64,000 bases of DNA from Alphaproteobacteria bacterium (GTDB lineage: Bacteria; Pseudomonadota; Alphaproteobacteria; UBA828), in assembly GCA_965237415.1 (NCBI GenBank), contig CBDEFM010000002.1:2560001-2624000 (forward strand), given 5' to 3'. Of the stretch, positions 1-64,000 are shown one piece after another. Below the pieces are notes generated by a model. The model worked only from the letters and a program-made list of their open reading frames with translations. It searched no databases and had not been told where the DNA came from. The stretch's first letter is position 1, and every line of letters starts with the position of its first letter. The position numbers and the translations under genes are program-made.

Positions 1-237
1 CGCCATCGCGGCGGTCCACCGCTTCACCGCCGCACCGTCGGCCACGTCGCAGGCAGCGCCGATGACAGAGAGGCCATCGGCCGCGAAGGCCGCCAGCACC
101 GCATCGAGCCGAGTACCGTCCCGCGCGCAGATGCCGACCCGGCAACCCTCCAGCGCGAGCCGCCGCGCGATCGTGTGGCCGATCCCCCGCGTGCCCCCCG
201 TTACAATGGCCTTCCTGCCGTCAAGCTTGAGGTCCAT
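1..237 (-). CDS. SDR family oxidoreductase, N-terminal part (runs off left edge)
   Basis: Manual translation from ATG at 237: MDLKLDGRKAIVTGGTRGIGHTIARRLALEGCRVGICARD, with the TGxxxGIG Rossmann motif. Confidence 0.85.
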   Translation of the reverse strand, partial: MDLKLDGRKAIVTGGTRGIGHTIARRLALEGCRVGICARDGTRLDAVLAAFAADGLSVIGAACDVADGAAVKRWTAAMA

Positions 238-330
238 GTCCTTGCACCCCCTTGCGCGGGGATGCTTCCGCCCCGCCGGGCCCGAGTGTCGGGCGCCTGC
301 GCGTGCTTGTCCAGCCGGCGCCGGCGAGCG

Positions 331-1467
331 CTACGACTGGCCGGGAAGAAGCTCGCGATAGACGTCGAGGGTCGCGCTGCACATGCCGTCCAGCGTGAAG
401 TTGCGGCGCACGTGGGCCTGGCCGGCTGCGGCCATCCTCTCGTGCTCGGCGGGGCTCGCCGCCAGTGCCTGGCGAATTGCATGCGCCAGCGCGTCCGCGT
501 CGCCCGGCGGCACCAGCCATCCGGTCTCGCCGTCAAGCACGGTCTCGCACGCCCCGCCGTGGCCCGCAGCAATCGCCCGCCGCCCCATGGCTTGCGCCTC
601 GGCGGGGACACGGCCGAACGCCTCCGGCCGGAGCGAGGGGGAGACCACCACGTCCGCCAGCATGTAGGCCGCCGGCATGTCCCGGCACGCGCCGGTGAGC
701 TGGACGGTATGGGCCGTGCCCAGCGCTTCGATCCGCCGCTCGATTCGCGTGCGATAGCCCGCGTGCCCCGGGTCGGCGGTGCCGACGAACAGGCAGCAGA
801 CGCTTTCCTCGACCCGCGCCAGCGCGTCGAGAAGAGCGAGGTGCCCCTTCAACGCGGTCAAGCGTCCCGGCAGCATGACGATCGGCCGCCCGTCCGGCAC
901 GCGCCAGGCGTTGCGGAGCGCCGCGATCCTCTCCGGGCCAACGCGCGCTGGATCGAAGGCGGATAGATCCACGCCGCGCGGGATGGTTCTGATTCTGTCC
1001 GGCGTGACGCCGTAGGTCTCGACGATGTGTCGCGCGATGAATTCCGAGATCGCGATGACACGGGCGCCCCGCGCCATGATCGCGTTGTAGCGGTGCTTCC
1101 CCGGCCAACCGGTTGAATAAGCGCCGTGGAAGGTAGTAACGAACGGCCGTCCGGTCCGCCGCGCCGCGTAACAGGCGAGCCAGGCCGGCCAGCGCGAGCG
1201 GGCGTGGACGAGATCCACGCCCTCCTCGGCGATCAGGCGTGCGAGGAGCCGGATCGCGCCCGGAGCCTGCATGGGGCTGCGGCGTGCGACCGGCAGCGCC
1301 GCGTGGTGCGCGCCGGCGTCGGCGGCCTGTTCCCGGTCCGCCTCTCTCTCGCTTACGATGACGGAGCGCCAGCCGGCGGCAACCAGGGCGCGCGAAATAT
1401 CGAGCGTGCCGCGTTCCACGCCGCCGCCCCCGGCGAGGCTCGGCAAGACCTGGAGAACCGTTGGCAT
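331..1467 (-). CDS. Glycosyltransferase family 4 protein
   Basis: ORF 331..1599, likely start MPTVLQVLP; GGVERGT, HARSR and PEAFGRVPAEAQAMG GT4 motifs. Confidence 0.9.
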   Translation of the reverse strand: MPTVLQVLPSLAGGGGVERGTLDISRALVAAGWRSVIVSEREADREQAADAGAHHAALPVARRSPMQAPGAIRLLARLIAEEGVDLVHARSRWPAWLACYAARRTGRPFVTTFHGAYSTGWPGKHRYNAIMARGARVIAISEFIARHIVETYGVTPDRIRTIPRGVDLSAFDPARVGPERIAALRNAWRVPDGRPIVMLPGRLTALKGHLALLDALARVEESVCCLFVGTADPGHAGYRTRIERRIEALGTAHTVQLTGACRDMPAAYMLADVVVSPSLRPEAFGRVPAEAQAMGRRAIAAGHGGACETVLDGETGWLVPPGDADALAHAIRQALAASPAEHERMAAAGQAHVRRNFTLDGMCSATLDVYRELLPGQS

Positions 1468-1591
1468 GAAGACCGTCCCGGACCGGGTCGGGCCCGGCCG
1501 GTGAGTATCGCAAACCGCCGCGGTCGCGTCGAGCTTAGCCCGGTGTCGGGCGCGGGTCCGAGGCCGGCTCGGGGGCCGGCCTCGGCGCTCA

Positions 1592-1857
1592 ACCCGCATT
1601 TCTCACCACGGTCATGGTCTGCGCGACGCTGTCCGGCCGAGAGGGCAGGAGAGGCGCGCAGCGCGATGCGGGGACATCGGGCAAGAGTTTCGACGCACCC
1701 TGTCGGCCGGACAGCGCCGCCCTTCGGGTCGCGTCCAGGCGCCCGCCCGCGGCGTCGCGGGCCTCAACCGTATACCCCGATACGCTTTTCGGCCCGCTCC
1801 TGGCGGATCGGACGCCTGAATGCGACGCAGGCCGTGACCGTGGTGAGAAATGCGGGT
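1592..1857. mobile_element. Non-autonomous TIR-bounded element (MITE-like), 266 bp
   Basis: 32-bp inverted repeats 1592-1623 and 1826-1857 (30/32 identical), CA on both flanks; internal inverted repeat 1627-1645/1698-1716. Confidence 0.7.
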
Positions 1858-1861
1858 CAGA

Positions 1862-2047
1862 CTACCGACTAATGTAGATGCCCGGAATCCGCGACCTCAC
1901 GATTTCGCCGCGCACCGCCTCGTCAATACTGGACCGTGTGAGCCCGATATCGGCAAGATCGTGGTCGGTCAGGCGCTGGAGCTCCTGCCGCGCACGGTGG
2001 CGCTCCTGCCATTTCCGGACCGCCTGGGTGATGTTTGAAATATCCAT
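1862..2047 (-). CDS. DUF1127 small arginine-rich protein
   Basis: MDISNITQAVRKWQERHRARQELQRLTDHDLADIGLTRSSI fits LxxLxDxxLxDIGL; AGGAGG RBS upstream. Confidence 0.9.
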   Translation of the reverse strand: MDISNITQAVRKWQERHRARQELQRLTDHDLADIGLTRSSIDEAVRGEIVRSRIPGIYISR

Positions 2048-2295
2048 GTCCTCACCTCCTGTTACCGGAGTGTCACCGGTGCTGCGGCGCCCGCCTCCGG
2101 GACCACCGCGTACCATTCCTGATTCCGATATGTGTCCTGCCGAGGCGCCCTGGAACCCCCGTGCCCGGCATGGCTGCCATGCTGCTGCGGCAGTTGTGCA
2201 GGGTCCGACACGTACCTGTGGCTTCCGGCGCTCGATCCGGGCGCGGGGAACGCCTATTCTTCGCGCGCGACCCAACCACGATGACTGAGCCAAGC

Positions 2296-3183
2296 ATGTT
2301 CGAAAGCTTCACCCAGACCCGGATCGAGACCTCGTCCACCGCCATAAATCTGGTGCAGGGCGGCGAGGGCCCGCCGCTCCTCCTGCTCCACGGCTACCCG
2401 CAGACCCACGTGATGTGGCACAAGGTGGCGCCGGCGCTCGCCGCGCACTACACGGTGGTGGCGCCCGACCTGCGCGGCTACGGCGACAGCGGCAAGCCGG
2501 CCTCCGACGATTTTGGCGACCATTGCAAGCGCGCCTCGGCGCGGGACCAGGTCGAGGTGATGGCGGCGCTGGGCTTCGATCGCTTCCACGTCGTCGGCCA
2601 CGACCGTGGCGCCCGCGTCGGCCATCGCATGGCGCTCGACCATCCGGCGCAGGTGCGTACCTTCGCCTCGCTCGACGTGGTGGCCTCCCAGGCGGTCTTC
2701 GAGAACATGGACCGCGACCTCGCGTTCTCATTTTTCCACTGGCACCTGATGCGCCAGCCGGCGCCGTTCCCGGAGACGCTGATCGGCAACAGCCCAAAAC
2801 TCTTCCTCGACTTCCTGCTGGCGCACTGGTGCGCGGTCGCGGGCGCGATCGTGCCCGAGGCCTATGACGAGTATCTGCGCTGCTTTAGCGATCGCGAGAC
2901 GCTGCGCTGCATGTGCATGGACTACCGCGCCATCGAGCTAGACCTCGTCCATGACGAGGAGGACCGGGGCCGGCGCATTTCATGCCCGATGCTGGTGCTG
3001 TGGGCCGGCGACATGGCCCGGCGCCCCGGCTGGCAGACCGGCGGGGCGCTCTGCGTGCTGGAGAGCTGGCGCGAGCGGGCGGAGGACGTGCAGGGCCGGG
3101 CGCTCGACTGCGGCCACTTCCTGCCCGAGGAGGCGCCGGAGGAAACCGTGCGCGAGATCCTGGCCTTCCTCGCCGATCGCTGA
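2296..3183 (+). CDS. Alpha/beta hydrolase, haloacetate (fluoroacetate) dehalogenase-like
   Basis: LLHGYPQTH, GHDRGARV, FHW, DYRA and CGHF motifs; start could be ATG 2281. Confidence 0.8.
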   Translation: MFESFTQTRIETSSTAINLVQGGEGPPLLLLHGYPQTHVMWHKVAPALAAHYTVVAPDLRGYGDSGKPASDDFGDHCKRASARDQVEVMAALGFDRFHVVGHDRGARVGHRMALDHPAQVRTFASLDVVASQAVFENMDRDLAFSFFHWHLMRQPAPFPETLIGNSPKLFLDFLLAHWCAVAGAIVPEAYDEYLRCFSDRETLRCMCMDYRAIELDLVHDEEDRGRRISCPMLVLWAGDMARRPGWQTGGALCVLESWRERAEDVQGRALDCGHFLPEEAPEETVREILAFLADR

Positions 3184-3201
3184 GGCGATGCTCCGTCGGG
3201 G

Positions 3202-4785
3202 CTAATCGCCCGCGCGCAGCTTGTAGCGCTGAATCTTGCCGGTTGCGGTCTTGGGCAGACTGTCGACGTAGCGGAGCCAGCGCGGATACTTGTAGCGCGC
3301 GAGCGCCGCCTTGCAGTGGGCGACCAGCGCCTCGCTCAGGCGCTCGCTGGCGGTGTGCCCCTCGGCGAGCACGATCCAGGCCTCGGGCTTGATCAGCCCG
3401 TCGTCGTCGGCGCGGCCTACCACGGCGGCTTCCAGCACCGCCTCATGGGCGATCAGGCGGGCTTCGATCTCGACTGGGGAGACCCAGATTCCGCCGACCT
3501 TGAGCATGTCGTCCGAGCGCCCGCAACACACGTAACAGCCGGCCTCGTCGACGCTGTAGGTATCGCCGGTGCGGAGCCACGCGCCGTCGAACGCGGCCGC
3601 CGTGCGCTCCGGCTCGCCCCAATACTCGGCGATGAGGGATTGCCCGCGAATCAACAGGTTGCCGGTCTCGCCGGGCGCCACGTCGCGCCCGCCATCGTCG
3701 ACCAAGCGCGCCTCGTAGCCCGCTACGAGCGTGCCGCTGGTGCCGGGCGCCACCGCGCCCGGCCGGTTGGAGATGAATATGTGCAGGCTCTCGGTCGTTC
3801 CGATCCCGTCGACGATGTCGAGCCCCGTGGCGGCGCGCCAGCGTTCGAGCAGCGGCGCCGGCAGCGGCTCGCCGGCCGAGACGCAGAGCCGCACGCTGGA
3901 AAGGTCCGGCGTCGCGCTCTCCAGCGCCTGCAGCTGCGCGGCATAGAGCGTCGGCACGCCGTAGTAGAGCGTAGGCCTAAATTCCTCGATTGTGGCGAAG
4001 GTCGAGGCCGGCGTGGGCCGGTCGGCGCTGAGTACCGCCATGCCGCCGGTCCAGAGCGGGAATGTCATGGCGTTGCCGAGCCCGTAGGCGAAGAACAGCT
4101 TGGCGGCGGAGAAGTGGGTGTCGTTCTCGGTGATGCCGAGCGTATCGACCCCGAAATACTGGCTGGTCACCACCATGTCGCGATGGCGATGAACGCCACC
4201 CTTGGGCGTGCCGGTCGATCCCGACGTGTAGAGCCAGAACGCCGGGTCATCGGCGGATGCCGGCGCCGGCGCCAGCGCCTTCGGCGCTTCGGCAAGCCGC
4301 GCGGCGAAGGAATCGCCCTCGCCTTCGGCAGGCAGCGCATGCGCCGGCCGGTATGACGCCCCGGCCAGCGCGCCGGCGATTTCGTCGGCGAACTCGGGCG
4401 ACCACACGATGCAGGCGGCGCGCGCGTTATCGATCACGACGCGATAGTCCGGGGCCCGCAGCAGGGTGTTGAGCGGGACCGGCACGAACCCCGCCTTGAT
4501 CGCGCCCCAGAACAGATAGAAGAACAGGGGGCAATCCTTCACCACCATCAGAACGCGATCGCCGGGGCTGAGCCCCAGCGTTGCGAGCGCGTTTCCCGCG
4601 CGGTTCACGTTGGCGGCGAGCGCGGCATAGGTCACATCGCCGTGCGTATCGCGGATCGCCACCTTGGCACCGCGTCCTTCCGCAAGATGCCTGTCGATGA
4701 ACGGCACCGCGACGTTGAAGACCTCGGCGAACGCCAGCGCGGTCGGCGTTTGCGCGGTGTCGACCGCAACGGTGTGGTCGTCCAT
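3202..4785 (-). CDS. Benzoate-CoA ligase family protein
   Basis: YTSGSTGTPKG AMP-binding loop, AKLFFAYGLGN, DGIGTTESLHIFISN, LPKTATGKIQR. Confidence 0.9.
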   Translation of the reverse strand: MDDHTVAVDTAQTPTALAFAEVFNVAVPFIDRHLAEGRGAKVAIRDTHGDVTYAALAANVNRAGNALATLGLSPGDRVLMVVKDCPLFFYLFWGAIKAGFVPVPLNTLLRAPDYRVVIDNARAACIVWSPEFADEIAGALAGASYRPAHALPAEGEGDSFAARLAEAPKALAPAPASADDPAFWLYTSGSTGTPKGGVHRHRDMVVTSQYFGVDTLGITENDTHFSAAKLFFAYGLGNAMTFPLWTGGMAVLSADRPTPASTFATIEEFRPTLYYGVPTLYAAQLQALESATPDLSSVRLCVSAGEPLPAPLLERWRAATGLDIVDGIGTTESLHIFISNRPGAVAPGTSGTLVAGYEARLVDDGGRDVAPGETGNLLIRGQSLIAEYWGEPERTAAAFDGAWLRTGDTYSVDEAGCYVCCGRSDDMLKVGGIWVSPVEIEARLIAHEAVLEAAVVGRADDDGLIKPEAWIVLAEGHTASERLSEALVAHCKAALARYKYPRWLRYVDSLPKTATGKIQRYKLRAGD

Positions 4786-4938
4786 GGCATTCCCCTGCCG
4801 TCCCGGGTGCGCAAATGCATCCGTGCCTGGCGGAGCGGCCAGGGTAACCTATGCCGTATTGCGCGCGCCCGCAGTCTTCAAATCATGAACGGCGCGCGTG
4901 CGGTGCGCGGCGCAGGTCGGGATCAGGGGAACGAGTTC

Positions 4939-6531
4939 GTGGCGTGGGATTACATCGTCGTGGGCGCTGGCTCCGCCGGCTGTGCCATCGCCGGGCGCCT
5001 GTCGGAGGACGGGCAAAGCCGCGTGCTGGTGCTGGAGGCAGGCGGGTCGGATCGGCGCCTCGCCATTGCGATGCCGGCAGCCAGCTTCCTCCTCGCACTG
5101 GGCAACCCGCGCTACGACTGGGCGTACAAGGCCGAGCCGGACCCGACGCGGAACGGGCGCCGCGACCTCATGCCGCGCGGCAAGGTGCTGGGCGGCACCA
5201 GCGCGATCAACGGCATGTCCTATGTGCGCGGCCAGCCGGCGGACTATGATGGATGGGCCGCCCTCGGCTGCCGCGGCTGGGACTTCGCAAGCGTGCTGCC
5301 CTACTTCAAGCGCGCGGAGGACAACGAGAACGGCGCCGACGCCTACCACAGCACGGGCGGCCCGCTCGCGGTCTCCAACAGCCGCACGCGGCATCCGCTG
5401 TCGGAGGCCTATCTCCGATCCTGCATTGATATCGGGCTCCAGCGCATGGCCGATATCAACACGCCGCCTCAAGCGGGCGTCGGCTACGTGCCCGTCACCC
5501 AGCGCCGGGGGCGGCGGTGGAGCGCGGCTCGCGCCTATCTCCGCCCGGCGATGGGGCGGAAGAACGTGCGGGTGCTGACACATGCCCACGTGCTGCGTGT
5601 GCTGTTCGAGGGCAAACGTGCCACCGGCGTCGAGTACGTCCACCGGGGACGCACCGTGCGGGCGGAGGCGGCTGGCGCGGTGATTCTCTCCGCCGGCGCC
5701 TTCGCGTCGCCGCAGCTCCTCATGCTCTCAGGCGTCGGGCCCGCCTCCCATGTGAGCGAATTCGGCGTGCCGGTGGTGCACGACCTGCCAGGCGTCGGCG
5801 AGAACCTTCAGGATCATCCGGGCCTCGCCCAGACCTGCTGGGCAAACGTGACGACCTACAACATGCAAACCGGCCTCGCCCGCGCGCTGGTATTGGGCGC
5901 GCAGTGGCTGCTCACAGGGACCGGGCCGGCCTCCACGCCCCATTCCCAGGTGACCGCCTTCGCGCGCCACGACGGGGGCGCGGGCCGGTCCGACATCCAG
6001 TATCTCTTCTCGCCTGCCGGCTTCGACCTGTCGGAGGAGGGGCCGGTCATGTTCGACCGGCCGGCGGTCACAGGGCTGATCAACGTGCTCCGGCCTTTCT
6101 CCCGCGGCTGGGTACGGCTCGCCTCAGCCGATCCGTTCGCGCAACCGGCGATTCAGCCCAACCTCTTCGCCGACGCGCGCGACCTCGATCTGCTGCTCGC
6201 TGGTGCCAAGCTGCAACGCCGGATCTTCGAGACCGAGCCCTTGTCCCGCTCTATCGTCGGTCACTATCGGCCCAGCAGCGGCGTGCAGAGCGACGACGAG
6301 TGGTGCGCCTATCTGCGCGAGAGCGCCATGAGCGCATACCACCCGGCAGGCACCTGCAAGATGGGCCACGACCCGATGGCCGTCGTCGACGACCGCCTGC
6401 GGGTGCGCGGGCTCGCGAACCTCTATGTCGCGGATGCGTCGATCATGCCGGCGATCGTCAGCGGCAATCTCCACGCGACCTGCGTCATGATTGGTGAGAA
6501 GGCCGCGGACTTGGTTCGGGAGTCACTCTGA
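4939..6531 (+). CDS. GMC family FAD oxidoreductase (choline dehydrogenase-like)
   Basis: DYIVVGAGSAG, RGKVLGGTSAINGM, GENLQDH, YHPAGTCKMG, VADASIMP; GTG start inferred. Confidence 0.9.
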   Translation: MAWDYIVVGAGSAGCAIAGRLSEDGQSRVLVLEAGGSDRRLAIAMPAASFLLALGNPRYDWAYKAEPDPTRNGRRDLMPRGKVLGGTSAINGMSYVRGQPADYDGWAALGCRGWDFASVLPYFKRAEDNENGADAYHSTGGPLAVSNSRTRHPLSEAYLRSCIDIGLQRMADINTPPQAGVGYVPVTQRRGRRWSAARAYLRPAMGRKNVRVLTHAHVLRVLFEGKRATGVEYVHRGRTVRAEAAGAVILSAGAFASPQLLMLSGVGPASHVSEFGVPVVHDLPGVGENLQDHPGLAQTCWANVTTYNMQTGLARALVLGAQWLLTGTGPASTPHSQVTAFARHDGGAGRSDIQYLFSPAGFDLSEEGPVMFDRPAVTGLINVLRPFSRGWVRLASADPFAQPAIQPNLFADARDLDLLLAGAKLQRRIFETEPLSRSIVGHYRPSSGVQSDDEWCAYLRESAMSAYHPAGTCKMGHDPMAVVDDRLRVRGLANLYVADASIMPAIVSGNLHATCVMIGEKAADLVRESL

Positions 6532-7356
6532 TCGGCCAGAGCGCTCCAGCCAGGCGTTCACCGCGTCTTCCATGGTGAGGAAGGTCGCGCCCATCCCCTG
6601 GAGCGCGTCGATCAGCCGCTCCAGCATCAGCATGCGGTGGCCGCGGCCGATCACGAAGGGGTGGCAGGTGTAGGTGAGCACGCCCCACTCCAAGGTGCGC
6701 GTCATGTAGTCGAAATCGTCCACCCAGTTCTGCAGCACGCCGCCCGCCGGCATCAGGCCCGGCATGCTGTATTGTTTGTTCCGCACGTATTCGAAGTGCG
6801 GGTAGTCGTCCAGCGTCCAGCTGATCGGCATCTCGACCAGGCTGGTCTCGGGCCCCAAGACCATGGGCTCCTCAAGCGCGATCGCATCGCCCGTGCGCGC
6901 GAAATAGGGCGTGTAGTCGTTCCCCATCATGCTGCTCTCGTAGAGGAAGCCGCGGGAGACCAGGAGCTCGATGGTGTTCTCGCTCAGGTCCCAGGCGGGC
7001 GAGCGGTAGCCGCGGGGCTTCCGCCCGCACAGCTTGATGATCGCATCGGTGCCGCGCTGGAGGCCCGCCTCCTCCTCGTCGCGCGACATGGTGACGGGCG
7101 TCATGTGGGTCCAGCCGTGATGGCCGATCTCGTGGCCGCCCTCGGCGATGCGGGCCGACATCGCCGGATAGGTCTCGATCGTGTGGCCCGGGATGAACCA
7201 GGTCGCAGGGATACCGTGCCGCTGGAGCAGCGCCAGGATGCGCTCGGCGCCGACGAGGCCGAACTCGCCGCGGCTGATCGGCGTTGGCGAGCGCTGGCCC
7301 TGGGCGATGTAGCCCGAGACGGCATCGAAGTCGAAGGTCAGGCAGGTGATGTGCAT
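6523..7356 (-). CDS. Polysaccharide deacetylase family protein (PgdA/PuuE-like)
   Basis: CLTFDFDA, HEIGHHGWTH, GYRSPAW, TCHPFVIGR motifs. Confidence 0.85.
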   Translation of the reverse strand: MHITCLTFDFDAVSGYIAQGQRSPTPISRGEFGLVGAERILALLQRHGIPATWFIPGHTIETYPAMSARIAEGGHEIGHHGWTHMTPVTMSRDEEEAGLQRGTDAIIKLCGRKPRGYRSPAWDLSENTIELLVSRGFLYESSMMGNDYTPYFARTGDAIALEEPMVLGPETSLVEMPISWTLDDYPHFEYVRNKQYSMPGLMPAGGVLQNWVDDFDYMTRTLEWGVLTYTCHPFVIGRGHRMLMLERLIDALQGMGATFLTMEDAVNAWLERSGRSE

Positions 7357-7551
7357 GGCCGTCTCCCTTTAGCCCGGTTTTCGCTTTCATGATGTCTCTT
7401 TCCGCATCATTTCGCACTATTACTCCCTGCCCTGGTCCGCGCATTGCGGTATCGTGAACACCCCGCCACGGTGTGGCTCAACCATGTCGATAATGCGCCG
7501 TCCGATCCCCGGCGCGGTCTGCTCCGGCCGCGCCCCCGATTCAGTCGTGCC

Positions 7552-8427
7552 GTGATCGCGGGATCGGCGCTTCTCGGCGTCGGCGCTGCGGCCAGTTGGG
7601 GCGTCGGCGACTTCGCCGCCCGCTTCCTCGGCCGTGCGATCGGTGTGCCGCAGGCGCTCTTCGGCATGATGCTGGTGGGCAGCCTCGCCATCGGCGTTTA
7701 CATCCTGGCCAGCGGGGAAACGCTTGTCTTGGAGCCCTCCGGGCTCTGGCTGCTGGCTCTCAACGGCGTCGCCACCATGCTGGCGACGTTCATGCTGTTC
7801 GACGCGCTTACCCGCGGCCCGATCTCGCTCGGCTCGCCGATGGTCTCCAGCTACCCGGCCTTCGCGGTGCCGATGACGGTCGTCTTCGGCGCCCGGCCGG
7901 AGCCCATCCACTGGGTCGCGATGGCAGCGACGCTCGGCGGTATCTGGCTGGTTGCCCTCGCGGTTTCCCGCATCGAAGGCGGCGACAAGCCGGAATACGC
8001 GCCGGCGGTGCTGCGGCGAGCGATGCTGACGGCGATCGGCTCGGCGTTCTTCTTCGCCGTCGCCCTTCTCGCCGCGGACGAGGCAATCGAGCGCTACGGG
8101 ATCCCGCTCACGCTGCTGTCGGGGCGGATTGTCGGCGCTGTCGTCCTGGGCGCGAGCTTCCTGGTCATGCGCAAGGTGCCGCGCATGCCGCTCCGCGCGT
8201 GGCCGCTGATCGCCCTCGTCGCCTTGGTGGACACCCTCGGCTACATCTTCGTCTACGCCGGCCTCGCGCTCGAGAACGGCGAGTTCGCGATCGTCACCAG
8301 TTCCGCCTATTCGGTGGTGACGATCCTGCTGGCGCGGATCGTCCTTCGCGAGCAGGTGGTGCCGCTTCAGTGGCTGGGCGTCGCCATCGTGATCGCGGGG
8401 ATCGGGACGCTGTCCGCGACCGGCTAA
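7552..8427 (+). CDS. DMT/EamA family transporter
   Basis: About 10 hydrophobic helices, WGVGDF start motif, LARIVLRE; GTG start inferred. Confidence 0.85.
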   Translation: MIAGSALLGVGAAASWGVGDFAARFLGRAIGVPQALFGMMLVGSLAIGVYILASGETLVLEPSGLWLLALNGVATMLATFMLFDALTRGPISLGSPMVSSYPAFAVPMTVVFGARPEPIHWVAMAATLGGIWLVALAVSRIEGGDKPEYAPAVLRRAMLTAIGSAFFFAVALLAADEAIERYGIPLTLLSGRIVGAVVLGASFLVMRKVPRMPLRAWPLIALVALVDTLGYIFVYAGLALENGEFAIVTSSAYSVVTILLARIVLREQVVPLQWLGVAIVIAGIGTLSATG

Positions 8428-8433
8428 CTCAGA

Positions 8434-8757
8434 CTAGAGCGATTCCGTTTCACACGGAAACGCTCTAGCAATAAGGCTTATCCCCTTGGCTCCGGGAGCG
8501 CATGATGTTGCGTGCCTTCCCACTGCTGGAAGGCCCGGATAAGGCACGGGCTGCGCTGTGATTTTCTGAGTCCGCCGGCTGAAACCGTTGCATTGCGTAG
8601 GTCAATATCTAGACGAACCGGAAGCAAGGGGATAAGCCTTCTAGCAATTTATCGCTCACGGCAGCCGGCCTGCGACCGGCGCCTCCGCGAGGGCACCGCA
8701 GGAGCGGCGGGCCGCGGTCGCGGCCTGTCGCGCGTCCGTCTAGACGGACGCGCTCTA
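8434..8757. repeat. RIME/BRU-RS-like intergenic palindromic element, interrupted by a MITE
   Basis: TAGAGC...GCTCTA ends; left hairpin 8434-8468; perfect 24-bp palindrome 8730-8753; body repeated (inverted) at 37584-37700. Confidence 0.65.
8473..8640. mobile_element. MITE, IS1595-family-like ends, 168 bp
   Basis: 23-bp TIRs AAGGCTTATCCCCTTG(GC/CT)TCCGG (21/23) flanked by exact 8-bp direct repeat CTAGCAAT (8465-8472, 8641-8648). Confidence 0.85.
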
Positions 8758-8759
8758 AT

Positions 8760-9857
8760 TCAGATCACCCGCTCGCTCTCCGGATCGACGAGCACGGCCC
8801 GGTTCATGTCCAAATCGAGCGCGAGCGAATCCCCCGGCTGCTCGGCGGCGGAGCCGTCCAAGCGCACGAGCATCGAGGTCTTGCCGAGGTGGAAGTTGAC
8901 GAGCGTGTTGGCACCCATGGGCTCGACAATCTCGACGGTGGTCGCGAGCCGCGCGCAGTCGGGCCTGGGCGTCTCGCCCTCGGCCCGGTACATGTGCTCG
9001 GGCCTGATGCCCAAGAGCACGTCGCGGCCGCCGTCGCCGGCGTAGCGCGCCGCCCGCTCCGGCGGCAGGGCGAAGGCATGGTCACCGGCCCTCACCGCGG
9101 CCGCGCCGTCCGCCGCCTCGATCAGTGCCGTGGCAAAATTCATCGCCGGCGAGCCGATGAAGCCCGCGACGAAGCGGGTCGCCGGCCGCTCGTAGAGCTC
9201 CAGCGGCGGCCCCTCCTGTTCGATCTGGCCGTCGCGCAGCAGCACGATCCTGTCGGCGAGCGTCATCGCCTCCACTTGATCGTGGGTCACGTAGATCATG
9301 GTCCGCTGCATGTCCTGATGCAGCCGCTTGATCTCGGTGCGCATCTCGTCGCGCAGCTGGGCGTCGAGGTTGCTGAGCGGCTCGTCGAAGAGATAGAGCT
9401 TGGCGTCCCGCACCAGCGCGCGGCCCATGGCGACGCGCTGGCGCTGGCCGCCGGAGAGCTGGCGCGGCTGGCGCTCGAGCAGGTCCGCAATCCCCAGCAT
9501 CGTGGCCGCCCGCTCCACCCGCGGGCGAACCTCGGCGGTGGCCGTGCCCCGCATCCGAAGCCCGAAGGCCACGTTCTCGAACACCGACATGTGCGGGTAG
9601 AGCGCGTAGTTCTGAAACACCATGGCCACGTCCCGGTCCTTTGGCCGGACGTCGTTGACCACCGCGCCATCGATCTCCACCGTGCCCTCGGTCACCTCCT
9701 CCAGGCCTGCGATCATGCGCAAGAGCGTGCTCTTGCCGCACCCCGACGGCCCCACCAGCACGGTGAAGGCGCGGTCCGGTATCTCGATATCCACACCGCG
9801 CACGGCATGAACCTTGCCGTAGCGCTTGTGCACGCCGCGCAGCCTGACTCCGGCCAT
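8760..9857 (-). CDS. Carbohydrate ABC transporter ATP-binding protein (UgpC/MalK family)
   Basis: [25 protein letters not shown]-terminal TOBE-like region. Confidence 0.95.
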   Translation of the reverse strand: MAGVRLRGVHKRYGKVHAVRGVDIEIPDRAFTVLVGPSGCGKSTLLRMIAGLEEVTEGTVEIDGAVVNDVRPKDRDVAMVFQNYALYPHMSVFENVAFGLRMRGTATAEVRPRVERAATMLGIADLLERQPRQLSGGQRQRVAMGRALVRDAKLYLFDEPLSNLDAQLRDEMRTEIKRLHQDMQRTMIYVTHDQVEAMTLADRIVLLRDGQIEQEGPPLELYERPATRFVAGFIGSPAMNFATALIEAADGAAAVRAGDHAFALPPERAARYAGDGGRDVLLGIRPEHMYRAEGETPRPDCARLATTVEIVEPMGANTLVNFHLGKTSMLVRLDGSAAEQPGDSLALDLDMNRAVLVDPESERVI

Positions 9858-9867
9858 CGCGCTCCTC

Positions 9868-10743
9868 CTACCCCTTGACCGCGCCCATGGTGATCCCGCG
9901 CACGAGGAAGCGCTGGAGCGTCGCCACCGCGAAGAACACCGGCAGGGTGCCAAGCACCGAAAGCGCCGCGATCTTCGCCCAGAATGTCGACTGGGCGCCG
10001 TAATAGTGGGTGACCAGCACGGGGAAGGTCAGCACTTCGTGGCGCGTCAGAATCAGCGCGAAGACGAACTCGTTCCACGCGAAGATGAAGGTGAACACCG
10101 CCGTCGCGAAGATGCCGGTGCGCGCCATCGGGAACACGATCTTGCGCAGCGCCTGCCAGCGCGAGCAGCCGTCGGTCAGCGCGCTCTCCTCCACCTCGAC
10201 CGGGATGTCCTCGATGTAGCCGCGCATCATCCAGATCACGTAGGGCAGATTGAACGCGATGTAGAGCAGGATCAGCCCGACGTAGCTGTCGATCCAGCCG
10301 AACCAGACGAACAGCAGGAAGATCGGGAAGACGATGACGATCGGCGGGATCATCCGCTGCGAGATGATCCAGATCGCGAGGTTCTGGCCGCCGGTCTTGA
10401 AGCGCGCGAGGCTGTAGGCAGCCGCGGTGCCCAGCACCATGGCAACGACGGTCGAGACGCTGGCGATGATGAGGCTGTTGTAGATCGCCCAGACGTCGCC
10501 GTCTTTGAACAGGATCCCGAAGATGCGGAAGTTCGGCTCGTTCGGGAACCAGACCGGCGGGCGGGCGAAGATATCGCCCGCCGATTTGATCGAGGTGATG
10601 AAGAGCCAGTAGACGGGGAAGAGGAAGATCACCAGCACCACGAGCGCAATCAGGAAGCGCCAGGTCATGCGCCGGCGCTCGCGGGTCAGCCAGCGCGGCC
10701 ACATGCTGGTTCGGGTGGGGGCAGGTGTGTCGGACACCGTCAT
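9868..10743 (-). CDS. Carbohydrate ABC transporter permease (MalG-like)
   Basis: EESALTDG EAA loop, AWNEF. Confidence 0.95.
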   Translation of the reverse strand: MTVSDTPAPTRTSMWPRWLTRERRRMTWRFLIALVVLVIFLFPVYWLFITSIKSAGDIFARPPVWFPNEPNFRIFGILFKDGDVWAIYNSLIIASVSTVVAMVLGTAAAYSLARFKTGGQNLAIWIISQRMIPPIVIVFPIFLLFVWFGWIDSYVGLILLYIAFNLPYVIWMMRGYIEDIPVEVEESALTDGCSRWQALRKIVFPMARTGIFATAVFTFIFAWNEFVFALILTRHEVLTFPVLVTHYYGAQSTFWAKIAALSVLGTLPVFFAVATLQRFLVRGITMGAVKG

Positions 10744-11654
10744 CGGGCGATCTCCACCCGCTTGAGCGCGAAAATGACGATGATCGAGAGCAGGATGATC
10801 ACCAGGAAGGCGATCGCGCCCGCATAGCTCGTCTCGAACTCCTTGAAGGCCCGGATGTAGGTGTAGATCGAGATCGTCTCCGTCATCGTGCCGGGGCCGC
10901 CCTTGGTCATCGCCCAGATGATGTCGAAGATGCGGAAGAGATCGAGCGCACGGATCAGGATGGCGATGACGAGCACCGGCTTGATGACCGGCAGCGTGAT
11001 CCTGAAGAATATCTTCCAGAACGAGGCGCCGTCGATCTCAGCCGCCTCGATCAAGCTGCGGTCGACGTTGGAGAGCGCGGCCAGCAGGATCAGGAACATG
11101 AACGGCGTCCACTGCCACACCTCGCAGACCAGGATCGCGGGATAGACCCATTCCGGCCGCGACAGCCAGAGGATCGCCATCGGGTCCGACGAGAACCAGC
11201 CGATGATCTGGTTGATCGGGCCGTACTGGTTGTCGAACATCAGCCGCCACGTGGAGCCTGCAACGATCGGCGAGATGACGGTCGGGATGATGAGAAGCGC
11301 GACGAACACCTGCTTGAGCGGCATCTTTTCCAGGAAGAGCTGCGCCATGAGGAGGCCCAGCACCAGCTCGATGGGGAGCGCGATCGCCAGGATCAGGAAG
11401 GTGTGGCCCATCGATTCCCAGAGCCGCGTGTCCGAGAAGAGGGCCGCGTAGTGCTTGCCGCCGGACCAGGAGGTGTCCTCGGCCAGCATGGTGATGTCCT
11501 GGAAGCTGACGATACCGGTGTGGATAATCGGGTAGAGGCCGACCAGCAGGAGCACGATGATCGACGGCGCGATCACCAGCCACTTGAAATGCCGGTCGGC
11601 GAAGAGGTTCGCGCGGTGGCCGAAGTGCGGGCCCCGGCCCGCGGCGACCGTCAT
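10740..11654 (-). CDS. Carbohydrate ABC transporter permease (MalF/UgpA-like)
   Basis: WQWTPF, EAAEIDGAS, TKGGPG. Confidence 0.95.
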   Translation of the reverse strand: MTVAAGRGPHFGHRANLFADRHFKWLVIAPSIIVLLLVGLYPIIHTGIVSFQDITMLAEDTSWSGGKHYAALFSDTRLWESMGHTFLILAIALPIELVLGLLMAQLFLEKMPLKQVFVALLIIPTVISPIVAGSTWRLMFDNQYGPINQIIGWFSSDPMAILWLSRPEWVYPAILVCEVWQWTPFMFLILLAALSNVDRSLIEAAEIDGASFWKIFFRITLPVIKPVLVIAILIRALDLFRIFDIIWAMTKGGPGTMTETISIYTYIRAFKEFETSYAGAIAFLVIILLSIIVIFALKRVEIAR

Positions 11655-11919
11655 CCGCAGGCTTTCACCGGCGGTCCGCCACCGACGTCAGCAACCGCAC
11701 CCGCCATGCCGTTCCCGTCCATGCCGGCCCGCCGCGTTCCTTCCGCACAGCCTTGAGAGGTAACGGAAATGCCGCCACGGCGCAACGTTCGCCGTGACAC
11801 TGGGGCGACGCATGATCGACCATCGGCATGGCGCTCGCTTGCGCGTAAGATGCGCCGGCAATCGGAACGGCGGGGCTCCTGCATGAGCAGGGGCTGTGCG
11901 TAGAATGGGAGTGTGAGCG

Positions 11920-12369
11920 ATGAGGCAGATCGGCTACGCCATGCAGTTCAGAGGGTCCGCCGGGCCGCAGGAGGGCAAGGAGAACGAGCTCTGGGCCAAG
12001 ACGGGCTCGACCACGATGCGGCTATCGACCTCGCTCGATGCGGGCGGGCCGCAGGTCTCTATGGAGGACGCGACCGAGCAGCGGGCGTCGTTCACTTCGA
12101 ACGTCCAGACGCTCGAGGATGGCGAAGTCACCGAGGACGGGACCATCGATTTCGGCGAGGCCGGCACGCTCGATTTCAGCACCATCGGGACCGGATGGAT
12201 GGGTCCGAGCGCAATTGACGGGCTCACTCACGGCGGGATCAGCTGGCGGGTCGACGGCGGCACAGGGCCGCTAGAGGGTGCAAGCGGGATCATCACCTCC
12301 AACTTTACCGTCTCGGGGTCGGGCGAAGTCGCCGACAACCAGTGGGGCGTCATCTACGTCAAGGACTGA
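11920..12369 (+). CDS. Hypothetical protein, Gly/Thr/Ser-rich predicted beta fold
   Basis: 149-aa ORF with GGGAG RBS and coding-like codon usage; GGTGPLEGASG segment. Confidence 0.75.
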   Translation: MRQIGYAMQFRGSAGPQEGKENELWAKTGSTTMRLSTSLDAGGPQVSMEDATEQRASFTSNVQTLEDGEVTEDGTIDFGEAGTLDFSTIGTGWMGPSAIDGLTHGGISWRVDGGTGPLEGASGIITSNFTVSGSGEVADNQWGVIYVKD

Positions 12370-12410
12370 CGCGCGTGCAGGACGGCACCGCCCGACAGAG
12401 TGCGAATGGC

Positions 12411-13085
12411 GTGAGCCGCCGCAGCCCCCGGCCGAAAGACGCTGCTACGTTGGTTCTCTTGCGCGAGGGCAGGGGTGGGCCCGAGGTCCTGATGGGCCGC
12501 CGCCCCCGCCGCCAGGTGTTCATGCCCGGCCAGTACGTGTTTCCGGGCGGCGGCGTCGAGCCCTGCGATCGCTGGGTCCGCCCGGCGACGGAGCTCAGGC
12601 CCGGCGTGGCCGCACGGCTTGCGCGCTCCGCTTCGCCTGCGCGCGCCCGCTCGCTGGCTGCTGCGGCCGTGCGCGAGACCTTCGAGGAGACAGGGCTCGC
12701 CCTCGGTCTGCAAGCGCCGGCGGCAAACGGCCGTCTCCGGCCCGAATGGCAGGCCTTTCACGCGACCGGCCTGGCACCCGCCCTCGACAAGCTCGACTAC
12801 ATCTACCGCGCGGTCACGCCGCCGGGGCTGCCGCGGCGCTTCAACGCACGGTTCTTCCTGGCCCGCGCGACCGACGCGTCGGGGACGCTCGGCAGCAACG
12901 GCGAGCTACTCGATCTCGGCTGGGTGCCGGTGACGGAGGCCATGGGCTTGCCGATCCCCTACATCACCGCCGTCGTGCTGGAGGAGCTCGAGCACATGTA
13001 CGCTTCGCCCCCCGATCCCGATAGCGACCGGCCCGTGCCGGTCTGCATCCGCGTGGGGCGGGACCACGTCCACAGCCACGAATAG
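12411..13085 (+). CDS. NUDIX hydrolase
   Basis: DAATLVL, YVFPGGGVE, AVRETFEETG, RRFNARFF; start uncertain. Confidence 0.85.
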   Translation: MSRRSPRPKDAATLVLLREGRGGPEVLMGRRPRRQVFMPGQYVFPGGGVEPCDRWVRPATELRPGVAARLARSASPARARSLAAAAVRETFEETGLALGLQAPAANGRLRPEWQAFHATGLAPALDKLDYIYRAVTPPGLPRRFNARFFLARATDASGTLGSNGELLDLGWVPVTEAMGLPIPYITAVVLEELEHMYASPPDPDSDRPVPVCIRVGRDHVHSHE

Positions 13086-13106
13086 CGGTCACGGGCGGCG
13101 GACCGA

Positions 13107-14120
13107 CTACTCCGCCGAAACCCTGACCAGCAGCTTGCCGAAGTTGCTGCCGTCGAAGAAGCGCTGAAACGCCGCGGGCGCGTTCTCGAGGCCGTCCACG
13201 ATGTCCTCCTTGAAGGCGAGCCGGCCTTCCCCCAGCCAACGGGCGAGGCGCTTGCGCGCGTGCTCGTAGTGCGCGCCGTAGGAGTAGATGTTGAAGCCCT
13301 TCACCTCGGTCTCGGTGAAGAGGATCGGCGCGAGATGGCTTGCGACCCTGGGCGGCTCGGTCGCGTTGTAGTGGGAAATGCCGCCGCAGATCACCACGCG
13401 GGCGCCGTGAGCGAGCAGGGGATAGATCGCATCGCCGATAGGCCCGCCGACATTCTCGAAGTAGACGTCGATGCCATCGGGGCACGCCGCGGAGAGGGCT
13501 GCGGGCAGATCGTCGGTATGCCTGTCGATGGCCTCATCGAAGCCGAGCTCTTGCGCGAGATAGCGCAGCTTCTCCGCCCCGCCGGCGATGCCGACGACCC
13601 TGCAGCCCGCGATCTTCGCCACCTGGCCTGCGACCGCACCGACCGCGCCCGACGCCGCCGAGATGACGACCGTATCGCCGGGCGCGGGCCGGCCGACCTT
13701 GACGAGCCCGAGATAGGCGGTGAGCCCCGGCATGCCGAGCACGCCGACGGCCGTCGACAGCGGCCCCAGCGCCGGGTTCACTTTGCGCGCCTCTGCGCCC
13801 TGCGCGATGGCGTAGTCCTGCCAGCCGGTGTAGTCGTCGACGATATCGCCGGGTGCGAATTTCGGGTGCCGGCTCTCCACCACCCGGCTAACCGCGCCCC
13901 CCACGATCACGTCGCCGAGCGGGATCGGCGGGTAGTAGCGGAGGTCCGTGCCCATCCTGAGCCGCATGTAGGGGTCGAGGGAGAGCCAGATCGTCCGCAC
14001 TAGCAGCTCGCCCTCTGCCGGCGTCGGCACCGGCCCCTCGACGAGGCGGAAATCCGTCTCCTTCGGCGGCCCCACCGGGCGCGCGGCGAGCGCGATCTGG
14101 CGGTTGGTGTTGGCTATCAT
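13107..14120 (-). CDS. NADP-dependent oxidoreductase (prostaglandin reductase/CurA family)
   Basis: [39 protein letters not shown]. Confidence 0.95.
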
Positions 14121-14245
14121 CGGCGCCGCTCCCTCTCTCCCTCCCCTCGAGTCTATGCGACCCGCGGTCGGCAGCAAATTCGGCTGTCTTCAGCGCGCTC
14201 CGGCGACTACTCTTTTCCGACGACGCAAGAGGGAGACGACGGCCG

Positions 14246-14941
14246 ATGAACCTCACCCCGACAGAGCAGGAGCGGCTCACCATCTTCACTGCCGCCCAGC
14301 TTGCGCGTGAGCACAAGCGCCGCGGCATCAAGCTCAGCCACCCGGAAGCGATCGCCTATATCTGCGACGAGCTCCTGATGTGTGCGCGCGAAGGTCGCAC
14401 CCTCAAGGACCTTATGGGCTATGGCGCGGAGATCCTCACGTCGGACGACGTGATGCCGGGCGTGCCGGAGCTGATTCCGGTCATCCATGTCGAGGCGGTG
14501 TTCCCGGACGGCGCCAAGCTCATCACCGTGCACCAGCCGATCCGCCCGGGCACGGCGGAGAGCCCGCCCAGCCCCCGCGCCGGCGAGATCATCACGCCGG
14601 ACGAGGAGATCGAGCTGAACGCAGGCCGGAGGACCGGATCGGTGGCGGTCACCAACACCGGCGACCGCCCGGTCCAGATCGGCAGCCACTTCCACTTCTT
14701 CGAGATCAACCGGGCCCTCGACTTCGATCGTCAGGCGACCTTCGGCATGCGCCTCGACATCCCGTCCGGCACTGCCGTGCGCTTCGAGCCCGGGCAAGAG
14801 AAGGAGGTCGCGCTGGTGGAGATCGGCGGCCGCGGCCGGGTCACCGGCTTCAACTCCCTCACCGAGGGCATGATCGATTCGCCCGAAGTCAAGGATCAGG
14901 CGATCGCCCGCGCGAAAGCGGGCGGCTTCCGGGGAGCGTAG
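14246..14941 (+). CDS. ureAB: Urease-family fused gamma-beta subunit
   Basis: Gamma part (MNLTPTEQE...[14 protein letters not shown]) fused to beta part ([17 protein letters not shown]...[15 protein letters not shown]). Confidence 0.95.
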
Positions 14942-14945
14942 GCAG

Positions 14946-16655
14946 ATGGTGAAGATCGCACGCGAGACCTATGCCCGCTACTACGGGCCGACCAAGGGCG
15001 ACAAGATCCGACTCGGCGATACCTCGCTGATCGGCGAGATCGAGCACGACCACACCACCTACGGCGATGAGTGCTGGACCGGCGCCGGCCGCGTGATGCG
15101 CGACGGCATGTCCTACGACGCCCATACCTCCGCAGCCGACGGCGCCATCGACATGCTGGTCGAGAACGCGACCGTCATCGACCCCGTGCTCGGCCTCGTG
15201 AAAGCCGACATCGGCATCAAGGACGGCAAGATCGCGGGCGTCGGCAAGGCCGGCAATCCCAACACGCAGGACGGGGTGGATTCGAACCTCGTCTGCGGCC
15301 CCAACACCACCTACTACCCGGCCAGCGGCCTTATCGTGACGCCGGGCGGCATCGACGTGCACGTCCACTGGTTGTCGGCGGACCAGTGCAACCACGCGCT
15401 GGCGAGCGGGCTCACCACCATGATCGGCGGCACCATGGGACCGCTCTTCGCCATCGACTGCGGCGGCCCCTGGAACACCTACCGGATGCTGGAGGCATCG
15501 GAAGCGTGGCCGATCAATTTCGGCTTCTTCGGCCGCGGCTCGTCCCACGATCCGGCGACCATCGTCGAGCATCTCGACGGCGCCATCATCGGCGTCAAGA
15601 TCCACGAGGACTACGGCGCCATGCCGGCCACCATCGATGCCTGCCTGCGCGCCTCCGCCGAGCACGATTTCCCGGTCCAGATACACACTGACACGCTGAA
15701 CGAGTCCGGCTTCTACGAAGACACGATGGCGGCGATCGCAGGTCGCACCATCCACATGTACCACACGGAAGGCTCCGGCGGCGGCCACGCGCCGGACATC
15801 ATCCGCTGCAACGGCGAGCCCCACTGCCTGCCGTCGTCGACCAACCCGACCAACCCCTACACGGTCAACGTCTTCGACGAGCAGCTCGACATGACCATGG
15901 CCTGCCATCTGCTGCGCTACGACCTGCCGGAAGACGTGGCCTTCGCCGAGAGCCGGGTGCGGCACGGCACCATCGCGGCCGAGGACGTGCTGCACGACAT
16001 CGGCGCGGTCTCGATGTTCGGCTCCGACAGCCAGGGCATGGGGCGGATCAACGAGGTCATCACGCGCTGCTGGCAGCTTGCGAGCAAGATGCGCGACCAG
16101 CGCGGGCGGCTACCTGAGGAGACCACCGCCGACGCCGACAACGAGCGCATCAAGCGCTATATCGCGAAATACACCATCAACCCGGCGATCGCCTTCGGCG
16201 TCGACCAATACGTGGGCTCGCTGGAGCCCGGCAAGATGGCCGATCTCGTCACCTGGAAGCCCGCCTTCTTCGGCATCAAACCCTTCGGCGTCATCAAGGG
16301 CGGCTTCGTCGCCTGGGGCCAGAGCGGCGATCCCTCCGGCAGCTACTTCCAGACCGAGCCGGTCATCATGCGGCCCCAGTTCGGCCATCACGGACGCGCG
16401 CCGGCGACGCTGAGCGCCGTCTTCGCGCATCGGCGCGCGCTCGATATCGACGTGCCCGGCCGCATCGGCCTGAGCAAACCGATCCTGCCGATCGGGAGCT
16501 TCACCAAGCTCACCAAGAAGGACATGCTGCACAACGACGCCTGCCCCGACATCCGCGTCGACTCCCAGACCTTCGAGGTCTTCGTCGACGGGACGCTGGC
16601 GGCCTGCGAGCCGATCGACAAGATCACCCTCGGCCAGAACTACCTGCTGCGCTGA
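14946..16655 (+). CDS. ureC: Urease-family alpha subunit, divergent
   Basis: [35 protein letters not shown] metal-site motifs; several pocket motifs altered. Confidence 0.9.
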
Positions 16656-16663
16656 GCCTTCGT

Positions 16664-17521
16664 TTGGCTGCCTCCGTGTCCCAGGCTGCCCGGGCCAATG
16701 AGGAGCCACAGGCGGCGCTCCGCTTCGCCCGCGCACCCGATGGCCAGAGCTACATCGCCCGCCAGCGCGTCGGCTACCCGTTCCACATCACCCGGCCGTT
16801 CTACTTCGACGAGGCGCCGGCCGGAGCGTTGACGCTCTATCTCCAGTCGGTCTCCGGCGGCATCTACCAGGGCGAGGATCTGCGCATGATCTGCGGCGCA
16901 GAGGCCGGCAGTGCCGCCCATGTGACCACCCAGGCGGCGACCATCGTGCACCGGATGCCTGCCGCGCCGGCGCGGCAGACGGTCGCGCTGGAGGCGGCTG
17001 ACGGTGCGCTTCTCGAATATCTGCCGGACCCGCTGATCATGTTTCCGGGCGCCCGGCTCACCTCGCTGCTGGAAATCGAGGCCGCGGAGGGTGCCACGGT
17101 CATCGCGTCCGAAAGCTTCGCTCACCACGACCCCGGCGGCGAGGATCGACGGTTCGAAAGCTTCGCGGCGGAGATGCGTATCCGCGATGAGGGGGGCCGC
17201 CTGCTTGCGCTGGAGCGCTACGCCCTCGCCGGCGATCGTCTGGCGAAGGGTGCGAGCCAGATCGCGCGCTGGCCGGCGCAGGGCAGTCTCGTCGTCGCCC
17301 ACCGCGGCCCTGCGCGCGAGGCCATCCTGGCCGCTCTCCGCTCGGCGCTTGCGCCGACGGAGGCCTTCTACGGCGGCGCCTCGGCGCTCCCCAACGAGGC
17401 CGGTGTGGGCGTGCGCCTGCTGGCGCGGGACGGGGCCCGGCTGCGGCGCGGGCTGGAGGCAGCGTGGTGCGCAGTCAGGCTCGCGCTCTACGGCGCGCCG
17501 CCCGCCCGCCGCCGCAAGTAG
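16664..17521 (+). CDS. ureD: Urease accessory protein UreD
   Basis: YPFHITRPFY, SGGIYQGE, TTQAATIVH, LEYLPDPLIMFPGA; directly follows ureC. Confidence 0.9.
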   Translation: MAASVSQAARANEEPQAALRFARAPDGQSYIARQRVGYPFHITRPFYFDEAPAGALTLYLQSVSGGIYQGEDLRMICGAEAGSAAHVTTQAATIVHRMPAAPARQTVALEAADGALLEYLPDPLIMFPGARLTSLLEIEAAEGATVIASESFAHHDPGGEDRRFESFAAEMRIRDEGGRLLALERYALAGDRLAKGASQIARWPAQGSLVVAHRGPAREAILAALRSALAPTEAFYGGASALPNEAGVGVRLLARDGARLRRGLEAAWCAVRLALYGAPPARRRK

Positions 17522-17596
17522 GCGTGGCCCGCCTTCACAGCACGCTCTTGATATTGGTTCACGCAATATCCGCGACGACGTAAAGACCGCGATCAT
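17522..17596 (-). pseudogene. Truncated VapC (PIN) toxin remnant
   Basis: ATGA overlap with antitoxin stop; MIAVFTSSRILREP resembles the VapC N-terminus MIAVDTSAxxAILxxEP, then runs into antisense ureD. Confidence 0.6.
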
Positions 17597-17850
17597 TTTG
17601 GCAAGCCGTCATCGTCGTAGAGAAAATCCTGGCTGCGCGCAGCCGTAGCTCCCTCGGTTCGCTTGCCCCGAGCGGTCGTCTGCACGGCCGCGATCAGTGT
17701 ACGCCGAGCTTCGAGATCGGGTTGCGGCTGCACCGGCACCAAGCGAACGATAGCCTTGCCGTGACGGGTGAGCACCACCTCATCGCCCGCTTCCGCCCGG
17801 CGGACAAGCTCGGTCAATCGTCCCTTCGCTTCGCTGACGGAAATTCGCAT
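17593..17850 (-). CDS. Phd/YefM family antitoxin
   Basis: MRISVSEAKGRLTELVRRAEAGDEVVLTRHGKAIVRLVP; C-terminal DFLYDDDGLPK typical of VapB-type partners. Confidence 0.9.
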   Translation of the reverse strand: MRISVSEAKGRLTELVRRAEAGDEVVLTRHGKAIVRLVPVQPQPDLEARRTLIAAVQTTARGKRTEGATAARSQDFLYDDDGLPK

Positions 17851-17993
17851 CGGGCCAGTTCCTTCATGCAAAGTCACTAGCCCCGAAATTGAACCATGAT
17901 GCGGTCTATTCAAGGCCAGTGTTTCAGGTGTTGTCCGGCACACAATGTGTTGAGGCCCTTGATCGCTGCGCCCGGCCTGCCAAGGTTGCAGCC

Positions 17994-18671
17994 ATGCACG
18001 TGCTGGTCGTCGAAGACGACATCGAAACCGCCCGCTATCTGCAGAAGGGCCTGAGCGAGAGCGGCCATGTGGTCGAGCTCGTCCACGACGGGGCGGACGG
18101 GCTCTCGCTCGCGTTGGACCACCGCTTCGACGCGCTCGTGGTCGACCGCATGCTGCCGGGCCTCGACGGCCTCGCGCTAATTGAGACGCTGCGCCGCAAG
18201 GGCCGGCGCACGCCGGTGCTGATTCTCAGCGCGCTCGCCCAGGTGGACGACCGGGTCGAAGGGCTCAGGGCCGGCGGCGACGACTACCTGACCAAGCCCT
18301 TCGCTTTCTCCGAGCTGCTGGCGCGGTTGGAGGCGCTGCTCAGGCGCGCCGACAGCTTTGGCGGCGAGACCCGCCTCGGCCTCGCCGATTTGGAGGTCGA
18401 CTTGCTCGCCCGCACGGTGCGGCGCGCGGGGCGCGAGATCGTTCTGCAGCCCCGCGAGTTCACGCTGCTCGCCTATTTCATGCGCCACGCAGGCCAGGTT
18501 GTCACACGCACGATGCTGCTCGAACATGTCTGGGGCTACCACTTCGACCCGCAGACCAACGTGATCGACGTTCATGTGAGCCGGCTGCGCGGCAAGATCG
18601 ACAAGGGCTTCGACACGCCCCTGATCCACACCGTGCGCGGCGTCGGGTATTGCTTCCGTGCCGACGGATAG
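17994..18671 (+). CDS. OmpR-family response regulator
   Basis: VVEDD, DRMLPGLDG, DDYLTKPF, winged-helix HTVRGVGY. Confidence 0.95.
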   Translation: MHVLVVEDDIETARYLQKGLSESGHVVELVHDGADGLSLALDHRFDALVVDRMLPGLDGLALIETLRRKGRRTPVLILSALAQVDDRVEGLRAGGDDYLTKPFAFSELLARLEALLRRADSFGGETRLGLADLEVDLLARTVRRAGREIVLQPREFTLLAYFMRHAGQVVTRTMLLEHVWGYHFDPQTNVIDVHVSRLRGKIDKGFDTPLIHTVRGVGYCFRADG

Positions 18672-19077
18672 CCCCCGGTCTTCACCAAGGTCGTGTCGCG
18701 CGCATCGCGCGACACGCGCAAACTTCAACAATCTAATGCGGGATTCGCCGGGATTAAGTGGGATAAGTGGGATTCGGGGAGACTGGCGGCGGCCGTCCTC
18801 GATTGCGGCACCGACGACTGCGGGCGGCAGCCGCCCAGGCGACGAGCGCCCGCAGATATTGTCTGCACCTGCCGCGGCCCGCTTGCTCTTGCGCTGCGTC
18901 GCGCGGATACGCGCGCGGGAGCACGATCGGCACATGATGCGATCATGGCGCATAAGCCGCGCACCGTGCACTGCACTATGGGTCCGGGGAGTCGCACGGG
19001 GCGGCAGGGCAGCCTCTTCCCTTCCGTCGTCGCCCGGCGTCGACCGGCACACCCTGACCGTGGCGAGAGATGCGGGC
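18671..19077. mobile_element. 407-bp TIR-bounded insertion between regulator and kinase
   Basis: Right end TGACCGTGGCGAGAGATGCGGGC|TA matches the 1826-1857 TIR; degenerate left end TA|GCCCCCGGTCTTCACCAAGGTC; removal restores an in-frame overlapping kinase start. Confidence 0.7.
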
Positions 19078-20452
19078 TAGGCTGCTCCGGACGTCCACGT
19101 TCCGGCTTTCGCTTCTCTACGTCGGCCTCTTCGGCGCCTCGGTCCTGGTGCTGCTCGCGTTCATCTACTGGACCACGGTGCGGGTCATCGACAGCCAGAC
19201 CAGCGACACAATCGAGGCCGAGGTTCGCGGTCTTGCCGAGCAATACCGGGCGCGGGGCATGGGCCAGTTGATCGCCGTGATCGAGGAGCGCAGCGGCCCC
19301 TACGGCGATCCGGACAGCGTCTACCTCCTTGCCGATCCCGCGCTCCGGCCGCTCGCCGGCAATCTCAGCGCCTGGCCGCGCGAGGCTGCCGGGGCCGAAG
19401 ACGGGTGGGTGGAGATCTCGGCCAGGCGCGCGAGCGGCGAGGAGGCGCACGGCACCATCCGCGCCCACACCTTCGTGCTGCCGGGCGGCTTCCGGCTGCT
19501 CGTCGGCCGCGACCCGCGCGGCCGGGCGGACTTCGAAGGGCTGATTCTGGAAACCCTCGGCTACGCGCTCGGAATCACGCTGGTTCTGGGTCTCCTCGGC
19601 GGCCTCGTCATGAGCCGGCGGATGCTGCGCCGGGTCGATGCCGTGCGTGAGACCGGCCAGCGCATCGTGCGGGGCGATCTCTCGCGGCGCATGCCGGTCA
19701 CGGGCGTCGGCGACGAATTCGATCGCCTCTCCATCACGGTCAACGAGATGCTGGATGAGATCGAGACGCTGATGACGGGCTTGCGCACGGTGACCGACAG
19801 CGTCGCGCACGATCTGCGCAGCCCGCTCACCCGGCTGAAGTCGCGGCTGGAGCTTGCGCTTCGCGAGGGGCCAGACGACGAACACGGCCACCGCGCCGCG
19901 CTCGAACGCGCGATCGCCGAGACCGACGGCATCCTGCGCACCTTCGCCACGCTGATGGAGATCGCCCGCGCCGAATCCGGCAAGGCCGGCATTGCCATGG
20001 TGCCTGTCGACCTCGGCGCCATCGTCGGCGACATGGTCGAGCTCTACGCCCCGCTCGCCGACGAGAAGGGGCTCGCCATCGAGGCCACGCTCGACGAGAC
20101 GGAGCCCGTGGCCGGCCACGCTCAATTCCTCTCCCAACTCGTCGCCAACCTGCTCGACAACGCGCTCGCCTACACGCCCGAAGGCCGGATCGGGGTGAGC
20201 CTCGAGTGTGAAGAGGCGGGCGCCGTTCGACTCATAGTGGAGGACTCGGGGCCGGGCATCCCGCCCGAGGAGCGGGAGCGTGTGCTGCAACGCTTTGTCC
20301 GCCTGGACGCAAGCCGCACCGGCGGCGGCACCGGCCTCGGGCTCAGCCTCGTCGCGGGCGTCGCCACCTTGCACCGGGCGTCGCTCGCGCTCGACGACGG
20401 TCCGTTGGGCGGCCTTCGTGTGACCGTGACCTTCCCACGGCCGGCCGCATAA
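19070..20452 (+). CDS. HAMP-domain sensor histidine kinase
   Basis: Two TM segments, HAMP, AHDLRSPL H-box, NLLDNA, DSGPGI, GTGLGL. Confidence 0.95.
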   Translation: MRARLLRTSTFRLSLLYVGLFGASVLVLLAFIYWTTVRVIDSQTSDTIEAEVRGLAEQYRARGMGQLIAVIEERSGPYGDPDSVYLLADPALRPLAGNLSAWPREAAGAEDGWVEISARRASGEEAHGTIRAHTFVLPGGFRLLVGRDPRGRADFEGLILETLGYALGITLVLGLLGGLVMSRRMLRRVDAVRETGQRIVRGDLSRRMPVTGVGDEFDRLSITVNEMLDEIETLMTGLRTVTDSVAHDLRSPLTRLKSRLELALREGPDDEHGHRAALERAIAETDGILRTFATLMEIARAESGKAGIAMVPVDLGAIVGDMVELYAPLADEKGLAIEATLDETEPVAGHAQFLSQLVANLLDNALAYTPEGRIGVSLECEEAGAVRLIVEDSGPGIPPEERERVLQRFVRLDASRTGGGTGLGLSLVAGVATLHRASLALDDGPLGGLRVTVTFPRPAA

Positions 20453-20474
20453 ACCGATCGCCCGAGGCCAGCGC

Positions 20475-20831
20475 TTACTCGCCCTGAAACCGCTGGCGGA
20501 GCGCCTCGACGCGCGCTCTGTTCACCCCCATGTCGCCGATACCGAAGCGCGAAGCCGAGCGGACATGGATCACGCCTTCCTCTGGGTGAACACGAAACTC
20601 GACATCGTCGGCGAAGCCGCGGCGTGTCCGGCAGACGGCGTGGAGATAGTCCTCTGTCGCTGTCACGATTTCGGTCCGCGGCAACTCTTCCACCAGGGCC
20701 TTCAACCGGACGAAGGCCGCCGCAGGGTCGCCTGAGACGGCGAAGGGCTCGATACGGTGACGGGCGGCCGCGTCGCCGCGGCTGCTTATGCAGTTGGGCC
20801 AGAACGGGCAGGGTGCGAGTTCTTCGGACAT
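20475..20831 (-). CDS. DUF1499 domain protein
   Basis: LAPCPFWPNCISS, FADDVEF, RSASRFGIGDMGVNRARVE. Confidence 0.85.
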   Translation of the reverse strand: MSEELAPCPFWPNCISSRGDAAARHRIEPFAVSGDPAAAFVRLKALVEELPRTEIVTATEDYLHAVCRTRRGFADDVEFRVHPEEGVIHVRSASRFGIGDMGVNRARVEALRQRFQGE

Positions 20832-20987
20832 AACCGGCTGGACCAAGGCTCATTCCGCGCAGGCTCCGTTGAATTATGAAGAAGAATTAATCAAGCGTCC
20901 ATCGTGGTGACAGCTTGCCCTGTCATAGAGGGGCTGCGGCCTGCCATCGGCCGCTGCGCAACAACGGCAACGGCAAGTGAGGAAACG

Positions 20988-22511
20988 ATGAGCACGCTTT
21001 CACCGCAACGCAAACGGATGGTCATCGTCGCGGCTCTGGCGGGCCTCGGCATGATCGCTGTGGCCGGCGGCGGCCTGGCCACTTCGCTCAAGACGGCCAC
21101 GGCGATCACACCGCCGACGTCGGTCGATCACGTCCTGGCAACGCCCAGCCTCGCCGGCGTGGTGGAGGCGGTTAGCCCGGCGGTCGTCTCGATCGAGGTC
21201 ACCCACAAGGCCCGGCCCGCGTTGACCGCCCAGCAGTGGCGCGGCCCGCGCATGCCGGAGCACTTCAAGCGCTTCTTCGGCGAGGACTTCGCCGAGCGAT
21301 TCGGCTTCACGCCGGACATCGAGCCCGGCCCCATGGTACCGAGCGGGGGCATCGGCTCCGGCTTCATCGTCGACGCCGACGGCTACATCGTGACGAGCAA
21401 TCACGTAATCGCAAGCGCCGAGACCATGACCGTGGTTCTCGACGACGGCACCCGGCTCGATGCGGAGATCGTCGGTCAAGACGTGCGGACCGATCTTGCC
21501 CTGCTCAGGGTCGAGACCGACGAGCCCTTGCCGACCGTGCAATTCGCTGCCGAGGACGGCACCCGCGTCGGCGATTGGGTGGTCGCCATCGGCAATCCCT
21601 TCGGTATCGGCAAGACCGCGACCTTCGGCATCGTCTCCGCGCGCGGGCGCGGAACCGGCCCCAACCCCTACGAGGACTACTTGCAAATCGACGCGCCGAT
21701 CAATCGCGGCAATTCGGGTGGGCCTGCCGTCAATCTGCATGGCGAGGTCATCGGGGTGAACACGTCGATCGTCTCACCCACCGGCGGCAATGTGGGAATC
21801 GGCTTCGCAGTCCCCGCCGCCACGGCCAGGGTCGTCATCGACGACCTCAAGGCCCACGGCCGGGTCATGCGCGGATGGCTCGGTGTCCATATCCAGCCGG
21901 TCACCGAAGACATCGCGGCAAGCCTCGGGCTGGAGGACACGGAGGGCGCCATCATCGCCCGCGTGCAGCCGGAGAGCCCGGCGGCGGTCGCAGGGCTAGA
22001 GTCCGGCGATGTCATCGTCGCCGTGGATCAGGTGCCGATCGAAGACGCGCGAGCGCTGTCGCGCATGATCTCCACCATCGACGCCGGGGCCGCCGCCACG
22101 CTCACCGTCTGGCGCGACGGCCAGGCCATGGAGATCACGGCGGCGATCGCCAACGCAACGCCGCCCGTCGAGCCCAGCGCGGAGATGACCGGCGCGGATG
22201 AGGCCGGCCGCCTCGACACCTTCGGCCTTCGCCTTGCGAATGTCGATTCGGAGGCTGGCGACGGCACGGCGATGGACGGCGGCTCAGGCGCCGTGGTGGT
22301 TGCCGAAGTGGCGCCCGGGAGCGCCGCTCATCGCAAGGGGCTTCGCCCCGGCGACGTGATCGTCACCGTGGGCAACGAGCCCGTCGGATCGGTGGCGGAC
22401 GTGAACGAGCGTATCGAGGCCGCTCAGGGCGACGGGCGCGAGGCCGTGCTGCTCTTGATGAGCCGTGACGGGCGCGAGCACTTCGTCGCTCTTCCCTTCG
22501 CCACGTCGTGA
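20988..22511 (+). CDS. degP: Do/DegP (HtrA) serine protease with two PDZ domains
   Basis: TSNHV, TDLALL, INRGNSGG catalytic motifs; signal sequence; two PDZ segments. Confidence 0.9.
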   Translation: MSTLSPQRKRMVIVAALAGLGMIAVAGGGLATSLKTATAITPPTSVDHVLATPSLAGVVEAVSPAVVSIEVTHKARPALTAQQWRGPRMPEHFKRFFGEDFAERFGFTPDIEPGPMVPSGGIGSGFIVDADGYIVTSNHVIASAETMTVVLDDGTRLDAEIVGQDVRTDLALLRVETDEPLPTVQFAAEDGTRVGDWVVAIGNPFGIGKTATFGIVSARGRGTGPNPYEDYLQIDAPINRGNSGGPAVNLHGEVIGVNTSIVSPTGGNVGIGFAVPAATARVVIDDLKAHGRVMRGWLGVHIQPVTEDIAASLGLEDTEGAIIARVQPESPAAVAGLESGDVIVAVDQVPIEDARALSRMISTIDAGAAATLTVWRDGQAMEITAAIANATPPVEPSAEMTGADEAGRLDTFGLRLANVDSEAGDGTAMDGGSGAVVVAEVAPGSAAHRKGLRPGDVIVTVGNEPVGSVADVNERIEAAQGDGREAVLLLMSRDGREHFVALPFATS

Positions 22512-22552
22512 AGGCGGGCGGGGCCGGCGTTCCTGACCGGGGGCGCCGGCCC

Positions 22553-25500
22553 CTACTCTTCGAGCGACTTCAGCAGATCGTCGACGAGGTCTTGGAGGTC
22601 CTCGTCCTTGTCGCGCTCAGGTGCTGGCAGGGGCTCGGGCACAGGCTCCTCGGGCGCGGGCGCCTCGGTCGGGGGCGCTGCTTCGCGCTCCTCCTCCCCG
22701 CCAGTCTCTAGCGGCTCCTCGACCTCTTCCCTCTGCTCGACGCCTGCCGCCTCTTCCGGCTGACGCGCCTCGACGGGCTCCGTCGCCACCGCCGCATCGC
22801 CCGAGCCATCGCCCGGCGACGCCGCGGCATCCCCCGCTCCGTCCTCTTCTTGGGCGTCCACCGCTTCACTCGGTTCGCCCGCTCCCGCGCGTTCTTCCGG
22901 CTCGTCGGGCTCTTCCGCTGTCTCGGCGTCCTCGGCCTTGTCCGGATCGCCGAGCACGTTTCTGAGCAGGGTGTCCATCTCGGTTCCGGGCTCCGCCTTG
23001 GCACCCTTGCGCAGCGTGATCTTGGGCATGCCGGGCGCGCCGGCGAGCGAGAGCAGCCCGAGCTTGACCAGGTGGGCCTGCATGTCCGCGATCAAAAGGC
23101 GGCGCTCCGGCCGATCGATCGGCCCCTCGAACCGTATGCCGACAGGCGGGGCATCCGCGTGCTCGGTGAGGCGGAACAGCGCCGTGAGGTCTAGCTGCCA
23201 CGCGGGGAGATCGGCGGTACCGCTGATTTCGCCGACGCCCCCCTCGGCGACGACCTCGAAGCCGTCGATGCGTGCCTGGCCGTCCTGTACCCGCACGGTG
23301 CCGTCGAGGGAGCGGATTGCCGTTCGCCCGCTGGATAGGCTTTGCTCGGTCCCATCGACGAAGCTCGCGATGTCTTCGAGCGCATCGACCTTGGAGAGCG
23401 CGTCGATCTGGCGGCTGATCGCCGGCACGTCCACGCCCTCGACGGCGCCCTCGCTGGCGGCAAGCGCGACGCGGCCGGAGAGGCTCTGCATCATCTCGCG
23501 GGCCGTCTGCCCGCGCAGGGTGAAATACCCGTCGACCTCGGCGCGGCCAGAGACCGCATCGACGCCTGCAATCTCGCGCAGGATGGCGCCCAATTCCGCA
23601 TCGGTGAGCCGGAATGCCGCCTGCCCCGCCGGCACCGGTCCGCCGGCGAGGCTGCCGTCGGCCTTCAGCGCCCCGTCGAAAAGCCGGCCGGTAAGCGAAC
23701 GCAGCGTCAGCGTCCCCTCGGCTACGGCCAGATCGACGTCGGCCTGTTCGATGCGGTAGGCGCCGAGAAGGAGGGCCTCGGCGTCGAGCGCGAGTGTTCC
23801 GGAGAGCCGATCGAGGACCGTGAGGTCGATCGTTTCGTCGGACCAGCGCGCGGGCTGCGGTGCAGCGCCCTCGGTGCCGGTGCCCGCAAGGTCGACACTT
23901 ACCGATGGTGTCCCGCCGGCCTCCGTCTCGCCCGTCGCGGCAAGACCGCCGCCCAACCATGCGAGGTCGAGCACGCCGCCATGAAGGTCGGCGCTGAACC
24001 CCGGCGGCTCCTGATCCAGGCGGAGGAAGACCCCGCCGGTCAGCGTGCTGTCGCCGATCATGGCGTCGATGTCGGCGAAGCTTGCCACAGTCCGGTCGCC
24101 GGATACCTTCCCGGCGAGGCGCAGCGCGCCGAGGGCAACATCCGCCGGCGCGTCGCCGACCAGGGTTTCGACCAGGGCCTCGCCGCGCGGATGGGCGAGA
24201 TCGACATCGACGCTGTAGCTGGGAGAAGCGAGCGGATCCGTGACCTTGCCAGCGACCTGAAGCGTCGCGCCGGCGGTCTCGGCGCTCATGTTGATCGCGA
24301 CGGAGTCGAGATCGCCGCCGATCCCGCCCTCCATCGTCAGCGCGCCGAGCCGCGTGACGATAGGCGGTGGCGTGAGCCCGACGCTGCGGGCGAGCGAGGC
24401 GGCATCCGGTGCCTGCAGGCTGAAGGCGAGCGCCGCGGCGGGCGCGCCGAAGGGTTGCTCGACGGTACCTGCCAGCGACGCCTGGGCCGCGCCAGCAGCG
24501 AGAGCGAGATCGATCGACAGTGCTTCCTCATCGCCCGCGAGCGCACCATTCAGCGTGACCTTGCCGAACGCCTCGGCGCGAATGTCGGGATCGATGTCGA
24601 GGAGCGCGAGGACACCGTCGAGCGAATCAGCCGCAGCTTCGACCGCGAGATCGAAACTTGGCGCCGTCCCGACCGTGCGCCCGGTGCCTGACAACAGGAT
24701 GCTGGCGCCCGCTGCGTCCGCGACCGACGCCCGCCGCAGGGTCAGGTCGCCCTGGTCGAGGGCCGCGTCGAATTCCAGCCCGGCCAGGCGCACTCCCCCG
24801 TAGGTAAGCGCATCGATCTTGAGCGCGACGTCGGCGTCGATCTCGTCGAGCACCGGCCATGCTCCACCCCCCACGCTATCCCCCGCGCGGCCCGGCGTTG
24901 GCTGTGCCGCCTCCTGCGGCGCTGCGTCCGCATCGCCTGTCGCACGTGACGGCGCCGGGCCTGCATCGAGCAGGTAAGCGTCGACATTCACAGCGTCGAC
25001 AGCGAGGTCGGCGGCGATCTGCGGCCGCTCGCTCGTCTCGATGGACACGTTGCCGGCGATCCGCGTGGTATCGATCCTGATGTCGAGATTGGATGCCGAC
25101 AGCCGATCGCCGTTGGCAGAGAGATCGGCACTCGCGCTGAGGTGTCGGAGCCGATCCGCCGGGACTGCCCCCACATCTACGCCAAGCCAGGAGAGGGTGG
25201 CGCGCAGGTCCTCGGTCGCGATCTCGCCGACACCCTCCATCCACTGGCCGTTGCCGTTGGCGGTCAGCCGGCCGGCGAGGTCGACGTCCGCGCCTCCGGG
25301 CAACAGCGCCGACGTTTGCCGGATCGTGACCACGCCGTTCTCGAGCGCAAGACGCGCCCTGGCCTTACGGATGACGCCCTTGCGCCAGGTGACCGCACCG
25401 ATCGTAAGGTCTAGAGCGGCATCGATCTTCGTGGGAATTTCGTGCCGGATGTCGTCTGTGATCGATTGCGGCGTGGCCAGAGCCACTGCATTGCTCGACT

Positions 25501-26608
25501 GCCCGGCACCGTCCGAGCCCGCCGCCTCCGCAGTCTGCGGTTCGCTGCCAGAGCCTGCCGATCCCGCGGGCTTGGGTTTGCCGTCATCCGGCAGGAAGCG
25601 ATCGAGGTCGATGCGGTTGAGGTCGATCTCGGCCGCTAACCGCGGCACCTCGCCATCCTGCCAAGAGAGCGTGCCGTTCGCCTGGCTCTCGCCCAGTCGA
25701 ACCTGAAGCTCGCGTGCGGCGATGGTATCCGCGTGCACGCTGAATTCGCCCTTGGCAGAGAATTCTCTACCCAGCGGCTCGGCGGGCAGCGACCCGAGAT
25801 CCACGGCGAGCGCATTCAGGAGAGCGCCGAAGTCGGACGCCTCGGCCCGCACGCTGCCGTCGAACGCAGGCATCCCGTCGATGCCTTTGAGGATGCCCTC
25901 GAACAGCGCGCTGCCCCGCTCACCGCCGAAGGTCGCTTCGAACGAGACCGGCAGAGTGCGGTCTTCGCCGACCGTGCCCGTCGCGAGCCGAAACTTGATC
26001 GCCCGGCCGCGCACGGCGAGATTGCCCTCCCCGCGGAAGGGACCGTCGAGGGAGCGGGCAGAGATCGCCGCGTCGATCCTGTCTATTCGCGCCGGGGGCT
26101 CATCGTGCGCATGGCGATAGACGATCGTACCGTTCGTTATGGTCGCAGAGTCGATCCTGGTCAGCCCGAGGTCGGCTGCCTCCGGTTCGCCATTGGCAGA
26201 GGTCTCCACCGTCGGGTCGGTCTCAGGCTCGAAGAGCCAGTTGGGACGGCCGTCGGCGAGGCGCTGGAGCTCGATCACGGGCTCCACCATCTCGAGACTG
26301 GTGACGGCGATCTTGCCGCCGAGGAGCGGCCCCAGCGCAAGCGTGAGATCGAGCGAGGCGATCCGCGCCATGTCGGGGGCGACCGCGCCCGGCGCGTTGG
26401 CGATGCGAAGGTCGGCGGCCTTGATTGTGGGCGTCGGCAGGATGGAGACCGCGAGCGGGCCGTCGATCGCAATCTCACGACCGGTGATGGCCTCCAGGCG
26501 CTCCGTGATCTCGGGCTTGAACCGCTCCCAATCGAGAACCGACGGCACGATGAAGAGGGCAGCGACGACGAGGACCAGAAGGACGAGTAAAGCGTAAACG
26601 AATTTCAC
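22553..26608 (-). CDS. asmA: AsmA family protein (long form)
   Basis: N-terminal TM anchor plus PSVLDWERFKPEI...TGREIAIDG AsmA N-terminus; acidic C-tail. Confidence 0.85.
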   Translation of the reverse strand: MKFVYALLVLLVLVVAALFIVPSVLDWERFKPEITERLEAITGREIAIDGPLAVSILPTPTIKAADLRIANAPGAVAPDMARIASLDLTLALGPLLGGKIAVTSLEMVEPVIELQRLADGRPNWLFEPETDPTVETSANGEPEAADLGLTRIDSATITNGTIVYRHAHDEPPARIDRIDAAISARSLDGPFRGEGNLAVRGRAIKFRLATGTVGEDRTLPVSFEATFGGERGSALFEGILKGIDGMPAFDGSVRAEASDFGALLNALAVDLGSLPAEPLGREFSAKGEFSVHADTIAARELQVRLGESQANGTLSWQDGEVPRLAAEIDLNRIDLDRFLPDDGKPKPAGSAGSGSEPQTAEAAGSDGAGQSSNAVALATPQSITDDIRHEIPTKIDAALDLTIGAVTWRKGVIRKARARLALENGVVTIRQTSALLPGGADVDLAGRLTANGNGQWMEGVGEIATEDLRATLSWLGVDVGAVPADRLRHLSASADLSANGDRLSASNLDIRIDTTRIAGNVSIETSERPQIAADLAVDAVNVDAYLLDAGPAPSRATGDADAAPQEAAQPTPGRAGDSVGGGAWPVLDEIDADVALKIDALTYGGVRLAGLEFDAALDQGDLTLRRASVADAAGASILLSGTGRTVGTAPSFDLAVEAAADSLDGVLALLDIDPDIRAEAFGKVTLNGALAGDEEALSIDLALAAGAAQASLAGTVEQPFGAPAAALAFSLQAPDAASLARSVGLTPPPIVTRLGALTMEGGIGGDLDSVAINMSAETAGATLQVAGKVTDPLASPSYSVDVDLAHPRGEALVETLVGDAPADVALGALRLAGKVSGDRTVASFADIDAMIGDSTLTGGVFLRLDQEPPGFSADLHGGVLDLAWLGGGLAATGETEAGGTPSVSVDLAGTGTEGAAPQPARWSDETIDLTVLDRLSGTLALDAEALLLGAYRIEQADVDLAVAEGTLTLRSLTGRLFDGALKADGSLAGGPVPAGQAAFRLTDAELGAILREIAGVDAVSGRAEVDGYFTLRGQTAREMMQSLSGRVALAASEGAVEGVDVPAISRQIDALSKVDALEDIASFVDGTEQSLSSGRTAIRSLDGTVRVQDGQARIDGFEVVAEGGVGEISGTADLPAWQLDLTALFRLTEHADAPPVGIRFEGPIDRPERRLLIADMQAHLVKLGLLSLAGAPGMPKITLRKGAKAEPGTEMDTLLRNVLGDPDKAEDAETAEEPDEPEERAGAGEPSEAVDAQEEDGAGDAAASPGDGSGDAAVATEPVEARQPEEAAGVEQREEVEEPLETGGEEEREAAPPTEAPAPEEPVPEPLPAPERDKDEDLQDLVDDLLKSLEE

Positions 26609-26792
26609 TGTTGGCCATGCCTCGGGGCGGGGTAGCCTGGCGCTTTGCCCAAACGGCGGCTCCCCGGTCGACTCCGGTTAACAGCCCGATTCATTTCGTC
26701 TAGGCTTGCCTCTCAATCGGACGAGTCAGATCGGATGGGAGACCCCGCATTTCTTAGACCACGTTTGCCGGCGTATCGAAAGGCCTTTGGTC

Positions 26793-27017
26793 ATGGGCGA
26801 TGTCGTCAACCTTAACCAGTTTCGGAAGAAGCGCGATCGGGCCGCGAAAGCGCAGAAAGGCGCGGCGAACCGTGCGCGATCGGGGCGTAGCAAGGCGGAG
26901 AGGCAGGTGACGCAAGTCGAGGCGGCGCGCGGCGACGGCACGCTGGACGGCAAGCGTATCGATCATGAGCCCGAAGAGCCCGAGGGCAGCAGCAGGCTGG
27001 ACCCAAAGGGCGACTGA
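26793..27017 (+). CDS. DUF4169 family protein
   Basis: MGDVVNLNQFRKKRDRA...NRARSGRSKAE. Confidence 0.85.
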   Translation: MGDVVNLNQFRKKRDRAAKAQKGAANRARSGRSKAERQVTQVEAARGDGTLDGKRIDHEPEEPEGSSRLDPKGD

Positions 27018-27055
27018 GCGGCGCATCGGGATATATCCAGGCAGTGCCAGACAGA

Positions 27056-27562
27056 ATGAGACGAGGGAGCGTCGTGGCGGCGGGGCTGATCGGGGCGGTG
27101 CTCGCGCTCGCCGCGCCGGGAGCACAAGCCGGCTGCGCCGATACGCCGCAGCCGGGTGTCGATTGGCGGCGTTGTCTTCTCGACAATCGGAACTTCGTCG
27201 ACGTTGACCTCGCCGGCGCCACGCTGCGCGATGGGTTCTTTGCGCGCTCGGACCTCACGCGGGCCGACTTCTCCGCGGTTGACGCCCGGCGCGCCAAGTT
27301 CACCGATTCCGTCCTGGTGGAGACGCGCTGGGCCGGCGCGCGCCTGATCGGCACGGACTTCACCAAATCGGACCTGGCCGGCGCCTCGTTCGAAGGCGCC
27401 GATCTCAGGCGCGCCCGTTTCTTCCGCGCCAATCTTCGCGGTGCCGACTTCACCGGCGCCCGGCTCGACGCGACCGATTTCCTCAAGGCGGATCTCAGCG
27501 GCGCGATCTGGATCGACGGCAACAAGGTGTGCGCGGAGGGTTCCAACGGCCAATGCAATTGA
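27056..27562 (+). CDS. Secreted pentapeptide-repeat protein
   Basis: Signal peptide, C-x5-PGVDW cap, A(D/N)LxG-type repeats. Confidence 0.9.
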   Translation: MRRGSVVAAGLIGAVLALAAPGAQAGCADTPQPGVDWRRCLLDNRNFVDVDLAGATLRDGFFARSDLTRADFSAVDARRAKFTDSVLVETRWAGARLIGTDFTKSDLAGASFEGADLRRARFFRANLRGADFTGARLDATDFLKADLSGAIWIDGNKVCAEGSNGQCN

Positions 27563-28248
27563 CCGAAGGCGCTCGGAGCGCGCCTTCGGGCGCCGACCTC
27601 GCGCACATAGACACGTGGATATTCGACCTCGACAACACCCTCTATCCGTCGAGCTCGCGCCTCTTCGACCAGGTGAGCCATCGCATCGGCGCCTTTATCG
27701 CCACTGCGCTCGACGTCGACCACGTTGAGGCCAAGCGGCTGCAAAAGAGCTACTTCCGCAAATACGGCACCACGTTGCGCGGCCTCATGCTCAAGCACGG
27801 CATGGACCCCGCGCCCTTTCTCGAATTCGTGCACGACATCGATCTCTCGCCCATCGCGCAGAGCGATGCCCTGGAGGCGGCGCTCGGCCGGCTGCCCGGC
27901 CGCAAGCTGGTCTTCACGAACGCCGATGCGCCCTATGCCGAGCGGGTGATGGCGCGGCTCGGAATCGGCCACCATTTCAGCGAGATCTACGATATCGAGG
28001 CGGCCGACTGGGTGCCGAAGCCCTTTCCCCAAGCCTACGAGCGGCTCGCGGACGTGCACGATGTCGAGCCCAAGAGCGCCATCCTGTTCGAGGATATCCT
28101 GCGCAACCTGGTGCCCGCTGCTGCGCTCGGCATGGCGACCGTATGGGTGCGCAACGACAGTGACTGGGCGTCGTCCGGCGCCGAAGAGATCACGCCAGAC
28201 TATGTGACCGACGATCTTGCCGTCTGGCTCGCCGCGCTCCCGGCGTAG
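27553..28248 (+). CDS. Pyrimidine 5'-nucleotidase (HAD family)
   Basis: [24 protein letters not shown]. Confidence 0.9.
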
Positions 28249-28298
28249 CCGGCGGAAGACGGCACCCGCGGTCGCAGTGGAGAGCAAGGGAGAGACCG

Positions 28299-29144
28299 GT
28301 GAGGACAGGAGACCTGGACCGCGCGGTGGAAGCCGCCTGGGAGGCGCGCGACACGCTTTCGCCCGCGAGCGGCGGTGCCGCCGCAGACGCGGTGGAGGCT
28401 GCGCTCTCCCTGCTCGATTCCGGCGAGGCGCGCGTTGCGGAGAAGCAGGGCGACGCCTGGATCGTCAACCAATGGCTCAAGAAGGCGGTGCTGCTCTCCT
28501 TCCGGCTCAACGACATGGCGACAATCCCGGGCGGGCCGGGGGGCGATACGCCCTGGTACGACAAGGTGCCGTCCAAGTTCGCAGGCTGGGACGAGGCGCG
28601 CTTCCAGGATGCGGGCTTCCGCGCCGTGCCCGGCGCCATCGTGCGGCGCTCGGCCTACGTCGCGCCCGGTGTGGTATTGATGCCCTCCTTCGTGAACATC
28701 GGCGCTTATGTCGATAGCGGCACCATGATCGACACCTGGGCCACGGTGGGGAGCTGCGCGCAGATCGGCAAAAACTGCCACATCTCCGGCGGTGCCGGAA
28801 TCGGCGGTGTGCTGGAGCCGCTCCAGGCGAACCCGGTGATCATCGAGGACGACTGCTTCGTCGGCGCGCGCAGCGAGGTGGCCGAAGGCGTCATCGTCGA
28901 GCAGGGCGCGGTGCTGGCGATGGGTGTCTATGTCGGCGCCTCGACCCGGGTGGTCGATCGCGAGACCGGCGAAGTCCATCGCGGGCGCATTCCGTCGTAT
29001 TCGGTCGTGGTGCCGGGCTCGCTTCCGGGCAAGCCGCTTCCGGACGGATCGCCGGGCCCCGGCCTCTATTGCGCGGTGATCGTCAAGCGGGTGGATGCGG
29101 GCACGCGGGCCAAGACCTCGATCAACCAGCTGCTCCGCAATTGA
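28299..29144 (+). CDS. dapD: Tetrahydrodipicolinate N-succinyltransferase
   Basis: [34 protein letters not shown]. Confidence 0.97.
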
Positions 29145-30325
29145 GTGAAGAGAGCCGGGAGGGCCAGGCGAGCGTTGAAGCGCTCGCGCATCCACTGGCG
29201 CTTGCCCGGGCGCTGATCCGCTGCGAGAGCGTGACACCGGCGGACGGCGGCGCCTTGGATGTGCTGCAACGCGCTCTCCAGACGCTAGGCTTCACCTGCC
29301 ACCGCCTGCCGTTCGAGGAGCCGGGAACCGCACCTGTCGACAACCTCTACGCGAGGCGCGGCAAGGGCCGGCCCAACTTCTGCTTCGCCGGCCATACCGA
29401 CGTGGTGCCGACGGGCGACCGTGCGGTCTGGACCCGCGAGCCCTTTGCCGCCGAGGTGGAGGACGGCGTCCTCTACGGGCGCGGTGCCTCAGACATGAAG
29501 GGGGCCATCGCCGCCTTCGTCGCTGCCGCAGCCCGCTTCGGCGCGGCCGGAGCCGGCGGCGGCTCCATCAGCCTGCTGATCACCGGTGACGAGGAAGGGC
29601 CGGCGGTCAACGGCACGCGCAAGGTGCTGGACTGGCTCGCGGAGCGTGGCGAGACGCTCGACGCCTGCCTCGTCGGCGAGCCGACCAACCCCGAAGAGCT
29701 CGGCGAGATGGTGAAGATCGGCCGGCGCGGCAGCCTCAACGGCACGCTCCGGGTCGCGGGCCGGCAGGGGCACGTCGCTTATCCGGCGCTGGCGGACAAC
29801 CCGCTGCCCCGTCTCGTCGCGCTGCTGAATGCGCTGCTCGCCCTCAAGCTGGACGAGGGAACCGACCTTTTTCAGCCGAGCCGGCTGGAGCTCACCTCGA
29901 TCGACGTCGGCAACGAGGCCACGAACGTCATTCCCGGCGCAGCAGCGGCGCGCTTCAATGTCCGCTTCAACGACCGGCACACCGGCGCGAGCCTCGAGCG
30001 CATCATCCGTGCGTGCCTCGATACGACCGGCGAGCCTTACGACCTGGCGATCGAGATCTCTGGCGAGGCCTTCGTCACCCCGCCGGGTCGGCTCAGCACC
30101 ATCATCGCCGAGTCCGTCGCCGCCGTGACGGGCAGGACGCCCACCCTCAGCACCACCGGCGGCACCTCGGACGCGCGCTTCATCAAGGACCACTGCCCCG
30201 TCGCCGAGTTCGGGCTTCTCAGCCGGACCATGCACCGGACCGACGAGTGTGTGCCCGTGGAGGCGCTGGAGCAGCTTACGGATATCTATCTCGGCGTCCT
30301 GCAGCGCTATTTCGCGGATTCTTGA
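29141..30325 (+). CDS. dapE: Succinyl-diaminopimelate desuccinylase
   Basis: [29 protein letters not shown]; TTG start overlapping dapD stop inferred. Confidence 0.95.
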
Positions 30326-30334
30326 CTCGCTGGC

Positions 30335-30361
30335 TTGACACGACGACAGTATGGCCATACT
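30335..30361 (+). promoter_or_regulatory. TA operon promoter/operator
   Basis: TTGACA at 30335-30340 followed by perfect palindrome AGTATGGCCATACT (30348-30361) just upstream of the antitoxin ATG. Confidence 0.6.
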
Positions 30362-30368
30362 TAGAGAT

Positions 30369-30662
30369 ATGGCCGTAACAACGATCAAATCGACCTATTC
30401 GCTCGATGTGGAGACGGTGCGCACGCTGGAGTCGCTGGCACGCCGCTGGAACGTGTCGAAGTCCGAGGTGCTGCGTCGGGCCATTCGCTCGGCGGCGCGG
30501 GGTGAAAGCCCGCGCGCGCGCGAAAAGCTAGCTGCCCTCGACAAGCTGCAGGCTTCGATGAAGGCGCGAGGTGTCGATTTTGCGGCTTGGGAGCGAGAGG
30601 TTCGGGCCACACGTGACGCATACTCACGCAAGCGGTTAGACGCTCTCGATGATCCATCTTGA
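30369..30662 (+). CDS. CopG/ribbon-helix-helix antitoxin
   Basis: STYSLD...LARRWNVSKSEVLRRAI; overlaps PIN gene. Confidence 0.8.
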   Translation: MAVTTIKSTYSLDVETVRTLESLARRWNVSKSEVLRRAIRSAARGESPRAREKLAALDKLQASMKARGVDFAAWEREVRATRDAYSRKRLDALDDPS

Positions 30663-31026
30663 TACGAGCTTTCTGATACGGGGGTTCGTGTCTGGGACGT
30701 CCGAGAGCCGTGCGCTGCGCAAATGGCTCGGTGCCGACGAAACTCTGGCGGTCAGCTCGGTCGCCTGGATGGAGTTCCTTTGTGGACCCATCGAGCCGCC
30801 GGAAATGGAGTTCGCCACCAGCATCATCGATCGTCATATCGACTTCACATCCGCGCACGCTGAGATTGCTGCGCGCCTGTTCAATTTGTCGGGGCGCAGG
30901 CGCAGGCTGTTCGTGGACTGCACGATTGCGGCGACGGCGATCGCCGAGGATGCACGAATTGCGACCACCAACGAACGTGACTTTCGCCGGTTCGAGAGCG
31001 AGGGCTTGATGCTCGCGCTCGCGTAG
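30649..31026 (+). CDS. vapC: PIN domain (VapC) toxin
   Basis: IHLDTSFLI, E, DCTIAATA, TTNERDF acidic PIN residues. Confidence 0.9.
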   Translation: MIHLDTSFLIRGFVSGTSESRALRKWLGADETLAVSSVAWMEFLCGPIEPPEMEFATSIIDRHIDFTSAHAEIAARLFNLSGRRRRLFVDCTIAATAIAEDARIATTNERDFRRFESEGLMLALA

Positions 31027-31044
31027 GCCGTCGCCATCGCCTGC

Positions 31045-32667
<1,623 letters not shown>

Positions 32668-32677
32668 GCTCTTGCCA

Positions 32678-33706
32678 TCACCGGCCGACCAGCTTGCGCG
32701 GGTCGAAGGCATCGCGCACGGCTTCCCCGATGAAGATGAGCAGACTCAGCATGAGGGCGAGCACCATGAAGCTCACGATGCCGAGCCACGGCGCCTGCAG
32801 GTTGGCCTTGCCCTGGCGCAGGAGCTCGCCCAGCGAGGGCTCGCCCGGCGGCAGGCCGAAGCCCAGAAAATCGAGAGAGGTGAGCGACGTGATCGAGCCC
32901 ACCAGGATGAAGGGCAGGAAGGTGACTGCGCTGACCATCGCATTGGGCAGCCCGTGGCGAAAGATAATCGCGAGGTTGCCGACGCCGAGCGCCCGCGCCG
33001 CGCGGATATAGTCGAAGTTGCGGACCCGCAGGAACTCGGCGCGCACCACGCCGACCAGCGCCATCCAGCTGAACAGCAGCAGGATCACCAGCAGGATCCA
33101 GAAGTTGGGCTCGATGATGCTCGACAGGATGATCAGGACGAAGAGCTGCGGCAGCCCCGACCAGACCTCGATGAAGCGTTGAAAGACGAGATCGATCCAG
33201 CCGCCGAAGAAGCCCTGCACCGCGGCGGCGGCGATGCCGATGACCGAGGCGAACACGGTGAGAATCAGGCCGAACAGGACGGAAAGGCGGAAGCCGTAGA
33301 TCACGCGGGCGAGGACGTCGCGTCCTTGGTCGTCGGAGCCGAGCCAGTTGTCGGCAGAGGGCGGCGCCGGCGCCGGCACCGGCAGGTCGTAGTTGATCGT
33401 GCGGTAGCTGTAGGGGATGAGCGGCCAGACCATCCATCCCTTCTCGTCGATCAACTCGGCGACGAAGGGGTCGCGATAGTCCGCCTCGGTCTCGAAATCG
33501 CCGCCGAACTCGGTCTCCGCATACGCGAAGAAGACGGGGAAGTAGAGCGCGCCGTCGTAGCGCATGACGAGGGGCTTGTCGTTGGCGATGAACTCCGCGA
33601 ACAGCGTGACGAGAAGCAGCGCCAGGAAAATCCAGAACGAGATGTAGCCCCGCCGGTTGGCGCGGAAATTGTAGAACCTGCGCCGGGTGATGGGGGAGAG
33701 CGCCAC
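32678..33706 (-). CDS. yejE: Peptide ABC transporter permease
   Basis: FAEFIANDKPL, ETEFGGDFETEADYRDP. Confidence 0.92.
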   Translation of the reverse strand: MALSPITRRRFYNFRANRRGYISFWIFLALLLVTLFAEFIANDKPLVMRYDGALYFPVFFAYAETEFGGDFETEADYRDPFVAELIDEKGWMVWPLIPYSYRTINYDLPVPAPAPPSADNWLGSDDQGRDVLARVIYGFRLSVLFGLILTVFASVIGIAAAAVQGFFGGWIDLVFQRFIEVWSGLPQLFVLIILSSIIEPNFWILLVILLLFSWMALVGVVRAEFLRVRNFDYIRAARALGVGNLAIIFRHGLPNAMVSAVTFLPFILVGSITSLTSLDFLGFGLPPGEPSLGELLRQGKANLQAPWLGIVSFMVLALMLSLLIFIGEAVRDAFDPRKLVGR

Positions 33707-33709
33707 CGC

Positions 33710-34819
33710 TCACACCTCGCGCGTCTCGAAGTCGATGCGGGGGTCGATGATGACGTACATGAGATCGCCGATCAGATTCACGACGAGGCCGAGCAGCGTG
33801 AAGAAGAAGAGCGTGCCGAAGATGATCGGATAGTCCCGCTTGAGCAGCGATTCGAATCCGAGCAGGCCGAGCCCGTCGAGCGAGAAGATGACCTCGATCA
33901 AAAGCACGCCGGTGAACAGGATGCCGATGAAGGCGCCGGGCAAACCGGCGATGATAATCAGCATCGCGTTCCGGAAGACGTGGCCATAGAGCACGCGGCG
34001 CTCGCTCAAGCCCTTGGCGCGCGCGGTGATGACGTAGTGCTGGCTGATCTGATCCAGGAAGGAGTTCTTGGTCAGCATCGTGGTGGTGGCGAAGCCGCTC
34101 ACCGCCATCGCCAGGATCGGCAGCGCAAGGTGCCAGAAATAGTCCTCGATTTGGCCGAGCAGAGAGAGCTCGGAGAAGTCGTTCGAGACCAGCCCACGTA
34201 GCGGGAACCAGTCGATATAGCTGCCGCCGGCGAAGAGCACGATCAAGAGGATTGCGAAGATGAAATTAGGGATCGCGTAGCCGACGATGATGACGCCGCT
34301 GGTCCAGACGTCGAAGCGCTGGCCATCGCGCACCGCCTTGGCGATGCCGAGCGGGATCGAGATCAGATAGGCGAGCAGCGTCGTCCAGAGCCCGAGCGAG
34401 ATCGAGACCGGCAGCTTGTCGAGGACCAGATCGACGACGCGATCGTCGCGGAAGAAGCTCAACCCGAAATCGAAGCGCACATACTGGCCCATCATGTGGA
34501 GGAAGCGCTCCAACGGCGGCTTGTCGAAGCCGTATTCCTTCTCCAGCCTCTCGATCAGTTCGGGGTCGAGGCCGCGGGCGCCGCGGTACTTGCTCGTGCC
34601 GGCCTGCTGGGAAACATCGAACTGACCCTCGGTGCCCACCTCGCCGGCGCCGGCGCCGGAAATGCGCGCCGTAGCGCCCACGGCGCTGCCGGTGAGCTCC
34701 GCGATCGCCTGCTCGACCGGCCCGCCGGGCGCGATCTGGATGATCGCGAAATTGATCACCATGATCGCGAAAAGCGTCGGGATGATCAGCAGCAGGCGGC
34801 GGACGATATAGGCGAACAT
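33710..34819 (-). CDS. yejB: Peptide ABC transporter permease
   Basis: [36 protein letters not shown]. Confidence 0.92.
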
Positions 34820-34924
34820 GGCTGTCGCGTCGCGTGCGGTGCTAGCTGGAGCCCTGACGCTCCATCAGCACTCCCTCTCCAACGGGATCGGCCCGGCATC
34901 GCAGCCGGAGGGCGCCCCCGCCCC

Positions 34925-36784
34925 TCACGACGCGCCTTCGCGGTAGGCCCTCAAGGCGTCGTCCTTCTCCCGATCGACCCACCAGGTATCGATGACCCCC
35001 CGGGCGTAGCGGGGCTTGAGAGCGGGCCGGCCGAACTTGTCCCAATAGACGAGGTGGTGCGCGCCCTTGTACCACTGGGGGATCATGTAGTGGCCCCAGA
35101 GCAGCACCCGGTCGAGCGCACGGGCGGCGGCCACGAGAGTGGCCCGGTCGGTGGCGCCGACAACCTCGGCAATCAACGCATCGACGACCGGATCCTTGAT
35201 CCCGGCGGCGTTGGACGAGCCCACCTGATCGGCGGTAGCGGTCGCGAAATTGGCGTTGAGTTCGGCGCCCGGCGAGAGGTTGAACACGAAGCGGAGCGTC
35301 GTGATCTCGAAGTCGTGCGACTTCATGCGCTCTTCGTAGCTCGCGGAATCGACGAGCCTGAGCGTGACGCCCACGCCGAGCCGCTCCAGGCTGCGGGCGA
35401 AGACCGCATAGATCCGCTCGAAGGTGGGCTCGAAATAGAGGAACTCGATCGTCATCGGTTCGCCGGTCGCCTCGTTGACGAGCGCGCCGTCTCGCGTGAT
35501 CCAGCCAGCTTCCCTGAGAAGCGCCTGCGCGGTCCGCAGGTTTTGCCGGTTGTTGCCCGAGCCATCGGTGCTCGGCGGCGCGAATTCGGTGGTAAAGACC
35601 TCCTCGGGCACGGCGCCGCGATAGGGCTCGAGGATGGCGAGCTCGGCTTCTGACGGCAGGCCGCGCGCAGCCAGGTCGGAGTTCTCGAAGTAGCTCGCCA
35701 TGCGATCGTAGATCCCGAAGAACTGGTTCTTGTTGAGCCACCCGAAGTCGAAGACGTAGGAGAGCGCCTCGCGTACGCGGCGGTACTGGAACTTGGGCAG
35801 TCGCGTGTTGATGAAGAAGGCCTGCACGCCCGAGGGCGTGTTGTCGGGCAGCACGTCCTTGACGAGCCATCCTTCCTCGACCGCCGGGATGTCGTATTGC
35901 GTCGCCCAGACCTTCGAGGTGAACTCCTCGTGAAAGTCGTACTCACCGGCCTTCAGCGCTTCCACCAACACCGTGCGGTCGCGGTAATAGTCGATGGCAA
36001 TCGTTTCGAAATTGTAGCGGCCGGTCATGACCGGCAGCGCGGTCCCCCAATAGTCCGCGACGCGCTCGAAGGAGATGGAGCGGCCTGCATCGACTTTCCC
36101 CACCCGGTAAGGCCCGCTGCCGAGCGGCGGTTCCAACGTCGTCTTGCCGAAGGACCGGCCCCGGAAATACGCCTCGGAGACGATCGGCATGCCCCCTACG
36201 ATGAGCGGCAGCTTGCGATTGTCGGGATCGACGAGGTGGAAGGCCACCTCACGATCCCCGACGGTCTCGACCCGGTCGACGCCGGCGAGCTGGGTGGCGA
36301 AGCTTGGCGCGCCCTCGGTCGTCAGAATCTCAAACGAGAACGCCACATCGGCGGCCGTGACCGGCGTGCCATCGTGCCAGCGCGCCTCCGGCCGCAGGAG
36401 GAAGCGCACAGACCGCCGGTCGGGGGCGAGCGCGACCTCGGCGGCGACCAGCCCGTATGCCGCGTCCGGCTCATCCGCCGCGCCTTCGAGCAGGCTCTCG
36501 AAGGGGAAGCCCGCGCCCGCCGCGCTCACACCCTTCAACGTGAAAGGATTGAGCGTGCTGAAGGTGCCGACCGTGGCCAAGTACAGCATACCGCCCTTCG
36601 GCGCATTCGGCTCGACATAGTCGAAGTGTGCAAAATCGGGGCCGTACTTCAGGTCTCCGAAGAGCGAGAGCCCATGGACCGTCTCTTGCGCCGCCGCGGG
36701 CCCGATCACGGGCGAGAATGATGCCATCGACGACGCGGCGGCGATGGCAGAGGCCTGAACGAAGCGTCTTCTACTGAGTCTCAC
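34925..36784 (-). CDS. yejA: Peptide ABC transporter solute-binding protein with Tat signal
   Basis: SRRRFV twin-arginine signal; HGLSLFGDLKY...FDYVEPNAPKGG. Confidence 0.9.
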   Translation of the reverse strand: MRLSRRRFVQASAIAAASSMASFSPVIGPAAAQETVHGLSLFGDLKYGPDFAHFDYVEPNAPKGGMLYLATVGTFSTLNPFTLKGVSAAGAGFPFESLLEGAADEPDAAYGLVAAEVALAPDRRSVRFLLRPEARWHDGTPVTAADVAFSFEILTTEGAPSFATQLAGVDRVETVGDREVAFHLVDPDNRKLPLIVGGMPIVSEAYFRGRSFGKTTLEPPLGSGPYRVGKVDAGRSISFERVADYWGTALPVMTGRYNFETIAIDYYRDRTVLVEALKAGEYDFHEEFTSKVWATQYDIPAVEEGWLVKDVLPDNTPSGVQAFFINTRLPKFQYRRVREALSYVFDFGWLNKNQFFGIYDRMASYFENSDLAARGLPSEAELAILEPYRGAVPEEVFTTEFAPPSTDGSGNNRQNLRTAQALLREAGWITRDGALVNEATGEPMTIEFLYFEPTFERIYAVFARSLERLGVGVTLRLVDSASYEERMKSHDFEITTLRFVFNLSPGAELNANFATATADQVGSSNAAGIKDPVVDALIAEVVGATDRATLVAAARALDRVLLWGHYMIPQWYKGAHHLVYWDKFGRPALKPRYARGVIDTWWVDREKDDALRAYREGAS

Positions 36785-37009
36785 CGGTCCATCTCCTCCT
36801 GACGTCGGCGGCGGGTCCCTGTGCCTTGCGCGCACTACCGGCGGGCATCGTCATGCCAGGCAAACAGGGCATAGCATGAGTCGCGGCTTCCGGTATCGGC
36901 CGATCACAACATCGTGTCGTTTGGTTGTCGGGCGGACGCGAGCCCTCGATTCCCCGGCCGGCTGCCGGACGGCTGGACTCGCGGCGAGCGCGCGCTTCAT
37001 ACTCGCGGC

Positions 37010-37576
37010 ATGGGGCGCTATCCGACCAGCGGCGGCCCGATCGCGCGCAGGGTGCCCGAGGGCGACGACAGGCCGCGCTTGGTCTGCGACGCGTGCGGCT
37101 TCATCTGTTACGAAAACCCGAAGATTGTCGTGGGCTCGGTCACGACGTGGGAGGGGCGCATCCTCCTCTGCCGCCGGGCAATCGAGCCGCAGGCAGGCTT
37201 TTGGACCCTGCCCGCGGGCTTCCTGGAGCTGCACGAAGATCCCGCGCACGGCGCCCGCCGGGAGGCGGAGGAGGAAGCCGGCGCCGAGATCGTGATCGAC
37301 GCGTTGCTCGCGGTCTACACGATTCCCCGAATCAGCCTGGTGCAGCTCTTCTACCGGGCGCACCTCGCGCAGCCCGAGATTGCACCGGGGGTCGAGAGCC
37401 TGGAGGTCGGGCTCTTCCGGCCGGATGAGATTCCTTGGGACTCGCTCGCGTTCCCGTCGGTGACATGGGCGCTTCGCCACAATGCCGAAGCGCCGGACGG
37501 CGGCGACTTCGCGCCCTTCACCAATCCCGTCGGCGACGTCGGCGACTATCGGCCGGGCATCCCCGCACGCCGCTGA
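37010..37576 (+). CDS. NUDIX hydrolase with N-terminal zinc-ribbon-like segment
   Basis: RLVCDACGFICYENPK, WTLPAGFLE...GARREAEEE. Confidence 0.9.
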   Translation: MGRYPTSGGPIARRVPEGDDRPRLVCDACGFICYENPKIVVGSVTTWEGRILLCRRAIEPQAGFWTLPAGFLELHEDPAHGARREAEEEAGAEIVIDALLAVYTIPRISLVQLFYRAHLAQPEIAPGVESLEVGLFRPDEIPWDSLAFPSVTWALRHNAEAPDGGDFAPFTNPVGDVGDYRPGIPARR

Positions 37577-37583
37577 ATTCAGC

Positions 37584-37700
37584 TTGAGCGAGACCGTCCT
37601 CGGCGGGCTCGCGACAGGCCGCGACCGCGGCCCGCCGCCCCTGCGGCGCCCTCGCGGAGGCGCCGGCTCCAGGCCGGACGCCGTAAGCGACAAATTTCTA
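37584..37700 (-). repeat. Second (inverted, partial) copy of the 8642-8757 repeat body
   Basis: Reverse complement of 37610-37700 aligns to 8642-8732 with about 10 mismatches in about 90 nt (manual). Confidence 0.85.
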
Positions 37701-38639
37701 TTCGTCGAGCCCCATCAGGGCGGTGGCGAAGGCGCGGGCCTCGAAGGGGCGCAGGTCGTCGATCCCTTCGCCGATGCCGAGTGCGATGACCGGCAGGCCG
37801 AAACGCTGTGCCAGCGCCACCAGAATGCCACCCTTCGCCGTGCCGTCGAGCTTCGTCATCACCAGGCCGTCGACGGCGATGGCCTCGCGAAAGACATCGA
37901 CCTGGTTGAGCGCGTTCTGGCCCGTGGTCGCGTCGAGCACGAGGAGCCGGCTGTGCGGCGCGCGCGGGTCGAGCTTCTTGAGCACGCGGTCGATCTTCTG
38001 CAGCTCGGCCATGAGGTGCGCCTTGTTCTGCAGCCGGCCGGCGGTGTCGATGAGGAGCACGTCGATCCCCTCTGCCCTGGCGCGTTCCAGCGCATCGAAG
38101 GCGAGACCGGCGGGGTCGCCGCCGTCCGGGCGCGCGACCACCGGCGCTCCGGCACGCTCGCCCCAGATCGTGAGCTGCTCCACGGCGGCTGCGCGGAAGG
38201 TATCGCCCGCGACCAGCATGACGCGCTTGCCTTCAGCGTTGAAGCGTTGGGCGAGCTTGCCGATGGTGGTGGTCTTGCCCGTGCCGTTGACGCCAGCCAC
38301 CAGGATCACGTGGGGCTTCGCGTCGTCGTCGATCGCGAGCGCGCCCTCGACCGGTGCGAGAAGATCGGCGATCTGATCGGCGAGTGCGCGCCGCACCTCG
38401 ATGGCGGTCACTTCCGCGCCGAAGCGCTGCTGAGCGAGTGCTGCCGTAAGCTCGGCTGCGGTCGCCGCGCCGAGATCGCCGGCGATAAGAAGCTCTTCCA
38501 GTTCCTCGAGCGCCGCTTCGTCCAGACGGCGGCCGGTGAAGATGGCCCCGATGCCGCTGGTGAGGCTGTTCGAGGTCCGCCGAAGCCCTGCCTTGAGACG
38601 CGCCAGCAGGCCACGCCCGCCGCCGCCTTCGCGTGCCAT
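37698..38639 (-). CDS. ftsY: SRP receptor FtsY
   Basis: GVNGTGKTTT, DTFRAAA, DTAGR, TKLDGTAKGG. Confidence 0.97.
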   Translation of the reverse strand: MAREGGGGRGLLARLKAGLRRTSNSLTSGIGAIFTGRRLDEAALEELEELLIAGDLGAATAAELTAALAQQRFGAEVTAIEVRRALADQIADLLAPVEGALAIDDDAKPHVILVAGVNGTGKTTTIGKLAQRFNAEGKRVMLVAGDTFRAAAVEQLTIWGERAGAPVVARPDGGDPAGLAFDALERARAEGIDVLLIDTAGRLQNKAHLMAELQKIDRVLKKLDPRAPHSRLLVLDATTGQNALNQVDVFREAIAVDGLVMTKLDGTAKGGILVALAQRFGLPVIALGIGEGIDDLRPFEARAFATALMGLDE

Positions 38640-39886
38640 CAGGCGACAGTCCCGATCAGGCGGTCGCCTGTCGCTCCGGTAATCCGCGCGCGCACCAGTT
38701 CGCCCGGCGATCCCGCCGGACGGTCGAATGCGACTTCGGCAAAGCACTCGTCGCGCCCGCTCTCGGCCTTCTCCAGCAGCACCTGGCTCTCCCGGCCGAC
38801 GCGCCCTTCCAGGAAACGCCGGCGCGGGCCTTCCACGGCAGCGCGCAAGGCCGCCGCGCGGGTGCGGCGCTCAGCAACGGGTACCTGAGGCATGCGCGCC
38901 GCCGGCGTGCCCGGGCGGGGCGAATAGGGGAAGACGTGGAGCCAGATCAGCCCGGCCTCTTCGATCAGGCGGCGCGTGTTCTCGAACATCTCCTGGGTCT
39001 CGGTCGGAAAGCCCGCGATCAGGTCGGCGCCGAAGGCGATGCCCGGCCTGAGCGCGCGCAGCCGGTCACAGAGCGCCAGCACGTCGGCGCGGCTGTGGCG
39101 GCGCTTCATCCGCTTGAGCACCAGATCGTCGCCGGCCTGCACGCTCAGGTGCAGGTGCGGCATCAGCCGCGGCTCCTCGGCGAAGAGCTTCTCCAGTGCG
39201 GGGTCGATCTCCACCGGGTCGATGGAGGAGAGCCTGAGCCGCGGCAGCTCCGGCACCGCCTGGAGCAGGCGGCGCACCGCCTCGCCCAGCCGCGGCCGGC
39301 CCGGCAGGTCGGCGCCGTAATGGCCGAGATCCACACCGCTCAGCACCACCTCGCGGTGGCCGTTGGCAACCAAGGCCCGCACCTCGGCCGCGATGGCGCC
39401 GAGCGGTACGCTCCGGCTCGGACCCCGGGCGAAGGGAATGATGCAGAAGGTGCAGCGGTGATCGCAGCCGTTTTGGACCTGAACGAAGGCCCGCGCGCGG
39501 GCTTCGTAGCCTGCGATCAGATGGCCCGCGGTCTCACGCACCGCCATGATGTCGCCGACCGCGATGCGTTCGTCTGTGTCCGGCGCCAAACCCTCGAGGG
39601 TGAGCTTTTCGCGGTTGCCGATGACCCGGTCGACCTCCGGCATCGCGGCATAGCCCGCCGGGTCGAGCTGGGCGGCGCAACCGGTGGCGACGATTGTCGC
39701 ATTGGGGTTCCGCCGTCGTGCCCGCCGGATCGCCTGGCGCGCCTGGCGCTCGGCCTCGCCCGTGACCGCACAGGTGTTGACGATGACGCCCTCGGTGAGA
39801 CCCGCGGCGCGGGCGCGGGCGCGAATGACCTCCGACTCATAGGCGTTGAGCCGGCAGCCGAAGGTGATGACTTCGAGCCCGCTCAT
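38639..39886 (-). CDS. mtaB: tRNA methylthiotransferase MtaB
   Basis: TFGCRLNAYES, CDHRCTFC radical SAM motif, FPYSPRPGT; dapF-mtaB-ftsY synteny. Confidence 0.93.
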   Translation of the reverse strand: MSGLEVITFGCRLNAYESEVIRARARAAGLTEGVIVNTCAVTGEAERQARQAIRRARRRNPNATIVATGCAAQLDPAGYAAMPEVDRVIGNREKLTLEGLAPDTDERIAVGDIMAVRETAGHLIAGYEARARAFVQVQNGCDHRCTFCIIPFARGPSRSVPLGAIAAEVRALVANGHREVVLSGVDLGHYGADLPGRPRLGEAVRRLLQAVPELPRLRLSSIDPVEIDPALEKLFAEEPRLMPHLHLSVQAGDDLVLKRMKRRHSRADVLALCDRLRALRPGIAFGADLIAGFPTETQEMFENTRRLIEEAGLIWLHVFPYSPRPGTPAARMPQVPVAERRTRAAALRAAVEGPRRRFLEGRVGRESQVLLEKAESGRDECFAEVAFDRPAGSPGELVRARITGATGDRLIGTVA

Positions 39887-40704
39887 CCCGGCAGCACGCC
39901 CGTGAAGCTTGCAGCGGTGGGGCCGGTCATCTCGACATGGCCGTCCTCGCGCCAAAGGATCCCCAACTCGCCGCCGTCGAGGACGACCGTGACACTGCGT
40001 CCGGTGAGCCCTCGCCGCGCGCCGGCGACCGCCGCGGCGCAGGCGCCCGTGCCGCACGCTTGGGTGAGGCCCGCGCCGCGCTCCCACACCCGGAGACGCA
40101 GGCAGTCATCGGCGAGCCGCTGGGCAACGCCAATATTCGCGTGCTCGGGGAAGAGCGGATCGGTCTCGAGGCCGGGTCCGAGCGCCTCCAGGGGCACGGC
40201 GTCAACGTCGTCCACGAAGAACACCGCGTGCGGGTTGCCCATGTTGACCGCCACGGCGTCGCCGAGTGGCCCGGCGCCCACGGCGACATGGAGCGTGTCG
40301 GCTGCGCGGGCCAGGGGAATATCGCGCCAATCGAGCCGCGCCGGCCCCATATCGACGCGCACCTGCCCCCCGCCCGCCTCTTGGGCGGTGAGCCGGCCGG
40401 CGTCGGTCTCCAGAATCATGCTGGTCTGCTCGGTCTCGTCCAGCAGCAACCGGGCCGCGCAGCGGGTGCCGTTGCCGCAGGCTGCGACCTCGCCGCCGTC
40501 CTGGTTCCAGAATCTGAGATAGGCGTCCGTCCCGCCGTTGCGCGGCGGCTCCACGACGATCACCTGATCGCAGCCGACGCCGGTTCGCCTGTCGGCAATG
40601 GCGCGCACGCGCGCGCCATCAAGCGCGAGCGGCGCGCCGCGCGCATCGAACACGACGAAGTCGTTGCCGAGCCCATGCATCTTGGCGAAGGGAAGTCCCG
40701 TCAT
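39883..40704 (-). CDS. dapF: Diaminopimelate epimerase
   Basis: KMHGLGNDF, CGNGTRC, GNPH, ERGAGLTQACGTG. Confidence 0.97.
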   Translation of the reverse strand: MTGLPFAKMHGLGNDFVVFDARGAPLALDGARVRAIADRRTGVGCDQVIVVEPPRNGGTDAYLRFWNQDGGEVAACGNGTRCAARLLLDETEQTSMILETDAGRLTAQEAGGGQVRVDMGPARLDWRDIPLARAADTLHVAVGAGPLGDAVAVNMGNPHAVFFVDDVDAVPLEALGPGLETDPLFPEHANIGVAQRLADDCLRLRVWERGAGLTQACGTGACAAAVAGARRGLTGRSVTVVLDGGELGILWREDGHVEMTGPTAASFTGVLPG

Positions 40705-40715
40705 GGGCGGGGTTA

Positions 40716-40760
40716 TAGCCCGGAATTCTCACCCGGGTCATGGTCTGCGCGGCGCTTTCC
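40716..40760 (+). repeat. Solo TIR-family end
   Basis: TAGCCCGGAATTCTCACCCGGGTCATGGTCTGCGCGGCGCTTTCC; 40726-40760 matches 1600-1634 at 31/35. Confidence 0.75.
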
Positions 40761-40884
40761 AATCGATTGGGCAAGAAAGCCATGCGGGCTCGCGGCCCTA
40801 GTCCCGATCAAACGTTTGTTTACTTTTCGGCGTCCGGTTAGGATCGCCGGCATCGGTAGGGGCTGTCGGCGAGGACGAGGAGCC

Positions 40885-41979
40885 ATGAGCGAGATCAAGT
40901 TCGGAACGGTCATTTCGGCGGTCGGCGAGCCCGACGCGACGGACGCGGAGCAATACGTCGAAGCGCTGGTGGACGCGGATCACGTCGCCCGGCTCGGCTA
41001 CGACGCGTTCTGGGTGATCGAACACCACTTCTCGGATTATTTTCCGACGCCGAGCCCGCTGGTGATGCTCTCCCATCTCGCCGGGCGCCATCCCGACATG
41101 GACCTCGGGACCTGCGTCTTGGTTCTACCCTGGTACAGCCCGCTCAGGCTCGCAGGCGAGATCGCGATGCTGAGCCAGCTCAGCCGGGGCACGCTCCACT
41201 TCGGCTTCGGGCGCGGCCTTGCGCGCCTCGAATACGATGCCTTCGGCGTTTCCATGACCGAGACCCGCGCGCGCTTCCGCGAGTGCCGCGAGGTTATCGG
41301 CAAGGCGCTCGCCGGCGGGACCTTCACCTATGCGGGCGAGTTCTTCAACATCGAGCGGCCCATCGAGCTCAGGCCGAAGGCCATGCAGGAGAGGGTGAAT
41401 TTGTACGGCGCGACCAGCAGCCCAGACAGCGCCGGCATCATGGCCGAGCTCGACCTCCCCATGATCCGGGTCTCGAACTTCCCGATGCACTTCCACAGCA
41501 ACGACTTCGCCCGCTGGAATGACGAGACTCTCCGGCGGGGCGGCTCCACCGACGTCACCCGGCCGATCCTGATCCACGCGGTGCTGGCGGATACCGACGA
41601 AGATGCGGATGCCCTCGCGAAGGTCCATCTGTCGCGCTACTTCGAGAAGGTGGTCGAGCACTACGAGGTCGACGCCGACCCCTGGAAGGAGCTGGAAGAA
41701 TTCAAGGCCTTCAGCAAGTTCATGGCCACCTCCAAGAAGCTGACCAACCCGGACAATCTGGGTCCGTGGCTCGACCTCCAGCTGGTCGGCCGTGCCGAAA
41801 CCGTGTGCGAGAAGCTCCAGGCCTATGTCGATCTCGGCTTCAACCACTTCATCCTGCAGAACGCGACCTACGGCATGCCACGCGCCTATCGTCACGAGAT
41901 GTGGGAGCGCTTTGCGCGCGACGTGGTCCCCCACTTCGCCGCCCAGCCCGCGCCTGCGCGGCTCGTGTCCGGCGGTTAG
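40885..41979 (+). CDS. LLM-class flavin-dependent oxidoreductase
   Basis: WVIEHHF, PSPL, PLRLAGEIAML, FGFGRG luciferase-like motifs; GAGGAG RBS. Confidence 0.9.
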   Translation: MSEIKFGTVISAVGEPDATDAEQYVEALVDADHVARLGYDAFWVIEHHFSDYFPTPSPLVMLSHLAGRHPDMDLGTCVLVLPWYSPLRLAGEIAMLSQLSRGTLHFGFGRGLARLEYDAFGVSMTETRARFRECREVIGKALAGGTFTYAGEFFNIERPIELRPKAMQERVNLYGATSSPDSAGIMAELDLPMIRVSNFPMHFHSNDFARWNDETLRRGGSTDVTRPILIHAVLADTDEDADALAKVHLSRYFEKVVEHYEVDADPWKELEEFKAFSKFMATSKKLTNPDNLGPWLDLQLVGRAETVCEKLQAYVDLGFNHFILQNATYGMPRAYRHEMWERFARDVVPHFAAQPAPARLVSGG

Positions 41980-42008
41980 AGCCTGATCCTGAGAGGCGGG
42001 ACGTTGCT

Positions 42009-42299
42009 CTAGATGTGTCGGGCAACGTCCATGCGCCGGTGCAGGATGCGCATGATCTCAAGCGTACCCGATCGCTCGCGGAAGTACATGACATGCGAGC
42101 CCACGCCGATCTTGCGGTATCCGGGACGGATATCTTCGGCCGATAGACCGACCAAGGTGCCGTCGCTCAGCGCTTCGCACGCCGCCTGAATGTCTCGCGT
42201 GTAGCGCTCGGCTTGAACCTCGCCCCAACGTCTGGCCGTGTAGTCCCAGATTTCCGCCAGATCAGCCTGAGCTGCCGGCGACAGCGCATAACCGGCCAT
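42009..42299 (-). CDS. parE: RelE/ParE family toxin
   Basis: LSPAAQADLAEIWDYTARRWGEVQA...RILHRRMD. Confidence 0.92.
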   Translation of the reverse strand: MAGYALSPAAQADLAEIWDYTARRWGEVQAERYTRDIQAACEALSDGTLVGLSAEDIRPGYRKIGVGSHVMYFRERSGTLEIMRILHRRMDVARHI

Positions 42300-42304
42300 G
42301 TCGC

Positions 42305-42541
42305 TCAGGTGGATTTTTTCCGCTCGATGAATGCGTCGAAATCGAACGGGATAGCAGAGCCGGATCGCTCGCCTTCGATCAGGGCTTCGCGCAGGGCCTC
42401 CACCCTGGCCTCATGCTCTTCGAGCAATCGTAATCCGGCCCGGATCACGTCGCTGGCCGAGTTGTAGCGGCCGGACGCAATGCTCTCGTCGATGAAACCC
42501 GCGAAGTGATCCCCGAGCAAGACCGAGGTATTGCGTGCCAT
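42305..42541 (-). CDS. parD: ParD family antitoxin
   Basis: NTSVLLGDHF...GRYNSASDVIRAGLRLLEE. Confidence 0.92.
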   Translation of the reverse strand: MARNTSVLLGDHFAGFIDESIASGRYNSASDVIRAGLRLLEEHEARVEALREALIEGERSGSAIPFDFDAFIERKKST

Positions 42542-42565
42542 GCTGATGCTCCCTTCTCGCCCAAT

Positions 42566-42582
42566 ATACCAACACTTGGTAT
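42566..42582. promoter_or_regulatory. Putative ParD operator
   Basis: ATACCAA-cac-TTGGTAT inverted repeat 25 nt upstream of parD. Confidence 0.55.
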
Positions 42583-42618
42583 TACCAGAACGATCCCGGG
42601 GCAAGCCCATCGCACGCA

Positions 42619-43431
42619 TCAAACCGGCCGCTCTTCCCTAAGCACGCCGCCAGTTCTGAGTACGCCGACATGGCGCGCGAGTCCGGTCTTGTCGTCGGTC
42701 TCGACCAAGACGGCGCAGAGGGTGGCGTCGCCCTCGGCGGGTGTGGCGCGAGGGCCAGGGCGTTTTCTCGTAAAGCGGGCGAGCGGCGCGTCCACGGCAA
42801 GACCGATGATCGATTCGTAGTTGCCGCACATGCCGACGTCCGAGATGTAGGCTGTGCCCTTGGGCAGAATGCGGTGGTCGGCCGTCGGCACGTGAGTATG
42901 GGTGCCCACCGCCAGCGACACGCGGCCGTCGGCCAGATAGGCGAGCGCCTGTTTCTCGCTCGTCGCTTCGCCATGGACGTCGAGAACGATCGCATCCACC
43001 GACTGCCCGAGCCGATGCTCCTGCAGCGTCTCCTCGACGCAGGCGAAGGGCTCGCCGATGGGGTCCATGAAAAGCTGGGTGAGCACCTGGAAAACGAAGA
43101 CCGAGCGGCCGTCCCGCGTATGCAGCAGCGCGCCTGCGCTCCCCGGCGTGCCCTTCGGGTAGTTGCGGGCGCGAACCAGCCGCCGGTCGGTCTCGATATA
43201 GCGTTCGGTGCCGCGCTGGTCCCAGGCGTGGTTGCCAAGGGTGATCACGTCGGCGCCGACCTGATAGAGGGCTTTGCATATTTCCGGCGTGATGCCGAAG
43301 CCGCCGGCAGCGTTCTCGCCGTTCACGATCACGAGATCGAGGGCGAGTTCCTCGCGCAGGTCCGGCAGGCGTTCCGACAGGATGTCGCGGCCGGGGCGGC
43401 CCACGACATCGCCGCAGAACAGGATGCGCAT
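42619..43431 (-). CDS. TIGR00282/YmdB family metallophosphoesterase
   Basis: GDVVGRPG, NGENAAGG, GNH, HGEATSEK, GTHTHVPTAD. Confidence 0.95.
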   Translation of the reverse strand: MRILFCGDVVGRPGRDILSERLPDLREELALDLVIVNGENAAGGFGITPEICKALYQVGADVITLGNHAWDQRGTERYIETDRRLVRARNYPKGTPGSAGALLHTRDGRSVFVFQVLTQLFMDPIGEPFACVEETLQEHRLGQSVDAIVLDVHGEATSEKQALAYLADGRVSLAVGTHTHVPTADHRILPKGTAYISDVGMCGNYESIIGLAVDAPLARFTRKRPGPRATPAEGDATLCAVLVETDDKTGLARHVGVLRTGGVLREERPV

Positions 43432-43456
43432 CCTCAGGCTCTCCTTGTGCCTAGGA

Positions 43457-44056
43457 TCAGACCGCGTGCGGGGTGATCGGCATGGCGCCGCGCTCGGTGA
43501 CGATCCAGTCGAGCGGTTCGTCGTGCGGGGCCCGCGGCAGGCCGGGCATGAGCTGCCCGGTATAGGCCAGGCCCACCGCGACGATGGATCGCGTCTGCCG
43601 CAGCGCCTGCAGCGAACGGTCGTAATAGCCGCCGCCGTAACCCAAGCGGTATCCGTCACGGTCATAGGCGAGCAGCGGCACCAGGAGGTGGGTCGGCTGG
43701 GCCGGCGCGGCGTCCTCCGCGGGCTCAGGGATGCGGAACGGCCCCCGCGACAACTCAGCACCCGGCGTCCAGATCCGAAACTGCAGCGCCCGGCCCTTGC
43801 CCACCACCGCCGGCAGACAACAGACGAAGCTGGCGCCGACGAGCCGGGCCAGCAGGGGCATGGCATCGATCTCTTCCCTGATCGCCCAATAGCCGGAGAC
43901 GACCGCGCCTGCAGGCGTGGGAACCGCAGCCAGGTAGTGGTTGGCGGCCCGGACTCCCGCGCCCGGCCCCGCCGCCCGGCGCGCAGACCGACGCCGCGCC
44001 AGCGCGTACTCGCGCAGCGCCTGCTTGCGGTCGTGGATTGCGGCGCTGTGAGACAC
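43457..44056 (-). CDS. ygfA: 5-formyltetrahydrofolate cyclo-ligase
   Basis: LVPLLAYDRDGYRLGYGGGYYDR; downstream of 6S RNA. Confidence 0.93.
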   Translation of the reverse strand: MSHSAAIHDRKQALREYALARRRSARRAAGPGAGVRAANHYLAAVPTPAGAVVSGYWAIREEIDAMPLLARLVGASFVCCLPAVVGKGRALQFRIWTPGAELSRGPFRIPEPAEDAAPAQPTHLLVPLLAYDRDGYRLGYGGGYYDRSLQALRQTRSIVAVGLAYTGQLMPGLPRAPHDEPLDWIVTERGAMPITPHAV

Positions 44057-44080
44057 GGTCGGTCTCCATAAGAGGAAAGA

Positions 44081-44242
44081 GGACGGCCCCGCCTGAACCG
44101 TCGCACCCAAAGCTTCCTCCAGGCCGATATGACCAGGTGGGCGCCGTATCGCCGAGACCGCAGCCCCGGCAGGGACAGCTCCCGAGAAGCGAAAATTGAC
44201 CGCGGGAAACAGTCGGTGCGACAAATCCGGCAGTAACCGTCC
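44081..44242 (-). ncRNA. ssrS: 6S RNA
   Basis: zapA-6S-ygfA synteny; terminal stem GGACGG/CCGTCC; alphaproteobacterial GGGAGCTGTCCCTG and GGCGCCCACCT segments. Confidence 0.88.
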
Positions 44243-44252
44243 GAAAAGAATT

Positions 44253-44606
44253 CTAGTCTTTCTCCAGGGAGCCGGCAATGTTCTCGATCCGCTCGGCCAG
44301 TGCCTCGACGAGCGGCGCATACCTGCTGTCGAGCCCCGCCTCTGCGTCGACGCGGGCCCTTCTCTCAGCAAGCCTCGAGTGCGATTGCAGCCGGTCGAGC
44401 TCGTCATAGGCATCGGCAAGCTCGTCGGCGATCACGAGGCAGGCCATGAGCAGGAGGCGGACCTCGCCGACCCTGCCCACGGTCTCCGAAAGCTCCTGTG
44501 CACGCCGGTCGACATAGGCCGCGAGCTTGGCCACGTGCTCTTCCTGACCATCGTCGCAGGAGACCGGGTACCGCCGCCCCCCGATGGTGACCGCAACCTC
44601 GCCCAT
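44253..44606 (-). CDS. zapA: Cell division protein ZapA
   Basis: VAVTIGGRRYPVSCDDGQEEH...LVIADEL. Confidence 0.92.
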   Translation of the reverse strand: MGEVAVTIGGRRYPVSCDDGQEEHVAKLAAYVDRRAQELSETVGRVGEVRLLLMACLVIADELADAYDELDRLQSHSRLAERRARVDAEAGLDSRYAPLVEALAERIENIAGSLEKD

Positions 44607-44614
44607 TGCCCGTT

Positions 44615-44926
44615 CTAGACTCCCAAGATCACGCGCAGCGACCCGATCGCGTCATCGAGGCGTTCTGCGACCGCTTCGTTGGCCTGACGCGTGGCGGCCT
44701 GGTGTTGCCTGGCGTCGGCGAGCGCCCGCGCAAGCTGCGCCCGCTCCAACCTGAGCGCATCGAGGTCGGCGTGCAGCGAGTCCCGCTCGCGCTCGACAGC
44801 GGCGATTGTGCTCGCCAGCGCCGGCGTATGCGCGTCTCGCGCCGATGGTCGGCCATTTGCGAGCGCCTTGTCGAGCCGCTCGACAGCCCGCTCGAGCCGG
44901 TCGCTCGCCTTCTTCAGTTCGGACAT
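44615..44926 (-). CDS. DUF4164-like coiled-coil protein
   Basis: Coiled coil ending RLDDAIGSLRVIL, directly upstream of zapA. Confidence 0.75.
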   Translation of the reverse strand: MSELKKASDRLERAVERLDKALANGRPSARDAHTPALASTIAAVERERDSLHADLDALRLERAQLARALADARQHQAATRQANEAVAERLDDAIGSLRVILGV

Positions 44927-44989
44927 GATGAAGTCGTTATTAGTCTTGTAGCGGGCTACAAATGTGATCTCCCCCCTGCCCGCGCCGAG

Positions 44990-45019
44990 ACAGTAGAACG
45001 CCGGCGGGGCGAGCGTCAA
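44990..45019 (-). promoter_or_regulatory. Putative sigma70 promoter of the DUF4164-zapA operon
   Basis: TTGACG-N18-TACTGT on minus strand. Confidence 0.4.
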
Positions 45020-45056
45020 CACGCACGGGCGTGCCCCTACCGTGGCGCAGCTCGGC

Positions 45057-46544
45057 TCAGCCCAGGTAGCGCCGCTGCAGGTGGGCCTTGAAGACCTCGG
45101 TGCCGAGGGACTTACCGGTCGCGCGTTCGAGCAGCGCCGGGCCCTCGTAGCGGGAGGCGAGGCAGTGGACGTTGGCCCTGAGCCAGCCGAAGAGGGGCGC
45201 GAAGTCGCCGCGCTCGATGGCGGGCCACAGATCCGGCTCTTCTCGCGCGGCGGCGTCAAAGAACTGCGCCGCCATCAACGCGCCGATGGTGTAGCTCGGG
45301 AAATAGCCGAGCTCGCCGACCGACCAGTGGATGTCCTGCAGACAGCCTTGCGCGTCGTTTTCCGGCCTGAGCCCGAGCAGGGCCCCGTGAACCTCGGCCC
45401 AGGCGCCGGGAATCTCATCGACGGCGAGTTCGCCCACGATCAGGGCGCGCTCCAGCCGATAGCGGAGCATGATGTGGGCGGGGTAGGTCACCTCGTCGGC
45501 GTCCACCCTGATATAGCCCGGCTCGACGCGGATCGCCCGCCGGTAGAGTGCCTCCGCATCCGCAGAGTCCCCGCCGCTGCCATTGAGGTGTTGGCCGAGC
45601 AGCGGCGCGAGAAACCGCATGAAGGGCTGGCTGCGGCAAGCCTGCATCTCGATCAGCAGCGACTGGCTCTCGTGCAGGGCCATGCCGCCCGCCTGACCCA
45701 CCGGCTGGTACCGCCACGCCTCCGGCAGGCCCGCCTCATAGAGCGCGTGGCCGGTCTCGTGCAACACCCCCATCAGACCAGAGAGGGCGTCCGCCTCGTC
45801 GTAGCGGGTGGTGATGCGAATGTCGCCGGCACTTCCGCCGCAGAAAGGGTGGAGACTGACATCGAGGCGCCCATGGTCGAAGTCGAAACCCAGTGCCGTC
45901 ATCAAGCGCCTGGCGAGGGCCTGCTGCGCCTCCACAGGCGCGCTCACCGGCGGCGGCGTGCCATCACCCGCCTGCCGCTCTTGCACGCGGTCGAGAAATT
46001 CAGGGAGAAATTTCGCGAGCTCGTCGAAGAGCGGATCGATGGTCGCGGAGCGCAACCCCGGCTCGTATGAATCGATCAGCCCGTCGTAGGGCGCGCAGAC
46101 CAGGGCCTCGCCCAGCGCCGCGGCCTTCTCGCGGACGAGGGCCAGCAGCGGTGCGAAGGCACGCGCGAAGGTCGGAAAATCGCTCGCCGGCCGGGCCTCG
46201 CGCCACACCATCTCGCAATGCGACGAGGCTTCGCTCAGCGCCTGCACCAGGTCGGCCGGCAGGGCGGCGGCCTCGCGCCAGCGCCGCCGCATGCGTGCGA
46301 GATTGGCCCGCTGCCAATCGTCGAGGGTATCGGTGTCCGCCTCGGCCTTGTCCAGCAGGTCACGGACGCTGGGATCGGTCAGCGTCTCGTGGCGGATCAG
46401 CGCGAGCTCGGCGAGCTGGGCCGCGCGCGGCTCGGCGCCGCCGGGCGGCATCATCGTCGCCCAGTCCCAGTGCAGCATCGCGGCCGCGCCGCCGAGCAGG
46501 CCGAGGCGCCGGAAGCGGGCTTCCAACGCGCCGTAGGCGCTCAT
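45057..46544 (-). CDS. Carboxypeptidase M32
   Basis: HPF, HETGHALYE, HESQ, IRVDADE, QDIHW. Confidence 0.95.
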   Translation of the reverse strand: MSAYGALEARFRRLGLLGGAAAMLHWDWATMMPPGGAEPRAAQLAELALIRHETLTDPSVRDLLDKAEADTDTLDDWQRANLARMRRRWREAAALPADLVQALSEASSHCEMVWREARPASDFPTFARAFAPLLALVREKAAALGEALVCAPYDGLIDSYEPGLRSATIDPLFDELAKFLPEFLDRVQERQAGDGTPPPVSAPVEAQQALARRLMTALGFDFDHGRLDVSLHPFCGGSAGDIRITTRYDEADALSGLMGVLHETGHALYEAGLPEAWRYQPVGQAGGMALHESQSLLIEMQACRSQPFMRFLAPLLGQHLNGSGGDSADAEALYRRAIRVEPGYIRVDADEVTYPAHIMLRYRLERALIVGELAVDEIPGAWAEVHGALLGLRPENDAQGCLQDIHWSVGELGYFPSYTIGALMAAQFFDAAAREEPDLWPAIERGDFAPLFGWLRANVHCLASRYEGPALLERATGKSLGTEVFKAHLQRRYLG

Positions 46545-46562
46545 GCTGCTCTCACCGTGCCC

Positions 46563-47309
46563 TCACGCCTCGTTCTCGTCGGGTTGCCGGCCACGGCGCA
46601 TGAAGATCACATAGATCACGCCCAGGCTGATCGCGAGCGCATACCAGATCACGATGTACTGCATGTGCTCGCTGCGCAGCTCGACCTTGGTCTGCCCGCC
46701 GATGGGCAGACCGCCCGGGTTGGGGGTGGGGCCGGCGTCCACCAGAAACGACAGCGCGGGAACTCCTGCCTTGGCCGCGAGCGCTTCCGTATCGGTCCAG
46801 AACCAGATGTTGTTCTCGGGCTCGTTGTCGGGCGTGAACCAGCCGGCGCGCCCGCCGGGCACGACTGTGCCCTCAAGGCGGAACATTCCCTGCATCTGAC
46901 CTCCGAGCCGGGTCTCCGATTCCTTGCTCTCCAGCGGCACCCAGCCGCGGTTGACCAGCACGACCGGGCCGTCCGCGCGCTCGAACGGCGTGATGATTTG
47001 GTAGCCCACGCGGCGGTCGTGAGTGCGTGCGGCGAGAAACATCTCCGCCTCGTGGCGGAAGCGCCCCTCCAGCCAGACCCGGCGGTAGGCGAAGGAGTCG
47101 GAATCGGCCAGATCGGCGGGCAGCATCACCGCCTCCGCCTGATGGCTGGTGCGGCGCTCCTCGTTGAGCTCGGTCTTCCAGATCAGGCGATGCACCTGCC
47201 AGGAGCCGAGCGCGAGCAGGATCAGGATGCCGGGGATCGCGAACCAGGTCGCCTGCCGCCGCGCGCGCGCGCTCGTCACCCGCGGCCGGGCGGGGTCATC
47301 ACTCGCCAA
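46563..47309 (-). CDS. SURF1 family protein
   Basis: LGSWQVHRLIWK, VNRGWVP, HMQYIVIWY; start uncertain. Confidence 0.92.
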   Translation of the reverse strand: MASDDPARPRVTSARARRQATWFAIPGILILLALGSWQVHRLIWKTELNEERRTSHQAEAVMLPADLADSDSFAYRRVWLEGRFRHEAEMFLAARTHDRRVGYQIITPFERADGPVVLVNRGWVPLESKESETRLGGQMQGMFRLEGTVVPGGRAGWFTPDNEPENNIWFWTDTEALAAKAGVPALSFLVDAGPTPNPGGLPIGGQTKVELRSEHMQYIVIWYALAISLGVIYVIFMRRGRQPDENEA

Positions 47310-47670
47310 AGCCGGCCGCCCTGTGCCTGTACTGGAGCGCGATCAGGAGCGCCTTGGCGGGCCGCAGAAGGACGAGACTCAACACGGTGATCGCAGGGAG
47401 CCAGAGGACCGCGTGGAGCCAGTAGGGCGGCGCGTGGGTAAACTCCAGCCAGAACGCGAGCGCGACGACGATGCCGCCCACGATGAACATGACGAAGACC
47501 GCCGGTCCGTCGGCGCTGTCATGCTGCCCCAGCTCGAACGAGCAGTTGCCGCAACGCGGGGCGACACGCAGGTAGCCGGCGAACAGCTTGCCGCGGCCGC
47601 AGCGGGGGCAGCGGGAAAGAAGACCGGCCTTCAGGACCGAGACCGGCGGATAGTAGCTGCCATCCGCCAT
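47299..47670 (-). CDS. DUF983 domain protein
   Basis: RCPRCGRGKLF..CGNC...DSADGPA. Confidence 0.9.
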   Translation of the reverse strand: MADGSYYPPVSVLKAGLLSRCPRCGRGKLFAGYLRVAPRCGNCSFELGQHDSADGPAVFVMFIVGGIVVALAFWLEFTHAPPYWLHAVLWLPAITVLSLVLLRPAKALLIALQYRHRAAGFGE

Positions 47671-47680
47671 GCCGTCTCTG

Positions 47681-48487
47681 TCAGCCCCCGCCCCACCAGT
47701 AGACCCAGATGAAGAGGAACAGCCAGACCACGTCGACGAAGTGCCAGTACCAGGCTGCGGCCTCGAAACCGATATGCTGGTCCGGCTTGAACTGCCGCTT
47801 CAGCGCCCGGTAGAGGCAGACCGAGAGGAAGATCGCGCCGACGGTGACGTGGAAGCCGTGGAAGCCCGTCGCCATGAAGAAGGTGGAGGGATAGATGCCA
47901 TCGCGGAAGCCGAAGGCCGCATGGGCGTACTCGTAGCCCTGGACGCCGATGAAGGCGATGCCGAGCATGACGGTGAGCGCAAGCCCCAAGACCAGTTGCT
48001 GGTGATTGCCGGCGCGCAGCGCATGGTGCGCCCAGGTCACGGTCGCGCCGGAGGTCAGCAGCAGCAGCGTATTGACGAAGGGAAGCCGCCAGGCGGGGAT
48101 CACCTCGACGCCGGGCGGTGGCCAGATATTGCTGATCGCGTCGGTCGGCATGATCGAGGCGTTGAAGAACGCCCAGAAGAACGCCGCGAAGAACATCACC
48201 TCGGACGCGATGAAGAGCACCATGCCGAAGCGGATCCCCCGCTGAACGACCTGGGTGTGCTCGTTCTCGACCAGCGCCTCGCGGATCACGTCGCGCCACC
48301 AGAAGTACATGGTGAGCAGAACGACGACCCCGCCGATGGTCATCAGCCAAATCTGGCCGGTGTGCATGAAGATGACCACGCCGCCGAGCCCCAGGCCGGC
48401 GCCGCCGAGGGCGCCGATAACCGGCCACGGGCTCGGCTTCACCATGTGGTAGTCGTGGTTCGCGGCCCCGTGTGCGCTATCCGCCAT
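47681..48487 (-). CDS. coxC: Cytochrome c oxidase subunit III
   Basis: YHMVKPSPWP, FIASEVMFF, TGFHGFH, AWYWHFVD. Confidence 0.96.
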   Translation of the reverse strand: MADSAHGAANHDYHMVKPSPWPVIGALGGAGLGLGGVVIFMHTGQIWLMTIGGVVVLLTMYFWWRDVIREALVENEHTQVVQRGIRFGMVLFIASEVMFFAAFFWAFFNASIMPTDAISNIWPPPGVEVIPAWRLPFVNTLLLLTSGATVTWAHHALRAGNHQQLVLGLALTVMLGIAFIGVQGYEYAHAAFGFRDGIYPSTFFMATGFHGFHVTVGAIFLSVCLYRALKRQFKPDQHIGFEAAAWYWHFVDVVWLFLFIWVYWWGGG

Positions 48488-49133
48488 AACTAGACTCGCT
48501 CCCTGGTCTCGGGCCCGCCGCATCAGACGGTCCGCCGTCGGCCGCATCCTGCGTCAGTGCGGCCTCCGTCACGCCCTCTCCGCGTGCGAAGAACGTGTAG
48601 GACAGTGTGATCGTGTTCACGTCGTCGAGCCGGCGATCCTCGACGATGTCGGGATCGACGAAGAACGACACCGGAAAATCGGCTCGCTCTCCCGGCGCGA
48701 GCGTCTGCTCCTCGAAGCAGAAGCATTCGATCTTGTTGAAGTAGACGCCCGCCTTCACCGGCGTCACGTTGAAGGTCGAGCTGCCGACGAGCGCCCGGTC
48801 CGACTGGTTCACGGCGTTGTAGACGGCCATGGCCATCTCGCCCACGCGCACCGTCATCTCGCGCTGCTCGGGCTTGAAGTACCACGGCAGGTCGCGCGCG
48901 GTATCGGCGTTGAAGCGTATGGTGACCAGCCGCTCGCCGATCTCGGCAGGCGCTGCGTCCGCAACCTGGGTGGTGCCGCCGAAGCCGGTGACCTGGCAGA
49001 AGAGCGTGTAGAGCGGCACCGCGCCGAAGGCGAGGCCCACCATGCCGCACGCGACGACGCCCAGAATGAGCGCGGTCAGGGCACGCCGGCGGCGGCCGTC
49101 CTTTTCGGGTGTGCGGGGCACCTCGGCCGCCAT
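48477..49133 (-). CDS. ctaG: Cytochrome c oxidase assembly protein CtaG/Cox11
   Basis: VPLYTLFCQVTG, NKIECFCF. Confidence 0.95.
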   Translation of the reverse strand: MAAEVPRTPEKDGRRRRALTALILGVVACGMVGLAFGAVPLYTLFCQVTGFGGTTQVADAAPAEIGERLVTIRFNADTARDLPWYFKPEQREMTVRVGEMAMAVYNAVNQSDRALVGSSTFNVTPVKAGVYFNKIECFCFEEQTLAPGERADFPVSFFVDPDIVEDRRLDDVNTITLSYTFFARGEGVTEAALTQDAADGGPSDAAGPRPGSESSYGG

Positions 49134-49134
49134 C

Positions 49135-49254
49135 CTACTCGCCCCCCATCCTGACGATGGTGATCAGGTAGAACAGGATCGCGAGCGCGAGCAGCGCGCC
49201 GCCGAGCACGAGGTTGCGGACCTTGCGCCGCCGCTCGCTGTCTCGGTCTTTCAC
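49135..49254 (-). CDS. Small membrane protein of the cox operon
   Basis: RRRKVRNLVLGGALLALAILFYLITIVRMG between ctaB and ctaG, as is usual in alphaproteobacteria. Confidence 0.7.
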   Translation of the reverse strand: MKDRDSERRRKVRNLVLGGALLALAILFYLITIVRMGGE

Positions 49255-49265
49255 GATTCCGTCCC

Positions 49266-50183
49266 TCATGGCAGGAGCGGGACCGGCCATGCCCGGTCGA
49301 CGAGCAGAAGCACGAAGAGGGCGAAGAGATAGACGATCGAGGTGCCGAAGAGCCGTTTCGCCGCGGCCGGGCTGCGATCCACGAGGACGCGGAACGCGCC
49401 GCCCGCGAGCAGGAGGCTCGCCACCAGCGCACCGATGCCGTAGACCGCGCCCGCAGCACCGGTCGCGCACGGAGCCAGGCTCATGGGCAGGAGGAGCAAC
49501 GAGTAGGCCACGATCCAGCGCCGCGTGCTGCGATCGCCCGCGACCACCGGCAGCATCGGCACGTTGGCCGCCTCGTAGTCATCGGCGCGAACCAGCGCCA
49601 ACGCCCAGAAATGCGGTGGCGTCCAGAGGAAGATGATCCCGAACAGGGCGGCCGAGGTGAGGTCGATGCCGCCGGTCACCGCCGCCCAGCCGATCATCGG
49701 CGGGAACGCGCCGGCAGCACCGCCGATCACGATGTTCTGCGGCGTGCGCCGCTTCAGCCACATCGTGTAGATCACGACATAGAAGAAGATCGTGAAGGCG
49801 AGCAGGCCGGCCGCGACCCAGTTCACCGCAAGCCCCATCAGCGCGGTCGAGCCCGCTGACAGCACGATACCGAAACCGAGCGCGGTGCCCGGCTCGACCC
49901 GCCCGGCTGGGATCGGCCGCAGGCGGGTGCGTGTCATCACGGCGTCGATGTCGCGGTCGTACCACATGTTGATGGCCGCAGACCCGCCGGCGCCGACCGC
50001 GATGCAGAGCACCGCCACTACCGCAATCACCGGATGAATGGTGCCGGGCGCGATGACGAGGCCGACCGCGCCGGTGAAGACCACGAGCGACATGACCCGC
50101 GGCTTCAGGAGCGCGAACGCGTCGGCAAGCGCGACCGGCGCTGCGCCTTCCGCGACCGCTACCCTCGCCGCCGGCTCACTCAT
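49266..50183 (-). CDS. ctaB: Heme o synthase
   Basis: [29 protein letters not shown]. Confidence 0.96.
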
Positions 50184-50204
50184 CGCGCAGGACCCCGCTC
50201 CGGC

Positions 50205-51803
50205 CTAGCGGACCCGGGGCAGTTCCTCGTGGGTGTGGAACGGTGCCGGCGACGGCACCGTCCATTCGAGGGTACGCGCGCCCTCGCCCCAGGGGTTGGC
50301 GGCGCACTTCTTACCCCAGAAGAGCGTGTAGATGAGGATGTAGATGAACAGGATCAGCCCGGCGGCCGAGATGTAGGAGCCGATCGACGAGATCAGGTTC
50401 CAGCCGGCGTAGGCGTCCGGATAGTCGGGGATGCGGCGCGGCATGCCCGAGACGCCGGAGAAGTGCATCGGGAAGAACGTGAGGTTCACGCCGACGAAGG
50501 TGATCCAGAAGTGAATCTTACCCAGCGTCTCCGGATACTGGCGGCCGGACATCTTGCCGATCCAGTAGTAGAACGCGCCGAAGGCCATGAACACGGCACC
50601 GAGCGAGAGCACGTAGTGGAAGTGCCCGACCACGTAGTAGGTGTCGTGCAGCGCGTTATCGAGGCCCGCATTGGCGAGCACGACGCCGGTCACGCCGCCG
50701 ACGGTGAACAGGAAGATGAAGCCGAAGGCCCACAGCATGGGCGTCTTGAAGTCGATCGAGCCGCCCCACATGGTGGCGATCCAGCTGAAGATCTTGATGC
50801 CTGTCGGCACCGCGATGACCATCGTCGCACCGATGAAGTAGGCCCGCGTATCGACATCCATGCCCACCGTGAACATGTGGTGCGCCCACACGACGAAGCC
50901 GATGAAGCCGATGGCGACCATCGCATAGGCCATCCCGAGATAGCCGAACACCGGCTTGTTGGAGAACGTGGAGACGATGTGGCTCACGATCCCGAAGGCC
51001 GGCAGGATGAGGATGTAGACCTCCGGATGCCCGAAGAACCAGAAGAGATGCTGGTAGAGTATCGGGTCGCCACCGCCGGCAGCGTCGAAGAATGCGGTGC
51101 CGAAGTTGCGGTCCGTCAGCAGCATCGTGATGGCGCCCGCCAGCACCGGCAGCGAGAGCAGCAGCAGGAACGCGGTCACCAGCACCGACCAGACGAAGAG
51201 CGGCAGTTTGTGCATCGTCATGCCCGGTGCACGCATGTTGAGGATGGTGGTAATGAAATTAATGGCGCCGAGGATCGACGACGCACCCGCGAGATGCAGC
51301 GCGAAAATGCCGAGATCCATGGCCGGGCCCACGTGGCCCGAGGTCGATAACGGCGCATAGACCGTCCAGCCCGCGCCGACCCCCGGCCCGGGCCCCCCGT
51401 CCACGAACATCGACGTCACCAGAAGCGCGGCCGAGGGCACGAGCAGCCAGAAGCTGATGTTGTTCATGCGCGGGAACGCCATGTCGGGCGCCCCGATCAT
51501 CAACGGCACGAACCAGTTGCCGAAGCCGCCGATGAAGGCCGGCATGATCATGAAGAACACCATGATCAGCCCGTGGCCCGTCACGAAGACGTTGAAGGTG
51601 TGCGAATCGGCGAAGATCTGCATGCCCGGCTCGGCCAGCTCCATCCGCATGAAGATGGAAAGCACCGCACCCACGATGCCGAACACCAGCGCGAAGGCGA
51701 TGTACATCGTGCCGATGTCTTTGTGGTTGGTGGAGTAGAGCCACCGCGTGATGCCCCGCGGCATGTGGTCGTGCGCTACGTGGGCGTGGGCGTGGTCCGC
51801 CAT
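50205..51803 (-). CDS. ctaD: Cytochrome c oxidase subunit I
   Basis: [23 protein letters not shown]. Confidence 0.98.
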
Positions 51804-51818
51804 GGCCTCTCTCCTTCC

Positions 51819-52670
51819 TCAGCGCGCCGCAGGCGCGCCCACGACGAGCGATGCAACCTCGGTCGGGGTATCGTCCGCCGACGCGTATTCTTCTTGCGCC
51901 ATTTCCACCCAGGCGTCGAAGCCCTCTTGCGACACCGCTTCGATCATGATTGGCATGAAGCCGTGCAACGTGCCGCAGAGCTCCGAGCACTGCCCGTAAT
52001 AGATGCCCTCGCGGTTGATCTGGAACCAGGTCTCGTTGACCCGGCCGGGCACGGAATCCATCTTGACGCCGAGCGCCGGGACGGCCCAGGAGTGGATCAC
52101 GTCGTCGGCCGTCGTCAGCAGCCTGATCTTGGCGCCCACGGGCAGCACCACCGCCGTGTCTGTCGCCAGCAGGCGGGGCTGCCCCTCCTCCAGCTCGTCG
52201 TCCTCCAGTATCAGGGCGTCGAAGGTGAAGTCGCCGTGGTCCGGATATTCGTAGGACCAGTACCACTGGTGGCCGATCGCCTTGAGCGTCATGTCGGCCT
52301 CCTCGACGCGATCGGTGTAGTAGAGGAGCCGGAACGAGGGCACCACGATGACGAGCAGGATGATCACCGGCACGACGGTCCACACCACTTCAAGCAGGGT
52401 GTTGTGGGTCGTCTTCGACGGCGTCGGGTTCCGCTTCTTGTTGTAGCGGATCACGATCCACGCCATCAGGCCGAACACGAAGGCCGTGATGATCACGATG
52501 ATGATCGTAACCATGAGGTTGAAGTCGACGATGCGCTCCATCGAGGGGGAGAGAGCGGTCTGAAAATCGACTTCCCAGTCGCTCGGCGCCTGTGCTGCTG
52601 CCGATCCAGCAGCGCCAAGTGCGCCGGCGAGACCGGCGACCAATGCGCCCAGTTTCGCGAGATGCCTCAC
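51819..52670 (-). CDS. coxB: Cytochrome c oxidase subunit II
   Basis: DVIHSW, GQCSELCGTLHGFM CuA motif; GTG start after GAGGAG. Confidence 0.96.
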   Translation of the reverse strand: MRHLAKLGALVAGLAGALGAAGSAAAQAPSDWEVDFQTALSPSMERIVDFNLMVTIIIVIITAFVFGLMAWIVIRYNKKRNPTPSKTTHNTLLEVVWTVVPVIILLVIVVPSFRLLYYTDRVEEADMTLKAIGHQWYWSYEYPDHGDFTFDALILEDDELEEGQPRLLATDTAVVLPVGAKIRLLTTADDVIHSWAVPALGVKMDSVPGRVNETWFQINREGIYYGQCSELCGTLHGFMPIMIEAVSQEGFDAWVEMAQEEYASADDTPTEVASLVVGAPAAR

Positions 52671-52981
52671 TACACTCCTCCACTCGCTCGACAGAAAACG
52701 CCCGATCGCCGCCGTCGCCGTCGCCACGCCTGCGAATCGCAGGTCTGAACCTCAGGCGGCCCGGTCACTCCGCACGCGGACGCACGGCGCGGCCATCGGC
52801 GCGCCGCCCGCTGCACACGAGACGCGAGGGTCCTACCATGCACCCCGCCGTTTTTGAAGCCCCTCATTGACGGAGTGCCACGCAGTCGCCAATTCTTTGG
52901 TCTTGGCATGGCGCGCGTCCACGCGTCGGCTGCCTGCACGCCCCGCATACGGTGGCGCGCGACGAACGAAGGACCAGCCCG

Positions 52982-54415
52982 ATGAGCCGCGAAACAGTCA
53001 CCGACGAGATCTTCTTCAATCGCGCAGGCCTCGACCGGCCGCGCACGGAGGGGATCGTTGCGGACGCCCTCCACGGCGCCGACGACGGCGAGCTTTTCCT
53101 GGAATACCGCCAGAGCGAGAGCTTCTCCTTCGACGACGGGCGCCTCAAGAACGCGAGCTTCGATACACGCCAGGGGTTTGGGCTGCGCGCGGTCTCCGGC
53201 GAAACCACGGCGTATGCCCATGCCGGCGAACTCGGTGAGGAGGCACTGAAGCGCGCGTCGGCCACCGTCCGCGCGGTGCGCAGTGGCCATGGCGGGGCCA
53301 TGGCGGATGCGCCGTCGCGAACCAACCGCTCGCTCTACGTCGAGGGCAACCCGCTAGACGGCACGCCCTTCGACGACAAGGTCGCGCTTCTGGCCGAGAT
53401 CGATGCCTATGCCAGGGCGAAGGAGCCCAGAGTACGCCAGGTGATGGCCTCGCTTCTCGGCGAATGGCAGGTGGTGGAAATCATCCGCGCCGACGGCAGC
53501 CGCGCTTCGGACGTGCGCCCGCTCGTGCGCCTCAACGTCGCCGTCATGGTGGGCGAGGGGGAACGTCAGGAGACCGGCTCCCAGGGTGTCGGCGGGCGCG
53601 CCGCCTACGACGCCTTCCTCACGCCCGAGCGCTGGCAGGCGCAGGTGGACGAGGCGCTCCGCCAGGCGCTGGTCAATCTCGACTCGGTTGCGACGCCCGC
53701 CGGCGAGATGCCGGTCGTGCTCGGCCCCGGCTGGCCCGGCATCCTGCTTCACGAGGCGATTGGCCACGGCCTCGAAGGCGACTTCAACCGCAAGAAAACC
53801 AGCGCTTTTTCCGGCCTTCTCGGCAAGAGGGTCGCCTCACCGGGGGTGACGGTGGTGGACGATGGCACCATCGACGACCGCCGCGGCTCGCTCACGGTCG
53901 ATGACGAGGGCACGCCCACCGGCCGCACCGTGCTGATCGAGGACGGCATCCTGCGCGGCTACCTGCAGGACCGCATGAACGCGCGCCTGATGGGCATGGA
54001 GCCGACTGGCAACGGCCGGCGCGAGAGCTATGCCCACGCGCCCATGCCGCGCATGACCAACACCTTCATGCTCGACGGCGCCGACGAGCCCGAAGAGATC
54101 ATCGGCCGGGTGAAGAAAGGCATCTACGCCAAGAACTTCAGTGGCGGCCAGGTGGACATCACGTCGGGCAAGTTCGTGTTTTCGGCGGCCGAGGCCTACC
54201 TGATCGAGGACGGCAAGACGACGGCGCCGCTCAAGGGCGCAAGCCTGATCGGCAACGGCCCCGATGTGCTCACCCGGGTCGCGGCCATCGGCAACGACTT
54301 CGCGCTGGATACCGGGATTGGCACCTGCGGCAAGAATGGCCAGGGCGTGCCGGTCGGCGTCGGCCTGCCGACCCTGCTCATCGACCCGATCACCGTGGGC
54401 GGCACCGACGCCTGA
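52982..54415 (+). CDS. tldD: Metalloprotease TldD
   Basis: HEAIGHGLEGD, PRMTNT, GTCGKNGQGVPVG; divergent from coxB. Confidence 0.96.
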   Translation: MSRETVTDEIFFNRAGLDRPRTEGIVADALHGADDGELFLEYRQSESFSFDDGRLKNASFDTRQGFGLRAVSGETTAYAHAGELGEEALKRASATVRAVRSGHGGAMADAPSRTNRSLYVEGNPLDGTPFDDKVALLAEIDAYARAKEPRVRQVMASLLGEWQVVEIIRADGSRASDVRPLVRLNVAVMVGEGERQETGSQGVGGRAAYDAFLTPERWQAQVDEALRQALVNLDSVATPAGEMPVVLGPGWPGILLHEAIGHGLEGDFNRKKTSAFSGLLGKRVASPGVTVVDDGTIDDRRGSLTVDDEGTPTGRTVLIEDGILRGYLQDRMNARLMGMEPTGNGRRESYAHAPMPRMTNTFMLDGADEPEEIIGRVKKGIYAKNFSGGQVDITSGKFVFSAAEAYLIEDGKTTAPLKGASLIGNGPDVLTRVAAIGNDFALDTGIGTCGKNGQGVPVGVGLPTLLIDPITVGGTDA

Positions 54416-54455
54416 GCGCCGCGCAGATCATAACCCCGGCGAGAAGTTCTGGTTA
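54415..54455 (-). repeat. Solo TIR-family end filling the tldD-dnaJ gap
   Basis: 33/41 match to the reverse complement of 40716-40756. Confidence 0.7.
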
Positions 54456-55592
54456 GTCCTTCAGATCCTCCCAGAGCTCCTTCACCTTGGAGAAGAAGCC
54501 CTCCGCCTCGGGGCTCGTGGGGCGGGAGCCGCCCTGCTCGTCGAACTGCTTGAGCAGCTCCTTCTGGCGCTTGGTGAGGTTGACCGGCGTTTCGACCGCG
54601 ACCTCGATATACATGTCGCCGTGACCGGCGCCCCGCAGTGCCGGCATGCCCTTGCCGCGCAGGCGAAACTGATGCCCTGACCGGGTACCCGCCGGCACCG
54701 TGACCCGCGCGCGGCTGCCGCCGACGGTTGGTACCTCCACCGTGCCGCCGAGTGTCGCGGTCGTCATCGGGATCGGCACGCGGCAGTGAATGTGCATCGC
54801 GTCGCGCTGGAAGATGCGGTGTGGCGTGACCGAGAGGAAGATGTAGAGATCGCCCGGCGGAGCCCCGCGAGCGCCGGCCTCGCCCTCGCCGGCGAGGCGG
54901 ATGCGGGTGCCGTCCTCGACGCCGGTGGGGATGTTCACCGCGAGCGATTTCTCCTTCTGCACGCGGCCCGCGCCGCGGCAGTCGGGGCAGGGATCGGCGA
55001 TGACCTGGCCCGCACCCTGGCAGGTGGGGCAGGTCCGCTCGATGGTGAAGAACCCCTGCTGCGCCCTCACCTTGCCGGCGCCGCCGCAGGTCCCGCACGC
55101 CGACGGCCGCGTGCCGGCACGGGCGCCGGAGCCATTGCAGGGCTCGCAGTTCACGGTGCCGGGGACGCGGATCGTTGCCTGCTTGCCGCTGTAGGCTTCC
55201 TCCAGCGAAATTTCCATGTTGTAGCGGAGATCCGCACCGCGCGCGGGCTGCCGCCGGCCACCCCGCCGCTGACCGCCGCCCATGAACTCGCCGAACAGAT
55301 CGTCGAACACGTCGGCGAAGCTGGTGCCGAAGTCGAAACCGCTCCCGCCGGGGCCGCCGCTCGCGCCGTCGAACGCGGCGTGGCCGAAGCGGTCGTAGGC
55401 CGCCCGCTTCTCCTTGTCGGAGAGCACGTGGTACGCCTCTGATATCTCCTTGAACTTATACTCGGCGGCCTTATCGTCCGGATTGCGGTCCGGATGGTAT
55501 TTCATCGCGAGCTTGCGATAGGCCTTTTTGAGGTCGTCCTCGCTGGCTTCGCGCGAGGCGCCGAGAAGATCGTAATAGTCGGCCCTGGCCAT
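54453..55592 (-). CDS. dnaJ: Chaperone DnaJ
   Basis: HPD J-domain, four CxxCxGxG repeats. Confidence 0.98.
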
Positions 55593-55675
55593 GGGTCAGC
55601 GGCCCGCTCGAACATTGCCCATAGCCGACCGGCCGCCGACAGCCTCCGCACCCATGGGAGCCGTCCGCCCCGGGC

Positions 55676-57607
<1,932 letters not shown>

Positions 57608-57721
57608 GTCTCGTCCCTATCGTCAGCAGGCCCGAACGACCACGTCATGCATCGCTTCGGGCCCCATGTCTCGTGCCCCCGTCGGATTCCTCGCGACGGG
57701 CAATGGCCGGACCAATGCTCA

Positions 57722-57749
57722 ATATGGGTGCAGATTCGCGCGCTGCAAG
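57722..57749 (-). promoter_or_regulatory. Putative RpoH (sigma32) promoter of dnaK
   Basis: CTTGCA-N15-CCCATAT upstream of dnaK on minus strand. Confidence 0.6.
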
Positions 57750-57774
57750 TGCCAAGTGCAGCATTCGCGCGGGC

Positions 57775-58500
57775 TCACGAGGCGTTATCCGCAGGCGTAT
57801 CGGCGCCCGCCGACCCGGTTTCAGACTCGGCCTCGGCATCGCCGCCGTCTGCCGGCGCGGTGCCGCCCTTGGCCACGCCCACCATCGCCTCGCGCAGAAG
57901 CCGCTCGCCGATCCTGTAGCCAGTCTGCAGCACCTGAACGATGGTGCCGTCCGGCTGGTCCGTCTCCGCCGTCTCGAACAGCGCCTGGTGCAGGTTATAG
58001 TCGAACTTCTCGCCCAGCGGGTCGATCTTGGTGATACCGAAGCGCCCCAGGACCGCCTCGAACTCCCTCGCCGTCATCTCGATGCCGTCTGCGATCACCT
58101 TCACCGCGTCATCGCTTTCGCGCCGCTCTGCGGGAATGCTCTCCAGCGCGCGGCCCAGATTGTCGGCGACGCCCAGCAGGTCCTGGGCAAAGCGCGAGAT
58201 CGCGTAGGTCCGCGCCTCCTCGACGTCCTTTCTGGCCCTGCGCCGCGCGTTTTCGGCATCGGCAAGGGCGCGCAGGAGCTGATCTTTGAGCGCCGCCTCT
58301 CCGCCTTCCGCCTCGTCCTCATCGGCGTCGGCGGCCGCGTCAGCGTCTTGCCCCTCTGCGTCGTCCGTCTCTGGCGCGCAGGCGCTGTCCTTGTCAGCGT
58401 CGTCTGTCCCGGTCGATTGGCTGGCCGCGCCCGCGTCGCCCTGCTCCGCGGGCACGTTGGCTTCCGTCTCCGGCTCGGCCCGTTCCGTCTCGTCCTGCAT
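57775..58500 (-). CDS. grpE: Nucleotide exchange factor GrpE
   Basis: LLRALADAENARRR, FDYNLHQA, GYRIGERLLR. Confidence 0.95.
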   Translation of the reverse strand: MQDETERAEPETEANVPAEQGDAGAASQSTGTDDADKDSACAPETDDAEGQDADAAADADEDEAEGGEAALKDQLLRALADAENARRRARKDVEEARTYAISRFAQDLLGVADNLGRALESIPAERRESDDAVKVIADGIEMTAREFEAVLGRFGITKIDPLGEKFDYNLHQALFETAETDQPDGTIVQVLQTGYRIGERLLREAMVGVAKGGTAPADGGDAEAESETGSAGADTPADNAS

Positions 58501-58562
58501 TGTCTCCTTCGTCCCTTCTGGCGCTCCCCAGCCCTGGCGCCCCGAGCGCGACATGGCCTCGC

Positions 58563-59600
58563 TCAACCCAGCACCCGGCCGATGATCGCAGCGGTGTGAT
58601 CGACCATCGGGATAATGCGGCCGTAGTTGATCCGGGTCGGGCCGATCACGCCGATTGCCCCGATAAAGCGTGCGTCGGAATCGCGGTAAGGCGCGACGAT
58701 CATCGAGCAGCCGGCGGAGGCAAAGAGGCTGCTTTCCGCACCGATGAAGATCTGGACCCCTTCCGCACCTTCGGTGCTCTCCAAAAGCCGGATGAAGTCG
58801 CTCCGCTCGTCGAGGGCATCGAACAGCTCCCTGATCCGTTCGAGGTCTGCCATCGCAGTGACATCGTCGATCAGGTTGGCCCGGCCGCGCACGATGAGGC
58901 TGCCGTGCTCGCGCTGCCCGTTCGCCCATTCGGCGATCCCGGCTTCGACGACGCGGGCTGTCAGGCTGTCGAGCTGGGCCCGGTGCTCCTCGATCTCCGT
59001 GCGGATCTCCTCGCTGAGCTCGGCGAGCGTGCGGCCGGCAAGCCGCGCGTTCAGGTAATTCGTTGCACGGCTCAAGTGCGACTGGTTCATGCCGGGCGGC
59101 ACGTCGATGACACGGTTTTCGACGAGCCCGGTCTCCGTCACCATGACCGCGAGCGCGCGGCCGCTGCTGAGGCTCACGAACTCCACCTGGCGGCAGGGCA
59201 CGTCGGCCTTGGGCGCGAGCACCAGCCCGGCGCAGCCCGAGAGGCCCGAGAGCGCCTCGGTGGTCTCGGTCAGCATCTCCTCGACCGTGCGGCCCGCCGC
59301 CCGGCACTTCCCCTCGATGCTGGCGCGCTCGTCCTCGGTAAGACGGCCCAACTCGAGCAGCCCATCCACATAGATCCGCAAGCCCATCTGGGTCGGCAGC
59401 CGACCCGCGGAGACGTGCGGCGCATAGAGCAGGCCGGCTTCTTCCAGGTCGGCCATGACGTTCCGCACCGTGGCTGGCGACACCGGGGTGGAGAGCCGGC
59501 GCGAGAGCGTGCGCGAGCCCACCGGCTGCCCGGTCTCCATGAATTCCTCGACCAGGCGGCGGAGCACCTCCCGCGAGCGATCCGTCAGTTCGCGCAGCAC
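58563..59600 (-). CDS. hrcA: Heat-inducible repressor HrcA
   Basis: PVGSRTL, SPATVRNVMADLE, PHVSAGRLPT, GVIGPTRINY; start inferred. Confidence 0.95.
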   Translation of the reverse strand: MLRELTDRSREVLRRLVEEFMETGQPVGSRTLSRRLSTPVSPATVRNVMADLEEAGLLYAPHVSAGRLPTQMGLRIYVDGLLELGRLTEDERASIEGKCRAAGRTVEEMLTETTEALSGLSGCAGLVLAPKADVPCRQVEFVSLSSGRALAVMVTETGLVENRVIDVPPGMNQSHLSRATNYLNARLAGRTLAELSEEIRTEIEEHRAQLDSLTARVVEAGIAEWANGQREHGSLIVRGRANLIDDVTAMADLERIRELFDALDERSDFIRLLESTEGAEGVQIFIGAESSLFASAGCSMIVAPYRDSDARFIGAIGVIGPTRINYGRIIPMVDHTAAIIGRVLG

Positions 59601-59762
59601 CGTGCGATCCCGTTCTGTGATGGGCGGCCTGAATGTAGTGAGCGCCCCGGTGAGCGTCAACGCCGGCACCTGCACTGAATTTCGCGGCTGCGGGCGTCGA
59701 TAGGGACCAGATGCATAACAGCAAAGGCATGGCGGAATGGACGCTCGGCATTGGGCGCGGCA

Positions 59763-59791
59763 TTGTATTGGGCGGCCGAACGCTCTATGTT
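59763..59791 (+). promoter_or_regulatory. Putative sigma70 promoter of rne
   Basis: TTGTAT-N17-TATGTT about 320 nt upstream of rne. Confidence 0.5.
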
Positions 59792-60110
59792 AGCGGTGCG
59801 AAACTGCTAATGGACGGGCCGCGCCGAATCGCTCGCATAGCGAATGCGAGGACGGCGGTCCCCGGCACAAACGCCGGGTGGCAGCGGATGCGTCCAGTGA
59901 TTCCGCACCTCGAAACCATGGAACGAGTCCGATGCGGCAGCCGCCTACCATCGAACCGACCGGCCCCGCCGTGAAGCGGTCCGTCGCAAGACGAGACCGG
60001 CACGCGCTGGCCGGCGGACCCTGTTCGGCGCGGCGCCGCATCGCGTTCCCGCGGATGCGCTCAGCGGGGGCAGAGACCCCCGCGCGCTCCCGGACGGAGA
60101 AAATACAAGA

Positions 60111-62756
60111 ATGGCCAAACGTATGCTCATCGATGCCAGCCACGCGGAAGAAACCCGCGTGGTCGTGGCGGACGGAACGCGACTAGAAGAGTTCGACTTC
60201 GAATCGGCTGCACGGAAGCAGCTCAAGGGAAATGTCTACCTAGCCAAGGTCATGCGCGTGGAGCCCTCGCTCCAGGCGGCATTCGTCGACTATGGCGGCA
60301 ATCGCCACGGCTTCCTGCCCTTCAACGAAATCCACCCCGACTACTACCAAATCCCGGTTGAAGACCGGGAGGCGCTTTACGCCGAGACGGCGGAAGCGGT
60401 CGACGACACCGACGAGACCGCCGCCGCTCAGCCGGCGGCCGCGGAGGACGACGAGACTGAAAGCGAGGCTGCGGCCGAAGACGAATCTCAGCCAGAGCCG
60501 ACGGACGCCATCGAGACTGCGGACGCGGCGGCCGAGGAAAACAGTGCGCCGGGGGACGTGGCGGCGGCCGCCGGCAACGACGGCAGCACCGGCGACGGAG
60601 CCACCGGGGGCAACCGCACCGGCAATGGCGACGGCAGCGATGTCGAGGTCATGGGCGGCGATGACATGGACGACCTGGAGCGCCGCCGGCTCCAGGCCAG
60701 CCGCTCCCTGCTGAGCCGCCGTTATCACATCCAGGAGGTGATCAAGAAGCGCCAGATCCTGTTGGTGCAGGTGGTCAAGGAGGAACGCGGCAACAAGGGC
60801 GCCGCGCTCACCACCTACCTCTCGCTCGCCGGGCGCTACATCGTGCTCATGCCCAATGCGATCCGGGGCGGAGGCATCTCGCGCAAGATCGTCAACGCCG
60901 ACGACCGCCGGCGCCTCAAGAAGATCATGAACGACCTCGATATCCCGGCGCGCATGGCGGTCATCGTGCGGACCGCCGGCCTTTCGCGCTCGAAGACCGA
61001 GATCAAGCGCGATCTGGAATACCTGCTGCGCCGCTGGCAGAACATCCGCGATCTCACGATGGAATCGACGGCACCCTGCGTGATCAACGAGGAGGCAAAC
61101 CTGATCCGCCGTTCGATCCGCGACCTCTACACGCGCGATATCGAGCAGATCCTGATCGAGGGAGACGAGGGCTACAAGACCGCCAAGACGTTCATGAAGA
61201 CCATGATCCCGAGCCACGCCGCGCGGGTAAAACCCTATCGGGACCGGATTCCGCTCTTCGTCCGCTATCAGATCGAGAGCCAGCTCGATGCCATGTACGG
61301 ACCGGAGCTCCAGCTCAAATCAGGCGGATACCTGGTCATCGACCCGACCGAGGCGCTGGTGGCCATCGACGTGAATTCGGGGCGGGCCACCAAGGAGCGC
61401 ACGATCGAGGAGACCGCGCTCAGGACCAATCTGGAAGCGGCGGAGGAGATCGCGCGCCAGCTCCGGCTGCGCGACCTCGCCGGGCTGATCGTCATCGACT
61501 TCATCGACATGGACGAGAACCGCAACCAGCGGGCGGTGGAACGCAAGCTCAAGGAGGCGATGCGGATTGACCGCGCGCGCATCCGCATGGGCCGGATCAG
61601 CCCCTTCGGGTTGATGGAACTCTCGCGCCAGCGGCTGCGCCCGAGCCTGGTGGAAGCGAGCATGGAACGCTGCGTGAGTTGCGGCGGCACAGGGGTCCGG
61701 CGCTCGGTGGAATCGTCTGCGGTCCATGCGCTCCGAGCCATCGAGGAAGAAGGGCTGCAAGGGCGGAGCGCCGAGATCCAGCTGCGTGTGCCGGCTGCCG
61801 TCGGCCTCTACATCCTCAACCGCAAGCGCCAGATGCTGGAGGAGATCGAGCAGCGCTACGATTTTGCCGTCAGCTTCGAGCAGGACGACAGTCTCGTGCC
61901 GCCGAGCTATGCAATCGAGCGGATCACGGCCCGGACAGCACCCATTGAACAGCCTGCCGAGGAGGAGACGAGCGAGGCGGACCAGCCCGACGGCGAGGCC
62001 AAGGCGGAAACTGCGGAGCCCGCCAAGCGGCGCCGGCGCCGGCGGCGCAAGCCACGTGGCGAGGCCACGGAGGGAACCGCCGCCGAGGCCGTAGCCACCG
62101 CAGCCACTGCAGAACCCGCTGAGTCGGCTCAAGCCGAAGGCGAGGCAGACGACAAGACGGAGGACACGGCCGTCGCAGCGGAAGGCAAGGCCGAGGATGC
62201 CCCCCGTGCCAAGCGCAGGCGTCGCGGCCGGCGAGGCGGGCGCAGCCGCACGGCGAAGCAGCAGGAGCAGCAGGACGCGCCAAGCGAAACCCCAAGCGAG
62301 GCCGCAGCCGAAGAGGCTGAAGCGCCGGCCCTCGCGGCAGAGGGAGACGCTGCGCCCGCGACGGCACCCGACAGCGAGCCGGTGGCGACGCCTCCAGGCC
62401 TCGCCACCGATGGCGCGACCGACCCGACGGATGGTGCGACCGGCGTCGCCGCAGACGAAGCGGAGTCGCCGCCCGCCCCGAAGCCTTCGCCCGAGCCGCC
62501 GGTTACGACTGAGCTACCGGCCGTCGAGGCCGCGCAGGCGAGCGTCGACGCTGCAGAGGCACCGAGCCAGGCCGGACCGGTAATAGCTGATCAACACGAG
62601 GCCTCCCCGGTCGACGACGGCGAAGATCAGGCCGACGCCGCCCCAATCGACGGGGACGAAGAAGCGCTTGCCGACGAGACAGCGCCGGCGCTCTTGCCGG
62701 ACGACCGGCCCCGGCGCCGCGGCTGGTGGCAGCGGATCGCTTCATCGTCGCGATAG
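60111..62756 (+). CDS. rne: Ribonuclease E
   Basis: EPSLQAAFVDYG, DVNSG, IDFIDM, CVSC Zn link, disordered Arg/acidic C-terminal domain ending RRGWWQR. Confidence 0.97.
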   Translation: MAKRMLIDASHAEETRVVVADGTRLEEFDFESAARKQLKGNVYLAKVMRVEPSLQAAFVDYGGNRHGFLPFNEIHPDYYQIPVEDREALYAETAEAVDDTDETAAAQPAAAEDDETESEAAAEDESQPEPTDAIETADAAAEENSAPGDVAAAAGNDGSTGDGATGGNRTGNGDGSDVEVMGGDDMDDLERRRLQASRSLLSRRYHIQEVIKKRQILLVQVVKEERGNKGAALTTYLSLAGRYIVLMPNAIRGGGISRKIVNADDRRRLKKIMNDLDIPARMAVIVRTAGLSRSKTEIKRDLEYLLRRWQNIRDLTMESTAPCVINEEANLIRRSIRDLYTRDIEQILIEGDEGYKTAKTFMKTMIPSHAARVKPYRDRIPLFVRYQIESQLDAMYGPELQLKSGGYLVIDPTEALVAIDVNSGRATKERTIEETALRTNLEAAEEIARQLRLRDLAGLIVIDFIDMDENRNQRAVERKLKEAMRIDRARIRMGRISPFGLMELSRQRLRPSLVEASMERCVSCGGTGVRRSVESSAVHALRAIEEEGLQGRSAEIQLRVPAAVGLYILNRKRQMLEEIEQRYDFAVSFEQDDSLVPPSYAIERITARTAPIEQPAEEETSEADQPDGEAKAETAEPAKRRRRRRRKPRGEATEGTAAEAVATAATAEPAESAQAEGEADDKTEDTAVAAEGKAEDAPRAKRRRRGRRGGRSRTAKQQEQQDAPSETPSEAAAEEAEAPALAAEGDAAPATAPDSEPVATPPGLATDGATDPTDGATGVAADEAESPPAPKPSPEPPVTTELPAVEAAQASVDAAEAPSQAGPVIADQHEASPVDDGEDQADAAPIDGDEEALADETAPALLPDDRPRRRGWWQRIASSSR

Positions 62757-62807
62757 CTGGCGCGGAAATTCCGCCCGGCCGCCGCCGAGCGGCTCGGGCG
62801 GCTCGGC

Positions 62808-63959
62808 TCAGCCGGTTGGCGTGAGCCAGCGCTCGAGGGCGGCGCAGGCGCCCTCCACCTCCTCCGTCGCACCGGCATAGGAGAAGCGGACGAAGGCCCG
62901 GCCGCGTTCAGTGTCGAAGTCGATGCCGGTGGTCGCCGCGACCCCGCACTCGGCCAACATGCGCTGGCAGAAGGCCTCGCTGTCGCAGGTCAGGCCCGAG
63001 ACGTCGGCATAGGCGTAGAAGGCCCCGTCGCAGGGTGCGAGCGCGCCGAAACCGGCGGCCGGAAGCGCCCGCTGGACGATGCCGCGGTTGCGGGCGTAAC
63101 GCGCCACGTTGGCCTCCAGCTCGTCCTGGCAGTCGAACGCGACGAGCGCGGCCCGCTGCGAAAGGGCCGGCGGCGAGATGAAGAGGTTTTGCGTCAGCCG
63201 CTCCACCGCCCGCGCGAGGTCGTCGGGCACGACCATCCAGCCGAGCCGCCAGCCGGTCATCGCGAAATATTTCGAGAAGCCGTTGATCACGACCGCGCTT
63301 TCGGAGAAGGCGGCGACGCTGGCCGCCGGCTCGCCATAGGTGATGCCGTGGTAGATTTCGTCCGAGACCACCCGGATTCCCCGGCCGTCGCAGAACGCCG
63401 CAACCGCTTCTAGCGTGCGCCTGGGCAGCATGGTCCCGGTCGGGTTCGATGGGCTCGCGACGATCAGGCCCTGGATCGGCTGCTCCAGCGCTTCCAGCAT
63501 CGCCACGGTGGGCTGAAAGCGGGTCTCCGCCGTGGTCGGGAGCAGCACCGGCTCAAGCCCGAGCGCCTTTAGCGTGTTGCGGTAGGCGGGATAGCCGGGA
63601 TTGGCGAGCGCCACCCGGTCGCCGACGTCGAAGGCGGCGAGGAAAGCGAGAATGAGCCCGGCTGAGGCGCCGGTCGTGACCACGATACGCTCAACCGGCG
63701 GGGCGAAGCCGTAGCGTTCTTCATAGTAGACGGCGATGCGCTCGCGCAGCGGCAGCACGCCATGGGCCTCGGTGTAGCCGATCTTTTCGGCGGCCAAGAC
63801 CGCCTGCGCCGCGTCGAGAACGGGCTTGGGCGCGCCCGAGCCCGGCTCCCCGGTCTCCATGTGGAAGACACGCGCGCCTTCCGCCGCGCGCGCTGTCGCG
63901 GCCTTGAGAATTTCCATCGCGAAGAAGGGCGCGACCGCCGCGCGCCGGGATGCCGCCAT
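62808..63959 (-). CDS. Class I/II PLP-dependent aminotransferase
   Basis: SPSNPTG, SDEIYHG, GFSKYFAMTGWRLGW. Confidence 0.95.
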   Translation of the reverse strand: MAASRRAAVAPFFAMEILKAATARAAEGARVFHMETGEPGSGAPKPVLDAAQAVLAAEKIGYTEAHGVLPLRERIAVYYEERYGFAPPVERIVVTTGASAGLILAFLAAFDVGDRVALANPGYPAYRNTLKALGLEPVLLPTTAETRFQPTVAMLEALEQPIQGLIVASPSNPTGTMLPRRTLEAVAAFCDGRGIRVVSDEIYHGITYGEPAASVAAFSESAVVINGFSKYFAMTGWRLGWMVVPDDLARAVERLTQNLFISPPALSQRAALVAFDCQDELEANVARYARNRGIVQRALPAAGFGALAPCDGAFYAYADVSGLTCDSEAFCQRMLAECGVAATTGIDFDTERGRAFVRFSYAGATEEVEGACAALERWLTPTG

Positions 63960-64000
63960 CGCCGTACCTTAGAGCGCCGCGAGCGGCACAAGCACCGCGA

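Follow-up and report, generated by a model that had tools for sequence, protein, structure and literature searches.

Urease is regarded as a single-substrate family with a nearly invariant pocket, and we know of no urease homolog that has a different physiological substrate. The canonical nickel ureases (K. aerogenes and K. pneumoniae UreABC, and those of S. pasteurii, jack bean and H. pylori) share the fold, the six metal ligands and the catalytic residues with the system described here, and the maturation genes ureD, ureF, ureG and ureE are also common to both. The accessible portion of PMC7433671 gives urea-binding or catalytic roles to His219, Asp221, Gly277, His320, Arg336 and the backbone carbonyls of residues 167 and 363. 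According to the same portion, the S. pasteurii equivalents of the residues retained in our enzyme hold urea and lock the flap.

A widespread fused "urease 2" lineage, which we call clade A, occurs in M. radiotolerans (plasmid pMRAD01), Aminobacter, Acinetobacter (plasmid NZ_CP015595) and Acidithiobacillus ferrianus. Its genes are ordered ureE-ureF-ure(A/B)-ureC-ureG-ureD, and this ureEF(A/B)CGD order is described, on the basis of genome data alone, in the accessible text of PMC8886135. Helicobacter pylori UreA/UreB is likewise a two-chain urease in which gamma and beta are fused. Helicobacter mustelae has in addition UreA2B2, which we take to be an iron urease and a second two-chain paralog without local accessory genes. 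In Brucella, as far as the accessible part of PMC2868824 goes, active urease comes from ure1 only, though ure2 is transcribed. Brucella ure2 is likewise an extra urease cluster with no urease activity demonstrated in that text. Unlike the locus described here, ure2 has genes for urea transport and for a nickel transport system in its region (PMC2868824, same part).

The DNA analyzed here, called the window, is a stretch of 64,000 nucleotides from the genome of an uncultured alphaproteobacterium. The ure genes of the window, and two related loci elsewhere in the genome, are as follows.

14246-14941, + strand: ureAB, structural subunit with gamma and beta in one chain (231 aa; Pfam Urease_gamma and Urease_beta).
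14946-16655, + strand: ureC, alpha (catalytic) subunit (569 aa; Urease_alpha and Amidohydro_1; clade B, W[TV]GAGR/[AS]CHLL subclade).
16664-17521, + strand: ureD, accessory protein docking on the apoenzyme (285 aa, TTG start; Pfam UreD, 2.9e-39).
G000:C2:2553155-2553874: ureF, 21 kb from the window locus, beside a second fused urease.
C2:3327004-3328187: ureE2-ureG2, about 750 kb away.

The three window genes are closely packed and intact open reading frames with GC3 values of 0.86-0.93 (0.90 for ureAB). The 68 bp upstream of ureAB showed no promoter-like site in a consensus scan. Against seven same-genus orthologs each, dN/dS was 0.03-0.10 for ureC and 0.05-0.23 for ureAB, and the protein was 93-99% identical across 15 same-genus loci.

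In UreAB, the Urease_gamma domain covers residues 1-99 and Urease_beta residues 113-208 (Pfam). The protein matched the NCBIfam model NF009671 (bifunctional urease subunit gamma/beta) over its full length (residues 1-230) with 337.8 bits, the cut-off being 243. The first-pass annotation of this DNA had called the fusion Helicobacter-style. The fusion itself stands, but it belongs to another fusion family, since the Helicobacter models remained below their cut-offs for the window proteins (NF010592, 268.9 against 353; NF010591, 685.6 against 1083). H. pylori also retains the canonical pocket motifs in the alignment, unlike the window UreC. UreC exceeded the cut-offs of the curated equivalog TIGR01792 (737.6 bits against 680) and of NF009686 (790.8 against 354), and its profile score was below those of the other two UreC copies of the genome (812.5 and 746). 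It matched jack bean urease 3la4 with an E value of 3.2e-187 and is 52-55% identical to canonical ureases across the full length. Given this identity to solved ureases, the urease fold predicted for UreC is not in doubt. The best matches in a 50%-identity representative set were ordinary ureases (53-54% identical), and this set yielded outgroups only.

We aligned the alpha subunit to Klebsiella pneumoniae UreC, and the numbering agreed with that of K. aerogenes at 15 of 15 checked positions. All di-nickel ligands were present, namely His134, His136, Lys217 at the carbamylated position, His246, His272 and Asp360. His219, Asp221, Gly277, Cys319, His320, Arg336 and Met364 were also retained. The alignment thus confirms the earlier statement that all metal ligands, the Cys-His pair of the flap and the Arg of AESR are kept. 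The six motif changes listed in the first-pass annotation were likewise all found. That is, KFGGGK is changed to WTGAGR, VCHHL to ACHLL, SDSQAMGR to SDSQGMGR, NASIPTPQP to SGSYFQTEP and the terminal YFLF to YLLR, and the loop after GGG is 4 residues shorter. Position 167 itself is still Ala (FAIDCG), and the Gly at position 363 is found throughout the short-loop lineage. The canonical motif set ([KV]FGGGK, GGGTGPA.GT.ATTCTPG, VCHHL, SDSQAMGR and NASIPT) occurred in 14 of 14 canonical rows and is absent from the window UreC. Compared to the canonical systems, the window system also differs in this shorter loop, in its fused gamma/beta subunit and in having its accessory genes over three loci.

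More than 8000 homologs exist, and our comparison covered 120 + 153 loci. In a tree of 106 UreC sequences, the window UreC fell outside the canonical clade (support 100/99) and within clade B, the well-supported sister of clade A. Its own W[TV]GAGR/[AS]CHLL subclade had a support of 100/99. Three of the six changes (loop shortening, Ala363Gly, terminal Arg) were common to the whole short-loop lineage, including clade A. Clade A genes neighbor urtBCDE; the copy on the Methylobacterium plasmid pMRAD01 adjoins urtA and urate-catabolism genes, and that on the Acinetobacter plasmid adjoins urtA. Because these three changes are common to a clade linked to urt and urate genes, they are no evidence for a new substrate. 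The first-pass annotation had taken all six changes to suggest a substrate other than urea; its comparison was with K. aerogenes only, and three of the six were over-read.

The other part of that suggestion fared better. Besides the three changes of the short-loop lineage, the window system and clade A have the NF009671 fusion in common, and their UreC proteins are 62-66% identical. However, LHGGGK, KIHEDWG, VCHHL and AASLMT are near-invariant in clade A (30 rows), whereas the window UreC has WTGAGR, W222Y, ACHLL and SGSYFQ at these places. The window loop is also one residue shorter than that of clade A, there is no urt link, and the gene order of the window's relatives is C-D-G as opposed to C-G-D. 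The window's subclade has its own set of changes, namely W44, A47, R49, one further loop deletion, W222Y, V318A/S, H321L, RY at 323-324 and SY[FW] at about 465-467. They sit in three segments that clade A and the canonical ureases keep nearly constant, whereas the subclades of clade B differ freely there. The mean entropy of segments 44-49, 313-326 (the flap) and 462-470 (K. aerogenes numbering) was 0.06, 0.40 and 0.11 in canonical ureases (background 0.69) and 0.04, 0.36 and 0.06 in clade A (background 0.51), compared to 0.92, 1.32 and 1.64 in clade B (background 0.93). Moreover, of the 223 columns that are identical across the canonical and clade A sequences, the window's subclade has fixed a different residue in 13, among them W222Y beside Asp221 and H321L beside the catalytic His. 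His320, Lys217, His219, Asp221 and Asp360 do not change throughout clade B.

With regard to maturation, ureD directly follows ureC in 15 of 15 same-genus loci, and it is the only gene that accompanies ureAB-ureC there. In marine relatives (79-83% identity) the operon is ureE-ureF-ureAB-ureC-ureD-ureG. Their genome contigs carry ureF at 8, ureD at 10 and ureG at 8 of 10 loci, and 14 marine metagenome contigs carry ureE in 8, ureF in 10, ureD in 13 and ureG in 13. The ancestral operon of the window's subclade, as judged from these sequences, had ureE, ureF, ureD and ureG. The window UreD groups with the UreD of the marine operons (SH-aLRT 87). The ureF beside the second fused urease groups with clade B UreFs and is absent from the equivalent locus in the marine relatives. 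UreG2 is 74-81% identical to the UreGs of the marine operons and UreE2 62-66% identical to their UreE. The UreD, UreF and UreE2-UreG2 of the genome are all closest to the accessory genes of the subclade's marine operons. UreG2 is retained in 11 of the 12 same-genus genomes searched. Other copies of ureD, ureF and ureG lie in a further cluster of the genome (C2:1861710-1864449). An annotation pipeline that expects one operon would misread such a predicted urease-type system, with its accessory set over three loci, as incomplete.

These findings bear on the idea that the enzyme uses another metal, as the first-pass annotation had also suggested, or matures independently of accessory proteins, like H. 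mustelae UreA2B2, of which the structure 3qga matches the window UreC at 603.7 bits. It would account for the locus having lost ureE, ureF and ureG, and it agrees with ureD being the sole accessory gene at the same-genus loci and with a marine-type metagenome contig (L146) in which the 8 kb to each side of ureAB-ureC contain no accessory gene. Nevertheless, the window locus, as compared to UreA2B2, has an adjacent ureD retained under selection, and the cognate ureF and ureE2-ureG2 persist in the genome, with UreG2 kept across the genus. Since the metal ligands are also identical to those of nickel ureases and the ancestral operon had the full set, we consider altered metal use very unlikely.

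The first-pass annotation had also proposed a search for a second, canonical urease in the genome. What we found was three UreC paralogs, none of which has the canonical motif set. One is a clade A copy that retains the canonical flap, and the third is a divergent type with TCHNL. Three strong UreC matches occurred in 15 of 18 same-genus genomes, and the same three paralog types recur in distant marine relatives that are about 80% identical. Where assemblies are good, the window-type enzyme is never the sole UreC. The long-term retention of three copies argues against redundancy, and the clade A copy could serve as the urease of this genome. Together, paralog retention and segment variation form the pattern that would be expected for changed specificity or gating, a pattern in sequences that fits both without demonstrating either.

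The gene neighborhood gave few clues about the substrate. As noted earlier for the adjacent genes, there is no urea transporter in the window; the two Urt systems of the genome are about 0.4 Mb away. Neither a urea transporter nor a urea-producing enzyme lies beside ureABC in the window, the 15 same-genus loci, the 10 marine genome loci or the 14 marine metagenome contigs. A link to urea uptake or to urea-producing catabolism is not obligatory for ureases. Beyond the ure genes, no conserved neighbor indicating a substrate was found in the flanks of the window, of the marine loci L024, L018 and L019, or of the clade B orphans L030 and L057, and no neighbor thus supports a substrate other than urea. 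Other clade B members are orphan ureAB-ureC pairs beside unrelated importers: L030 has an SBP_bac_1 ABC system, and L057 has SBP_bac_5 together with an MttB-like gene. The ABC importer near the ure genes of the window (8760-11654) is UgpC/CUT1-like, and homologs 59-69% identical to it lie right behind the orphan ureAB-ureC of L030. We considered this importer as a functional partner, but the link is unproven: in the window the importer lacks a binding-protein gene and runs on the opposite strand, and three genes lie between it and the ure genes. A xanthine-dehydrogenase-family operon adjoins the L018 copy only.

We therefore weighed the possible roles of the enzyme. We favor the reading, with a probability of about 0.5, that it is a working nickel-urease-type isozyme with urea as its substrate and altered gating or kinetics. 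The fused gamma/beta and alpha chains would form a clade B enzyme, (UreAB-UreC)n, matured in the standard way. UreD, encoded alongside, would dock on the apoenzyme, and UreF together with UreE2 and UreG2 would deliver nickel and carbamylate the active-site lysine; that is, we infer nickel loading by a dispersed accessory set. The enzyme would then be a specialized isozyme besides two other urease-type paralogs. This reading is supported by the retained metal ligands and catalytic residues, the passing of the TIGR01792 cut-off, the kinship of the accessory genes, the low dN/dS and the link of sister clade A to urea transport and urate catabolism. Against it we counted the three long-kept paralogs, the segment entropy of clade B, the lack of a urea-uptake neighbor, and the fact that the literature searched (few subscription journals, no supplements) contained no assay of any clade B member, any fused urease other than the Helicobacter type or any non-urea urease homolog. 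It is also conceivable that the paralog is decaying or non-catalytic and plays no enzymatic role, as its being a surplus copy whose locus lacks the full accessory set, and the Brucella precedent, might suggest; but the intact frames, the complete catalytic residues and the purifying selection make this hardly credible.

A weightier alternative, which we regard as possible but hold only tentatively, is a nickel-dependent amidohydrolase of urease fold with a main substrate other than urea, such as a substituted urea, a small amide, a carbamate or a guanidino or ureido compound. On this view, all of clade B would have radiated into such enzymes, with a lid peculiar to each subclade. The co-retention of three paralog types from the window's genus to its marine relatives speaks for it, as do the 13 switched columns, the motifs that each subclade of clade B has fixed in otherwise invariant segments around unchanging catalytic residues, the clade A copy available as a urease, the missing link to urea uptake and the orphan pairs beside unrelated importers. 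However, all known urea-contacting residues are retained, so the pocket does not appear obviously enlarged, and no conserved neighbor names a substrate. Furthermore, the window-type operon holds the only UreG found in 4 of 5 genomes of marine relatives, as would be expected of the principal urease. With a standard catalytic core and an altered lid and neighboring loops, the enzyme may either split urea with changed properties or act on a related small molecule.

A broader proposal is that clade B left urea for other small nitrogen compounds, and that marine and sponge-associated Alphaproteobacteria have kept the window's subclade beside a true urease (clade A) and the TCHNL type. We consider this rather doubtful. 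If it were true, a physiological substrate other than urea would be met among urease homologs for the first time; even one such subclade would add a new branch to nickel enzymology and change the reading of ureC as a marker of urea use in surveys of marine and sponge microbiomes. If all clade B members are ureases, they offer natural lid variants for studies of gating and affinity. In either case, clade B is a large sister lineage with a frozen catalytic core and a subclade-specific lid and two further subclade-specific segments that are normally invariant, and its organisms retain up to three urease-type paralogs over long periods.

Finally, in six metatranscriptome runs (three studies), 20-46% of the words sampled from the 3.3-kb stretch were present; as RNA libraries may contain DNA, this is at most a hint of expression.

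The urease genes of the window and the substitutions listed for them are real. The three genes are separated by gaps of 4 and 8 bases, and the third-position GC of ureAB, ureC and ureD was 0.90, 0.93 and 0.86, respectively, in a genome of ~68% GC.

Urease genes of the window
14246-14941, + strand: ureAB, fused gamma/beta subunit, 231 aa; Pfam Urease_gamma 1-99 and Urease_beta 113-208; NF009671
14946-16655, + strand: ureC, alpha subunit, 569 aa; Pfam Urease_alpha and Amidohydro_1; TIGR01792
16664-17521, + strand: ureD, 285 aa, TTG start; Pfam UreD 2.9e-39

The ureAB product scored 337.8 bits with NF009671 ('bifunctional urease subunit gamma/beta'; cut-off 243), and UreC scored 737.6 with TIGR01792 (cut-off 680). 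When UreC was compared with solved structures by phmmer, 32 distinct urease sequences matched at E <=1e-50, the best being jack bean 3la4 (E 3.2e-187). The fusion had been described as Helicobacter-style; the Helicobacter models for both chains scored below their cut-offs, and the fusion therefore lies outside the Helicobacter family.

We placed UreC in a large tree of 106 sequences, obtained by thinning at 92% identity a pool of 120 homologs from the database, UreCs from 78 genome loci, 18 divergent representatives, three annotated references and the genome's own three copies, and in a second, careful tree of 54 rows. Both trees were unrooted, and they concurred on a canonical clade, clade A (the fused gamma/beta "urease 2" lineage) and its sister, clade B. 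The canonical clade (support 100/99) includes K. pneumoniae, Thiobacillus, a Nitrosopumilaceae archaeon and Verrucomicrobiota; all 14 rows carry GGGTGPA.GT.ATTCTPG, VCHHL, SDSQAMGR, NASIPT and [KV]FGGGK, the last as KFGGGK in 13. Clade A (96/87; 30 of the 106 sequences) has the near-fixed motifs LHGGGK, GGSLGPITVGIDCGG, KIHEDWG, VCHHL and AASLMT. Clade B (100/99; 44 of the 106) has a loop shorter by one further residue. The window UreC stands outside the canonical clade, within clade B, in a nine-row subclade (100/99 in the 54-row tree) whose core motifs, W[TV]GAGR, KIHEDYG, [AS]CHLL and SY[FWLM], occur in eight rows, all but P0020. Seven full-length, very divergent urease-alpha-like proteins (P0135, P0152, P0162, P0168, P0169, P0174 and P0199; 35-41% identity) lack the carbamylated Lys, the flap His or the Asp360 motif and may be non-catalytic urease relics.

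As a residue ruler we used the K. pneumoniae UreC of an annotated record, which has the expected residue at all 15 K. aerogenes positions checked. In the alignment to this ruler, the window UreC retained His134, His136, Lys217, His219, Asp221, His246, His272, Gly277, Cys319, His320, Arg336, Asp360 and Met364. That is, the metal ligands, flap Cys-His and Arg which the first-pass annotation had reported as kept were all found, as were all six of its motif changes relative to K. aerogenes. Position 167 (K. aerogenes numbering, KAU) is still Ala, within a loop shortened by 4 residues, and position 363 has changed from Ala to Gly. In the review PMC7433671, the S. pasteurii equivalents of His219 and of the Ala167, Ala363 and Gly277 carbonyls, and likewise of the Asp221-His320-Arg336 triad, serve urea binding or flap locking; all of these are kept in the window UreC.

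A search of the whole assembly gave three strong UreC genes, none of them canonical, so that the second canonical urease asked about earlier was not among them.

Other UreC genes of the genome
C2:2553139-2550728: copy 2, fused pair, 64% identical to the window copy; ureF precedes and two amidohydrolase genes flank
C2:1859053-1864449 (locus L006): copy 3, split ureA-ureB-ureC-ureE-ureF-ureG-ureD cluster, 49% identical

Copy 2 falls in clade A. Its locus (G000:C2:2549476-2555582; L005:9476-15582) has the order ureF-ureAB-ureC, preceded by a divergent 577-aa amidohydrolase gene and followed by that of a 441-aa cytosine-deaminase-like amidohydrolase, overlapping the ureC end. In four of five marine genomes (G002-G005), the clade A ureAB-ureC pair occurs without accessory genes, flanked by the 577-aa amidohydrolase in 4/4 and matched by the 441-aa one in 3/4, which suggests a fixed catabolic module feeding a urease. 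The split cluster is the genome's sole complete ure cluster, yet its UreC has a long branch (end branch 0.79-0.82), a short loop, TCHNL for VCHHL, SDSQGVGR, and GGGN for GGGH. Some 3-5 kb upstream of the cluster are genes for an amidase and a further amidohydrolase, and its UreC type recurs in two marine relatives at 91-92% identity.

We next consider the accessory genes. In marine relatives at 79-83% identity, ureF was present at 8/10 genome loci, ureD at 10/10 and ureG at 8/10, the misses being mostly at contig ends; among 14 metagenome contigs of such relatives, ureE was present in 8, ureF in 10, and ureD and ureG in 13 each, and one contig (L146) had no accessory gene within 8 kb. Since accessory genes are kept in the marine operons, the ancestral unit is taken to be ureE-ureF-ureAB-ureC-ureD-ureG. 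A tblastn sweep of the window's genome found a second UreG (UreG2) at C2:3327004-3327660, and its gene overlaps by 4 bases that of a 176-aa UreE-like protein (UreE2; Pfam UreE_N 2.1e-9).

Orphan accessory pair
G000:C2:3327004-3328187 (L102:8004-9187), - strand: ureE-ureG, far from urease structural genes, kept across the genus

The pair is flanked by genes for an acyl-CoA dehydrogenase and an AMP-dependent ligase. UreG2 was 74-81% identical to the marine operon UreG, but identity was lower with the UreGs of clade A (66-73%) and with the split-cluster UreG of its own genome (54%); UreE2 was 62-66% identical to the UreE of the marine operons. Of the 12 same-genus genomes searched, 11 have UreG2, distant from ureC. 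The window UreD grouped with marine UreDs (SH-aLRT 87). The UreF encoded next to copy 2, the clade A pair, fell with UreFs of clade B and not with the main clade A group, though with weak support (85) and long branches; no ureF was found in the clade A locus copies of four marine relatives, and the one copy read (L178) has a short-chain dehydrogenase-like ORF in its place. We infer that the UreD, UreE, UreF and UreG proper to the window enzyme survive, dispersed over three loci, and that the enzyme would be matured with nickel by the ordinary route.

Of the six changes on the list, three are found throughout the short-loop lineage, clade A included: the shortened loop, Ala363Gly and the terminal Arg. 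Clade A itself is linked to urea, and its members are probably ureases. In Aminobacter aminovorans, UrtB, C, D and E, each above its NCBIfam cut-off, lie just upstream of the clade A locus; Methylobacterium radiotolerans pMRAD01 has annotated ureE-ureF-fused subunit-ureC-ureG-ureD between urate-catabolism genes and urtA; and on an Acinetobacter plasmid urtA adjoins the clade A cluster. The 'urease 2' of Acidithiobacillus ferrianus has the same arrangement, as described from genome data only in PMC8886135. The three changes are therefore lineage marks, and the proposal that the changed motifs point to another substrate does not hold for them; it keeps a subclade-specific signal in three segments. 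In 223 columns of the alignment, one and the same residue occupies >=90% of canonical and of clade A rows; the window's subclade has a different fixed state in 13 of these: G47A, K49R, E122G, deletion of 165, N198S, Q208H, W222Y, V235A, A236S, Q242P, H321L, T374C and A463G. The comparison of entropy is more telling than this list.

Entropy of UreC segments by clade
Canonical: KAU 44-49, 0.06; flap 313-326, 0.40; KAU 462-470, 0.11; background 0.69; mean pairwise identity 0.73
Clade A: KAU 44-49, 0.04; flap 313-326, 0.36; KAU 462-470, 0.06; background 0.51; mean pairwise identity 0.81
Clade B: KAU 44-49, 0.92; flap 313-326, 1.32; KAU 462-470, 1.64; background 0.93; mean pairwise identity 0.67

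His320 is present in 44/44 clade B rows and the flap Cys in only 11/44; position 321 takes at least six states across them, and the motifs are constant inside each subclade. In K. aerogenes urease, mutagenesis reportedly found Cys319 and His321 non-essential. Variation of this kind in clade B is what positions that set specificity or gating would show, which is no proof of a new substrate.

Taken comprehensively, the window enzyme is predicted to be a functional nickel-urease-type hydrolase of the fused lineage, and would combine a standard catalytic core with a lid peculiar to its subclade and with cognate accessory genes spread over three loci. We think, with a probability of roughly one half, that it remains a urease, altered in gating or affinity. 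The signal in the three segments is also what another small nitrogen compound as main substrate would draw on, and we hold that reading only tentatively, at a lower probability. The recurrence of the three UreC types in marine relatives cuts both ways: the complete window-type operon is present in their genomes and a TCHNL-type split cluster in 2/5, and three types long kept together argue against redundancy. In 4/5 marine genomes (metagenome-assembled, where absence is not demonstrable), the sole UreG found sits in the window-type operon, a pattern that would mark this type as a principal nickel enzyme. Altered metal use, which had also been proposed, is very unlikely in view of the cognate ureE2-ureG2, ureF and ureD kept in the genome and the ordinary nickel maturation expected from them. 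That the paralog has no enzymatic role is more improbable still. Against seven same-genus orthologs, dN/dS was 0.03-0.10 for ureC and 0.05-0.23 for ureAB; at 15 same-genus loci UreC was 93-99% identical, with ureAB-ureC-ureD in 15/15. Three strong UreC matches were found in 15/18 same-genus genomes, the exceptions being G006 with two (92% complete, 460 contigs), G012 with one (67% complete) and G015 with none (62% complete). In the literature outside supplements and most subscription journals, neither clade A nor clade B was found to have an enzyme that has been assayed.

As had been noted, no urea transporter is adjacent: the genome's two Urt systems (UrtB above cut-off) are at 2.98 and 3.06 Mb. 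Beyond the ure genes, no conserved neighbour was found at the window, marine, same-genus or clade B loci examined. A molybdenum hydroxylase of the xanthine dehydrogenase family, with three subunits (L018:5345-9128, - strand), lies divergent beside ureAB-ureC-ureD in a single same-genus relative; it was not seen at other loci. Several public runs containing window 14246-17521 carry the label sponge metagenome, a hint at a sponge-dwelling organism, and six metatranscriptome runs from three studies contain 20-46% of the stretch's sampled words, which is at most a hint of transcription. Two further features of the window were observed.

Other features of the window
8760-11654, - strand: UgpC/CUT1-type ABC importer, one ATPase and two permeases, without a substrate-binding protein gene alongside
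22553-26608, - strand: 1351-aa ORF, GC3 coding-like at 0.82

In L030, a gammaproteobacterial locus, homologs of the importer (59-69% identical) come after an orphan ureAB-ureC pair of clade B and an SBP_bac_1 gene.
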